Source: Podarcis filfolensis (taxonomy: Eukaryota). Taken from it: DNA of 64,000 bases. Both the position numbers and the translations under genes were made by a program. Positions 1 to 64,000 of the stretch are shown piece after piece (within the stretch, counting starts at the first letter, position 1; every line of letters begins with the position of its first letter). The DNA lies in assembly GCA_964270895.1 (NCBI GenBank), contig OZ185435.1; one strand, 5' to 3'. The notes under the pieces were generated by a model. It saw nothing but the letters and a program-made list of their open reading frames with translations, made no database searches and was not told the origin of the DNA.

Positions 1-1167
1 TTGGCCTGCAGAGCACAGCTCCCTAGAGCAAACCCACAATGGGAACTTAGCACCATGCCACTTGCCGCAGAGCGGAGTTTGATAAAAAGAAAGCCTGTGA
101 GTGGAGCAACGAACCTTTTTCCTCTCTATCGATTTCTATTAGTTACAATCTCTCTTGCGCCCCAGACAAACAACATCCCTAAGCTTGATCCACCTTAGAT
201 AATGGAAACTGTTAGACGAAAAGCTATTGCAGTGGTGCTATAAGCTATTATGTGTATTGATCTGTCAGTGCTTTCATCAGATGTATTTGCCAACTTTGCA
301 GGGGCATATATCTTGGCCTCACACATATATATCACAAAGGATTGAAAAGCAAGTTCTCCCAACAACAGGAATAAAGAAAAAAATTACATTTTTAACTGTT
401 TACAGAGGGATACCCTATGTTAGTGTGCCTCCAGACTTTTAGAATTTTGCAGGTGGAATTCAGTTGCATACCAGAGCTTTAGGTTTGTGCCTCTGATGTG
501 GTTTAAAGAGCTCTGCTGCCCTAGCACAATAAATAAAAAAATAAATCAGATTTTTTGTGGTTTGGAAAGTGACAGGGAAAGGCATTGAAAAGAGTGGGAT
601 GAACAAAGGTCTTACAAGGGAGTAAGCATCACTGAATACAATGGCACAATGGCAAACACTATAATGATACAATCCAAGTTCTCCTTTTTCATATTCCATT
701 TAAGTTCCACGGCTGACTCTAGATTTCCCACAACAAAAAAAGTAACAAATCATATAAGGTTAACAAAGTTTCCTCTAATCGGGCATGAGCATGTGCCCTG
801 AGGTTATTAAACTGGGTGAGAAAAAATGTTGTGGTTCTACTAGTAAGCCATTTAATGTAAGTCCATTGGCCTATTACAGCTCACAAGCAGCTCATTTTGT
901 TCATGATATGAAGGAAAAACCAACACATTTTACACTTCTCATTGGACTAAGGCATGTTAACTTGTCCTGGAAAACAGATTATTGGAGGGGCAATTGCCCT
1001 CCTGCTGTCTCTGGCAAATGACTTTGTCAGTGCGACTCAGCTCTTCACAACAGAATAAAAGAAATGGGATGAAGGAAAGACTCTTCTATCATAAGGCGAA
1101 AAATGCAGTGGAAGGATGGATAACAAACTGTGTGTGTGGGTAGATAGATAGACGTTAAAATGGTTAC

Positions 1168-1384
1168 CTCTCCAAATTCTTCATAGTTCTGCTCCAAGTA
1201 GGTGGTCCCTTTCTTTTCCTGGGACGACTCCCCGTGGAGTTCGGACTGATCGCTCTCACTTTCGTTTGTCTTCCGGCTGTTCTCATGCATCTCGTTCTCA
1301 GACTCTTCTATATTGTCCCTTTCAGATTTGTCTGAGAAAGCATCGTTCTCTAGGTGGTGGTTCTCCAGAGCTGACTCATTAAAG
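1168..1384 (-). CDS. OSBPL5: OSBPL5 coding exon 8 (217 nt; acidic linker)
   Basis: Acceptor gtgtctttcag|C; (H)FNESALENHHLENDAFSDKSERDNIEESENEMHENSRKTNESESDQSELHGESSQEKKGTTYLEQNYEEFGE; donor GAG|gtaacc; ends in phase 0. Confidence 0.95.
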
Positions 1385-2686
1385 CTGAAAGACACAGATG
1401 GTTACAATTCCTTAGGGTAATCTGTCTGTAGCATGAAAATGGTAGTTTTTTCTCAACCCAGAAACGTTCTTGCTCCTCCTTAACAAGCAACTCTCAATCT
1501 TGATTGATTCTAGATCCTGCTGTCCGCAAGGGTAGGTATGCTTACTTAACATGCATTTGCAAATCCTTGACTTAAGTCATCCACCCCTTTTTCCTCCATG
1601 CACATGCCCCAGGTGAATGAAGAAGGAAGTGGTGATTACAATTTTGGTATACACCCACCCAGAATGCGGTTGGGCAGGTGTGGCTACACTCCCCATTGCC
1701 AGGACCCCCTTCATCTGTTTTCAAATGGAAAACTTGCATGGTAACACAAAGCCAATCTGCTAGCAGCTTTTATTTTGGGAATGAAATCAGTTTCTCAAGA
1801 AGCACTTTCCAGAGGCAAACACTACACAATGGATCTAGATCGTGTGTGGACTACATCAAAAAACCAAGTCCTCTGTCTCCACTGATTCTAGAAGAAGATG
1901 TTGTGTGTACGTAGCCTGAGTTTCAAGGTGCTGGAAGTCTTGTAAGATATGGTTGCTCACCAGATCCAAGGATCATAAGCAATGTAGTGTGGCTCTGCAG
2001 TGCCATTTGGAGTCTCTCAAGAAATGTTTCACATAATTGGAAGCCCCAGAGCCCAACAACAGTTCAGAGCAGGAAAGGAATGCAGGAAGCTGGTAGGGCA
2101 TCCCTCACAGATCCCCACCCAGCCTCTGCTTAAACACCCCAAGGAAAGAAGAATTGGCTGAGGGTACTTTAGATTTTGGTTATTATTAGGACTGTTACCT
2201 GATAAAAGAAAATTTAGTCAATTTATCCTACAAGTGTGAATTAGTCAATCCAAGGGCACCGACTTGCCCCCCCCCACTGCAGGTGGGCATCAAATGACGT
2301 GTCACATTACACATCACATGACGCATTCCGCCCCCACCTAGCGCACAAGCACTTGCACACTGGGCTAGGACACACGGGCATCCTGCCGCTGTGATGCCAG
2401 CACTCGTGCACTGGGTGGAAAATGGGGAGCATGGAGCTGGGCTCCATGCTCGGCCTCCTCCTCCTTGCGTGACATCAGTGGGGAGAAGGTGGTGGGGCAG
2501 GGCCACAGGATTTGGGGGGAGCACAGCCCCCTCCTTGAAAAATTTGGGGGGGCTGAAGACCCCTCATCACTTGGCACGCAGAAAGACTTTTGCCAGTTCT
2601 CACAATTATTTTCAAGGCATTGTTCCACTGTATTCATTGTTAAAGCCAGTCCTACAAATGAAAAACAACCAGAGATTAATTATGAT

Positions 2687-3568
2687 CAGTGGCGTAGCGT
2701 GGGGGGTGCCAGGGGTGCCGGCCGCACCGGGCGCAACATCTGGGGGGGGCGCGAGTCCAGAGGGAAGGGACAAGTTCCTTCCTCCGCCGGGCTCCCCGCC
2801 GCCGCCGCCAGCCTTGCGCCCTAGCGCGCCCCCCCCCCCGCCGCCGCCGCTGCGGCTGCGCTCCACTCACTGCTCGCAGGAGGAGCAGCCGCTGCAGCAG
2901 CGCCGACGCCGCCACCGACGCCTGGCCGGGCACCGGCAGCCTCCGCACCCCGATGCCGACGCCGGCGCCATCCCCTCGGCCCAGCCACAGGCGGCGGCTG
3001 CTTCTGCCGACTGGGAGGGAGGAGAGCTCCGAGGGGCCTCGACGCGCCCTGCCCTCCCCAAAACCCTCCGAGAGGAAGCCGGCGGGCGGGCGAGGGTCTC
3101 CCGTCGGAAGGGGGCGCCGCTGGCTCCGGCTCTCAGCGCAAGTCTCAGCCGCGGGGGAGGGGGGGCGAGGACGGAGCTCGGCTGGAAGCCCCCGGACCCG
3201 GCCGGGAGGAGGAGAGGCGCTCGCCAAGCCCGGATCTGGAGCGCCTCGGAGCGCGGGCTCCACCTACAGCCCAAGGAGACGAGGGGGCGGGGAGGCGCCC
3301 GAGGGGAGGGGGCTTCGGCTGCCTCGGCCCGCGGGGGCTCCGCAAATAATAAATTTAATAAATTCCTGCTGAGCCTTTGGGGGGGTCTTTGGCTCCTTCG
3401 CTCGCCCCCAGCCCCAGTGGCGTAGCGTGGGGGGTGCAGGGGGGGCCGGCCGCACCGGCCGCAACATCTGGGGGGGGCGCGCTCGCACTCGAGTGCTAAA
3501 ATCCACGGGTTAAGGGGCGCAAATTACTTGCCTTGCCCCGGGTGCTGACAACCCACGCTACGCCACTG
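2687..3568. mobile_element. Composite non-autonomous hAT-type DNA transposon (882 bp) with GC-rich interior
   Basis: TIRs CAGTGGCGTAGC / GCTACGCCACTG; perfect 8-bp TSD ATTATGAT at 2679-2686 and 3569-3576; a second copy of the ~68-bp left end begins at 3415. Confidence 0.92.
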
Positions 3569-4721
3569 ATTATGATTGAAAATGTGTGGCTGGCATGAAA
3601 GACTCTCCAAAAACCATGAGAAGCTTTACTGAGAGGCTTTACAGTTGCATGTTAATCAAACAGAGTGATTTCAGGCTTTGCGCCAAGCCACATCTCTACC
3701 ATCTTTCAATAATATGCCCACTTGCATTAGCAAAATTAGCCTTCCGTTCAGTTTTATCTCAGAAGAGAACTGTCATGAATAAGGCTTAGAATCAACCAAA
3801 TCTGAAATAAAGGCATACAGCAACATATTGCAACTCCACTTTAAAAGTCAAGTGAAGAGACCTCTATGTCAGTATCTCATACTTTGTAGCATGGTAGTTC
3901 ATTTATGTGTTTTGCTCAAGGATCATATATTTGATTTACTGCTTTGAGCTCATGCAACTAAAGTTTTTTAAAAAATGCCTACAGTCCAACTTTTTCATAG
4001 ATAATTATTATGGTCTCTTTCTATTATGAAAAATGCCCCCTATCCCCAATCTGAAGGGCATGATAGAGAAGGAATATTTATTCCACAAGGCAGGATAGGA
4101 TAGATCTGGTTTCCCAAATCACTCATGCTCTTTGGCCCAGTTCATACTGGCAAACAACTGGGGACTGACCATGTTGGAATTTAAACTGCAGGGGGAGCTG
4201 GTCCACGTGGGAATCATTTGCAAAGCACATGCCACTAAGTTTTGAAAGTTTACAGTAGTAAATCTGTGTGATGTGTGTTATAAGTCTAAACAGAAAACAG
4301 CACATACATATGGACAGCCACATGAAACAATTTAAACAAAGTTTGGATCAAGCCCTGGAGTCTAGTTGTTTGCACCAACTGGGACTTCCTGAACAACAGC
4401 TACTGTGCTCCAAAGGGCAACCTAAGCTGGTCCTTTATCTGGATTTTGGAGACGAAAAGGATCCCCACCACTGGCATATGAGAACTTTAGGGTTGCATAT
4501 GTAAGGTGAATTAAAGTGCTCTGTCACCTGTGTGCAACTAACCCGCTTTCTTTTTAAAACGCAGACGTTTTGCCATTTGGAAAGTGATGGGAAAATGTAT
4601 TGAAAAGTGTTGGATGAACAAATGACTAACGGGAACACATGTAAACACCTTGCAAGCAATTAGGGTGAATGTAGAATGTGTCCTCGTTGTCGGATAATTA
4701 ATCCACAAACTGCTCAGAATG

Positions 4722-5013
4722 ACAGTGGAACGGATTCCCTCAGAAGGCTGTGGACTCTCCTTCACTGGGGGATTTTAAGCAGAGGTTGGATGACCATCTG
4801 TAATGGATGCTTTAGCTGAGATTCCTGCATTGCAGAGGATTGGACTAGATGACCATCCTAGGGTTGCCATATTTTGAAGAGCAAAAAAGAGGACACATTT
4901 GCTGACTTCTAATTTTAACCATGGATTGCTCTGACGCATGAAAAAGAGGACATGTCCTGGAAAAAGAGGACATATGGCAACCCTTCCAGCTCTACAATTC
5001 TAGGATTCTATGA
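4722..5013 (+). mobile_element. CR1-type LINE 3' end, interrupted by a MITE
   Basis: Typical sauropsid CR1 terminus: gtggactctccttcactg...ggactagatgacc...cccttccagctctacaattctaggattctatga. Confidence 0.75.
4860..4984. mobile_element. hAT-type MITE nested in the CR1 tail
   Basis: Inverted termini AGGGTTGCCATA / TATGGCAACCCT and repeated internal AAAAGAGGACA motif; no clean TSD. Confidence 0.75.
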
Positions 5014-5485
5014 ATGCTTAGCAAAGACTGGATGCAGTCTAACCACCATGTAAGTGTTGTGCAAGCAAAACAGGACAAATGCTCAATAACAGGTTGTCTG
5101 CAGGGGCCCTTGTTTGCAACAGATGGGGCGAAGTACTAGTTTCACTTGATTCTCTAGACGCAGAGAATTTTTTCCTGCCTCTCTGAATAAAGAGACACTG
5201 CTGTATTTGGAACAGATTGACTGAAAGCAGATAAAACCTTTATCTGTAATCCCTGGAAATATTAATACTGCATGATGGGTTACCAGATTTTAAATGGAGC
5301 ATCCCTTAGACTGTGAGAGCAGCACAGACCAGGAAGCAGGCACACCCCTGATTTCAGAACCCTCAATCTCCATGGCATCTGCTGAACAGGCACCCCAGCT
5401 TTTGAAATTTTGATCTGACAACCCTGATTAATGACCAGACAGACATCAGAGGTAAACAGTCACAGTAGAGGCAGATGCTAAATCC

Positions 5486-5524
<39 letters not shown>

Positions 5525-5565
5525 CAGGGAGAGAGAGCGAGAGAGAGAAAGAGAGAGAGAGAGAG
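5486..5565. repeat. Compound (TG)n(GA)n microsatellite
   Basis: Read directly. Confidence 0.95.
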
Positions 5566-5691
5566 CTTATGGGAGTAGAATAGCCTGGTTCTATTTCATA
5601 TACAATTTAGAATTATAAAATGAGTGCAGCAATGTATAAACCCAACCTAAAGCAGACATGAAAATTCAGAGGAAAAATTCCCATTAGCAAC

Positions 5692-5714
5692 CAGCAGCAG
5701 CAGCAGCAGCAGCA
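5692..5714. repeat. (CAG)7 intronic microsatellite
   Basis: Read directly. Confidence 0.9.
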
Positions 5715-6319
5715 AGTCTTTGTAACTGACAGAAAAGACTTAATGCTAGTGCTACTTGGAACAGAGGTGTAAGTTTGGAGCAATCCCTGTATGGGCATTC
5801 CAATAACTGAAAGTAATTACGATTACTTTCTCTTGTGTAGTCACCCAGCACAGGAAGGCAGCACTAGCTGGGGAGCGAATTCTTCCATGGAGGATGACCA
5901 ACTTATTGAAGACACAATGTCTGCTTCTTTAATTTCCAAGCATAATTTAAATAAGCTGAAGAAAGCATTACATGTAATTAAATGACTTACTAATAATAAC
6001 ATGTCAGCTTAATTGGCTTAATTCCCCAAGGGGAAGATGTTTAACTGAAGGATTTGATCCCATCACGGAACACTGTGCCAGTGATAAATCTTCTGCTAGC
6101 ACTACCTGGATATTTGGGGAGAAATGCTACTCCTTGGAAGCGATCTACACTTAGTTTCTGCAGTTAAATCTGTATCCCGTCCTGATGTCTAGGTGACAGA
6201 TTTTTACTCACAGGCTCACTATTTAGAAAGCAATGGATGTTGTTATGAATGTTTATGTTGAATGTTAGGAACACACACCTGAACAGAGAATTTTGTGTGT
6301 GTGTGTTATGCCTGGGAAC

Positions 6320-6490
6320 ATAAAAAAAGAGCCCTGTTGGATCAGACTAGCAGCCTATCTTGCCCAGCATCCTGTTTTCCCAGAAAAATTGCTTTCAGGA
6401 TATGCCCAAGCAGGGCATTAAGGCAAGAGCCCTCTCTCACTGTTGCTCCTTGGCAAGGCATGTTCAGAGGCAGACACCTTTGCCATCCTG
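6320..6490 (-). mobile_element. Degenerate CR1-like 3' fragment
   Basis: Similar to 52720-52940 (agagccctgttggatcag...cccagcatcctgttttcc...). Family assigned from recall. Confidence 0.5.
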
Positions 6491-6653
6491 ACTTTGTCCT
6501 AGTTCAAGTGAAAGGATGCTCTCATTACAAAATGGGTCTTTTACTCACTGCTACCACTTAGAAGGGATTAAAGCAGATGTATGAAACGTACTCTCAACTG
6601 CAGGAACCACTACAGAACTTCAGAATATATGCAGTAAGTGTGTACATCCTTAC

Positions 6654-6825
6654 TGAAAAAGTTCCTGATCCGAGATGGTAGCCGTGTGCAGTAGGTTGTA
6701 CAGGCCAGCATGCGAAGAATCAGCTGAGCAATTCAACTCTCCATCTTTTCCTTGCTTGGATGCACTGAGCCTGAAGAGGCTTGAGCAACGCAAGGCCAGT
6801 TCCAGAGCATCCAACCAACACCGGC
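6654..6825 (-). CDS. OSBPL5: OSBPL5 coding exon 7 (172 nt; end of PH domain and linker)
   Basis: Acceptor tgtttttatag|; (G)RCWLDALELALRCSSLFRLSASKQGKDGELNCSADSSHAGLYNLLHTATISDQELF+CA; donor CA|gtaagg; ends in phase 2. Confidence 0.96.
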
Positions 6826-9800
6826 CTATAAAAACACAAACACAGAGGTCAAATAGGAAAATGCAGAATGCTCCCTTGACTGCTTCCCATTTCGTGTATC
6901 CAGACATTTAATCCATATCGAGAGAGACAACGGATACAGTACACAGCAAAGATTTCAAATGTCCTGAAAGCAATGAGACTTGATGGCTGCAGAGTAAGTG
7001 TTACCATTTGATACGCAGTTCCTCTCTTCAATATTAATAGCTTTTTACATCCTCCAGGTGATGGCCCAAATCTGAAATATTTCAGGATACAATTTGTCCC
7101 TAAAAGTTTACCCTCATCTAAAACAACAATAGGCAGATCACGTATAGAGTGCATTTTAAATCTATACATCGTTTCCGGTCTTGGTATTTGTGGTTTACAT
7201 GCCACTCAAATTACTGAGATTCTCACAGTTTTACACTGTAATGGATACTAAATATTAAAATACTCAAGCTGTGCAAAGTAACATGATCCAAGTAGCTGCC
7301 AGAGGAGTTGCCACATCAGTTTCATTCAGCAAATCACTGTCCAGTACCTCAAAATACTGACACATTTATTATGGCATTGCTTTTACAAGGACAATAAAAT
7401 CTGTGTTTCCCCATTTATAGTTTTCTTCCATTTCCACTTAGTTTTCTACCCCCATCTTCCCCACTTCGGAAAGCCTGCTCCTCACTTCAGAGTGCCCTCT
7501 GTGGGAATGTGTGGCAATTTCTGAGCAAAGTCCTCATTTACATTTTGCTAAATCAAATGGATTTAAGCTGCCCAGGAACCCTGAAACGCAAGACAAACTG
7601 TGTGGCTTCCTACCCATTCTATTCCTCATGTACTCTCAAGAGTGGTACATTTAAAATGTACCATGTAGCATTTCCCCCCCTAAGCTAGTGTCTAATAGTG
7701 ACTGATACCCTGGCATTTGCTTTGGGGGAATCTTCCTATGCAGGCAAACAAAGATTAGTGCTTGAGCCTATCCTACTTCCTCACTGGTGCAAAGCTACAA
7801 GGCAAGTACATGCAATTGGTTTCCAGTTTCACTAGTGATAAAGTGACGTGCATTCAGAAAAGCTCCTTAAACCTGGTGGCATATAATTGGATACATAATG
7901 CTTCAGTTTTAGAAATAGTCTCCCAGGCATTATTTCAGGGTTTGTTTTTTTAATAAAAGAAATCTATAAAACCTTCAGCCTGCTCAATCAAGCAAATGCT
8001 AGGGTTAAAAATAAAATGTCACCAAGTAAAGAAAATAACACCAAAGGGCATCATTATAAACAGGAAACAAATGGTTCTGCATATAGGACCAAACAGCTCA
8101 AAAAGCGTAAGACAGACGGTGGTGAAATACTGATTTTCATATTGTACTGCAAAACTCCCCTATGCCCTCCCTTCGAAATGCAACTCTAGAATGGAAGAGG
8201 GCCTCTCTCGCTTCCAAATGAGTGCCTTCCCTCAATAGCAAGCATAATTTTCTCTCCCAGAAACTTGTACTGTACTCTCAGACTTGCAGCAACCAGTTCC
8301 TGTCCATGAGGCTATATTTGGAGGATAACATCTGGGACACCTGCCAATGTGGAGCCACTTTCTGGATCTAAACCAGACAACACAGACAGACTCACCCCAT
8401 CTCTCTTCCTCTCCCCCAATAGGTGGCATGGAGTGGGTTGTAACTTTGATGAGGCTTTCCCCACTTTTATAAGCTGTCATCCATCAAAATGGCTTCCAAA
8501 CTTGCTGTTTGTGAGGCATGATTCAACCATATATAGGCAAATATACGTAGTCTGTGTGGTTCAGTGGATTGTCACTCCCGTGCAACAAAACAGCTTACGT
8601 ATAAACCTTGTCATTTTTGTGGTAAGAAAAGCGATGGGCAATGTACTGGAAAGTAGGGATAATGACAACGCTGGGCATATAATCTCGGTGCAGACAAAAT
8701 GGAATGAATGCCATATAATCTCCCTGTAAATTTTGTGCAAACAAATCAGGATAAATACTCAACCAACAGACCATCTGCAAGGACCCTTAAGCAGGTAAAG
8801 AGGTCCACTGTAAGCTGAAGCTTTTGGGTCCTCACCCTTCCAAAGAAGAGAGAATAAACCTGGGGTTTTCAGCCTAAGGAGGGGCTTCTGTTAACTGCTA
8901 CATTTGGAAGGAGGCAATGACGAGAGCAAGGGATGTTTCCAATACAGTAAGCCCACAACTTACACACATTTAATTTGTGCACATTCAGCTGTATGCACAT
9001 GATAAGTAAGTAAGGAGCAGAAAGGGGGCAGGGTTCTGGGAAAAATAACTTTGGCAACCCCACCCACCACTGAACCCAATGTGCTTTGACTATATGCAAT
9101 TTTGGTCTCAAGTGCAATCCCTGGAACATAACCCCCACATAAATTGTGGGTTTATATCAAAGCTAGTAGGCATTCATATATGAGTCAGTATGGGTGACTG
9201 CATTTAGGAGTGAGTAAAAAGGGGAATGGATGCATAAAGAGACAATATTTAAAGACTGCAGAAGTATGTGAATTTTTATTTGTCCATATCCTATTTTTAA
9301 ACTTGCCAGGTTTTACAGGTATGCGGTATCATGACAAGTGGTTCAGCTACTGGACTTAAGGCCCTGCATTTAGACCACGGACTGCGTTGTCTTCTGCACC
9401 TTCTTGCATTGGCTTTCTGGTTGGAAGTGTTCCTCCAACCATCGTATTGTGAAACACTTGCTCTAAAAAACTGACTTCAACAGATAAAGGGTAAATCAAT
9501 GTAGGGCGATACTCCCTTGTGTCCTACAGGTGGTGCTGTGCTTTTAGAATCAACTACATCTGCTGAACTGAAGGATTAAAACTAAAATCTGGAGGCCGCC
9601 AACAACAACACCACCTCCTCCATTGGAACCCACACTGAGCCATGTCCTTCAGATTTGCCAGCAAAATAAACCGAAGCAATGATGCTGGAACCCGATGAAA
9701 GAAGTCACAGAAGAGTGATTTTGATACCTTTCAAGTTGGATAATCACGTAACACTAACGTAATGAAAGAGAGCTGCACAGGAGCAGGCAGCACAAGACTT

Positions 9801-9959
9801 TATTACGTGTCCTCTTCCCCTCACTACTGCTCTGTCAAGATATCTGAAATATTCACTGAAGTGAGCAACATACTGATGGCACCTAGACCCATATCTCCTA
9901 ATGATGGCTCCCAACAGCTTCATACAGGTATTTAAAAAACATTGGAGATAAAACAGTAC

Positions 9960-10290
9960 TCCATACATAACTGCCATGGTTATTTCTGGACAGTAACTCT
10001 ATAGGAAGGGCAGAAAAGGACATACTGGAGGTGGTGTCACTCTGTACAGTAAAAAGCATTGAGTCCAGCAAGTGAGAAATCCCAAAAGGGACCGATTCCT
10101 CCACAGAAGCATCACTGGTTGCGATAACAGGCCCCAGCATTAATTTAGGGAGACATGTTATACCACCCCCCTGATCAAAATCTTCAGGGAGATCTTGAGA
10201 TGAAGAATGAAATCAAGGAACACTCCGAAAAAAGAGACATTGTAGTGATTTCAACTACCTTCACACAGACTGGCTACATATGCCTTCCAG
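9960..10290 (+). mobile_element. Decayed CR1 ORF2 endonuclease (APE) fragment
   Basis: Translating across frameshifts gives LYRKGRKGHTGGGVTLY...STEASLVAITG...YHPPDQ...EMKNEIKEHSEKRDIVV...FNYLHTDW, matching CR1 EN motifs (RxDR.GGGVALYV, YRPP, GDFNYP.IDW). Confidence 0.75.
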
Positions 10291-12727
10291 TCATGAGAAA
10301 GAGGCAAAATTGTGTGCCCTGGAACAGTTGGTACTAGAACCAACCAGAGAGGTGGCGACCCTGGACTTAATCTGGGTGCGAGATGTGTTGTTCAGCCAAT
10401 TAGGAGCAGCGCCCGCGTGCTATTAAATTAAATATACAGGTAAATGGCCAGCTGCCAATAAAATCAAACATGGCCACGTTTGATTTCACAAGAGGAAACT
10501 TCCCCAAGTTCTTGCCCTGCTTTCCCCTTTGCACATTCAAATGGCTCTCCTGAAGAGGGCGTATATATCTTGATATATATCTCTATATACTGTATTTTCC
10601 CTTGTCCATCTTCATGCTGACAAACAAGAGCTTCTGTGAAGCAGAGTGAGCGAGTGGAAAGGTAGACAGACAGGGGTGGAAGAAAGAAGGCAGGCCAGTG
10701 GCCCAGGCAGGTGGCGCAAGTGAACAGACCAATGAAGCAGCCAGGCGGGTGGCCCAGGCAGATCTTCCCACACTTCCTATGGTTGGTGCTGCTGCCACTG
10801 GTGTAGAGAGGGGAAATGAAGGGGAGGAAGTATTTCTTCCCTTTGTCCTCCTCTCCCCGCTAGACCAGTTCCTTAAGACTGATGCTTAAGCACTCCACCA
10901 GAGAATTTAGATCATACCACCAGCAGATCCAGCACAAGAATTAGAATAAATGGCACCTGCTGGAGGAAAATTTATGTCTGCCCAGGGAGCTGACTAATTA
11001 CTATGGGCTCTTATGTGACTAATGCCTACACCATAACATACATAATGGTTAGTTCAGCCCATTTGTTTGAGGCATTTTGATAAAACAGTCATTGAAAAAC
11101 ACAGCTGTAGGCCACACCATATTCACCCAGGGCAACTCAATTCCCACCAAAATACCAAAGGAACAACAAATAGTAAGTGTTAGTAATCAGTGAATGTTAT
11201 ATGCAAAATATTGGCTGAAGACCAATATGGTTTTAGATTAACAAAGTTCGGCCTCTCACGATTCCCTCCTCAGTGAACCTGGGTTTGCATTTTCTTTATG
11301 TGGTATGGCTCTAGAATAAGGCAACCTGAGTTCAAACTCTTGAAAGCAAACTGGAGTTGCCCTCGTATGCACACTCATCTGGGAGTGCAACCCATAGAAC
11401 AAATGGGACTCACTTCCGATAAAGCATGCACAGTATTGCACTGTTATAATGGGCAAGAAGTCACCCACCCACCCACCCTTCTCCTCTGAAGCTGCTATTT
11501 GCATTGAGAGGAAATCCTTTGACTGGCCCCAATGGGGGATTTCTTCCCCATGTAAATAAGGGCATCAGAGGAGAAATTTGGGTCAGGACTGCAGCAGGGG
11601 AAGGAAAGGGTTAATTTACCCAGATGCTGGGATTCCAGTGGTTATCATCCCCCCTTCAGCTGCGAATTACATGTGAAAACATGCACACTAAATGCAAAGA
11701 CAGGTTTGACTTCAAGCCTGGCTTGGCCCTAGCTTTCCTGAGCACTTTGGAGGAAGGACAAGGTACAAATGTGGTAAATGGATAAATCAGAGCATCACAT
11801 AACACCCCCCCCAAAAAAGATATATAATTTTAAAATTGAGACTATGTAGGATAAACCAACAATACTCAGCACAGTGAGTATTTTACCAGTAATTTCAATC
11901 ATCATCAAGATGCAGTTTTCAAGGATAGACAGGTCTAAATGAGGACCCAAAGGAGCAGGTTGCTGTTTGAGTACATAAGGCTGATTGCATGAAACTCATT
12001 GCAAGTAAAGGTTAGAGAAGCCCAAAGGCTATTGTAAACAAGATAGGTCAATCCAGTCCACAGAAGCCAAAAGGAAAATGTTCTTATGCACACCTCTTTT
12101 TCCCCAGCTGGGATGACGGTTCTTAGACAAGAACTCTATGCTATCCCTCCCCAGCAACAGAATGACCGTATTACTTTACCCTGCACATTTTGTAACTACG
12201 TTAATGAAATGTCAAGTTAAATTGATCTTTAAGGAGATAATCGCTTTTATGGCATGGATTGATAGACAGTCATTGGAACTATTAAACTGCCGCAAAAGCC
12301 TGAGGGACCGGTTGGGTTTCATCTCTCTTCCGTGAGCTGCCTGCATCTGACCAGAAACTGAAATATGGGCTTCCCCCCACACAAAAAAACCTAATTATAT
12401 ATTGTAGCTGTCTGGGGGAGGGGAACAAAGTGGGATGTGGAACATCAATACTAAGTGTTCTGCAATTCCTCCCATTGCAAAGGTTTAGCATGGTAATGAC
12501 AAAGAAAAACAACAACACCTTAAAGTCTTTTTTACCCTTGAAAATTTTGCACTCATTTCCACTGGATTAAAGGTGGTTTCCCCAGAGAGCGCATGACATG
12601 AATGACATGAAGCCCAATGCATGAATCATAAGGGGTCAAGCACATCTGCTTGCCCAGAAAGATCTGTATTGGTTAATTGGAAGAGAATGAATAGCATGTA
12701 GACATAGAGAAAAGGTCAAAAACTTAC

Positions 12728-12812
12728 CATCTGATTCGGAAGCTGCCCTGAAGATCAAGTAGCTGCTTGGAAGAGGCTGTGTGATTGAGCCTACATTCTC
12801 TCCCTTTGGACC
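12728..12812 (-). CDS. OSBPL5: OSBPL5 coding exon 6 (85 nt; PH domain)
   Basis: Acceptor cgctctag|; GPKGENVGSITQPLPSSYLIFRAASESD+G; donor ATG|gtaagt; ends in phase 1. Confidence 0.96.
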
Positions 12813-12960
12813 CTAGAGCGATGCATGAAAAGAAGAGAAACGTATTTTATCATTTTCCCATATCATTTCAGTTTATATTCTTTGCTTTTAATTAAATGAA
12901 ACAAATGAAAAGTATGCAACCACCCTCCATTTCTGGGATAGAGCAAACTCCAAAATGCAT

Positions 12961-13126
12961 TTAAAGGTAAAGTGACCCCTGACCATTAAGTCCAGTCATG
13001 TACGACTCTGGGGTTGCGGCTCTCATCTCGATTTACTGGCCAAGGGAGCCGGCGTTTTTCCGCAAACAGCTTCTGGGTCATGTGGCCAGCATGACTAAGC
13101 CTCTTCTGGCAAACCAGAGCAGTGCA
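12961..13126 (-). mobile_element. Sauria SINE, 5'-truncated copy
   Basis: Aligns by eye to 19041-19190 (aaaggtaaag.gacccctgacc...ggtcatgtggccagcatgactaagcc...aaaccagagcag). Confidence 0.9.
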
Positions 13127-16100
13127 TTTAGCTATGTCTAAAATAGATGCCTCGAAGAATAGAGTTCTGAATCCCAGTGGGAAACTCCATGAATATAGAA
13201 AGGCTCTCCACTTCTGAAAAATGCCCTTCAATTCATGGAAGGTCTGTGATAAAGGTAACTGGGAAGATTTGGGTGTCTACGAAGGTGGCCTCTGACACAT
13301 TGCCCAAAGTCACAGATTTGCATAAAGTAATTTATACATACAGATGCAAATTTAGAAGCAATCACTATAACTTAAATAAAAACACAATACATCTCAGCAT
13401 AGTGGTGACCAGGTGGCTTGTGTGCCTACTCAAACAGCTATCCTGGTGGTAACTGTTGATAGGCACCTTAAAGGTCCCCCTGCTCTCCCTTGCTAGGAGT
13501 TTTGGTCTTCACAACAGAGACTCTCCAAACAGAGGAATGCCCTCGGTCAACTAGGACACACCCTTGGTGTGACTCAGGGTAACTCACCTCCTAAGATTGC
13601 TTTTTTATTTCTATATATTTGCTTGTTTTTTATTTTCTGTTTTTAGGTCACTCTCCCCCCAAGTCTTTTCAAGTGACAAAAGGGGAATAACCTAATGTAC
13701 ATATACATGTAAAGTATAGGGTGCAAGTGAATGTAAGTGTGTGTGAGAGACAAAGAGAAAGAGGGAGAGGGATAAGGGGGAAGCCAGGTCTCTCGGTAGC
13801 TTTGGAAACTGCCCTTCTGTCATGGGGGGAATCTCAATCTTCCACCCTGACAATATCAAAAGACAAGTCAGCATGCAAACGGAGTTGTCTGAATGAAAGT
13901 GACTATTTCATAGCTTCGCCATGACTGGGATGTCTCTCACATAAGCTCCTGGCTCATCAGAGATGAGCACTCTCAAGAGATGTTTTTAAAAAAAGAAGCT
14001 TTCATTCACTCAGTTGCAAACAATATTCAAATAATGGAGGGTAATGAGGAGAGCCCTGCCCAGAACTTTGAAGAGCAGGGGGCTGGCAAAGGATCCGTGG
14101 CACTATTAAAGGTGGCCAATGAGTGACTAACCATGACTATACAATGTGTATTGTACTGTATTTCCTGTGTAACACTCAGGTGCCTTCACTTGAGGAATTC
14201 ACTTCCACAAAATACCTCAAGGGCACTCAGCATCAGGATCCCAATAGCATTCATTTAAACTTAGCCATGACCCATCAAAACTAATGCACTAGCAGTTCCT
14301 AGACGAAAGAGTCACTGGGAAGCTGTTGTGGTGTCCCTTTGGGACCCAGCACCTCCTCATCCTTCTGCCATTTCACTAGCAGATGGACTGGAGAACAGGA
14401 GGCATCTCCAGACTGGTGGTTTCTTTCTGGGTACATTCTGCAACATGTCATTGCCACAATAATAGAGCATTAGTGATGGATTGATACTGGACAGTCCACA
14501 CATCACTCAGCTTAACTAGCTGTTCTGTGATATTTGCCCACTGTTAATGCATTAATTTTAATTACATTTGTATACCACCCTCCATCCGTAGACCTCAGGG
14601 CGATTTGCAACATAAAAATATAAGATTTTTATTTTTATTTTTATTTTTTAATCACAATAAGAACAAGAACAGGAGCAAGCCAATAACCCCCTTGTCACAC
14701 ATTTCTACTGCAATATACAGTGTTCAAAGTGTTTCATGTACATAATATCAGTTATGCTTAAAAGCAACCCTGAAATGTAGTTATCACCCCCATACTGCAA
14801 GGAGAGAGGGCTTGTCTACGTAAGCAAGTTCATGGCAGAAATGAAAACTGACCTGGGGTCATTATTGTTCACAGCACTATCCTAAGCACAGCTAAGCCCT
14901 ATTGAATTCAGTGGGGCTTACTCCCAGGCAAGTTGGGTTAGAATTGCTGCCTTATACACTACCCTAGATGTTACTCAATTGTTCTTTTAGTTGACAGATA
15001 ATTTAAAACACTTCGGTGTTATAAAGAAGTGACTCTAACCTTTACTCCAATTAAAAATATTAGCACAAATTCCTCCCCCCCTTTTATATAAAAAAGCCCA
15101 AAACCATTCATATCCAGAATGCATCAAGTGTTTCCCAAAGCCCAGCTTTCAGATTAAAACTAGCAAAAGGGAAAAGGCCACTAGAAGTACTGCCAGTTCA
15201 TATTAATGTCAGCTGCAAAATTGTGATCTGCTACGCTGAATGATGAGATTCCCAGCTCTGCTCATTTTGTCTATTATGTCTCCATAGCAATAGCTTCAGT
15301 TTCATTCACAAGCCCATCTTGCAAAAGAGAAAAGATGTCTTAGCCTGGCCTCTTCCAGCGAGGGCAAGTAAATAAATGTACTCATTCCCTGACAGATTTT
15401 TAGGTATTAAAAACTAGGTCAGAAAATGTGTTGCTTCAGCAGTTCAAATTGTCAGATCATCTCTAGATCAGCATGATCGGTGGTAGCCTCTTATTTCATT
15501 TCCCATTTTTCTGGTCCTCAGGAGCAAAATCTAAAAAACTGCAATAAGTATTTTTTTGTTATGCAAAACTGCAATGAATAAGTAAATCCTACAGTCCATG
15601 TTTGGCCACCTGTGATGCTAACTGTTGATACACATTCCATATGAACCTCTAAAAGCTTCTCAATATTCAACATAGCTGAAATTTGAAGTATTCTATTAGG
15701 CAGCTTGGCTTCTGTAAGAAGAAACTCCCTGATTTTGACTGGTCAAGCAATTCTTGCACACATAACTCAGTCAACTCATTTTCTTCCTGAGTAAACAAGT
15801 TTAGGATTAAATGATCAACACCCTTTAAAAGAGCATTTTAAAAGGATGTCCCAAACTGCTCTCACTTTAAAGTGTTCGTGTCAGAGCCAAGCTATGACAT
15901 GTAGCTCAAAAGACCATCCCTGATGACAAAAATTGAGTCTCAGTACTGCACCTCAAAGCTGCTGAAGTTCTCTCGCGATTCAGCCCCATCAAAGGTTTCA
16001 CATAAGGAGTCATTAGACTGGATGTGCAACAGCTTGCTAATCATACACACTGCATTACCTCCTGTGGTCAAGCTAGTACCAAACGTATTGCTCTACTTTC

Positions 16101-16416
16101 CTTTGGACCACATCAGTAAGGCCGAGAGGTGGGTCTTGTCATCGGGGCAGCCCAGGACCTACACACTGCCCAGGCTTGCGCCCCGGAGAGGTCACTTTGG
16201 TGCTGCTAACGCAGCAGTTTGACTTCATCTCTGAAGGTGCACTCCATTGTCTCTCGAGTCAGACAGACATGTCACAAAAAAGGAAAGTTGTCAGGCCTTC
16301 TCTCTGAGGTGATATATTTTCAGGAAGTATGCAATTTTCACAGCGGGAATACTTTCAGCTTGCCATGTGAAAACTAAGGGTTGAATAGTGGCACATCAGA
16401 TTTGGTTATGTTATGA

Positions 16417-16709
16417 CAGGGATCCACCGTCCCTCAGACCATGTGGTGGGCCGGACTATATTTTTTGGGGGGAAATGAATGAACTCCTATGCCCCACAAA
16501 TAACTCAGAGATGTGTTTTAAATAAAAGGACACATTCTACTCATGTGAAAATACCAGGCAGGCCCGACAAATAACCCAGAGATGCATTTTAAATAAAAGG
16601 ACACATTCTACTCATGTCAAAACACGCTGATTCCCGGACTGTCCGTTGGTCGAATTGAGAAGGCAGTTGGGCCACATCTGGCCCCTGGGCCTTAGGTTGC
16701 CTACCCCTG
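16417..16709. mobile_element. hAT (Charlie-like) non-autonomous element with an internal ~72-bp tandem duplication
   Basis: 8-bp TSD TGTTATGA at 16409-16416 and 16710-16717; right end AGGTTGCCTACCCCTG; left end eroded after CAGGG. Confidence 0.85.
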
Positions 16710-17184
16710 TGTTATGACATCACTGATGGTTCACCTGGGAGGAGGCAGGCTTAAGGTACCCAGGTCTAATGCTTTATTAAGGAGGTCAAAAGCAGACCAA
16801 TTTGTGCATGGGCCCAATTTAAAAGGTGATAATGCAAACATCAGAGTAAAACCCTTTGTGACAAAAAAAAGAGAGGTTTCTAACGACTGCCAACATTTCC
16901 CCATAAGATAAAAATTTGCAAGTGAACAACTTGGTATTTCAAGTTCATTATTAGGATTAATTACAACACACATTGTGTTTCAATATTTTAAAGGCCCCAA
17001 TTGAATTGAAGCGACTATCAGCTAATTTGACCAATATTTCTTGCATTGTAGGCAGAAATCACAGATAACCATTACAAACTGCATGTTGGGGGCTTCCATT
17101 GTGGAAGGCATCTTTCTCTGCACCTCCCTCCTTTTTATGTGTGTGTTTTTTTCCCATAACAAGCAGGATCAAGAAGAGGGGCAA

Positions 17185-17370
17185 AGCTTGGTGTTGCAGC
17201 ATCTGTTTCGCACACAGGAGGCCCCAGGTTAAATCTCTGGCATCTTTAGGTAGGGATGGGAAAGTCTCCCCCTCTGAAATCCCAGAGAGCTGCTGCCAGT
17301 CAGAGTTGACTACACTGAGTTAGACAGAAAATTTGTCCGACTTGCTAAAAGGCAGATTCTTATGTTTCTA
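17185..17370 (+). mobile_element. tRNA-derived squamate SINE (Squam3-like), degenerate
   Basis: gcatctgtttcgcacacaggaggccccaggttaaatctctggcatct...ctgctgccagtcagagttgac...aaggcagattcttatgtttct; the same layout recurs at five other sites in the window. Confidence 0.7.
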
Positions 17371-17500
17371 ACTTGAATACAATCCTTCATGATTTTTGGC
17401 TGATCCTATGAAAAGCTATTACCTTGCATGGAATTTTTGTTTTGCCTTCCAAAACACAATCTTTTTACTTCAGAGTACTTTGGCATGTTAGAATGTAATG

Positions 17501-17502
17501 GA

Positions 17503-17542
<40 letters not shown>

Positions 17543-17543
17543 A
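17501..17543. repeat. (GAAA)10 microsatellite
   Basis: Read directly. Confidence 0.95.
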
Positions 17544-18569
17544 GGAACAGAATGTTTCACTTCCAAACAAGAATGGGTCTGTTCTGAGTGGCCAGCTGTG
17601 AGACATTTACCTGGATGTCTGTGGTTCCATTTTTGACATATATTTCTAATGCCAGCGTGAAAAATGATATCAGCTCTCCAAGCATAAATATGGCCCCATT
17701 TACAGTCTCTTGCGATGGAGCAATCAGCACTGCATTAATTTAGACTGAAAATGTTCCTCACAGTATCTTTGCTGTCAGTCTGCAGACTTGCTAGTTTTAG
17801 GAATGGACCAGATTCAAGTGTGGTTAAGCACTGTTCCCTCAGAGCAGATGTTAATAATCTCTGAACGTGTCAGAAGGTGGTGAGGAGCCAGTCTCATTCA
17901 TCACAGCTGGTGGCAAATGCTATTTATTTATGTCTCAGGGAAAGAGCGTCATTTCTTGACAACGTTGCTTGGATTACTTATAAATAGAAGTTGTAAGATC
18001 TTCAGGCAATAATATCTTCACTGGGCCCAGAGGCCCACAAAAAGTTCAAGGCTCTATTGTACTAGAGGCATATAAACACAATGCCCAATATTGTGTCCCC
18101 ATAGAGGTTCCAACCTAGTTAAACCAGGACAGATGCAGCATGGAAGGAAATATCACTTTACATGTGAAGAATTGACCCCCTACCTACCTCCTCCCACCTC
18201 CTTGAAGGCAACAAGCACAGGTTAAGGACACATTTCAGCCTACCAAAAGCACTCAAAGAAAGTGCAGAGCAGTGGCATAGAGGGCATAGCCTAGAAAGGA
18301 TCCCGAGGGCCTTAAACAGAAGCCTGGAGGGTTATATTTGTCCTCCGGCCCTGATCTATCATGAGGAATGCTCCCAAAAAGAGAATTCTGCTGAAATCTC
18401 TTTTTGATTTTACTGAGGTTTCCCTTCCCCACAATAAATCCCAGCAACAAATTCTTCAAGATTCAGACCCCTGATAGCTGCCAGAGCTACTCCCGAGCCT
18501 GCTTGGGGCCTGTTGTTTTCTCCTCAAGGAAGCTCAACATTTGTTGCCAAGTTCGGGCCTTGCACTTAC

Positions 18570-18773
18570 CTTCACAGCCCAAATGGACTGATCCAGCGGG
18601 TGAAAAAGTTTGAAACAGAAGCCGTCCTTTTTGGAGGGTCTCTCAATCAGCTCACAGGAATGAAGCAAGATGGTGCCCACCCACTGTCCGACCTTTGGTG
18701 TTTTGTAGATCAGCAGGACTCCGGGTTTCAGCACACACCACAACTTGGTCCAGCTTTTCAGAGTTCCACGAAT
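18570..18773 (-). CDS. OSBPL5: OSBPL5 coding exon 5 (204 nt; PH domain core)
   Basis: Acceptor ccctcag|; IRGTLKSWTKLWCVLKPGVLLIYKTPKVGQWVGTILLHSCELIERPSKKDGFCFKLFHPLDQSIWAVK; donor AAG|gtaagt. Confidence 0.97.
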
Positions 18774-19040
18774 CTGAGGGGGGGAGAGGGAAGGAGTTAG
18801 GAGGAATAATTCACCTCTCTACTGAAGCCAAGTCTCTATCCAGTGAAGCAGTTTTAGATAGCCCCTATCCAGTGAAATATTCTTGTTTAATAGGGTCAGA
18901 GAATGATGCAGCCATACTATTCTCCCCAGTGGCTTCTCATGCTGTATGATTTCTCATGAAGTAACTTGGGGCTGAAGCAAAACTCCCAGGGGAAGCTGCC
19001 TGCAAAGAAAAGGGCTGGTTTTCACTAAGCAGCTCATTAA

Positions 19041-19389
19041 AGGTAAAGGGACCCCTGACCGTTAGGTCCTGTTGCGGATGACTCTGGGGTTGCGGCGCTC
19101 ATCTCGCTTTATTGGCCGAGGGAGCCGTCGTACAGCTTCCGGGTCATGTGGCCAGCATGACTAAGCCGCTTCTGGCAAACCAGAGCAGCGCACGGAAACG
19201 CCGTTTACCTTCCCGCTGGAGCGATACCTATTTATCTACTTGCACTTTGACGTGCTTTCGAACTGCTAGGTTGGCAGGAGCAGGGACCGAGCAACGGGAG
19301 CTCATCCCATTGCGGGGATTTGAATCGCTGACCTTCTGATCGGCAAGCCCTAGGCTCTGCGGTTTAGACCACAGCACCACCCGTGTCCC
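19041..19389 (-). mobile_element. Full-length Sauria SINE with 15-bp TSD
   Basis: 5' GGGACACGGGTGG head with a B-box-like segment and 3' (ACCTTT) tail. TSD TAAGCAG(C/T)TCATTAA at 19026-19040 and 19391-19405 (1 mismatch). Confidence 0.93.
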
Positions 19390-20748
19390 ATAAGCAGTTC
19401 ATTAAGAGGGTGCAATTTTGCTTTTATCCCAAGATCCCAAGACATTTATGCAGCATTTCCCTGGAGAGACTATAGCCTCTTACATCCAAAAGGGCAATGC
19501 ATGCTGAAGTCATTTTTTTACATTTCCAGGGTTTCAAGGGGCGGGGGAGGGAGTCTTCTCCTCCTACTTCCCCACCACCACCACTGCAGCCTAGCTAGTG
19601 TTTTAGTGGCTCCCTAGAAAGGTTGCAGAAAACCTCAAACAACCAAAGGAGCCCATTTCTCTTTCACATATCTTATGGATATGTTGTTTGGTTCTGAGAT
19701 CAAAGTATATTTCCTCCACATGCTAGCGGGGAGGGGACAAACAGATCAGAAAGGCACATTTAAAGTGAACCATTAACTATGGCTAATGGAAGCCAGTGTC
19801 AGTAAGAACTTCAGAAAATGGCTGCCAGTAATAGATCTGATCACCAGAGATCAGAAGGTGACTTCATGACTGCGTTGTTATGTAAGGGTTTGGTCCTGCA
19901 AGAATGCAGAGTGATGGCGTAATTAGTGGGAAGCTGTAATTTAAAGGAAATGATTAGAAGTTTCAACAACAAGAACGTGTGGCTTATATCAAAGGTCACC
20001 AACCTTTCTGGGCATATCTGCAAACAAGAGAAACTGTGGTGAGCATCTCACACACGCATGACAACCTGCCCTATGCTTCTTTTGAGGCTAATTTCAGACT
20101 CATTGAGCACCAGGGAAGACCTCTGTGGGAACATATACACATGCCCCCATTGACAATCCCAGCTTTATATAAATACACAAGGCCACCAGTTCAGCCTTTG
20201 GCATCTCCAAATAAAGGGAGGTTGGTTAGCAAGGCTGAAGAGATACTTCTGCCTGTAGTGTTTAGAATTGTTGGGCTGGATGGACTATTGATCTGAGAGC
20301 ATGAAGATAGCTCTTTCATTTTCCGCTTTAAAATATCCATCATTCCTCAATTTTCTGCCTAAAGAATGCATTTCCATAAATGTCAGAATTAACTTTGTAA
20401 TGATTTTCAGAAAATTGGTCTCCTCTCCCCACACCACCACCAGAAAAGGGCACTTAACTAATATGGAAGGCATTCTGAATGAAAGGAAGTCCTTGGTGAG
20501 CCAACAGTCAGGCTATCTGTCTTCCTAACCATTTCCCTTGCTTCCCTAGTCTAAATTTTATTGCTCATTTTGACATATATAAGTTTTGGATCAAAAAATA
20601 TAGTATTTAAGTCATCAGGTTTTATTCTCCAAACAGGACTATTTGTAAGCAGCAAGCAACCTTCAGAGAGAAAGCAGCTGATGGATTATGATCGAACAGC
20701 CCTAAGAGTAGCTGGATCTTTTTAAAATGACGCTTTATACTAAATTAC

Positions 20749-20850
20749 CTTCAGCCAATCTGCCATAATGACCACACTGGGATCTTTCAAAGCACTGAAG
20801 AGTTGCTTGGTCGCTCTTTTCTTTTCCTGCCTGTAATTCTTCTTCTGTAC
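20749..20850 (-). CDS. OSBPL5: OSBPL5 coding exon 4 (102 nt; polybasic segment before the PH domain)
   Basis: Acceptor ctgtaacag|; VQKKNYRQEKKRATKQLFSALKDPSVVIMADWLK; donor AAG|gtaatt. Confidence 0.95.
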
Positions 20851-22069
20851 CTGTTACAGAAATGGGGGGAAGAGGGGTGAAAACACTCATGAACACAGTT
20901 TTCTTCTTTCTCCTATGCTAGCAAATTTTTAAAAAAAAAATGGGTGAAAAACTGAGGAGAGAAGATGAGACCATGGCATTCATTTAGAGAAACAACTCGC
21001 ATTGTAGGGAGTGAAACAGTGGCTGGGACAGCAAGTGCTTTATTATCTGGTAAAATTGCTATTGATTTTGGCCTCTTACTTAATGCGGTTCCACAGCTGC
21101 TTGGAACAAATCCTTTTTACTCAAGGAGGCAGCGCAACATAGTGCTTACAGAGGGTCAGATGAGGACCTGGGAGACAAAGACTCAAAACCCTACTTGGCC
21201 ATGGAGCTGAATGAGTAACCGTGAGCCAGTTATATTCCGGCAACAGGGCAGAATATGAATCCTTCACAGCCACTTCCATTGATTTTAATTAAGGAGTCCA
21301 GGTACTGGGCATATCAAGCTTTACTGAGTACCATAGGAAAGCAATTCACTTTCACACCCAGCTTCAGAATTCTCCAGGTTTTGTTTATTTTTCTGTAAGT
21401 ATTAATTTATGGATCACTTTTGCTTATACGTGTCTCATATATGTGTGTATGATTTACACACATATCATAAAAACCAAATAAAATAGTTTTGAAAACAGCA
21501 GAAGAATAACTGAAAACAAGTTTAAAATCAATACAAAATGAATACTGAAAGGCAGAGGGTTTTTCATTCAGCTGGAAAAGCTTGTCAAAGCAAGCATGAT
21601 TTCCATTGTTTCTGATGGGTGCTTGTTGTATCTCAACAGGAATGCTGTTCCAGGGAACAAGGGCAGCCACAATGAAAGCCCTGCTCCAAGTGCCTGTAGA
21701 GCGGGGCTTCTAATGTTTTAGGGACATCAGAAATGCTCCTGCAGAACACAGTGACCTACTGGGCATACAAGGGCAGGTTGAGCATATAAGGAAGGGATGG
21801 AGGTTATAAGTAAACTGGTTTTGGATTGTTGTTTCACTGGGAACTTGTACCTCCACAGTTGTCGCCAGTTGTAGTGTTAATAAAGCCCATGTGTGACATT
21901 AACTGGAGACCACTGATAGCTCAAAGAAAGGATTAAAATTATCTTATTAGTGAGAAGATTCTTCTGGAAAATATAGCTGAAGAAAAGAGCTACCCTATGC
22001 ACGGCAAAGTTGTAATTTGAATTAATTACATCCTATCCCCTTTTAAAATGTGTTTTTTGGGGGGAGCCT

Positions 22070-22185
22070 ATTGGGTTGTTGTTTTTATTATGTATCTTGT
22101 GGTTTTATATCTTGATTATATTCTGTGAACCGCCCTGAGAACCCCAGGTATAGGACGGTATATAAATTCAATAAATAAAAAAGTA
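22070..22185 (+). mobile_element. LINE (L2-like) 3' tail remnant
   Basis: ttctgtgaaccgccctgaga...ggacggtatataaattcaataaataaaa, a typical squamate L2-like terminus (recall). Confidence 0.55.
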
Positions 22186-22383
22186 AAAAAAATTAAAAGC
22201 AAACTAATCCACAGGGAAGAAAGAGCAGTGTAAAAAAAAGAAAGAAAAAGAATTCTAGCCTTGCTGTGATACTCCAGAGACGTGGCCTATGGCCCAAAGA
22301 GAAAGAGGTTCCAGTCTCTCGAGCGACAGCTTCCCACACAAATAGAATAAATATTCTTTTCCACACATCTAAAATATACGTAC

Positions 22384-22464
22384 CTTCAAAGTCTCCTTCT
22401 TGTTGCTTTTGCCAGTGGGAGATACACACTCTTTATCAGACCCATTGCAAAATTTGTATTCAAT
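22384..22464 (-). CDS. OSBPL5: OSBPL5 coding exon 3 (81 nt)
   Basis: Acceptor ccttccattctag|; IEYKFCNGSDKECVSPTGKSNKKETLK; donor AAG|gtacgt. Not present in the ORF track. Confidence 0.94.
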
Positions 22465-22809
22465 CTAGAATGGAAGGAATTGCAAGAATTTAGGCTCCTT
22501 AAAATAAAATACAAAAAGGAACCAGTCAGCAATGGTTATCAATATTCATCTAACCATGAAGTAAAGAAAATGCAGTACTGAGTAGTTACCAACATGTACC
22601 AGAACTGGGTCCCTGCCCTGAGTCCAGGGGCCAAAATAATCCTGGGCACCTCAGTCTGAAACCCACATGCCAAGACCACTAGGGACAGAGCCAGATCCCA
22701 AAGCCTTTGATCTTTCCCCTTCTATCTGCCTTCAGGATCAGTCAGGATTTCATATAACATGGGCACTGACACAAATCATGAAGAATGCAGACCTCATTTG
22801 TAAACCAAG

Positions 22810-23003
22810 GATTGGAATGTGTGTGGCTCAGTGGCAGGGTATTTCATTTGCATGCAGAAGGTCCCAAATTCAATCCCAAGGATCTCCACATAAGACTGGT
22901 ACATATCCAAGTGCGAAACCCCAGAGACCCATGGCCAGTCAGAGAAGACAATAGGTTGACCAGTGCTGTGAATCAGTATGATGCAGTTTCCCATGTTCCT
23001 AAG
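22810..23003 (+). mobile_element. tRNA-derived squamate SINE (Squam3-like)
   Basis: tggctcagtggcag (A box)...gcatgcagaaggtcccaaattcaatccc (B box-like)...gcagtttcccatgttcctaaga tail. Confidence 0.75.
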
Positions 23004-26000
23004 AAATTAGACCGTGGTTTATAAGCACGTTCGCAAGTTAGGCAATTTCGGGGGAATCAGATTTGCTCCAATCATGGCTTGTCTCAGTGCAGATGTAACA
23101 TACAACCACAGCTAATGATGGGAAGTTGGTCCACAGAGGGAGGAGCGAGCGCAAGCTGTTCCCTAAGGTTAAGGGATCTATGGTATTACATCCTTACAGA
23201 GCCTTATAAAGACACCTGTCCCCTAGTTAAGTCACCATCAATGGGATGCCACAGTTTCTCACTAGGTGAAAGAACCATGGTGAGTTTGGGCTTGCAGATT
23301 CTCCTTTTCTACTCTGCCCTTGCACAGCTGCAAGGAGGCTAGAAGCACTCACTTTCACTTTTCAACAAATCACAGCTCCTTGCTGCATGCAAATGCTGGA
23401 GTTTGTTTAAACCAACTGTGATTTCAGATCCTGGTTCATTCTATCAAACCACAGTTCCACTGTAACAGGAAGCTGTGGTTTGTTTAAGACTGAAAACAAA
23501 GAGCAGGAAGGAATTTCTTCCTCACAGCAGCAAGAGAGAAAGAGGAAGGGGATGGGGGGGGGGTCTGCAAACCCAAAGCTCACACAGGTTCTGTTCACAG
23601 AGGGGGAAAGCATGGGCTCCCATTATGTACAAACCAGGCCCTATATGCAAAAGGAGATGAAGGCAAGATAGCGAAATCCATTTACTCTTGGATAAAAGCA
23701 GAAAAAACCCAACCCAAATAGCTCTGCATACACACATTTATGCTTTGGGAAGTGATGTTTTGGCAATAGTAAATGTCCCTAGAATGCTTGGACTCTTAGC
23801 ACAGTATTCAACTCAGGGAATACAAGGAACATTTTGTTCCTGAAACTACACCCGCCTGGACTCTCTCTGTTTCGGAGTTTCCTGCCAACTGTGACTGGTC
23901 CTGGTTTCTTTGACTGCTGGATATACAGCAAGCAGTTACATGTATCAGGACCGACACATTCCACTGGTGAAGATAGCTATCGTCATCTTCTGAAGGTTAA
24001 AAGGCAAACAGTGAGACTACATTGTAGTGTTTATCGTCATTTGCATCTTGTTCCTAGAATGCTGGCAAAATGGGAAATTGGAAGGATATCCAACTATGCT
24101 CCTGCTCTTTCCTATTGTGCCTGTAGGAATTGGTTTCTGAGCTCCTCAAGACTTGGGTTTTGCTGTGTGTGTGTGTGTGTATTCTGCAACATGTTCTTGA
24201 CACAAAATTAACGCACTAATGGTGGATTTATACTGGATCACCCACACATCATTCTGCTTTACTAGTTGTTCTGTGATGCTTCCCCAATCATAACACATTA
24301 TTGGTATCTGGAAAGGCTACAGTGCAACAAACGTGGAGACACCCTCCCCCCACAAAAAACCCTGAAAGTTTGTGGTATGAAAAGTTACGGGATTTCAACA
24401 AGAAGTTATAGGGTATGCATTAATTCGAAATGAAGCACTATGATCGCCCCAAAACTTGAAAGCAGGAGCACATATGACCACCCTAAAAGCATCATGAGCA
24501 CAAATCATCAGTAAAAAGCACCTTTAGAGGATGAGCCTCTGAGCAAATGATGTACTAATTTACTATAACATTGGTGGTTTCTATTTTCAGCTTTAAAATT
24601 TCCCTGCTTCTCAGATGGCAAAAACTAAAATACACGTGCTTAGGTAGCACAGGGTACAGCAGTCTGCAGTTCCCACTCTCTCTAGGGGCTCATCCACACT
24701 TTGCTCATCCTGTGCCTAGAATGCACAAGAGGTTTTCCATTTGCCCTGCTGCTTTCCCTGGGAAAACCTGCTCTTTACCACTGAATCAGAGCAATCTATC
24801 AATACAATACATGGAAAACCTAATTGACATTTGCTCCGATTCAGCAGGAGAGAGTGGGTGTCTCCAGGGGGAAGTGGTAGGACTAGATGAAGTCTGGATG
24901 AGCCCTAGTATTCAATAGCTTCTCTGTTTTCCTTTTACAAAAAAATGAAGCAGCAATCCTATGTCCACTTTCTTCCAAGAAAGCTCACCTACAGAGTGAG
25001 CCTTATTGCTGAGCAATTTAGGTCACTTCCTGTACTTTGTTTAGGAGACCCTTAAGGATCTGCAGTTTGCAGGATTAATTAGGGAGGGGCATGAATGTGG
25101 TATAAGGGCACTTTAAATGGATAGTGTTGATGAGCCCTTATTTCTAGAGGAGGGGAAACAGCAAAACTGACTTACTACAGATTTTATAGTGCCTCAGAGG
25201 CTGCTTCTCTTCCTCTTAAGCAAACTGACCTTAAGACATTATAAATGTACTAAAAAGGATATGAAAGACCAGCAACAGGTGACCTATGTCACTGATCAAC
25301 TGCTCGGACTCTGGGTGCTGCAAAAGGGACAGAAGCTAATTAAATGCATTAGCACGAGGCCAGAGGGATGAACTTGCTTGCAACACCAAAGCACTACTGG
25401 TTGCATAAGGCATTGGTGAATTTGTGGCTTATTCCAAAATGGACAGGTGCTCAACTGATACTTGACATTAATCAGCTGGTTTTGCAAAGGGGAGAAACAA
25501 ACAAACAAAACCGCAACCCACTCCTAGAAAGAGGATAGTACCCCTCACATTTGTTACTGTGTTGTAACTGTGACAGTCTGCTACTCGGCAGCGCAGTTCT
25601 TCATTTCTCATTCACGGTGGCTGCTGTGGTGGTGAAAAACAGGACTGCACACTTCTTGTCCTTATCTTTGCAGCACACCTTGCGACACATTTTCCCTGTA
25701 CTTATTTATCATGTGCCTGGCCACGGCAGCCTGAATTCTTGCCTCCCTCAGTCACCCCAAAGCCTCCTGATGTCTTAAGCAATTCCATGTACTCCTCTTG
25801 CTGCCTGTTGTGCCTGGGAACTCACCCACAGAACACTTAAATGGGGGACCAGCACCCCTCCAGATGTTCCTAGAACTCTCATCATCCTTGGTGATGCTGG
25901 ATGAGGGCCCACCGACATCTGGAGGACTGACTTAAACCCTTGCCCTCTCTTCCCGCAGACCTCACCTCAACACTCACCTTTACCCTAAAGCAAATGGGTT

Positions 26001-26061
26001 AACCCAAAGGTTGCAATCCCTTGCTGAAATGAAACACAAGCACTGAGCTTGCGGCAAGGGA

Positions 26062-26345
26062 GAGGCCATATCTAGGGCACCCTGCTTTACATGCAGAAGG
26101 TCCACAATTCAATCCTGCCAGCAAGTGATGGGAAATATTCTGGACAGGTGGTGACTACTGAGTTGGATGGGAAAAGAGCTTGATTTGGCCTAAGGCAGCT
26201 TGCTGTGTTCTTATAAATCAAGGCTAGCCAACCTGTTGCTCTCCAGATATTGTGGACTACAACTCCCATCAGCCCCTGCCAGCACAGCCAATGGTGAAGG
26301 ATGACTGGAGTTGTAGTCCACAGCATCTGGAGGACCAGCTGGGTA
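26062..26345 (+). mobile_element. Degenerate Squam3-like SINE followed by a palindromic hAT-like MITE
   Basis: SINE 26062-26213 (catgcagaaggtccacaattcaatcc...aaggcagcttgctgtgttctta). MITE 26225-26345 (ccagatattgtggactacaactcccatc...gagttgtagtccacagcatctgg). Confidence 0.65.
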
Positions 26346-27320
26346 TCCCTGTGGCCAATCACATTCCACATGAAACTTCTCATTTGTTGAAGTTATTAGG
26401 TACCCCACTGTGGCAGGTTAGATAGGGGCTGAGGTTATTATTATTATTATAATTTTCCAAGGCTGCCTACCTAGTGCCTGGTTTAAGAAGTTTAGGCTGT
26501 GAAATGCTAAACACTCTTGCCTGGGAATAAGCCTCATTGATCTCAATGGGATTTGCTTCCCATGTGCTGGTTTGCTCTGTTAGGCTCCAAACAGACTTTG
26601 CCCCATCTTAAAATGATTAAGAAATCTCGTGCTCCTGCAGTTAATGTTTCATTACTCTAACTGCTGCTTGTTTCTAAAGAACGTAGTTTATGTTGTTTTT
26701 CCCCCAGACTTATTGAAGCATTGCAAGTCACCTTGAAAATACTTGTTTACGAAGGTGATACAATAACTGCATATAATTGCACTTGCTTGCTTTCACACAG
26801 AGTGGCCACTTACATAGGAATATAGTTTGCTGTGACATGTGAATCGGCTGGAAACAGATAAGCACCTTTGCAGCACAATGGCAGGGTTCCTTTACATTGT
26901 GACTGTTTGGTCACCTGTTTTACCAAACGTGTCCTTAAATGTTTTCTGCCACATGTTCCAAAAGTCACCCTGCATGAGAATTTTGACAAGTGGTACTAAG
27001 GCTCCCCCATATTTTCCCATGCGAACTGATAGCTTGTATGTCAATAATCTCTGTTCGGTGACACTGTGCAATGAAAGAATTCTTTTATGCACAGCAAGAT
27101 CAGAATCAATCATCTGGTTCCCTAAACAAAGAACCAGGAAATAGTGGCAAAATGCACAAAGCAATGCACAAAGGAATAGAAAGAACTAAAATATCCACTT
27201 AGTAGCAACACTAACAATCTGTGTATATACAGTTGGAGCAACAACAAGCACTGAATAATACAAAACCAGTCACAGGGTTCATCCAAACTTACCTTTTGCT
27301 CTGCTGTTTCTAGGCACAGG

Positions 27321-27501
27321 GAGGCGGAGCTTCATGCTCCGGCACGGGGGGGGGGGAGATCAGGTGGGGCGGGGCTAGTGTGCATCCTGGGGGCGTGGCA
27401 CGCAGCCTGCGGGGGCATGGCACCCAGTGCGGGCGGGGGGCAGCCGCGATGGCACCCCACCGGGATCACGCTGCCGGGGGCGGTGTACTCCTCCCCCACT
27501 G
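27321..27501. mobile_element. GC-rich hAT-type MITE
   Basis: Flanked by the 8-bp direct repeat GGCACAGG (27313-27320 and 27502-27509); right end CCACTG; left end GAGGCGGAGC (terminal CA apparently lost); about 15 CpGs in 180 bp. Confidence 0.7.
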
Positions 27502-29141
27502 GGCACAGGTTTGTGCTTTAAAGATTGGAGCACTCTTTTTTTTTCTTTCTTTTTTGCCCTCTGGCTTTCCTCAGGAGAACCCACTCTTTAACAGAACAAA
27601 CGGCAATTTGTGTTTTCTGTGGATTGGCATTTGCTCTGATTCAGTGATAAAGAGCAGGCTTTAGTGAGGAAAGTATCGGGCCAAAAAAGAAAAAGAAACA
27701 CTTAAGTCACAGAATTTTAGTTTAAAGCATGGACCTGTGCCTAGAGTCGCGGCATAAAATAAAGTCTGGATGAGCCCAAAGTCACCTGCATTGTAGCACT
27801 TAAACTTAAAGAAAGGGACAAACTTTTCTACATGACAGGCTTGTTGTTTGTACTCGTGCTATAGCTACTGTTAACTGTGGCCGACCTTCAAACTAGAAGA
27901 AGATATGACTTAAAGAAGATGATGTGCACGGGCATGAAGAGAGGCGTTCTTGCAACTGTGGAACTCCCCTCCACTTAAAAACTGTAGAGGTTCAGAAGAG
28001 TGGAACAAGAAATTTCTCTGTTTGGGCTAGTCAACAGTCAGTTTAAAGAGGTGAAGGCTCATTTTCATTTCCTTGGGTATTTTTGTTTTTGTTGGCTTGG
28101 GTCCAAGGCACCGTGGAGTAAGTCCCATAAGCCCCAAGAAGACTTAGATTTTGTTTTTCTTGAACAGCAAAGCCACCTGGCACCTGCTTTGATGCTGCAT
28201 GGGAAATTAATGTTAAAACTAAGGGGCATTCCAAAAATAATTTTCAATACAGTGTGTTAAAAGAAGGTGGGGGGAAGCAAAAGGTCTAATGGAATAGAAC
28301 AATGTGTAGTCCTCAGATCGCCTCCTGTCTTTTGCCTCTCCTTTTTAAAATACACACACACAAGAGAGGGGGGGATTGTGTTGTGTTTGCAGTTTAGGGG
28401 ATGGCCTGTTTGGGAGCTGGTTTTCTTTTTTGGTGGCTCTGAGCATCGACCATTTTTCTTCTGTGAAACAGGTATTACGGGGTGCCCATGAAGGAGTCTT
28501 AAAATTTCAAATGTACCCTCAAACATCTTGATTAGGGACCCCTGAAATTAGAATAAACTCTTTGGGAGAACCTAAGCAGTTTTGTTTTGTGTGCTCTGTT
28601 TTACATTTGACTGTTCTCGCTCACTCCAAGGCCTTGCTAAGAAACACAATACGGTACAACTGAACAGTTGAGCGGAGCAGCTTCCCAAAGTAGAGATGTA
28701 TAAATGCTCTCCTACTCGTAGAGCATCCCTCTAGCAAGTGTTAACAAACACCAGCCCTCCACCTGAATGTGGAGCTGGGGTAGGGGATTATCTCTACAGT
28801 TGATCTGTGCTTTGGAGGCATTCCAAGCCCCTCCAAAGTTCAGTGTGACATCAGTACCAAGAAATGGCATTAAAAAGGCCAGCCAACATTTACGAACCTC
28901 TAATAAAAGTTCAAGAGAAGTTTACTCACAGGTTTATAGAAACAGAAAACTAATCACTGGTTATTTGAGAGGCTTTCTTCACAACAAAAATGTTTACATA
29001 AAAAAAAAATTACCTTCACAACAAAAATGTACTACATATGCACTGAAAATACAAATATCAGATTACAGGAGGGGAGCATTTTGTCTCCCTGCTCTTCATC
29101 TGGACTCCAGTAAAAATAAGCATTCCTATAAGCCCCATTAC

Positions 29142-29215
29142 CTTATTAATAGAGTTTGGTGTTGGAGGAATCTCATCCTTCATCATGGGCAAGCTGTTTC
29201 CTTCCATATCCTTCC
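29142..29215 (-). CDS. OSBPL5: OSBPL5 coding exon 2 (74 nt)
   Basis: Acceptor ttttgtttcag|GG; (G)KDMEGNSLPMMKDEIPPTPNSINK resembles human GKDMEPNGPSLPRDEGPPTPSSATK; donor AAG|gtaatg; phase 1 to phase 0. Confidence 0.9.
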
Positions 29216-29430
29216 CTGAAACAAAATGACAAAAGTAAAACACTGAGGAGCTCTGTGGCAAACCACGATCCTGAGAAAGGACTTCATTTCTAAAGGAAAC
29301 AGAAATGGCCACACACGCCCTGCCCCCAAAAGGAGCTGCTGTAGGATTAATTGCAGGAATATGTATAGTATTTTAATATGACCAAGATCCAGCCCAATAG
29401 CAGGATATAGAGAAGCCACCACACAGTGAA

Positions 29431-29525
29431 GAATGCAATCCGAACTCCACCTACCTGGGAGTAAGCCCCGCTGAATTCAGTAGGGCTTACTTCTGAGTAG
29501 GCATAGTTAGGAGACTGTGCTGTAA
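29431..29525. repeat. Short dispersed palindromic repeat (example copy; others near 11350, 14875, 26500, 30330, 30790, 32165, 46825, 58410, 58565)
   Basis: Core GTAAGCCC-n14-GGGCTTAC inside ...gcaatcc...aggattgc-like outer arms; recurs in degenerate form. Confidence 0.7.
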
Positions 29526-29576
29526 GCTGCCAATATCTGTTCAAAATAGCAACAAAGGTCAAATGCAATTTCTATA

Positions 29577-29830
29577 CAGTGGTACCTCGGGATGCGAACG
29601 GGATCTGTTCCGGAGCCCCATTCGCATCCTGAATGGAACGTAAGACGTGATGGCACGTCTGCGCGGGTCGCGTTTTGCCGCTTCTGCGCATGCGCGTGAT
29701 GTCATTTTCAGTGTCTGCACATGCGCGAGCGGTGAAACCTGGAAGTAACGTGTTCTGTTACTTCCGGGTTGCCGCAGAGCGCAACCCGAAAGCACTCAAC
29801 CTGAAGCACATTCAACCCGAGGTATGACTG
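29577..29830. mobile_element. Tc1/mariner (pogo/Tigger-like) MITE, CpG-rich subfamily
   Basis: TA|CAGTGGTACCTCGGG ... CCCGAGGTATGACTG|TA. Confidence 0.85.
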
Positions 29831-31559
29831 TACATGATTTGGAACATGGAATATTTTTTGCCATTCACTGATTTTTGGCCAAGGCCTTGTTCACACATGC
29901 CTTTGTGTTCATTCTCTGCACTAGCTGACTATGAGAGCATGCACCACTGAAAAGTGTGACACTTGAGACAACTGGAACAGACAGGGAAGTTCTACCTGTG
30001 GAATTAATGTCCATTCACACATGCATTTTATCACTTAATTTGCAGTCAATTAGGGGATGAACAGGCATGTGTGTGTAAAACTGCTCCAATCCTATGAAGA
30101 CTTGCTTCTGCGGCAGGAGTCACATTTTATTTACCCTTCCTTGGCATTCCTCGAAGGACATAATGCTCTCTGCCTCTCTCACTGATCTGCCCAGCTTCAT
30201 GCCAAGAATAAAAATCAGCTCTGACTTTCAGGCTACCTTTATTAAAGAGGAAAGTCTAATCTGCCTTGTTTCATGATTTGAGAGTCCTGTTATGAGAAAG
30301 ACTTTACATTCTCTGCCTTAGGCTGAGATCCTGGGCAAACACAGTTAAGTTCCACTGAGGTCAATGGAGCTACTGGCAAGCAAATATTAGGATTAGGGCT
30401 ACCCTCACACTGCCACACTCATCCATGTCTTGATTCTAGGTATTTGTACAATGGTGTTTACATGGGTGAACTATTACTGAATGAATTTCTCATCCTTGCC
30501 TTGCATATTCATTTTGCTGAGAGAGAACATATGGCCCAGGCTGCCAATTAATTTTAATGGGAATCACAAGACTGATTCATGGCTCACAGATATGCAGATT
30601 TACTCCTTTGACAGTTTAAAATAAGTCACACCGTGCCCTGATTATTGATTCACACCTTAAGAAGAGAAAGTACTGACATCTCACACATACACACAAATTC
30701 TTCCCCCAGCTTTGTGAATCAGTTCTCCCACAACACTTGGCATTTCAACAATATTTTCCCTGTGCCTTTTCATTTTCCCTACAGACACTCGAATCCAAAA
30801 CACATTTACCTGGGAAGTAAGTCCAAAATTTTTCGTATAGGATTTACAGTCAAGGGTGTATGCACTGGACTGCAGCCTAAACATCACTTAGCAGCACATG
30901 TCTTAATACCTTTGTGGATCTGCATTTAACCTAAAGGTTATACAATTGCCATGCGCTCTGTATTGATTGAACTGGCTTTGGTTATGCTTCCACTTTAAAT
31001 GCTTCTGTAGCTCCCTCAAAACTCACCCTTTGTTATCTCAGAAGAAAAGGAATGCCTGCTTAAACAAACGCAAAAGAAAATGGTTTCCATTTTCCTTAAC
31101 ATTGCTGTGGCTTAGAAAAACAAATGGCAAATTAAGCCCAAGAATCCACCACAAAATCACACGTGTACTACACGTGCTGATATGCAACACAGAAAAGGGA
31201 AAACCCAAGCTACCTTGAACAAGGCAAAACAGAAGTTCTCAATAGTTGCCTTCAGAGCCCCAGTTCATCCTGACTGGAATTTAAAGGGGCAGATACAAAG
31301 GGTGTGTGCGAATATGCTAGACAGACTTTCCAGAGAACCACAGCTCCCAAACCATATGGTTTTCACATAGAGGGGACATTTTGGGACGTCATTAAAATCA
31401 CAGATGTGTCCCAGTGTTCTCCTGTGTGATAATACATTACCAGTGCTACGTCAATAGCAGCTATGTCTTTTACTTGCTGCCGGTCACTGAATTTTCTCCT
31501 TCCTTTTGCTTCTTGCTTAATGCTTGATCTTTTTATTATGTTTTTAGACATGCTCTTAG

Positions 31560-31615
31560 CAGTCCAGAGTAGCTGGGGAAACCCAGCCAGATGGGTGGGG
31601 TATAAATAAAAAAAA
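31560..31615 (+). mobile_element. L2-type 3' terminal fragment
   Basis: ccagagtagctggggaaacccagccagatgggtggggtataaataa is nearly identical to the tail of the L2 copy at 53286-53330. Confidence 0.8.
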
Positions 31616-31631
31616 GCATTATTATTAAATA

Positions 31632-31898
31632 CAGTCATACCTTGGAAGTCGAATGGAATCCGTTCCAAAAGTCTGTTCGACTTCCAAAACGTTTGTAAAC
31701 CAAAGTGCGGCATCTGATTGGCTGCAGGAAGCTCATGCAGCCAATCGGAAGCTGCAGAACCCGTGTCAGATGTTCAGGTTCCAAAATAACATTCGAAAAC
31801 CGGAACACTCACTTCTGGGTTTCAATCGTTCAGGAGCCAATTTGTTTGGGAGTCAATTTATTCGGAAGCCAAGGCGTTTGAGATCCAAAATACAACTG
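31632..31898. mobile_element. Tc1/mariner-type MITE (CAGTCATACC subfamily)
   Basis: TA|CAGTCATACCTTGG ... AATACAACTG|TA; related to 35222-35422. Confidence 0.8.
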
Positions 31899-33220
31899 TA
31901 ATATTACTATTATTAATTTATTTATTTATTGGGTCAGTTTAATTCTTCGCTGCTAAGTAATAATCTTGGCTGATCACTAGTGAAGCATTATTTTCCTTAG
32001 ATTGTTGGTTTACATTTGCTTTATTTTCACAAAATGAATTGGTTGTCTCCCCGCTCCCAATATTCTACTAGTTATAATACCTAGAATAACTAAGGGAGGG
32101 GGGTCAGAAAGAGGATACGGAGCCCACGATTATCAGTGAATCTAATATTCAGTTTTAAAGTGCAAGCCTAATCATGTCTACTCAGAAGTAAATCCCATTG
32201 AAGCCAATGTGGCTTACTACCAGGTAAGTGGAGTGAGGATTGGAGCCTCACTACCTTTTACTCCCTCAGTATAGACTTATGGCTACAGACTTATTCTGGA
32301 AGGAAGGCTGACCCAGTAGGTTAAGTGCGAGAATGGCCAATAAAACTGCTGCAAGAAATGAAGATGGAATGGAATAAGAGAGCATAACCTTCAGCACCAC
32401 ATCTCTGTGCCAGACAAACCAATGCCTGTTGACTTTATGTGTATCATATAACTAAGAAGCAAACAGAACTTATGTCAGAGGAAAAAAGGAGGGCTACTAT
32501 ACTTGCTCGCTATGGTGTGGATGAGCTTGCATCAAAGAAAGTATTGCCCACACTTTCCAGTGTATTTTTTTGTTGCTTTCCTTACTGCAAAAAGTCCAGT
32601 TCGGGGTGGGGGTGGGGAGTGAGTTTGTTGGGCAAAACCTTCCAATCAACTTTTATAGTGCAACTTGAATTTGCGGGCATGTGACTGAATTCCACCCCAA
32701 AATAACGAAAGTCTGGAAAGGCCCTGAGTGAGATACGTGATACTGCTCCTTCAATGAAATGTGTTGCCTTTTAAGGATTTCTACGTTTTGCTTTGACACT
32801 ATCCTGCTGCTGCTTGCTATATATTTGAGACTGCTGTCACTTTATTGTTTATTTTTTATGCTTTTAAGTTCATACAGTGCAACACTTTGCACGGTCTTCT
32901 CTCAGAAAAGCTGTAGATCAATCATCGCTTTAATAGCAAATGCAGCTGGGTTGAGCCCTTATCGGTTTGGAAATGAAACAGGATCACTGAGAAAATAAGA
33001 CAGCAGCTTCAAAAGACCCTGAAGACTCCCTAAGTACATAGCAGTATGTAAGTTTGTAAATTAAAATAAAAGGTGTTTTTTTTTAAGGGCTGCCAATGAA
33101 GGGCTTGTGAGTTTCTAAAACGTGTGGAATGTTTAGGCAATCAGTTGGCAGGTGAGGAAACTGAAGTTGTAGAGAGGAGAAAGAAATTGTTCTGCTCATG
33201 TCTCTTAACAATATAAAGTA

Positions 33221-33462
33221 CAGTGGTACCTCGGGTTACATATGCTTCAGGTTACAGACGCTTCAGGTTACAGACTCCGCTAACCCAGAAATAGTGCTTC
33301 AGGTTAAGAACTTTGCTTCAGGATGAGAACAGAAATTGTGCTCCGGCGGCGCGGCAGCAGCGGGAGGCCCCATTAGCTAAAGTGGTGCTTCAGGTTAAGA
33401 ACAATTTCAGGTTAAGAACGGACCTCCAGAACGCATTAAGTACTTAACCCGAGGTACCACTG
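33221..33462. mobile_element. Tc1/mariner-type MITE (CAGTGGTACCTC subfamily)
   Basis: TA|CAGTGGTACCTCGGGTTA ... TAACCCGAGGTACCACTG|TA; interior shared with 48213-48438 in opposite orientation. Confidence 0.92.
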
Positions 33463-33940
33463 TATAGTTAATACCCTGGAATGAGAGGTGGGGAGGGGGA
33501 TATGTGTGGTGATTTTTATTTTTTTAAAAAAACACCTTTCACTATTAAATAATGTTTTAGGAAGGAAAGAAAGATGCACCCATATTCTACAGCACTCTCC
33601 TGCACATAACTGCTTGCATTCTAACGCTACCTAGCTATAAAATGCTCAGCAGGAGTAGAGGCCAGGATGAAAACTGAGTGATATAGCACAGTGGGGGAAG
33701 ACTTCGGTTGGGAATAGGAGAAGATAAAAAGTGTCAATTGCCTTCTCCACTACCCCTTCCCCAAGCTAAACAGCATTGTAAGGTTTCTGTTCCAGACTGG
33801 CTGAAAGCCCTGGACAACAGGAGGGGTGTGTGTGGGTGTGGGTGTGTGTAGATGCAGCAAAACTCTGTGCATCTGGCATGCTTTTTAAAAGCTGAATTTT
33901 ACAATGATAACAAAACACGTATCCCAAATATAAAATAGCT

Positions 33941-33968
33941 ACACACACACACACACACACACACACAC
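33941..33968. repeat. (AC)14 microsatellite
   Basis: Read directly. Confidence 0.95.
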
Positions 33969-34781
33969 TATTCTGAGCTAATATGATACAATATTCTGAA
34001 CTAAACCCAGAAAATACATGAAATCAGTTACAGTGAGCCTGTTGTGGACTGTCAATAACATCATTATTAGGGACATGGTACTAAACTTTGATGCTTTTCT
34101 TTTCCTTCTCATAGAACTCAAATACCTTGAAAAGGAAGAAAATTGTGCCACGCTGCCAGAAGTGAATTATTTCTACCCTAGTTCCACATCACCTTGAGAA
34201 ATTGCTTGCCAGTTTCTCAACTAATGTTATCTCCCACATCTTTGGGTACCAGGAGTCAATAGCTACTCCTTACCAGGCCACTAACACTCTGGCTGCTGAT
34301 TCACCAAGAGCTTGTCAGATCCCTACTTTCAGATCTCCTGCCCTAGAAATACTGTAAATTCAAAAGAGCAAAGTGGAGAGGGTTGCACAGTATATTTTCA
34401 AATTATTATTATTTTTATACCCTACCCATCTGGCTAGGCTCATTAAGTTAAAAACCCAATTCCAAAACTCCTGAACTCTGTGGTACCCCACCAAATAGGA
34501 AGATAACTTTTGAAGAACCCAACACCCCCTCCAACACATTGGAGAGGATCTAAGGCTGTTATAAGATAGCTGCCATGGAGTAAGATATGGTTTGCGAAAG
34601 GGCTTTTATGAAATTGATTTGAAAGGAGTTTTCTCCCAAAGTTAAGTTCCACTGTCCATCATCAACCCAAAGAGGATCTCTGGGGTGGGTCCTCTGAGGG
34701 GTGTGTATTCTGGCACCATTTTGTCTGGGGGGAAAAGAACTGCATACAGCATGTTATAAATCCCACTGAGCAAACACTGAC

Positions 34782-34917
34782 CTGGGCTGATTGGGTAGAT
34801 CTCATTATCGGTCCCAAAAAACAGGTTCCGGGTCAGCTTGTGAGGATCTATTTTCTGAGGAGTGGATGAGGCAGGGCAGAGCGAGAACCTGCGCCGAAGA
34901 AAATTCTCTTCCTTCAT
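34782..34917 (-). CDS. OSBPL5: OSBPL5 first coding exon, coding part (136 nt; exon starts at 34938 with 21 nt of 5'UTR)
   Basis: Acceptor ttcctttcag|aaaacc; gccATG at 34917; encodes MKEENFLRRRFSLCPASSTPQKIDPHKLTRNLFFGTDNEIYPISP+G; donor AG|gtcagt; ends in phase 1. Confidence 0.95.
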
Positions 34918-35221
34918 GGCATGAGCAGTAGGGGTTTTCTGAAAGGAACAGACCAAAATAACAACAGTGTCAAGTCACAGAATATTTAAACAGTACACTC
35001 AGATAAAAAAATTAAAAGGCCCTTTTTTGCTATTTTGAATCTGCCTATTCTTAAACTGTGTACTGGTTATCTGTCCCCCGCCCCCCGCCACACACAAACA
35101 CACCCACCCACCCCAATTTTACATGTTATTGTTGGAAGCTTGCTAGCTCTGGTAAGTGGGGGGGGGGAACTTAAAATGTTATTTTTCTACATTGTGCTGG
35201 TGTAATATTTATTCTTCAATA

Positions 35222-35422
35222 CAGTCGTACCTTGGTTTTCGAATTTAATCCATTCTGGGAATCAGTTCGACTCCCGGAACAGTTCAAAAACCAATCGGAA
35301 GTCATGCTAGATGTTCAGCTTCCAAAAATCATTTGAAAACTGGAACAACCACTTCTGGGTTTCGATCGTTCGGGAACCAAAATGTTCAAGTTTAAAGGCA
35401 TTCGGCTTCTAAGGTTCCACCG
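35222..35422. mobile_element. Tc1/mariner-type MITE (CAGTCGTACC subfamily)
   Basis: TA|CAGTCGTACCTTGG ... AAGGTTCCACCG|TA; interior similar to 31632-31898. Confidence 0.75.
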
Positions 35423-37501
35423 TAATGCATTCTGAAATTACTTTTGGTCAGGCTTTGCTAAATGAGAATATATTATCTGAACAATATCTGATATCCACAT
35501 CAAGGGGTAGCAAAGGATACCTGGTGTCCACCCCTCTCCCCACCTTTCAGTTATTTTTTAAAAAATATATTGCTGAAATTTAAATGTTTTTGTTTGCAGC
35601 TCAGCCTCAGGGCTGACGGTCAGGGCTCTGCAGCCCAGGGACCCCAAAATGAACACGCAGACAGCACCAGAGGGTGGCCCAGCATCAAGCAGGCCCAGTG
35701 TGATATCCTCGGTTCACATAGGAGTTTCAGAACATAGGAAGCTATAAAGCTAGCAATTCTGACATGCCTCTAAAACAGATGGGGATTTGCCATCATTCTA
35801 GGATCCCCATCACCTGCCATATTCAGTCTTCAAACCGATGCCACAATCAAGAGAGAGTTAGTTGCCCCAGAGAAATTCCACCCACACAAGTAACTCATTG
35901 CCTAACCCTAGTTATTATTCATAGAACACAGCAGATAATGACATAGCTAGCATGTTTATGCTTACAAAAAAGTAGTACTGGGGATGTTTCGGTCACATGT
36001 AAGACCTCGGTTAGTGTAGCTAACTAGAGAAACCACAACATAAGCCCAAGAGTAATATGGTAAGGACATAGCACACCTTATGAAAGGAAAAATGTGTTTT
36101 TCATCAGAAGGCAGTCTTTTTTTTCTTTTTTCTTTTTGGAAAGGTGCATTTTATTGGGGGAGGGGGTTGTTATTACAAACAAACATTACATAAAGCAACA
36201 AAGAAATTTGATGCAAACAAAGCAAAACCAACCCAAAGCAGGCCGAGAATTATAACCTCTGCAGGCGACTTGTAACACTTGACTCTCCCACTCATATCAT
36301 GCCAAGTGCCAGCTGGGGAATGTGGCATCGCTTTAGCCACAATGTTTGCAACCAGGCTCCAATTCTTAAAAGCCCTTTTTGGCAGCCGTTGTTCACAAAC
36401 AGCTTATTGGTCCAACTAGCATGCGCCTGAATTAGCAGAGAGAGGCCTGGCAGAGCTATTCTTTCCTCTGCTGTACTGCCAAAAGCAATACCTATTGAAA
36501 GAAAGCTATTACCAGTGTTTAGCATCGCATAGTCGGCCGGGATAAGTGCACTTCACATATGCATGAGATAAGCAAACAAGCATGGAATCAGCTCTGCAGC
36601 ATTAATCTCAATCAGGGCACTATTCTTTGAAAATAGCAAGCTGCCGGTCCTTACAATTTCGAGGAATGGCTTCAAAAATCTGCAGAGCGGTGGAATGGAT
36701 GCAACTTCCAGTGGAAACGCCATGGGGCTTCCTAGCGATGGGTGAACTGCCCATCTCACTGCTTCTATAGGGCATGAAGTCAAAGTCACAGCAAATAACT
36801 ATTTGGAACAACACACAGGTCTTGCATGGTGCTCCTTGCCATTCAGGTGTTGGCTGCCTCCCACTTGCCACTTCCAAACCCTGGAACCAGCACTGGGAAA
36901 AGAAAAGCTACACCTCAGAGAAACCCTTTAAAAACAATAGGCAATAATGACTAATTATTCCAGGCTGCAAAGAAGTCGGAGGACAAGGTCTGCCTGTGCT
37001 CTTGTTTCCCAGTCTAATCGGCACTATTTCCAGCTGCATTGATGGCATGTTCTACTCTTATAGATTAAAAAGTAACAAAAAGGGACAATGCTGAACATGA
37101 GGTTGGTTTCCCAAAGAAGAGGGAAGGGGTGATGTTTCAGCATGGATCATGTGTGCTCCAAGAGTAAATTCACACACATGAGGATGGAGCAACTTACAGA
37201 GCTGAGTTGCCTGCTGGGTTGTATTAGAGTGAACGAGAAGAATCAACCACTCTGATCTCAAAGGCACACGCTGCTGCAACAAGGTTAGTATGTGACAAAT
37301 GAGGGGCACTGTTTGCAGAAAATTACCCATTTGAGAGGAAAGACTACTGATACACAGCTCTGTCTTCTAAGTAATCTGTCTTCATTCAGAAGGACAACTT
37401 CAGATGTCCAACAGCCACCTCTCTCATATGTTCCACGTTTGTGGAGAACACACACTGAGGTACAAAGTGACTGTCTGCTCTTTAAGACCATCAGTACAGA
37501 C

Positions 37502-37637
37502 CTGCCTTTCTCAAATCTTGGGTCCCTAGCTGTTGTTGGACTACAACTCCCATCTTCCCTGACCACTGACCTGCTAGCTGTGGATGATGGGAACTGTAGT
37601 CCAATAACATTTGGGGGCCTAAGTTTGAGAAAGGCTG
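37502..37637. mobile_element. Palindromic hAT-type MITE
   Basis: Ends CTGCCTTTCTCAAA / TTTGAGAAAGGCTG; TSD GTACAGAC / ATACAGAC (7/8); internal ggactacaactcccatc...gatgggaactgtagtcc hairpin. Confidence 0.82.
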
Positions 37638-38484
37638 ATACAGACAGAGACTCCGTGGGTGTTCTTTCCCCAACTCTAACCCGACAACAGTCTCCTCCCC
37701 TACTGCAAGGAAGACCACAACTGTGAAAAATGTATGCGCCCCATCCCAAGCTTATTAAGATCACTTAAGAAGGCTTGCATCAGAATCCATCCATTTGTAT
37801 GGCAAACTTAAACCAGGAGTTTTTTTTCTGAGGTGACCCTATCATTATGCAATTCCTTCCCCCAAAAGGCCCATCTGATCTTCCCCATGTAAACCACCGG
37901 GAAAGCTTCTGCTTTTTTTTTAAATAATGTTTTTAAATGTTCAGAAGTTGCTGGTAGTTTATCATTCTTACAAACTGCGATCCTCGTGAACTTGAAAAAA
38001 ACAACAACAAAGTTTCCACATGCGGAAAGGCAGGACACATCTTAAATTATAAACACAGGGTTGGGAGGGGGGAAGGACAATCCGCTAGAATGAATTGCTC
38101 TGAGTTGGCAACAACAAGGAACTGCTATATGTACTGTATGTAAGTGGGTTACATTATTTCTGATGGTTGAAGTATTTATCTTTTCCCCTGCTTTAAGTGC
38201 TTTATTGTATTTACTGCTGGTGTTAAATTGTGTTTAAAAGGGTTAAAGCTACTGCCTTTTAAACATTTGTTGTTAACTGTCTAGGGCTTGTCATAAAAGA
38301 ACCAGCAGGGTACAAATGGTATAAAAGAACAAATAACACTCAACAGGAACAGGCTTGTGTGTTTGTTTTGGTCCAGGTGTGCTAATGCAATGAGAGAAAG
38401 AAATATCAAAATGTATTTTCTCCAGGCAGTTAATGGTACCGAATAAGAGTAGTAAGGCAGATAGCTGACAGAATAAAATGTGTT

Positions 38485-38652
38485 GATTTATCTGGGGAAG
38501 GGCTTTCGCTCCATGGCAAAGCATCTGCTTCGGGTGCAGAAGGTCCCAATCCCTGACATCTCCCAACTGGAGAACCACTACCAGTCCATGTAGGCCATAA
38601 TGAGCTAGATGGACCAATGGTCTGACTCAGTACAAGGTAGCTTCCTATGTTT
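38485..38652 (+). mobile_element. tRNA-derived squamate SINE (Squam3-like)
   Basis: gcatctgcttcgggtgcagaaggtcccaatccctgacatctcc...gagctagatggaccaatggtctgactcagtacaaggtagcttcctatgtt. Confidence 0.8.
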
Positions 38653-39628
38653 GTATTCCCCAGACAGCTTACAACAAAACAGAGAGAATGGGATGGGCTC
38701 AGATGCAAGAAAACGATGGGGAAGACAGCAAAGTTCTTTAAACAAGTGCAATGTTTTTGACAAGGGAAGATGCATTGCTAAGCTACACTTGAGGATTTGT
38801 TTCCTAAAATACAGATTCCATCTTCCAGACACAAAATACGAGAAACGCACCTTTAAATCACAACCAAAGAACAATGAAATAGAGGGTGTTTAGAAAAGTT
38901 TCAGCATCTAGAGGGGGGAAAACCTTTAATAAATCTTTCACGGTGGTGATCTGGCAAAATAAGCTTTCACAATGTTATAGTAAAAGAATCACAAAAGACA
39001 GAACAATCAAGCAACACACAACTTCTTTGTTTTATCTGCTTGCAAATACAGACCCTTATAGCATCCAAGACAAGAAATGGCAGATAAATCAAACCAGACT
39101 TGCTGAACTATTCCAAAAAGCTGGCATTAAATTCAAAATGCTCTAGACGTGGCAGATCTGCTGGAGCGATCACTGGATTTGCAAACTGATGCTGCTGAGC
39201 TAAACAGACATTGCATTTTAAAAGGAAAAGAGTGCCCTACCATGATGTAACCCTACTTTGGCATGCCTCACAGGGCCTATCTATGCCATCTTCAGGTTTT
39301 AACAGTATAAGTGAGAGATAGGAGGGAGAGGCATGTGGGGATGAGCACCCCAATTCCATCCCACCACCACCATTCCAAAGGGAGACCTTGTGAAGCCGAG
39401 AGCCTTCTGTGATCTCCAGCTATCACACTGAAGCAAATTTTCAGAGGGGAAAGGGGACCTGGGAGCACCTCAATCCATGAATGGACCTTTGCCTGTTAAT
39501 CTGATGTTACAGCTTCTTATTGAGTTCACAGCCAGAATCACTGCTAGTCCGGCAAGCTGCTACTTTTTAATTTTTTAAAAAATAATGATGACAGAATTTA
39601 CTAGGGTGGTTTACATGGAACCAAATAT

Positions 39629-39629
<1 letters not shown>

Positions 39630-39677
<48 letters not shown>

Positions 39678-39748
39678 TAAATGCAAAACAGGTATGAGAT
39701 GAATGTAATCAAAACTAGAATTAAAAAGTGCTACCACAACTGTTCATG

Positions 39749-39780
<32 letters not shown>
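39630..39780. repeat. (AAT)n (39630-39676) and (CTAT)8 (39749-39780) microsatellites
   Basis: Read directly. Confidence 0.95.
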
Positions 39781-39983
39781 AATGCAAAACTGTTCTGGGG
39801 ATTGTATTAGGTTCCTTGATGACATCACTGAAGACATAGTCAATGAGCAGAGTACAGAGCTCAGCTCAACTCTATAAGGTAAAGGAATAATAGTCAACTG
39901 AACACAATGAAGTGGCTTTCATTGAAAACTATTCATGTGTGGCAGTACTGTAAGGATCAATAATACTGGAAAGAAATGTGTAT

Positions 39984-40121
39984 CAGGAGTGGAGAACTTG
40001 TGGTCCTCCAGATGTTTTTGGACTCCAGCCCCCATCATCCCCAGCTGGTATGGCCAATACTTAGGGATGACAGAACCTAGATTCCAAAAACATCTGAAGG
40101 GCCACAGGTTCCCCATCCCTG
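39984..40121. mobile_element. Palindromic hAT-type MITE
   Basis: CAGGAGTGGAGAACTTGTGG ... CCACAGGTTCCCCATCCCTG inverted ends; TSD not preserved. Confidence 0.7.
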
Positions 40122-40970
40122 TTATAGAGCATTTACTACCAACACTATCAAAAGAATTGATCTTCCTCAAATGGCGGGACCTGGGTTTGTCTCTTTCCAG
40201 TATTTTTCAAGAGTAATGTTTCCCTTTGAGCCAATACATTTCTTTTACCAGTGCTTTGCTTTGAAATTTCTGCAGTTTCACATTAGAAGATTAGATCACG
40301 TCTACCTTGAGAGAAAATATTGGGCGGATATTCATAGAAATTAACTTGGCTTTACATTTATTTCTTTCATTTCCTCTGACCTTTTAGCATTTAAACTGAT
40401 TGCTGCACAGAAGGCAATTAGTATGACAAAGAACAGTCAATTTGCCGTTGCACAGGGGAACTCTTGTCTTGATAAAGGTAATTTATTAGCCTTTCTCTTG
40501 ATACGGAATGATATTGTGCTTCAGTTTCTTCTTTGATTAGATCAGGGGGGACCAATGTGGCGTCCTCCACGTGCTGCAAGGCTGTGGACATTAACTCAAG
40601 AATGTTAATGTGCACATGGGGCACACAGAGTTGTTTTCCTCCTCCGGTGTGCTTCTGAGCACATTTGTCCACACCTGACCACTTTCAATGGAACTCTGTC
40701 TCACTGCATTCTGTCCACATAGTGGGCAGTGCTTGATACATTGTGCACTGTTGTTGCCTTCCCACAATTAGTACTTCCCCTGAGTTTTGGAAACCTGAGA
40801 TTCCAAAATCTCATTGTACACCACCCCACAATGTGCACATCCACCACTTTGCAATGACAGTTTCTGATAATGCCCTGTCACAAAGCACTCCCATGCAAAG
40901 CCTGGTCTGCACCTGACTCCCCTGTAAACAACAATATTTTTAAAGGAAAGACTGTCACAATCTAGCAGTA

Positions 40971-41189
40971 CAGTGGTACCCCTGGTTACGAACTTAATTC
41001 GTTCCGGAGGTCCGTTCTGAGGTACCACTTTAGCTAATGGAGCCTCCCGCTGCCACTGCACCACTGCTGCACGATTTCTGTTCTCATCCTGAGGTAAAGT
41101 TCTTAACCTGAGGTACTACTTCCGGGTTAGCGGAGTCTGTAACCCAAGGTGTTTGTAGCCCAAGGTGTTTGTAACCCGAGGTACCACTG
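40971..41189. mobile_element. Tc1/mariner-type MITE (CAGTGGTACC subfamily)
   Basis: TA|CAGTGGTACCCCTGGTTAC ... GTAACCCGAGGTACCACTG|TA. Confidence 0.9.
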
Positions 41190-42253
41190 TATTGGGTTAG
41201 TGCTTCCATTAAAATCAATAGATACAGGCCATAAGATGCTTGCGTCACTTATACATTAATAGCAGTCAAGGACATTGTTAGCTACAAGGTGACATAAATG
41301 ATACAGAGGTACTGAGGAAATAGGCCTGCAAGTACACAAGATTTCATAAACAATTATAATGTTCCATTATAACTCTGGGCTACGTTTTTTAAAAAGTTAA
41401 TCGCATTTTGACCTTGGCCATGTCATGAACGGGGGTGATCATTGCACTTGGCAATTACTATTAGTTTAAAGTGTCCAGAGCAGCTAATGACACCCAATAT
41501 TTATCAGCAATCTCTTGGCCTTCTCTTGGGATGGAATAATTTAGTGCCTTTCCAGTGCTGATTAACAATATTAATTAGTTCTGGGGTTGCTAGCAAGCTA
41601 CATAAACTCCTGGCTTGTTGACCCGCCAAACAATTTTCTGGCAACTAATATGCGGAGTGCTTATAAGTGGCCTCTTGAAGAGAGTCCCCTGACAGACAGA
41701 AAACAACCTCCTTAACGAGGAGAAGCAGGAATAAACAGTATCTGTCGTTCTAAAGGCAATCATTCCTAGAGCATTTAAACAAGAAGAAAAATGTGTCTCA
41801 GGCAAGGGACAGTGCAAACAGACCCACACACAAAGGGCTCATCCACACTTCAATTTCTCCCGTGATTTCTTCCATTTGTCCCCTGATTTCTAGGCATGGG
41901 TCTAAGAGCGGGGGGGGGGGGGGGTTGTCCCACTACTTACCCCAGGAGAACCCACTGTTTACTGCTGAACTGGAACAAACATAAATCTGCAGAAAAGCCA
42001 ATTGACATTTGTTCCAATTCAGCAGTAAATAGCAGGTTTTCCAGGGGACAGCAGCAGAAAAATCCATCAGACCTGTGCCTAGAAATCATGGGGCAAAGTA
42101 CAGAGGAGCCCTGAGAGACAGTCCTTGCCCAATGTCTGAAAAACCCTCAATCTTCATATTGCTCTGATATCTATATAGCTGCACGTGTTCAATAGTGACT
42201 GCATATTCCATTTTCATGAAGTTTCCTTAACTTCCTTAAGGAACTTCCTTAAC

Positions 42254-42484
42254 TTAATTTCCACATAATATCTGAGCTTTCATACCACGTAAAAGCCACT
42301 TCTGGAACTATAGTGGAATATAGCACAAGTTTAGCACTCATTTCCATATTATTTGCAAGCGAGTCCCCCGTCCCCCCCGAAGCAAATAGCACAGAAATGA
42401 GCACTAAATGTGCCCTATATTCCACCATAGTTCCAGTAGTGGCTTTTACGTGGTATGAAAGCTCAAATATAGCGTGGAACTTAA
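42254..42484. repeat. ~230-bp imperfect palindrome (foldback) with ~103-bp arms and a ~25-nt loop
   Basis: Left arm 42254-42356 matches the reverse complement of 42382-42484. The ORF track independently shows near-identical peptides on the two strands (STIVP.VAFTWYESS). Confidence 0.92.
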
Positions 42485-43979
42485 CAGTTAGGACAAAAAT
42501 AAGGAAAGAATAATCTGCCATGTGAATGCAGCCACTGTCATTGACTGGTGGGTTTTCGGCTTCAAGTCTTAATAACTCATAAATCCACACACTGGGCCTC
42601 AGTCCCTGAAAACAAGTTCTAGGACCATGCCTAACTTCAAATTAAATGCTGTCTGCTAAGCTTTAGAATGGTTGAGAAGAGACTGGAAGTTCACCAGTCT
42701 CATAAGGGTGAAAGTCATTGTAGAAACCAAGCTCTCTTAGCAACAATCCTGGACCTGAAATCTTACAAACGGGGCCACATTCCAGAGAACACACGGCAGG
42801 AAAACCAATGTGGTGTAGTGGAAAGCCCTGTGCTCAACTGAGCAATGAAGCTCACTGGGTGAACTTGGCACAGTGGGTGAACTTGGCACCTCACTGGGGT
42901 GCTGTGAAGTTAAAGTATTTCTTAGGCAGGAATGGTTTGTTCCTGGCCAGGAGTCCTGATGCAGCCCCCCGCATCCATTTTTTTCTGGCCTCTACAAGAC
43001 TTCATTGCTTTTGTAGGAAGTCTTGGGCATCTGGCTCTAGTTGGTGCACCTTGTAGTTAAAAACAAAACAAAAACCTTGAGCAAATCCTGAAGTTTGGTC
43101 ACACCTACCTAGTTTAGTGTTATACCTGAATGCAGACACTATGTTACTGTCACATTAAGCCTAGCCCACCAAATTTTTACCATGTACCTAAAGGAGATAA
43201 AACAGCATTGTATTAAAACCAACATCATCTTAATCCTTTTGCCCTTATTTGGGATATAGCTGAATGGCGTTTTGCAGATAACACTTAGTTTAATGCTAGG
43301 AGGCAATGTAAGCATGTAACTCAGAGGTCAATTATGGCATGGAGGCCTGGACCTGCTGTTCAGTCTCATCCAAATTTAATTACATAAAACCAGAGGTAGA
43401 TTTCGGCCAGAACAATAGCTAATTCTTGGGATAATCCGATTTTAAAATAAATAATTAAAGCATGGAAGAGAGTCCTTACAGTAAGAGGAGTTTAATTATA
43501 TATTTGAAAACAATGATCTAATGAGCCTTTTTTTTCAAAGCTTTTTTTGTGGGGGGGGGAGGGAATACCTCTTTAAAGGTTTGCCTTTTTCAATTTAAGG
43601 AGTCTGGAGTCTGTCTATAGAAGCAATTTTTGTTGTTGGATAAATGTTCTAGAAACATATGCCACATTAATGTTGGTAATTAACTCTTGGGGTTTTCAAA
43701 ATAAGGTCTCCGTGCCAGTATTTGGCCTACAATATGTGTAAGTTGTCCAATTCACTGAATTCAAACAGAATGGGGGTTTAGGAAAAACTAAACACACATT
43801 TTCCCATCTTCCACATGAGAACAGCCAACTGAAGCATCCTTGATCCTGCTCCTGGGGGGACCTGCCATGCATTGCTGGCTGTTTCGTGGCAGTGAGGAAA
43901 TTCCTTATGACTAGCACAAAATAAAAGTTACACAGTCCGGCCTTTCCAGTCATACGGAACTTAGGACTAGACTCTAGGG

Positions 43980-44447
43980 AAGGAGTGGCTAACCTGTGGC
44001 CTTCCAGATGTCGATGGACTCCAACTCCTATCATCCAGCATGGCCAGTGGTCAGGCACGGTGGGAGTTGTAGTCCCACAACATCTGAGTAAACTGCCAAG
44101 CAGCATGTTCAATTATAGGGTGAACTAGCAAGAAGTATGTTCACTGGTTCATACAGTGAGGCAGGAGAGTGCAATGGCTTTGTTGGGGAAGCTCACTCTT
44201 CCTTCTGCCACAAAGTTTCCACCTTTCTCAGTAATGAACTGCTACACAATGCACAGGTATATGACAACTCTGGCTTGTCATACAGAAGTTCTGTCTTTAG
44301 CATCTGTAAGAACAAAGGTGGCCCAAAGTCCAGGTGGGATAACCTGTGGCCTTCCAGATGTTGATGGACTCCAACTCCTTTCAGCCCCAGGCATCATGGT
44401 CAATGGTCAGAAATGATGGAAGTTGTAGTCCATCAACATCTGGAGTT
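43980..44447. mobile_element. Two neighbouring palindromic hAT-type MITEs (43980-44090, 44335-44447)
   Basis: Both read aacctgtggccttccagatgt.gatggactccaactcc...gttgtagtcc..caacatctg. Confidence 0.75.
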
Positions 44448-47400
44448 GAAGTCCAGCAACAAATTCCTCATCTCTGCTGTAAACAACTAACAGTCAGATG
44501 TGGTTGTTGCTGGGGTTTTTTAAAAAAAAAAATACAAATGATGCTTAGTTATGTGTTCACATTTCCATGAGTTGCAATTACAATATAAAGATCTCTATTA
44601 GAATATATATATTTAAAATGGCTCCATTGTAATTTTATTCTGCTTTCATGTTCTTAAGCAACGCATCCCCAGCTAAATGTCACACTTCAATCCTTAAAAA
44701 TGCCCAGAGACTCATTTCTTCCCTTCTGTGGGGGAAAGGGAACTAAATGCTTCTTTGAATCCAGCCCCAAACTGGAATTTGGGGTTACAGTTAATACAGT
44801 TTAAAATTATTTCCCTCTCCAAAATAGACAGCAGAAACGTTCGCTTCCGCTGCAAGTATCTGACTGCACGCTGCTCGCAAGACTGTAATCACTATATGGG
44901 ATTTCTAATTAGTATCAGCTGAAATCAACAGTAAAAATAGAACTGTGCTGTCTGCACACAGCTGGAATTGAAAATGCAAATGGGAAAGTGTAAAAGCAGT
45001 GGAAGTAAGCAAAAAAAAGGGGGGGTAAAGAATGGTTCTTAAAATGTGGGTAATTGAAAGGAAAAAATGCTGGCTAAGGTCATGGAAAGGCGTCTTTTTC
45101 TAACTGGAGGAAGTGCAATGAAAGGGCTGCAAATTGAAAATGCACCATTTAGCCATGACCTTGCAACGCACGCAGCGTACTTGATCTTGGCCTCTTAGAA
45201 AAATGCAGTCAGGCAAGTCCAGAAACACTGATACCCATGTTAAATAAATGCACTAATTAAATTAAATAGAGGTGTCACTCATGGGTGGAACCCATTAGGC
45301 TCTGTAAACATTGTTTTTGCAAGCCTTTGAATACACATGTGTTAAAAGCTGGCCTCCTAATGCCAACTTGGTAGCTAATGAAAGCAATAAAGCACCACTT
45401 GCAGTGTTTTTGCCTCCATGATGCGTATTGCTAAGGTAGAATACGACTGCACTCTTTAGAGGAGAAGTGAACTACATGATCCCCAATCTCCTTTGGCACC
45501 CCTAGATGGGACCCAAGCTTTTATTAACAGCCAGAGGGCTTGGGTTTTCTTTTGAGCATGTTTACATCTCTCCTCATTGCCATCGACATGTTGAAAAGCA
45601 GGAAGGTACCATTTCAAAAGCCACCTGCACCAAACCAAACAAAATCAAACAAATCCAAAACAGAAGTATTGGCAGAGGTGGCACAGATTGCATCAGTGAA
45701 CTGACCAAACAGAAGAGTGCTAGAATCATCTTTGAAAACTTAGAAACTGTTGCTCTGCCTCTCGGTAGTGCAATTAGCCAAAAGGTTTCAGGATCTGTTT
45801 GTAGCAACCGATATATAAAGCAACCCATCTTGTTCCTCCACTTGTTTTGCACAGAGTTTGTTTATTTTTCCATCACATCAGACTTCCATTGAAAGACTAT
45901 TATGTAATCAGACATAAATATTGAAACTCCTCTCTAGCCTGTGTCAGGAATGCTTTATGACTGCCTGTGCTAAGATGTGCTAAGAGATGGGGTGTCCTGG
46001 AATAGACTACATATTGTCTTTCAGTATTTCATTTCAAGATCCTGGTTTTGACCAGTGAATGCCTAAATGGTGTTGTCAAAATGACTAAAGATTTCCTCCT
46101 TCCATATGTCTTACTAAGGTCTCCAAGTCTGGCTAAGAGTGAGCCCTGAGTAACACCATCCATACACCACTAGTTCGAGTTCTAAAAACACAGAGCCCTA
46201 TTCTTGGGTGGGTGGCCTGACAGTGACACCAGCTGTGCAACTCTCTCCCTCAGTGACTCAAGCAGCATTTGAAAGTGCTTTCTATCTCAGGAGGATTTTT
46301 TGTTTTGTTTTGTTTTTGGAGAGCCAAAGCTAAGCCAGGTAAAGATAGGTGGATAATATCTGTATTGCTTTCATCTGCTGTATTGGACCTTAACCTGATA
46401 GTGTAGTGAGATTTTACATTTGCTTGTTGGACACATGAAGGAAGTTTCTTTGTGTAGTAGTCATTGCCTATCAGGATTCTTGCCTGTTCTGATTAGGGAT
46501 GTGAAGGCCCGGGGGGGAAAACCCTGAAAAAAATGGGAGAAAACACAACCCCCATGTACCCTTCTCCCTACTTTTCTGCTTTTTTCTGGGCCCTCATATC
46601 TCTAACTCTGATAATCCTGAAAGACGTAAGAGGCCTTTTCCAGTTCTGTTGCTGGAGATCTTTTTCACTGGAGATTCCAGGGTAGACTTTTGCAATCTGG
46701 TGTCCTCTAGATGTTTTGAACTATAATTCCCAACAGCCCCAGCAATGCCATAACAGTCCAACACCTCTCAGGGGCACCAGCTTGGGGAAGGCTGTCCTTT
46801 GGATCAAAGATGCATATCAAGGATGCAATCTCCTGCTGACTTATATGGGTGCTCTATGACACCCACTTTTACTGCTCTCAGTTCAGAAAGAGTCAGGCTG
46901 CAAACTCAAGATTAATAAATACAACTTTTTGTCTTCAAGACACAAGTCAGTTAGGAACAGAAAAATGAGTTCAGGCAGACATCACCACATTCACTTGACA
47001 ACATCAGTCTGATGAAACCCTAAACACCTGTTGGGACACGAACTGTTTTCATGAGAGCCAATGATTTCAACAGTCATAGAGACTCTTGCCTGAAGGACAC
47101 TCATGTGGGAGGATTTAAGCACATGGCAAGTGACTCTCTCTAGCCACACAGAATATTGGAGGCTATTCTGTAGGCCATACAAGAATGAGAAACCCTAAGG
47201 AGCTTGCCTGCATGATCCAAAGGTATTTAGGTTATTGAGCTGGAGCGTAAAGTATGCTGTTATATGCAACTCTTTTGCTACACCGAAGGCACGTTCCTAC
47301 AAGGCTGCATCTGTTGGCAGCTAAAGTTGCAATCCAAACCCCACTTATTTGGCTGCAAGCCCTACTGAACTCATGGCAAACACCATTGCCAATCAGGGTG

Positions 47401-48212
47401 ATACCTAATGAGGAATCAGGTATCAACTTGTCTTTCTATCAGTTCCAAGTTTCTCTTCCTTGATCAATGCATAATAAGCCACTGCCAGACCTCTATTTTC
47501 CTTGAGAAAATAATAACCAAGGATAATTTTCCACACATGCTTACAGTGACTTTTGTTTATTTTGCTGGGATCTAGAAAAGCCAGAGGGGGAAAAGCAGCT
47601 GCCAAAACAGGTAGCTCTTTAAAACCCATGACCTTTCTATGAGAGGTGACCATGACATAACTAACTGCTTGTAGCATCTGACTGCACCCTGCTTCCTTCC
47701 AACCCACCTGCCACTAGCTCTGGTGATGTTGAATTGGGAGCAGTGCTCAGTGAGATGTCCTACTTCTTCATGTGACACAAAGGTGGATTACTTCTTCAAG
47801 TGACCTCACGATGGAGACCTTCACCAAATTCACGGGTGGGATTCTACTATCTTTCTCTCAAGGAAGTCAAAACAACATCTCCTCAATTCATTAAACAAAA
47901 CTAAAAACCTACCCTATATTCCCAATCAATATACATATAGGAATATATTTGTTGTTAACATCTATGGGAACCACTAGATGAAGGAAGGTTTAGAAGCTTA
48001 ATAAAATAAACAAACTAGCAAATAGCTCCTTTGTAGTTTGAAAGCTGCTAATGTGATTTCATCTAAACCAACTGGCTGTCTAATGCAAGGGTGGGGCTCA
48101 CTGTTGGAGAAGATAGGATTCTGGGGACATGAGGGCACACCAAGAAATCCAAACAATCTTAGACAAGTTGGTATATTGCAAGGGTGGGCGCAGTTCAAGT
48201 CTGAAGGATCTA

Positions 48213-48438
48213 CAGTGGTACCTCAGGTTAAGTACTTAATTCGTTCTGGAGGTCCGTACTTAACCTGAAACTGTTCTTAACCTGAAGCACCACTTTAGCT
48301 AATGGGACCTCCTGCTGCTGCCGCACCGCCAGAGCACGATTTCTGTTCTCATCCTGAAGCAAAGTTCTTAACCTGAAGCACTATTTCTAGGTTAGTGGAG
48401 TCTGTAACCTGAAGCGTATATAACCCGAGGTACCACTG
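48213..48438. mobile_element. Tc1/mariner-type MITE (CAGTGGTACCTC subfamily)
   Basis: TA|CAGTGGTACCTCAGGTTA ... TAACCCGAGGTACCACTG|TA. Confidence 0.92.
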
Positions 48439-48734
48439 TACTTTTTTTTTTTAAAGGAAAGAACCCAGAGATTTACTAAAGTAAAGTGCAAAAAAGACAT
48501 GCCTAGGATTAAATTTTGTGTGTGTGTGTGAAAAATGTGTGTGGAGGGGAGCTGCAAAGCAGGTAGGAATGGAGCTTACAGTCATTCCACAAACAAAAAT
48601 CCGCTCTTGGTTATCCCAAGTTTTCTTCATTTCAGCTGTATAATTTTGGGCAGTGAGGCATCCCTTTGTCATTGCTATTGATAAACAACTAGGAATCAGA
48701 AATCCCCGCAGTCCTGCTGCAGATCACTCAGAGA

Positions 48735-48892
48735 TAGGAACACAGGAAGCTGCTTTATATCGAATCTGACCTTCAGCCTGCCCTATACTGATTGGCAGCA
48801 GCTTTCTAGAGTTTCAGGCAGCAAATCTTTCCCAGTCCTACCTGGAGATGCCAGGGATTGAACCTGGAGCCCTCTGCCACTGAGCTATGCCC
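48735..48892 (-). mobile_element. tRNA-derived squamate SINE (Squam3-like), internally deleted
   Basis: ggaacacaggaagctgctttata...cctggagatgccagggattgaacctgg...gccactgagctatgccc (reverse-complemented A and B boxes). Confidence 0.75.
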
Positions 48893-49963
48893 TTGCCCGA
48901 CAGATCCCTCTGCCCACCTCTGCTGCAAGGGCTATGTCTTGACCATAAGTCTCCCAGTTATCGAGATAACTTCGAATGGGCTGGTTGCCAAATTTGTTGG
49001 GATCTCTCGTGCTACTTTTGTTCCCTCACCGTGGCACAAAACCCTGTCGCTCAGCAAAGACAGCTAGTAGGATTGGATTGGAACCACAGGAATTAATGAG
49101 TAGCTTCAGATCCATGGCTTCAGCTTGATATATTCTAAACAAACAGGGGAGAAGTAAGGTTGGTTACAACAAGAGAGAAAAGGCCAGAACTGTAGGTGTG
49201 TCAGGTGGGGAAGATCAGAAGCAGTGAATGCAGCCAAAGAAACAGGACTAGCCTTAATGCAGACATATTTTTAAAAAACAAGAACAGCAAATATGGTTTC
49301 TTTTCCTGACTTATTCACATTTTTCTTGGAGGGCACACAGGAGGTGAGTGTAAACGTTCTGCTTTAAAGCACTCTATCTCTATTAAAATTCAGGTGTTCA
49401 GAATCTCTCTCGGTGCAGATTTAGAGGCAATTCATAATAATTCTGTTGCAAAAACATCTCGAAGGCAACAACTACAGTGCTGCCACAACATGAGAGAAAG
49501 CCAGAACTCTGTTGGCACGGAAGGCAAGATTTTCTGGTATAGTAGAAAAGAACTAATTACTGTAATATTTCTTCCCACAGCCTTGTCTTTCCCCTGCAGA
49601 CATATTGCCTTTACAGTGTGAGAACTGATCTACCTGTTTTCAAAGCCTCACAGACTCTGCTTAACAAAATGAAGGCTTTTCGTACTTGACATTTGTGAAA
49701 GCCAGTCTATCGTTTGTATAGCTTAGGAAAGATTTGTTGTTCTTTCAGTCAAAGGCAATACGATAAAAATACAGAATGTGTGCAATTACTTACATCATGT
49801 GAAAGAATAGTGGTCTTTTGTGGGGGGGGTTGTCTTGGTAAAATTTTAGTGGCATCTCTAGTCTCACAACTAAAAGCCATCAATCAAACTCAATCCATTC
49901 AAACTGGGATAATATTTTGTTGCTCTCGTAAAGGACGTCCACTAGTTGGATCTCCACTTTTCT

Positions 49964-51147
49964 TTTCTTTTTTTTTAAATAATATTTTATTAAAATTTCA
50001 AAAGAAGTTACAAAAGTGATAAAAAAAATAGAAAAAAGAAAACAAAAAATACAAAATACAGAATAAAAAAAGAAAAAAGAAGCAATTAAAAGTAAATCCA
50101 TCTTTCAATGTCCTGCCTTTCATTTACTTGTTTCCCTGACCTCCTCACACCTCCCTTTTTTGTATTCCATTTCAAATGGTTAATTCAGCAAATCCTTTCC
50201 CTCTTTGTTTTTATCTTAATTCTTTATCTTAACATATTATAGCTTCATATTTTCATCTATTAACAATCCTTTTTTCACATATTCCTTTTTAACATTGTTG
50301 CTAAAACCGCTTCATTTCATTCCGACATCATTTTAACATTCATTAATTTTACAATGTTTCTGTAGATAATCTTTAAATTTCTTCCAATCTTCTTCCACCG
50401 ACTCTTCTCCCTGGTCTCGGATTCTGCCAGTCATTTCTGCCAGTTCCATATAGTCTATCACTTTCATCTGCCATTCTTCCAGAGTGGGTAAATCTTGTGT
50501 CTTCCAGTACTTTGCAATGCGTATTCTTGCTGCTGTTGTAGCGTACATAAAGAAAGTTCTATCCTTCTTTAACACCAATTGGCCGACCATGCCCAGGAGA
50601 AAGGCCTCTGGTTTCTTCAAGAAGGTATATTTAAATACCTTTTTCATTTCATTATATATCATCTCCCAGAAGGCCTTAATCTTTGGGCACGTCCACCAAA
50701 GGTGAAAGAATGTACCTTCACTATCTTTACATTTCCAACATTTATTATTGGGCAAATGATAGATTTTTGCAAACTTGACTGGTGTCATGTACCACCTGTA
50801 TATCATTTTCATAATATTCTCTCTTAAGGCATTACATGCCGTGAATTTCATACCTGTGGTCCACAACTGTTCCCAGTCAGCAAACATAATGTTATGTCCA
50901 ACATCTTGTGCCCATTTAATCATAGCAGATTTAACCATTTCATCCTGAGTATTCCATTTCAACAGCAAGTTATACATTCTTGATAGTATCTTAGTTTTAG
51001 GGTCTAATAGTTCTGTTTCCAATTTTGATTTTTCCACCTGGAAGCCATTTTTTTGTCCAAATTGTAAGCCTCCCTTATTTGATAATAATGAAGCCAGTCT
51101 CGCAACTTATCTTTTAGTTTCTCAAAACTCTGCAATTTCAATTTGTC
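49964..51147 (-). mobile_element. 5'-truncated L1-clade LINE (ORF2 C-terminus, 3'UTR and A-rich tail) with 17-bp TSD
   Basis: ORF 50333-51037 contains the CCHC knuckle CWKC...HLWWTC. AATAAA lies at 49991-49986 before the A-tail. TSD TGGATCTCCACTTTTCT at 49947-49963 and 51148-51164. Confidence 0.93.
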
Positions 51148-52719
51148 TGGATCTCCACTTTTCTACATTGTCAAGTTTGATGGGACTTTCAGGACAGGAC
51201 CCTCCCCCCACTCCTTCTAATAACAAACTCAGATAATGAGTGCTGCTACTGAGGTTGAAGCCAAAATGGGTCCGCTAAGAAACAAGAGGAAAGCATCAAC
51301 ATGCTTTGAAGAACTCTGAGGTTTGCAAAAGCAGATTTTTAAAAATTGCTCAAGGGGGGGGGGGGAATGCCAACCAATGAGGAGAGAGGATGCTTAGCTG
51401 CCATGGAATATAATATGTCAGGTTGGAAAAGAAAAACAGAACACATTTGGGTAGGGGGTAGTGGACTGCCCTACTTAGAGCAAATGGCTGACTAGAAACA
51501 CGAAGGGGAGCAGTCCTTTTGGGAGGGTGGATACGTGACAACATTTGCAACAGACCCAACTTGTTTATCTCTTATTTGAAAACCCAGAGCACAAACAGAT
51601 TCTAATGCAGAGCAATGGATTCCCCATGCCTACCATTTCAAAGTATAAATAATATAAAGGCAACCTAATCTGCTTTTGCTTGTCTTTTGATGTTTAGATA
51701 TTGAAATACTGGGCCCATTAACTCTTACTAGCAGCCTCATACCTGTCATTGCTTGGGAATTCCAAAAAAACCAAGGTCAGCGTAGTTTTGAAATCAGAGC
51801 AATTTTGAAAAGTTCAGTCCACCATCTTGATTCAAAATGGCATCCAATTGTATCCAAACATAGCTGGAAACCTGCTCCTTGATCTCAGGACCTGCCATGC
51901 CAAAATGTGATGTCCAAATGCATAGTTAACAAACAACTTCTCCCCACCCCCGCAAAAGTGTAGATGTGAATAGTACACATTCAGGAGATAATTGCACCAA
52001 AAAGATATGCCACCAACTTCGTCCCTAATGCTAAAAAGTAGCATTATGTTCAAAGTCCACACTCTGATGTTCTGTTTCTAATGAGAGACAGTTGTCATTC
52101 TATGAAGTATTTATAAGAACCTATGGAGAGCTAACATTCTGTTACAATCTTCTATCATCTTATGTTTTTTACTTACGCCCTGGGAGTGTTTCCACAAATA
52201 ATTCCCATGTCTAAACAAGACTTTACATGGGAAATACCTCTGTGAAAGGCACAACTTACCAAGAATTCCTGTATTCTTACATAATTCTTTCTCAAAAGTA
52301 AAAAAAGAAAGCAAAAGAAAGCAAAGCACTCATCTAAAAAAAATTCTAGGCATTTGGAAGCCTAGGAATTTCAAAATCTATTTCCAGGTCTTCATGTATA
52401 CACAATACTATTTCAATCCTTTCATTTTAGTGGGAGTGGCTTATGTGAGGCACTGCTTTTACAAACTATCTTTAATAAATAAGAAAGGAAACTATCTTTC
52501 CTTTGAATTCAGACTTGCGTAATTCCCTCTATAAAACTATTTAATTGTGTTTTTAAGAGCAACCATCTATTTAAGAGTGTTGCCTACTCAAAAGTTAAAG
52601 TAATGTATATTATAGTTCTATAAAAACACTTATAAGCGTAAAATGATGGGTTTAAAAAGAAAGAAAAAAACTCAGCAAGTCTGGCTGTCAAAAGTCAACC
52701 TGTACTGGGGAAGAAAAAA

Positions 52720-53325
52720 ACAGTTCAGTTTTGATAAGATGAGACTGCTGGCTCAGGCCAATGGCTCGTCTAGTCCAGCATCCTCTTTTCACAGTGTCAC
52801 CCAGATGCCAGTGTGGTGCCTGCAAACTGGGCATGGGCACAACAGCCGTCTCCCCACCTGTAATTCCAAGCAACTGGCATTCAGAGGCCTTATAGTGGAG
52901 GCAGTGGCTAGCAGCTGCTGATAGCATTGCCCTCTGTGAATTGGCTCCCAGTACGTTTACGAGCACAATTCAAAGTGTTGGTGCTGAGCTTTAAAGCCCC
53001 AAACAACCTCGGTCCTGTATACCTGAAGGAGCGTCTCCACCCCTATCGTTCAGCCTGGACACTGAGGTCCAGTGCCGAGGGCCTTCTGGCAGTTCCCTCA
53101 CTGCGAGAAGGAACCAGGCAGAGGGCCTTCTTGGTAGTGCCACCCACCCTGTGGAACGCCCTCCCTCCAGATGTCAAAGAGAAAAACAACTACCAGACTT
53201 TTAGAAGATATCTGAAGGCAGCCCTGTTTAGGGAAGGTTTTAATGTTTAACAGACTATTGTATTTTAATATTTTGTTGGAAGCCGCCCAGAGTGGCTGGG
53301 GAAACCCAGCCAGATGGGTGGGGCA

Positions 53326-53366
<41 letters not shown>

Positions 53367-53560
53367 GATGTTGCCATCCAACTTGGCAGCCATTACTGCC
53401 TCCTGTGGGAATGAGTTCCTTCATTTAACTATTATACTGCATGGGGCACATGGTAAGAGACTATTCTGCTGCTGTTTTGCTCAGCTTTAATTCACACCAG
53501 CATAACATCTTCTGTCACATCTACCTCAACATTACCCACCCAATAAACCCTTTCTCTGCC
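52720..53560 (-). mobile_element. Old CR1-like 3' fragment split by a younger L2 insertion (CR1 parts ~52720-52941 and ~53365-53560)
   Basis: CR1-type text runs gtggctagcagctgctgatagcattgccctctgtgaatt | L2 | ...gccatccaacttggcagccattactgcctcctgtgggaatgagttcc, continuous once the L2 is removed. Confidence 0.65.
52942..53364 (+). mobile_element. L2-clade LINE 3' end with (TAAA)n tail
   Basis: WLPVRLRAQFKVLVLSFKA.NNLGPVYLKERL...LRSS...RAFLVV.PTLWNALP...FRRYLKAALF matches the L2 ORF2 C-terminal pattern; tail at 53327-53364. Confidence 0.88.
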
Positions 53561-56500
53561 CCTTATCCTCTACTTTATCAATCCCAGTTTTTGCATACGA
53601 TCACCAAAAAAAGTCTCATGGTGCTGTTTCCACAAGTCCACCTGAATCAAAAAGTTATGCCAATGGCATGGAAAGATGCACAGACTCAGAATGTGAGGGC
53701 TGGAGTTCCACTGGCATTGAGGACTCCTTTTATCCTCCAGGGATGCCTAACTGGTGCCCCTGCAGATGTTGCTGATCTACGCTGCCCATCATCCCTGGCC
53801 ATGATGGCTGGGGCTTGTGGGAGCTGTAGTCAACGTACACAGGCAGAACTGGCTGTGGACCTCTTCCTATGTTCCTTTCATAGAGTGGGGTACTGCTACA
53901 CTGTGGATCACTTCTGCATCATTCAGGTAAAAATCAGAATGGTATGCCACATAAGAGAAGGCCTCTTGGAAACATCATCCCAAGTGGAACGGGTCTTCTG
54001 GTGCTACCTAAATAAGACCAGTAGCAAAACAGGTAACTCTGAGAAAGGTGTCTTGACCAAATTAGTGTATGAGGAGTAGGCAGCTTCTTAGCTGGATCGC
54101 ACACTTTTGTGTCCTGCAGCCACAAACTTTCCTCCAGGATTTAGCCAGCTGTGGTTTCAGAGAGAAACAATTTTAAAATAGCACTTTCATTTGCAATTAC
54201 CATGTCACTTTGCCACTTAACAGCAAGAGCCGTGCCGCAGGTCTCCGAGAAAGCCTGTTTAAGCACAATTGCAAGTTCAGCACGGCTCTCTCTAACTGAC
54301 ACACAACACTTCAAGTTAGCTGCTAATGTGTTATTGTCTATTATATAACACTGTCATTTCCCCCCACGATCTATTAATGCACAGAGCTCATTTCCATTTC
54401 ATTACAGCACTTGCACATCAGATGTGTCCTCTCTTTTCAGCCTCGTGCGCTACAGTCTACTGTATTTAACACGCAGGGGAGGGAAGACTGCTGCAACAGG
54501 CAAGAAAAGCAAGGTGGCTGGTAAAAATGGACGGGGTTCCATAAAACAATTTGACAAGTTGTGCAATGAAAGGGCACATAGGGCATTATTAAGGGATTAC
54601 ATCCAACAAGAGACACAGTTTCCTGGAATGAGGAAACAGGAAGCCTAAAGCCATGAAAATGTAGGTATCAGTATGAAGGAAGAAACTTGGTTAAGGTTCC
54701 ATTTTAATGCAAACCTACCCAGCTTAAAACTCACACTTCTCTTTTTTTGTGATGCAGTTCTGCAAACAAACAATGTGCTCAACTAAGGGGAAAGTGTGCA
54801 AAACTAAGGAGAAAGTGTGCAAAAATGTATATGTAAGTGGAAACAACATACAAAAACACATTATTTCTGGGGAAACTGCTAACTGTCCGTTCACAGCTCA
54901 GGCTAAGACATACAAATTGTGTCAATTTGCACTGGAATTCATTGAAATCAAGCACACCTAACCAGTGTTCCGCAAGAGGAATTTGGGGAACTGTGGTTTC
55001 TTTAAATTACGGTTAGTAAACTAGCCAGGAACAGACCATGGTTTCAGATGCTGGTGTGTTCTCAAATGGTAGTTTAAACAAACAACAGTTCCCCATGTTG
55101 ACACACCACAAACCACTATGGTTTGTTTAAAAAATGGGAATGTAAACTTTTCATCTCTTCCTCTGGTGCAAGAAGGAGGAGGAGGAGGAGGAGAAGGGAA
55201 TGGCTCCAAGGTTTGCACAGCTCATTCACGTAACAGGAAACCATGGTTTGCATTATGTCTGACTGGGCAATAATGAACTAAGAACAATATATTAAATGTT
55301 GACAAACAAAAAACAATTTAGAAGACTAGCACCAGATATTTGTGATAAGAGATGGATGAGTGCTGGTTGGGGGGGGGGCGTCTCTAGAAATCACAAGCTA
55401 GGCGGTGCTATTGGTATTGCCCTAATGTTCATGATATTTTACTGAGTTAGAACAAGAAGATGGATCCCTGCCCCAAGGAGATTGCAACCTACTGTACACT
55501 TTGAGACAGGACAGGCAATAGAAGAAGGGGAGGGTAAGAAAAGGCAGACAAAGGTTAACAAGGGATGAATATGCACACTGTTAAGGGTTGCGTACTTGGG
55601 ATTAAGCAGAGTATCAGTAGAGGATAGGGGATTGGGCCAAAGGCTGCATGGGAAGGGATGGGTTTTATACCATTCTTCCCCACTGTAACACTCTAGCAAC
55701 AGGCAAGATAAGTGATGTGGGCGCTTATATCTTGTGCTGTTGTCCAGAGCCTGCCACAGTCTTTAAAAAACATAGCATAGCCAGTGTAGCTTCATATTCC
55801 GCTTTCCAGAGCAGGACTATTCATCCAGGGCAAATTTCTGTCATGCTCAGGGTCTCTGATCTATGAGAAAAGCCTCGGCAAGAAGCTCATCAGGAGAACA
55901 GGATCCAAGGCTTCACACACCCCACGTACACAAAGGGTTTGTCATGGCAAAATTTAACTACTGGATTTTTGGCTGGCCAGGAGTCCAATGAGGTTTGGCA
56001 GTTTCCTTTGCTGTGCTATGGCTGCTTTCCCCCTTTCCCCATCCCCATCTTCCCCAACCAAATGCCCTCCAGGTAATTTGGTCTATAGCTCTCATCCACC
56101 CTAGCCAGTGCAGACAAGGACGGGACCTGCAGTCCAGAACACCTGGGAGTGCAGAGAGGGGAAAGGATGCCCTATCCAGTTTTGTCCTTGTCCATTAACT
56201 CCTAAGAGTTTCAACCTTATGTAGCTCAGCTGGACACTCCTGTCCACAAGGGAAGGCAAAGGCAGATGGTAGTGAGAAGTAGGGAGGACAGAAAGGAAGG
56301 AATTCTGCCCAAGCTTCTATTGCTGCTCATACAGTGGATTGCTGAAGAGCTGGTGAGAATCAGTACTGTGCTTGATGGACCAATGGTGTGAGGCAGTTTC
56401 CCATGTTCCAAAGCTCTTTGCTTGTGGCTCTTTCTAAGAAGGTAGCCACTAGCACAAAGACCAAATGCCAACTCTCTAATATAAAAAAACCCCTCCAGTT

Positions 56501-56716
56501 TCAAGCCACAGTGAATAAATTAAGTTCGCCACTCCTCTGTTTACTCTAAGTCAGTAACATGCACCCACGTATTTCCGTAATGAAACACACACAGAGCTAC
56601 AGAACTATAGCCAAAACACAAAGAAAAAAGAGGTCCCAGTCCCTAAGACATTTATTATCAAAATCACTGACAAAGCTATGCAGGCATGCTTTTTGTCAGG
56701 ATCACAGTCTCTCTCG

Positions 56717-56745
56717 ACACACACACACACACACACACACACACA
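56717..56745. repeat. (AC)n microsatellite
   Basis: Read directly. Confidence 0.95.
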
Positions 56746-57022
56746 TCAAATCCTCAAAATATATCAAAGCAAATTTCTTGCCTGTTCCTGCCTTGGTTCT
56801 TCTGCCTGCTGCAACCATGTACATGTGTAAAGCCTAAGGTGTGGCTGGTGCCAAGACTACTATCACCCTTTCCCTTCCTATTGCAATGTTGTTTCAAAAC
56901 CCCTCTGCCCAAGGTTACAAATCATACACAATTGTCCTCCTCCTCCTTAAACATACTATTACAAATCAGATAGGTGTGGGAAGAACAAGGAGAACACCAC
57001 TTTGCAGAACGTCTGCCTACCA

Positions 57023-57023
<1 letters not shown>

Positions 57024-57080
<57 letters not shown>
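57024..57080. repeat. (ATT)19 microsatellite
   Basis: Read directly; it explains the poly-Ile ORF in the track. Confidence 0.95.
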
Positions 57081-57082
<2 letters not shown>

Positions 57083-59579
57083 ATATGTATTCTTAAAGAG
57101 GGACGTGAGACAGAAAGAACAACACTCCAGCTGTCAACAAAAGGGTTTCCTTTCTTATACTAAAGAGTAACATGTTGGGTGTGATTGTTAGTAATCTCAT
57201 CATTTTTAACATTCATTACAAATGCCTTTTTTCTGCCACTCTCATTTTTCCTCATGGTTGCCAAAGTGGAAACTCTTTCAACTTGTTCTTTAACGGGGGA
57301 AACACAACTCTATGCTTAACGACAGCTTTACTCTCATGTAGCACTAATACCGGGTCTGACTCCAAGCTAATAATAAAAATTTGTTTGGGTTTCTGGCTTA
57401 ATATGCTGCTTCTGTTTGTTTACCAGTTTGGCAGGGTACTGCACATCAGCCTCCTTCACCTTCACATATGAATGGCACCATTCTTGGTTCTAGTTTTTGG
57501 TCACACTAGAGCACTGATAGCCAACATGGTAAACTTCAGATGTTGTTGGGGTTCCCAATTCTCATCACCCCAACCAGTATGGCTACCGGTTAAGCATGAC
57601 TGGAGCTGGAGTCCAGCAATGCCTAGAATGCAGCACATTGGCTACCCTTGCAGTAGGGTATGCAGGAGTTTTAGAAAGTGACCTTTCCCAGTATGGACTC
57701 TGGCTTGGAGCAAATATGCTTGGATCTTGTCAACCAAGTAAACTTCCCTCTGAGCCTGTGAAGAAAAGCAGGCATTCCCACCCACCCAAAATTTGACAGC
57801 TTCAAAAAGAAGAAAAGGACAGTGGAATTATCTGGAAAGTACAGGGACTGCAGTTGCGTTCTTTAATTACTGCATCTATTATTAGCACGCAAAGGCAATA
57901 TATCAGGCATTTTAAGGTAGGGATTATGTAAGAGAATAGAAGACTTTTAAAAGAACATCACTTTTATGTTTTCAGTGACGTTGGTAAGAAATGAGGACCT
58001 GCAGTTCTAACAGCGTCAAACTGACAAGAAAGAAAACAGGACATTTCCCTGGGAAATAGATCCACTCTGGGCAAGAGTGGGCAGATTTTATACTGGCAGT
58101 TGGCTAAGTTCTCCTCTGGCTCATCATCTTGGCAGACCGTGCAGGGGAAAGGAAGTGGTTGTTTCTCTCCTAAGGGAAAGATTCCAAATTTCAACCTTTG
58201 GTCCTATGTTGGAGGAACACACACAGTATGAGCCAATGAGGAAGTCTACTTGACTGCAGGGTAAAATGTTATGAGAGCCCATCCAATGCCAACAGTTTCT
58301 GGAATTAAATAAGGCATTCCCATACTTTTTCACATCAGTTTCTCTACAAGAAATCTCCCATCATGTGCTGTACTTCATAATGACATTCAAAGCCATATTT
58401 TTACCATCTAACAGTGCAATCTTATGCATCCCTGCTCAGAAGTATGACCCGTTGAAGTTAATGGGCATAGGGTTGCAGTATTAAAACAGCATGTATGAAA
58501 AGGATTTGAGTTTTACAGCCTGATTTACTTTCTAGTAAACATGTTGAGGATCATAAAATAAACCTGCAATGCTAGACATATATTTATTTGAAAGTAAGTT
58601 CCATAGAAACCGGTGGGTTCTATTTCTGCGTAAACATGGAAAGGGTTAGGCTGTCAAGTGTTCTTTTTCATAGGAAAAAAAGCAATTGAAATGAAACAAG
58701 GTAGATTATAGAAAAAACATTTAAAATCAATTGAAAATTCTTTAACAGTAAATCTGACTGCAATTATTTTCCTAACTGCATACAATTTTCCTTCTTACAT
58801 ACAAGATACACAAATACACAAACCAGAGTTTTCACACTAAATAGATTTATAGATCAGACTTTGCACATGCTGCTAGAAAGACTGCCATATAGATTAATTT
58901 TATTGATGTTTTTACTCCATTTCTGGATCTCCCAATCACTGAATTGACTCCAATCACGACTTCCACAGTGAGTAGACTGGTTGAGTCAGTATATGAAATA
59001 CATTCCAGAGCTGGAAAAGAGGTGGGTTCAAGGGATGGATGTCTGAGGTTTTGCAAAAAGAATAAGAAGTCTTGAAACCTTGTGGTGATGAATGATGAAT
59101 AAATTGACCTACCTCTCTACTGACTGATCTTATAAAGAATGTGTCAGAAAGTTAGTAATCAACATAAGATTACTAAGGGAAAATAAGCTTCCCCAAAGAC
59201 AACTAGTCCACCATTATAACTCTTCTCCTGAAATGCAGAGGTGTAAGAGGGAGGGTTGGGAAGGTTCTAAGGTGCAGACTCATTTTGCAATGGGCAGTGA
59301 CAAGCCCCAACTGTCCCAGGTGTTATCCTTTGTGATCTGACTGACCTAGAATGCCAACTCAAGGCTTATGTAACATGCCGAATTCCCATCAGATACAGAA
59401 GGGTGTGGAAAGAGCTCCCAAAGAACGTATATTTGAAAGCCACTGCTTTAGAACCTGACAGCTATAGTGTGATAAGTAGTGTGCAGGATAGTTATTATAT
59501 TCTAAACTTCTCAGCTTGTAGGCCTCAAATAGTAACTGAGCTAGACATCCATTCCCTTCTCCTGCCTTATTCTTGGCAT

Positions 59580-59763
59580 TTGGGAAAGTGGGGTTGTGCC
59601 TTATACAAAATCAGAGCATCAATTTGTCCAGTTTAGTATTGTCCACAGTGACAGGATGCGGCTCTCAGATGGGAATCTTCTGCAGCCCTTTTTGGAGATG
59701 CCCAGGATTGAACATAGGACTTTCTACACACAAATCATGTGCCCTGTCACTGAGCTACGGCCC
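59580..59763 (-). mobile_element. tRNA-derived squamate SINE (Squam3-like)
   Basis: gccttatacaaaatcagagcatcaatttgtccagtttagtattgtccac...ggagatgcccaggattgaac...cactgagctacggccc. Confidence 0.75.
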
Positions 59764-61344
59764 ATCTTCTTTGCAACAGACCTGACTCTTTGAATTCAGA
59801 ATAACCGGCCTCTGGATCTTGAGATAGGATATGCTGAGCTTAAGACATGGCAGGGTCAACATAGGAACCAATACTCCAAGATGCAGTATTGTTCCAAGAT
59901 TTCCCACAGTAGTTTCCCCAAACTAGATCTCCCCTAGTGTCTCACTTAGCTAAGGGCCAAACAAGGACCAAGAGACGCATCTAAGCTGAGATACCCTGGC
60001 TCTGCAGGGGCTATCCATGCTAAGAAAAACAGTACAGTTCAGGAGCAAACAGAAAGGAAACCTTCCCTTCTCTTACGTTTCAGCTTTGTTTCAGAGGTTG
60101 AGCTCTTTTTGACATATAATATCCAAAAGGGAATTAGAAATTGCTTCTTTGGAATCCAAGGGTGGGGCGCTGATTAGATGGAGCTGGCTGCTTCTCGTCA
60201 ATGATGAACTTCTGAATGTGAGAGGACAGGCAGACAAAGGAGGCGGACTTTCCACGAAGTGCTTATTAAATCATGTTTTCAGCTTGGCTCAGAAAAGTTA
60301 TACAGCACACAGTATTTACAGTTTATACAGAGCATGTTTCATTCCACAACCTTTCAAAATATCCCAAACTGCAAGCTCCCAAGCACCACCCAGCATTAGT
60401 AAGATAATAGCTTGGTGAAAAGATAGAGGTTTTCTTGTTTGCTTAAAGGACTGTGCCCATTTCAAATTCTGACAAGCATGACTCCAAATATGAAAGGTGA
60501 CTAAAGGAAGCTACAGTGTCTGACTCAAAGGGGATTAAACACTGATTTGTGCTAGTCCTAGTTACCGAATTATTTCCTGCAGGAATTCAGTAGTAAGAGA
60601 GAGTGTTGCTATTGTTCTGTTGAGTTTCCAGTTAGGGAAGTATTTTGCTTACTGTTTCTTTCCTGTTATTATATTATGGATCTATCTGAGAACAGGAGAA
60701 GAGAAAGCACAGCGGAGAACAGCCACAGTAGATATTCTTCTTTAAAGGAAGCCCCCCCCTTTTTTTTGGCAACAACAGCTGAGACTTGTGACACCTAAAA
60801 CACCAACAAATTGACTGTGGCATAAACTTTCACAGACTACTAGAAACCACATCACTACAGGCACCTGACAATTGCCCATGCAAAGTGGCTTACAATAATA
60901 AGAACAACAGCAACAAAATGCAAACAATGCTTCAAACAGCTCATCCCATCTCAAAAACAAGAGCCAGTAAAGCATAATTAAAAATAGCCGCAGTTCATCC
61001 AATAAGCATCATTGCCGGAAGGTCAGTTGAAAAAGAAAAGTCTTCAAGGCCTTCTAAAAACCACACAATGGAAGTGTGAATTCCAAAACTGCAGGGAGGC
61101 ATGGGGTCACCAAATGAAAGGCCCTCTCCTTTTAGTGACAGATTCTAGTGGTGGACAAAAATGCCCCCCAAATCTCTCTATTTGCCCTAGGAAAGAAGAT
61201 GGTAGTGATGCAAATAGCAGCTTCTGGACAAAAAGCAGCTGGGGGAAGCTATTTCCATCCACTCTCCCTACCTCTGTGCCACATTGCCCATCTGGATTGC
61301 ACCTGCAGAATCACCAAACAGCAAAAACACCCAACAGGCAAATG

Positions 61345-61595
61345 TGAAGACATGTTTAATGCCAATGAACATTGGGGGTGATATGCCTCTGACTCCCAGT
61401 TGTTGAGGAGCACAGGCAGGGAGAGTGTCATGGCACCAATATCCTGCTTGTGGGCTACCCCAAAGCATTATTTAATTGTCCATGCAGTTTGACCCTCAGG
61501 TTCATGCCATGAAGCCCTGACAGTAAGTTCAGAGCAGGAACTGGGAAATGCTTCTTCACACAACACCAAATTAACTGATGGAATTTACTCTCCTC
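61345..61595 (+). mobile_element. CR1-like 3' remnants
   Basis: atatgcctctgactcccagttg...cctgcttgtgggctacccc and aatgcttcttcacacaac...aattaactgatggaatttactc (FFTQR.IN.WN.LP-like). Confidence 0.5.
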
Positions 61596-62606
61596 GGCAT
61601 CCTAGGCTTGAACACAAGCGGAAATGGCCTTTAAAAAAAAGGACATGCAAAGTCAGACACAGTAACTTGTGGGCTCTTCATTCCATTATGTAGTTTGGGC
61701 AGCCTGGGAGGTGACTTAAGGATTTCACAGTAATACACAAACCATTACACACTGTGAGCCGTCACTAGCCATAAAACACAATGCTAAGCATCTCAGTGAA
61801 GTTTGGCAGCATAATTGTTTGCAGAAGAACCTAAGAATGGACCAGATAACTCTGGTCAAATTGTAACACGGCATAGATGCCTGCTATGTCTCCCTTCCTC
61901 CCTATTTCTTATGTAGATTAATATGACCAAGTCTCTCTTTAAAATCACAGCTTCACCAACCAAAAGGTTCACCTGCCTTCAAGCCAAAGGACGCACCATG
62001 ATGGGAAGCTGACAACCTTACCCATCACAATGGCTGCTTTTTAACAGAATGCTCCTCTCAGAACAAGCCAGGACAGACCAAAGAGTAGAAAGGCTGTGAA
62101 TGTACCATTCCTCACCTCCAACCTCTTGGAGAAAAAGGCAAAACAATATTGTCAAGCATCAAGCATCTTATTTATCTTTTTTCATTTTTTTAATTGGGAT
62201 TGTGGAAGCCTAGACTGCTTTAGAAATTGCTATATCATGCTGGGGATGATAATCTTATGTACATGTATATTGTTTTGCCACCTTTTCTGATATCAGTGGT
62301 TTGATGCTGATCTCTGTTTTTCAGCAGATAAGTGACTGACAGAAAAATCAGGCCCAATTCTTATAATTCATCCTATTATATTGAAGCTCTCTGATGGGCA
62401 TTCGGGTTTTTGGGCCACAATCCAGAGACTCACCCACACCTTCTCTGTGGATGTATCCTGATTTCTTTCAGTTTCCTTTTAGAATAGCTCCTCAATGAAC
62501 CCCTAAACCCTTTCTTAAACCTCCCTGAGTTTCTTTTTAAAAGTGGTTGGGGGGTTGGGGTGCAAACATTAAAATGGGGCAGCCAAGGAGGTGTGTTCAG
62601 GTAAAT

Positions 62607-62689
62607 CAGGGGTCAGCAAGGCTCATGGGCTGGTCAAATGACCTCCGTGGGCAGCTTCCAGCCTCTGGGCCTTAGGTTGCTGACCCCTG
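62607..62689. mobile_element. 83-bp hAT (Charlie-like) mini-element
   Basis: Perfect 13-bp TIRs CAGGGGTCAGCAA / TTGCTGACCCCTG; perfect 8-bp TSD AGGTAAAT (62599-62606 and 62690-62697). Confidence 0.92.
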
Positions 62690-63450
62690 AGGTAAATGGA
62701 AAATTTCCCATTTTAAAAGCTTCTGTGCCAAATTCTTTGGACTAAGACCTTTGGGGTTCATGAGAAAGGCATCACTAATTATAAGAATAACTCCAGTAAG
62801 CTCTGTCAAAATTGTTGAGTGTACTTTGTGTGTACATTTTCTCAATAGTAGCATTTCAGAGTCACGGTTTTAGTTTTTCCCAATATCAGAAGTCTGGAAT
62901 TCTGAAGCCTAGCTCTTGAGCTGTAACACTCTTTTATTTTGCTTGCTGTGTTTCCTTGTCCAAAGGCATTTACTGCAAGGAAGCTTTTCTGGAAGTTAAA
63001 GGGATTTCCTCCTCCTCCCCTTATCTCTGCCCTTATATGACATCTGCACAGATCTGTTTTCTGCCTTCAAAGCCATTTTGCCTCCGTGGCATTTGGCTGA
63101 GACAGTGCATGGTGGAGTAAGATTTCACAGCAATGGGGTCCATTTTTACGTGGATATTCAAGATCAAAATATGCAGCTTGGTTGAGACTGGTGGCAGCTG
63201 CCTAACTGGGATCTTTTATTAAAAGCAAGCTTTCTGCAACAGTCATTCTGAAATTCAAACAAGCCAAAGGTCATGATGACATGCTTCCTTGGGAGCTCAG
63301 CTAAAACCATCCTACAAAACTTTCAGCCTGGTCATGTGAATGTTTACTCAGAAGTGTGAGTGGACAGATCAGTCTATTTCCAGTCTTTGTCCATTTTGCA
63401 TGTGTTCATTCATAAGTGCATTCTGTCCTCTTACCACACCAGTCTGCATT

Positions 63451-63514
63451 TCATAGAATCATAGAATTGTAGAGTTGGAAGGGACACTGAGGATCATCTA
63501 GTCCAACCCCCCTG
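63451..63514 (-). mobile_element. CR1 3' terminal fragment
   Basis: tcatagaatcatagaattgtagagttggaaggg...gatcatctagtccaa is the reverse complement of the CR1 terminus also seen at 4840-5013. Confidence 0.85.
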
Positions 63515-63591
63515 TAATTTATTAAACTTCCGAATGCATTTTCTCCTAAAATTCACATTTTAAATGCATTTTGGTATTTTTTAGAAGAGAA

Positions 63592-63933
63592 GTACACAGC
63601 TGGTGGCACTGTGGTCTAAATCACTGAGCCTCTTGGACTTGCCAATCAGATGGTCGGCGGTTCAAATCCCCGCAACGGGGTGAGCTCCCATTGCTCTGTC
63701 CCAACTCCTGCCAACCTAGCAGTTCGAAAGTACAGTATACCAGAGCAAGTAAATAAATAGGTACTTCTGAACAGCACCACAAGCTGTTCAGTTATGCTGG
63801 CCACATGACCTGGAAAAACTGTCTGTGGACAAATGCCAGCTCCCTCAGCCTGAAAGTGTAGATGAGCGCCACAACCCCATAGTCAAATTTGACTGGACTT
63901 AACCACCCAGCGGTCCTTCACCTTTTTACCTTT
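63592..63933 (+). mobile_element. Sauria SINE, near full length, more diverged subfamily
   Basis: ggtggcactgtggtctaaa...ggtcggcggttcaaatccccgcaacggggtgagctccc...atgctggccacatgacc...cctttttaccttta. Confidence 0.88.
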
Positions 63934-64000
63934 ATTAGTTCAGGAGGTCCAAAAAATGCACACCAAACAAAATCCTCACACATTCCTACCTAGAAGAAAA

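What the first reader, a model, noticed from the sequence alone, without database searches (positions are those of the whole stretch)
2687..3568. Composite hAT element: two left ends, one right end, one TSD (possible cargo-capturing 'Pack-hAT')
Seen: the unit is bounded by TIRs and a perfect 8-bp TSD (ATTATGAT). Its last 154 bp (3415-3568) are themselves a complete MITE with both TIRs. The inner MITE has no TSD of its own (left flank CCCAGCCC, right flank ATTATGAT), and the outer left end (2687-2754) is a slightly diverged copy of the inner one. Established: hAT transposases make 8-bp TSDs and can pair the outermost ends; gene-fragment capture is known for Pack-MULEs and some other DNA transposons. 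Inference: the ~660 bp between the two left ends was mobilised as cargo together with the MITE, giving a composite transposon analogous to bacterial IS-flanked ones. The perfect TSD and undecayed CpGs suggest a recent event.
Basis: partly seen in the sequence, partly recalled or inferred. Interest (0 to 1): 0.75.

Follow-up and report, generated by a model that had tools for sequence, protein, structure and literature searches.

The report
Young copy of three-ended hAT transposon
An 882-base cut-and-paste (hAT-type) transposon with two left ends and one right end jumped very recently into this wall-lizard site, but it is one copy of a family of about 50, not a fresh capture of host DNA made here.

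Summary
A perfect 17-nt terminal inverted repeat (TIR) occurs three times (2687+, 3415+, 3552-). A perfect 8-bp target-site duplication (TSD), ATTATGAT, flanks the whole 882 bp. The outer left end is 94% identical to the inner one. The interior is 661 bp at 74% GC with undecayed CpG.

Public reads add two things.
- **Empty site.** Long contigs of two other species carry the exact empty site with a single ATTATGAT. A contig from a second individual of the same species suggests it too. The unit therefore inserted in one step, recently.
- **Multi-copy interior.** In that second individual, contigs covering 2903-3434, including the interior/inner-left-end junction, sit at about 50 times single-copy depth with one difference in 532 bp. 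The interior is also abundant in two other species. In a fourth organism contigs bridge both internal junctions.

So this is a recently mobile multi-copy family of three-ended non-autonomous hAT elements, and the capture, if there was one, is old. No donor locus, gene, Pfam or Rfam match was found for the interior, and the transposon's own ends are just as GC- and CpG-rich. Host origin remains unproven.

The scan noted composites of the same kind and nearly the same size elsewhere in this genome (s1-322386, s1-312112). This is a new member of a known kind.

The parts
2679..2686 (.). Left copy of the 8-bp target-site duplication ATTATGAT (fits the hAT target pattern nTnnnnAn)
   Evidence: The empty-site joint 2678->3569 with 8 shared letters is.
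2687..2753 (+). Outer left end: the 17-nt TIR (2687-2703) plus 50 nt of subterminal sequence, equal to the first 67 nt of the MITE and cut off there
   Evidence: (D1: 94% identity to 3415-3481).
2754..3414 (.). 661-bp GC-rich interior ('cargo'): 74% GC, CpG o/e 0.83, multi-copy in four organisms, origin unknown
   Evidence: for composition. for depth: about 545-676 against 11 in X3, with many variant contigs in X4 and X5. Searches found no family or protein match.
3344..3364 (.). AT-rich box inside the interior. It holds two AATAAA on the + strand (3348-3353, 3357-3362) and looks TATA-like on the - strand
   Evidence: Read from the sequence. Function not tested.
3415..3568 (+). Complete inner 154-bp MITE. 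The left TIR is 3415-3431 and the right TIR is 3552-3568, and the right TIR is also the right end of the whole unit
   Evidence: I7: 17 nt, 100% complementary; about 100 contigs per run with unrelated flanks at 3414/3415 and 3568/3569. DNA fold z-score -4.3.
3569..3576 (.). Right copy of the target-site duplication ATTATGAT

Best explanation
This is a recent insertion, probably still polymorphic, of one member of a multi-copy family of about 880-bp, three-ended, non-autonomous hAT elements. The order is left end, 661-bp GC-rich interior, then a complete 154-bp MITE.

The element encodes nothing. A hAT transposase made elsewhere in the genome recognises the outer left end (TIR plus subterminal sequence) and the single right end, passes over the inner left end, cuts the 882 bp out and pastes it in with an 8-bp duplication.

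Shown:
- The anatomy.
- One-step arrival at an empty ATTATGAT site.
- Multi-copy status of the interior and of its junction with the inner left end.
- Near-identity of this copy to the family's main variant.

Inferred:
- The family arose once, before these lizard lineages separated. A solo MITE together with the DNA on its left was placed under the control of a second left end.
- This happened either by end bypass (the transposase used a left-end fragment lying further out) or by gap repair that copied an ectopic MITE, ran on into its flank, and was then joined to a partly copied left end.
- The new unit then amplified.
- Whether the 661 bp were host promoter or CpG-island DNA, or part of another repeat, is not settled.
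For: - Anatomy and chance control.
- The hAT target pattern nTnnnnAn, 8-bp TSD and 17-bp TIR are as described for Hermes (PMC10368747). ATTATGAT has T at position 2 and A at position 7.
- Empty site: the joint 2678->3569 skips 890 with 8 shared letters. It stands in a 2106-nt contig of X4 and a 1905-nt contig of X5, with 255 letters on the shorter side. In X3 (same organism label as the window's best holder) a 1028-nt contig carries 19+8 left-flank letters joined directly to 3577 onward.
- Multi-copy: X3 contigs 2903-3030, 3001-3134 and 3105-3434 have depths 650, 676 and 545 against 10-11 for the flanks, with 0, 0 and 1 differences. The last contig bridges 3414|3415.
- Other organisms: X15 contigs bridge 2685-2776 and 3167-3488. 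Interior depth in X4 and X5 is hundreds of times flank depth, with up to 49 variant contigs at one position.
- Solo MITEs: about 30-100 contigs per run have unrelated flanks exactly at 3414/3415 and 3568/3569.
- Unchecked notes from this scan describe composites of the same kind, 878 nt and 898 nt long, in other places of this genome.
Against: - Depth summed over Logan contigs is only a rough proxy for copy number. High depth could also come from a local tandem amplification rather than dispersed copies.
- I could not fetch a second full-length copy with its own TSD.
- The two flank/transposon junctions at this locus were not checked in reads.
- The X3 empty-site contig has only 19 (27 with the TSD) letters on its short side. 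That is below the tool's 31-letter rule for bridging.
- For organisms B and C, no listed contig bridges the internal junctions.
Confidence: 0.8

Rival explanations
1. One reading: a fresh Pack-hAT capture. The 661 bp would be host DNA (a CpG-island promoter or first exon) picked up recently, with this locus being the first or only product.
For: - Two left ends with one TSD.
- CpG o/e 0.83.
- On the minus strand the interior reads like a gene start: an AT box at 3364-3344, about 370 nt of GC-rich sequence, an ATG at 2971, and a GTGAGT at 2870-2865.
- Unchecked notes from this scan report hAT elements in this genome that carry the starts of GNAL and SPR.
Against: - The same interior and its junction with the inner left end are at about 50 times single-copy depth in another individual. 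They are also present in three other organisms, so any capture is old and did not happen here.
- No Pfam, Rfam or protein relative was found.
- In 74% GC DNA long open frames occur in all six frames, and one GTGAGT is expected by chance.
- The MITE ends are as GC- and CpG-rich as the interior.
Confidence: 0.05
2. An ordinary deletion derivative. The interior would be native transposon sequence from a longer, possibly autonomous, hAT element of the same family, so nothing was captured.
For: - The interior is multi-copy with many variants in organisms B, C and D.
- Its composition matches that of the MITE ends.
- No host gene homology was found.
Against: - A simple internal deletion does not produce a second, complete left end starting exactly at TIR base 1 inside the element.
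- The outer left end stops matching the MITE abruptly at base 67.
- No transposase-like frame was found in the interior.
- No longer element with this TIR lies in the window.
Confidence: 0.3
3. Two-step origin at this site: a solo MITE inserted here first, and the interior plus a duplicated left end was added later by local duplication or insertion. A variant of this rival is that the arrangement is an assembly artefact.
For: The inner MITE shares its right end with the whole unit, and that end abuts the TSD.
Against: - Other samples have the fully empty site and no solo MITE there.
- The interior/inner-left-end junction exists in many copies elsewhere.
- A misassembly would not create a perfect 8-bp duplication of a site that is single in other samples.
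Confidence: 0.03

Closest known systems
Multi-copy Pack-TIR elements of animals, e.g. Pack-hAT-N8_XT of Xenopus tropicalis (Tan et al. 2021, PMC8277862)
   Same: - A non-autonomous hAT element carries a few hundred bases of GC-rich, 5'-end-like DNA.
- It amplifies to several sites, each with its own 8-bp TSD.
- The paper notes that multi-copy Pack-TIRs tend to hold high-GC cargo, and it lists end bypass and template switching as origins.
   Different: - No parent gene is identified here, so the defining feature of a Pack element is unmet.
- The copy number (about 50 in this species, apparently more in relatives) is far above the 3-5 copies of the four multi-copy cases in that survey.
- This element keeps a complete inner MITE and so has three ends.
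Ac/Ds macrotransposons and alternative transposition in maize and rice (e.g. PMC9910405, PMC4270019; found, not read)
   Same: Ends belonging to two separate hAT copies are paired, so the DNA between them moves as part of one larger transposon.
   Different: - Those are single laboratory or field events between full elements kilobases apart.
- Here the outer 'element' is only a 67-nt left-end fragment.
- The product became an amplifying family.
Bacterial IS-flanked composite transposons
   Same: The outermost ends of two end-bearing modules define a larger mobile unit with cargo.
   Different: - Those have two complete, autonomous IS copies with four ends and their own transposase genes.
- Here there are three ends, no transposase, and mobilisation in trans.
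Other hAT composites noted by this scan in the same genome (s1-322386, 878 nt in CACNA1S intron 11; s1-312112, 898 nt)
   Same: The size and description are nearly the same: three TIRs and about 650 nt of CpG-rich interior. They are probably sister copies of this family.
   Different: I did not see their sequences, so identity with this family is unverified.

Membership tests
hAT superfamily (non-autonomous member) | 8-bp target-site duplication | tested here: met
   ATTATGAT lies at 2679-2686 and 3569-3576. The empty site has one copy in X4 and X5.
hAT superfamily (non-autonomous member) | Target preference nTnnnnAn | tested here: met
   ATTATGAT has T at position 2 and A at position 7. The pattern is as stated for Hermes in PMC10368747. 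A single site is weak evidence.
hAT superfamily (non-autonomous member) | Short TIRs of about 10-25 bp beginning YAG | tested here: met
   The 17-nt perfect TIR begins CAG.
hAT superfamily (non-autonomous member) | A cognate transposase with BED and hAT dimerisation domains present in the genome | not testable with these tools
   No other copy of the TIR and no transposase frame were found in the window. The rest of the genome is not searchable here.
MITE (inner 154-bp unit) | Short, non-coding, with TIRs, and high copy number with unrelated flanks | tested here: met
   It is 154 bp with 17-nt TIRs. About 30-100 contigs per run have unrelated flanks exactly at both ends, and depth is thousands of times the flank depth.
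Pack-TYPE / Pack-TIR element | Non-autonomous TIR element with a TSD and no transposase | tested here: met
Pack-TYPE / Pack-TIR element | The interior is homologous to a host gene or locus that exists elsewhere without the TIRs (a parent copy) | tested here: inconclusive
   No Pfam match, no Rfam match and no protein relative by word search in either strand. The DNA-level search of the host genome that would decide this is not available. In X3 no continuation other than the inner left end follows 3414 (contig 3105-3434).
Composite transposon / macrotransposon | Ends of two separate copies flank intervening DNA, and the TSD flanks the whole | tested here: met
   Two left ends are in direct orientation with one right end, and the TSD lies outside the outermost ends only. 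The site is empty in other samples.
Composite transposon / macrotransposon | The unit transposes repeatedly as a whole, giving several copies with different TSDs | tested here: inconclusive
   Internal junctions stand at about 50 times single-copy depth and occur in four organisms, but no second full copy with its own TSD could be fetched. Unchecked scan notes report two.

The most novel reading that the evidence does not exclude
The interior is a host promoter or first-exon CpG island that lay next to a promoter-proximal MITE and was taken up by end bypass. The resulting Pack-hAT has become an unusually successful multi-copy element that has moved recently in wall lizards. It would have about 50 near-identical copies in this species and hundreds in relatives. 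It would be seeding CpG-island-like, possibly promoter-competent DNA into introns, and it would still be segregating in populations. In the 100-genome survey, multi-copy Pack-TIRs were only 4 of 370 cases, with a handful of copies each (PMC8277862).
Probability: 0.25. Interest if true: 0.6.

Novelty: new member of a known kind. Interest (0 to 1): 0.38.

Why it matters
- The insertion is absent from two sister species and apparently from another individual. It belongs to a subfamily that is 99.8% uniform. Together these point to recent hAT transposase activity in a wall lizard. To my knowledge (not checked here), recently mobile cut-and-paste transposons are uncommon in amniotes.
- If the interior proves to be host promoter DNA, the family would be the most prolific multi-copy Pack-hAT reported in an animal. 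It would also offer a natural experiment in scattering CpG islands into introns.
- As it stands, the copy is an ordinary member of its family and a usable presence/absence marker. Its effect on the host gene is unknown.

Tried and rejected
- **Rfam, evalue mode, 2300-3900:** only two chance-level hits (E about 0.8). The interior is not rRNA, snRNA or another known RNA.
- **Pfam on four interior frames:** nothing.
- **Word-index protein search:** the + frame 2754-3425 and the - frame 2870-3274 both gave nothing.
- **Exact-product look-up of the 135-aa minus-strand frame:** not on record, so no other copies could be fetched that way.
- **Two metagenome-contig scans:** the AT box of the interior and the TIR plus left end each gave 0 hits.
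- **Findings look-up by sequence:** blank.
- **Host gene:** the OSBPL5 intron context was not verified. No OSBP signature (HHPP motif) turned up in six-frame translation, and six long open frames elsewhere in the window gave no Pfam family.
- **Large representative-protein search:** not run. The operators flagged its cost, the interior frames are probably non-coding (all six frames are open in 74% GC DNA), and the donor question is a DNA question.
- **Literature search for this lizard MITE family:** nothing relevant.
- **rDNA or satellite origin of the interior:** considered and rejected, because many variant contigs occur per position and there is no Rfam match.

Full report
**Observation**

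- The 17-nt sequence CAGTGGCGTAGCGTGGG occurs at 2687-2703 (+), 3415-3431 (+) and 3552-3568 (-), and nowhere else in the 64-kb window even with 3 mismatches allowed. Shuffles give 0.03 expected matches, and none of 100 reached 3.
- ATTATGAT stands at 2679-2686 and at 3569-3576.
- The last 154 bp form a complete small inverted-repeat element (I7: 17 nt, 100% complementary). Its left neighbour is CCCAGCCC, so it has no duplication of its own.
- The outer left end 2687-2753 equals 3415-3481 at 63 of 67 positions (D1). The likeness stops abruptly at base 67.
- The 661 bp between the two left ends are 74% GC with CpG observed/expected 0.83. The flanks are at 0.18-0.23.
- A self-BLAST finds no other copy of any part in the window.

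**Public reads: setup**

One search found runs of four coded organisms. Runs of organism A hold 0.77-0.93 of the stretch's words. Organisms B and C hold about 0.6-0.66, and organism D about 0.2. I laid contigs of four runs on 2200-4050 at 85% likeness:
- X3: organism A, from a different sample and study than the best holder.
- X4: organism B.
- X5: organism C.
- X15: organism D.

**Result 1: the empty site**

- A joint from 2678 to 3569 skips exactly 890 letters, with 8 letters fitting either side.
- It stands in a 2106-nt contig of X4 and a 1905-nt contig of X5, each with 255 letters on the shorter side. That is the 882-bp unit plus one ATTATGAT removed.
- X3 has a 1028-nt contig whose first 19 letters are 2660-2678, followed directly by ATTATGAT and the right flank.
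- This is 27 left-flank letters in all. It is too long for chance but below the tool's 31-letter rule, so I call it suggestive.
- No sample shows a solo MITE at this site.
- The unit therefore arrived in one step, after the split from organisms B and C. It is probably still polymorphic, or specific to one lineage, within organism A.
- A misassembly would not create a perfect duplication of a site that is single elsewhere.

**Result 2: the interior is not unique DNA**

- In X3 the flanks have depth 10-11.
- Contigs 2903-3030, 3001-3134 and 3105-3434 have depths 650, 676 and 545, with 0, 0 and 1 differences from the window.
- That amounts to about 50-60 copy equivalents that are 99.8% identical over 532 bp.
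- The last contig runs across 3414|3415 into the inner left end. No alternative continuation broke it, so in that genome the interior is always followed by the inner left end.
- One further X3 contig (3001-3134, depth 9, 6 differences) carries letters that are the majority in B and C (3104 G, 3053 G). It looks like a single older copy.
- In X4 and X5 the interior has summed depths hundreds of times the flank depth, with up to 49 different contigs at one variable position.
- In X15 a 2182-nt contig ends with 2685-2776 (outer left end into interior), and a 322-nt contig covers 3167-3488 (interior into inner left end).
- Summed contig depth is not a true copy number, so these figures are rough. 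A local tandem amplification cannot be formally excluded from these data alone.
- The arrangement is nonetheless a family feature shared by at least organisms A and D, and the interior is repeated in all four.

**Result 3: the 154-bp unit is a very abundant MITE**

- Each DNA run has about 30-100 contigs with unrelated sequence (agreement about 0.33) starting exactly before 3414/3415 and after 3568/3569.
- Depth there is thousands of times single copy.
- In organism A, solo elements outnumber the composite by two to three orders of magnitude.

**What it is**

- The 8-bp duplication, its fit to nTnnnnAn and a 17-nt TIR beginning CAG match hAT elements as described for Hermes (PMC10368747).
- That paper also shows that the Hermes transposase finds the left end through BED domains bound to subterminal repeats within the first tens of bases. 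A 67-nt left-end fragment is thus a plausible functional end, though this is an inference for the present family.
- The element has no coding capacity. All six frames are open, as expected at 74% GC, and none matches Pfam.
- It must therefore be moved in trans.

**Origin of the family (inferred)**

- The inner left end begins exactly at TIR base 1. This is what one expects if the interior is simply the DNA that lay to the left of a normally inserted solo MITE.
- Two routes would put that DNA inside a transposon:
  - End bypass or macrotransposition, in which a left-end fragment lying further out is paired with the right end. This is known for Ac/Ds (papers found) and is listed as a model in PMC8277862.
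  - Repair of an excision gap that copied an ectopic MITE, ran on into its flank, and was joined to a partly copied left end. This corresponds to the gap-filling and template-switching models of PMC8277862.
- Both routes predict a donor locus with the interior beside a solo MITE flanked by CCCAGCCC.
- I could not search the host genome, so this remains untested.

**Host DNA or not?**

- On the minus strand the interior can be read as a gene start: an AT-rich box (3364-3344), a GC-rich leader, an ATG at 2971, a 34-codon frame, and a GTGAGT at 2870-2865.
- Scan notes report other hAT elements in this genome that carry the starts of GNAL and SPR (unchecked leads).
- Against this reading:
  - Nothing matched in Rfam, Pfam or the protein word search on either strand.
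  - One GTGAGT and long open frames are expected by chance at this composition.
  - The MITE ends are themselves 68-79% GC with CpG o/e 0.85, so the island look does not mark host origin.
- I put an old host-derived capture and native or other-repeat sequence at roughly comparable odds.

**Comparison with what is known**

- Tan et al. (PMC8277862) found 370 Pack-TIRs in 100 animal genomes, most of them hAT.
- Only four were multi-copy, with a few copies each, and those tended to hold GC-rich DNA.
- The present family works like those cases and like Ac/Ds macrotransposons.
- The defining Pack feature, an identified parent locus, is not met. I therefore file it as a three-ended composite non-autonomous hAT element.
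- The scan has already noted composites of the same kind and nearly the same size elsewhere in this genome: s1-322386 (878 nt) and s1-312112 (898 nt). The same stretch was also noted as s1-329765.

**Limits**

- Only one read-laying run was allowed, and I did not lay the probable source runs. The flank junctions of this locus therefore rest on the assembly, the TSD and the exact empty site.
- The OSBPL5 context was not verified.

**Verdict**

The unit moved whole and recently, but it is a member of an established multi-copy family. The capture idea is unproven and in any case old.
- It is a new member of a known kind and of moderate interest.

Noticed in passing
window 3001-3434 (reads of X3, X4, X5): Organism A carries one homogeneous interior variant at about 50 times single-copy depth. 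It also carries a single-copy variant that is 4.5% diverged and has the letters common in organisms B and C. B and C carry many variants at much higher summed depth. This looks like a burst from one master copy in the window's lineage.
   Followed up: partly
window 3474-3499 (loose ends): Many related MITE copies replace the centre of the 154-bp unit with TTAGGG-type telomere-like units followed by GGCGCAAAT. This agrees with scan notes on telomere-repeat-bearing hAT MITEs in this genome.
   Followed up: no
window 3502-3563 versus 2696-2757 and 3378-3501: In all four runs the right end of the MITE has about 2.3 to 6.5 times the summed depth of the left end. Either the right end is shared by more subfamilies or many copies lack their left part.
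   Followed up: no
window 2255-2575: The GC-rich stretch just left of the insertion is itself moderately repeated, at up to about 25 times flank depth at 2510-2571. Contigs of organisms B and C skip 99-205 bases inside it. It is present in the empty-site contigs, so it is older than the insertion. Its identity is unknown.
   Followed up: no
window 2703-2721: The outer left end has two perfect adjacent copies of GGGGTGCC just inside the TIR, while the inner left end has only one intact copy. These could be subterminal transposase-binding repeats and might favour use of the outer end.
   Followed up: no
window 2865-2971 and 3344-3364, minus strand: The interior can be read as a TATA-like box, a leader, an ATG, a 34-codon frame and then a GTGAGT. 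No relative was found, and at 74% GC this may be chance.
   Followed up: partly
window 50336-51106 (-): This is the longest open frame outside the transposon: 257 codons of ordinary amino-acid composition, with no Pfam match.
   Followed up: partly
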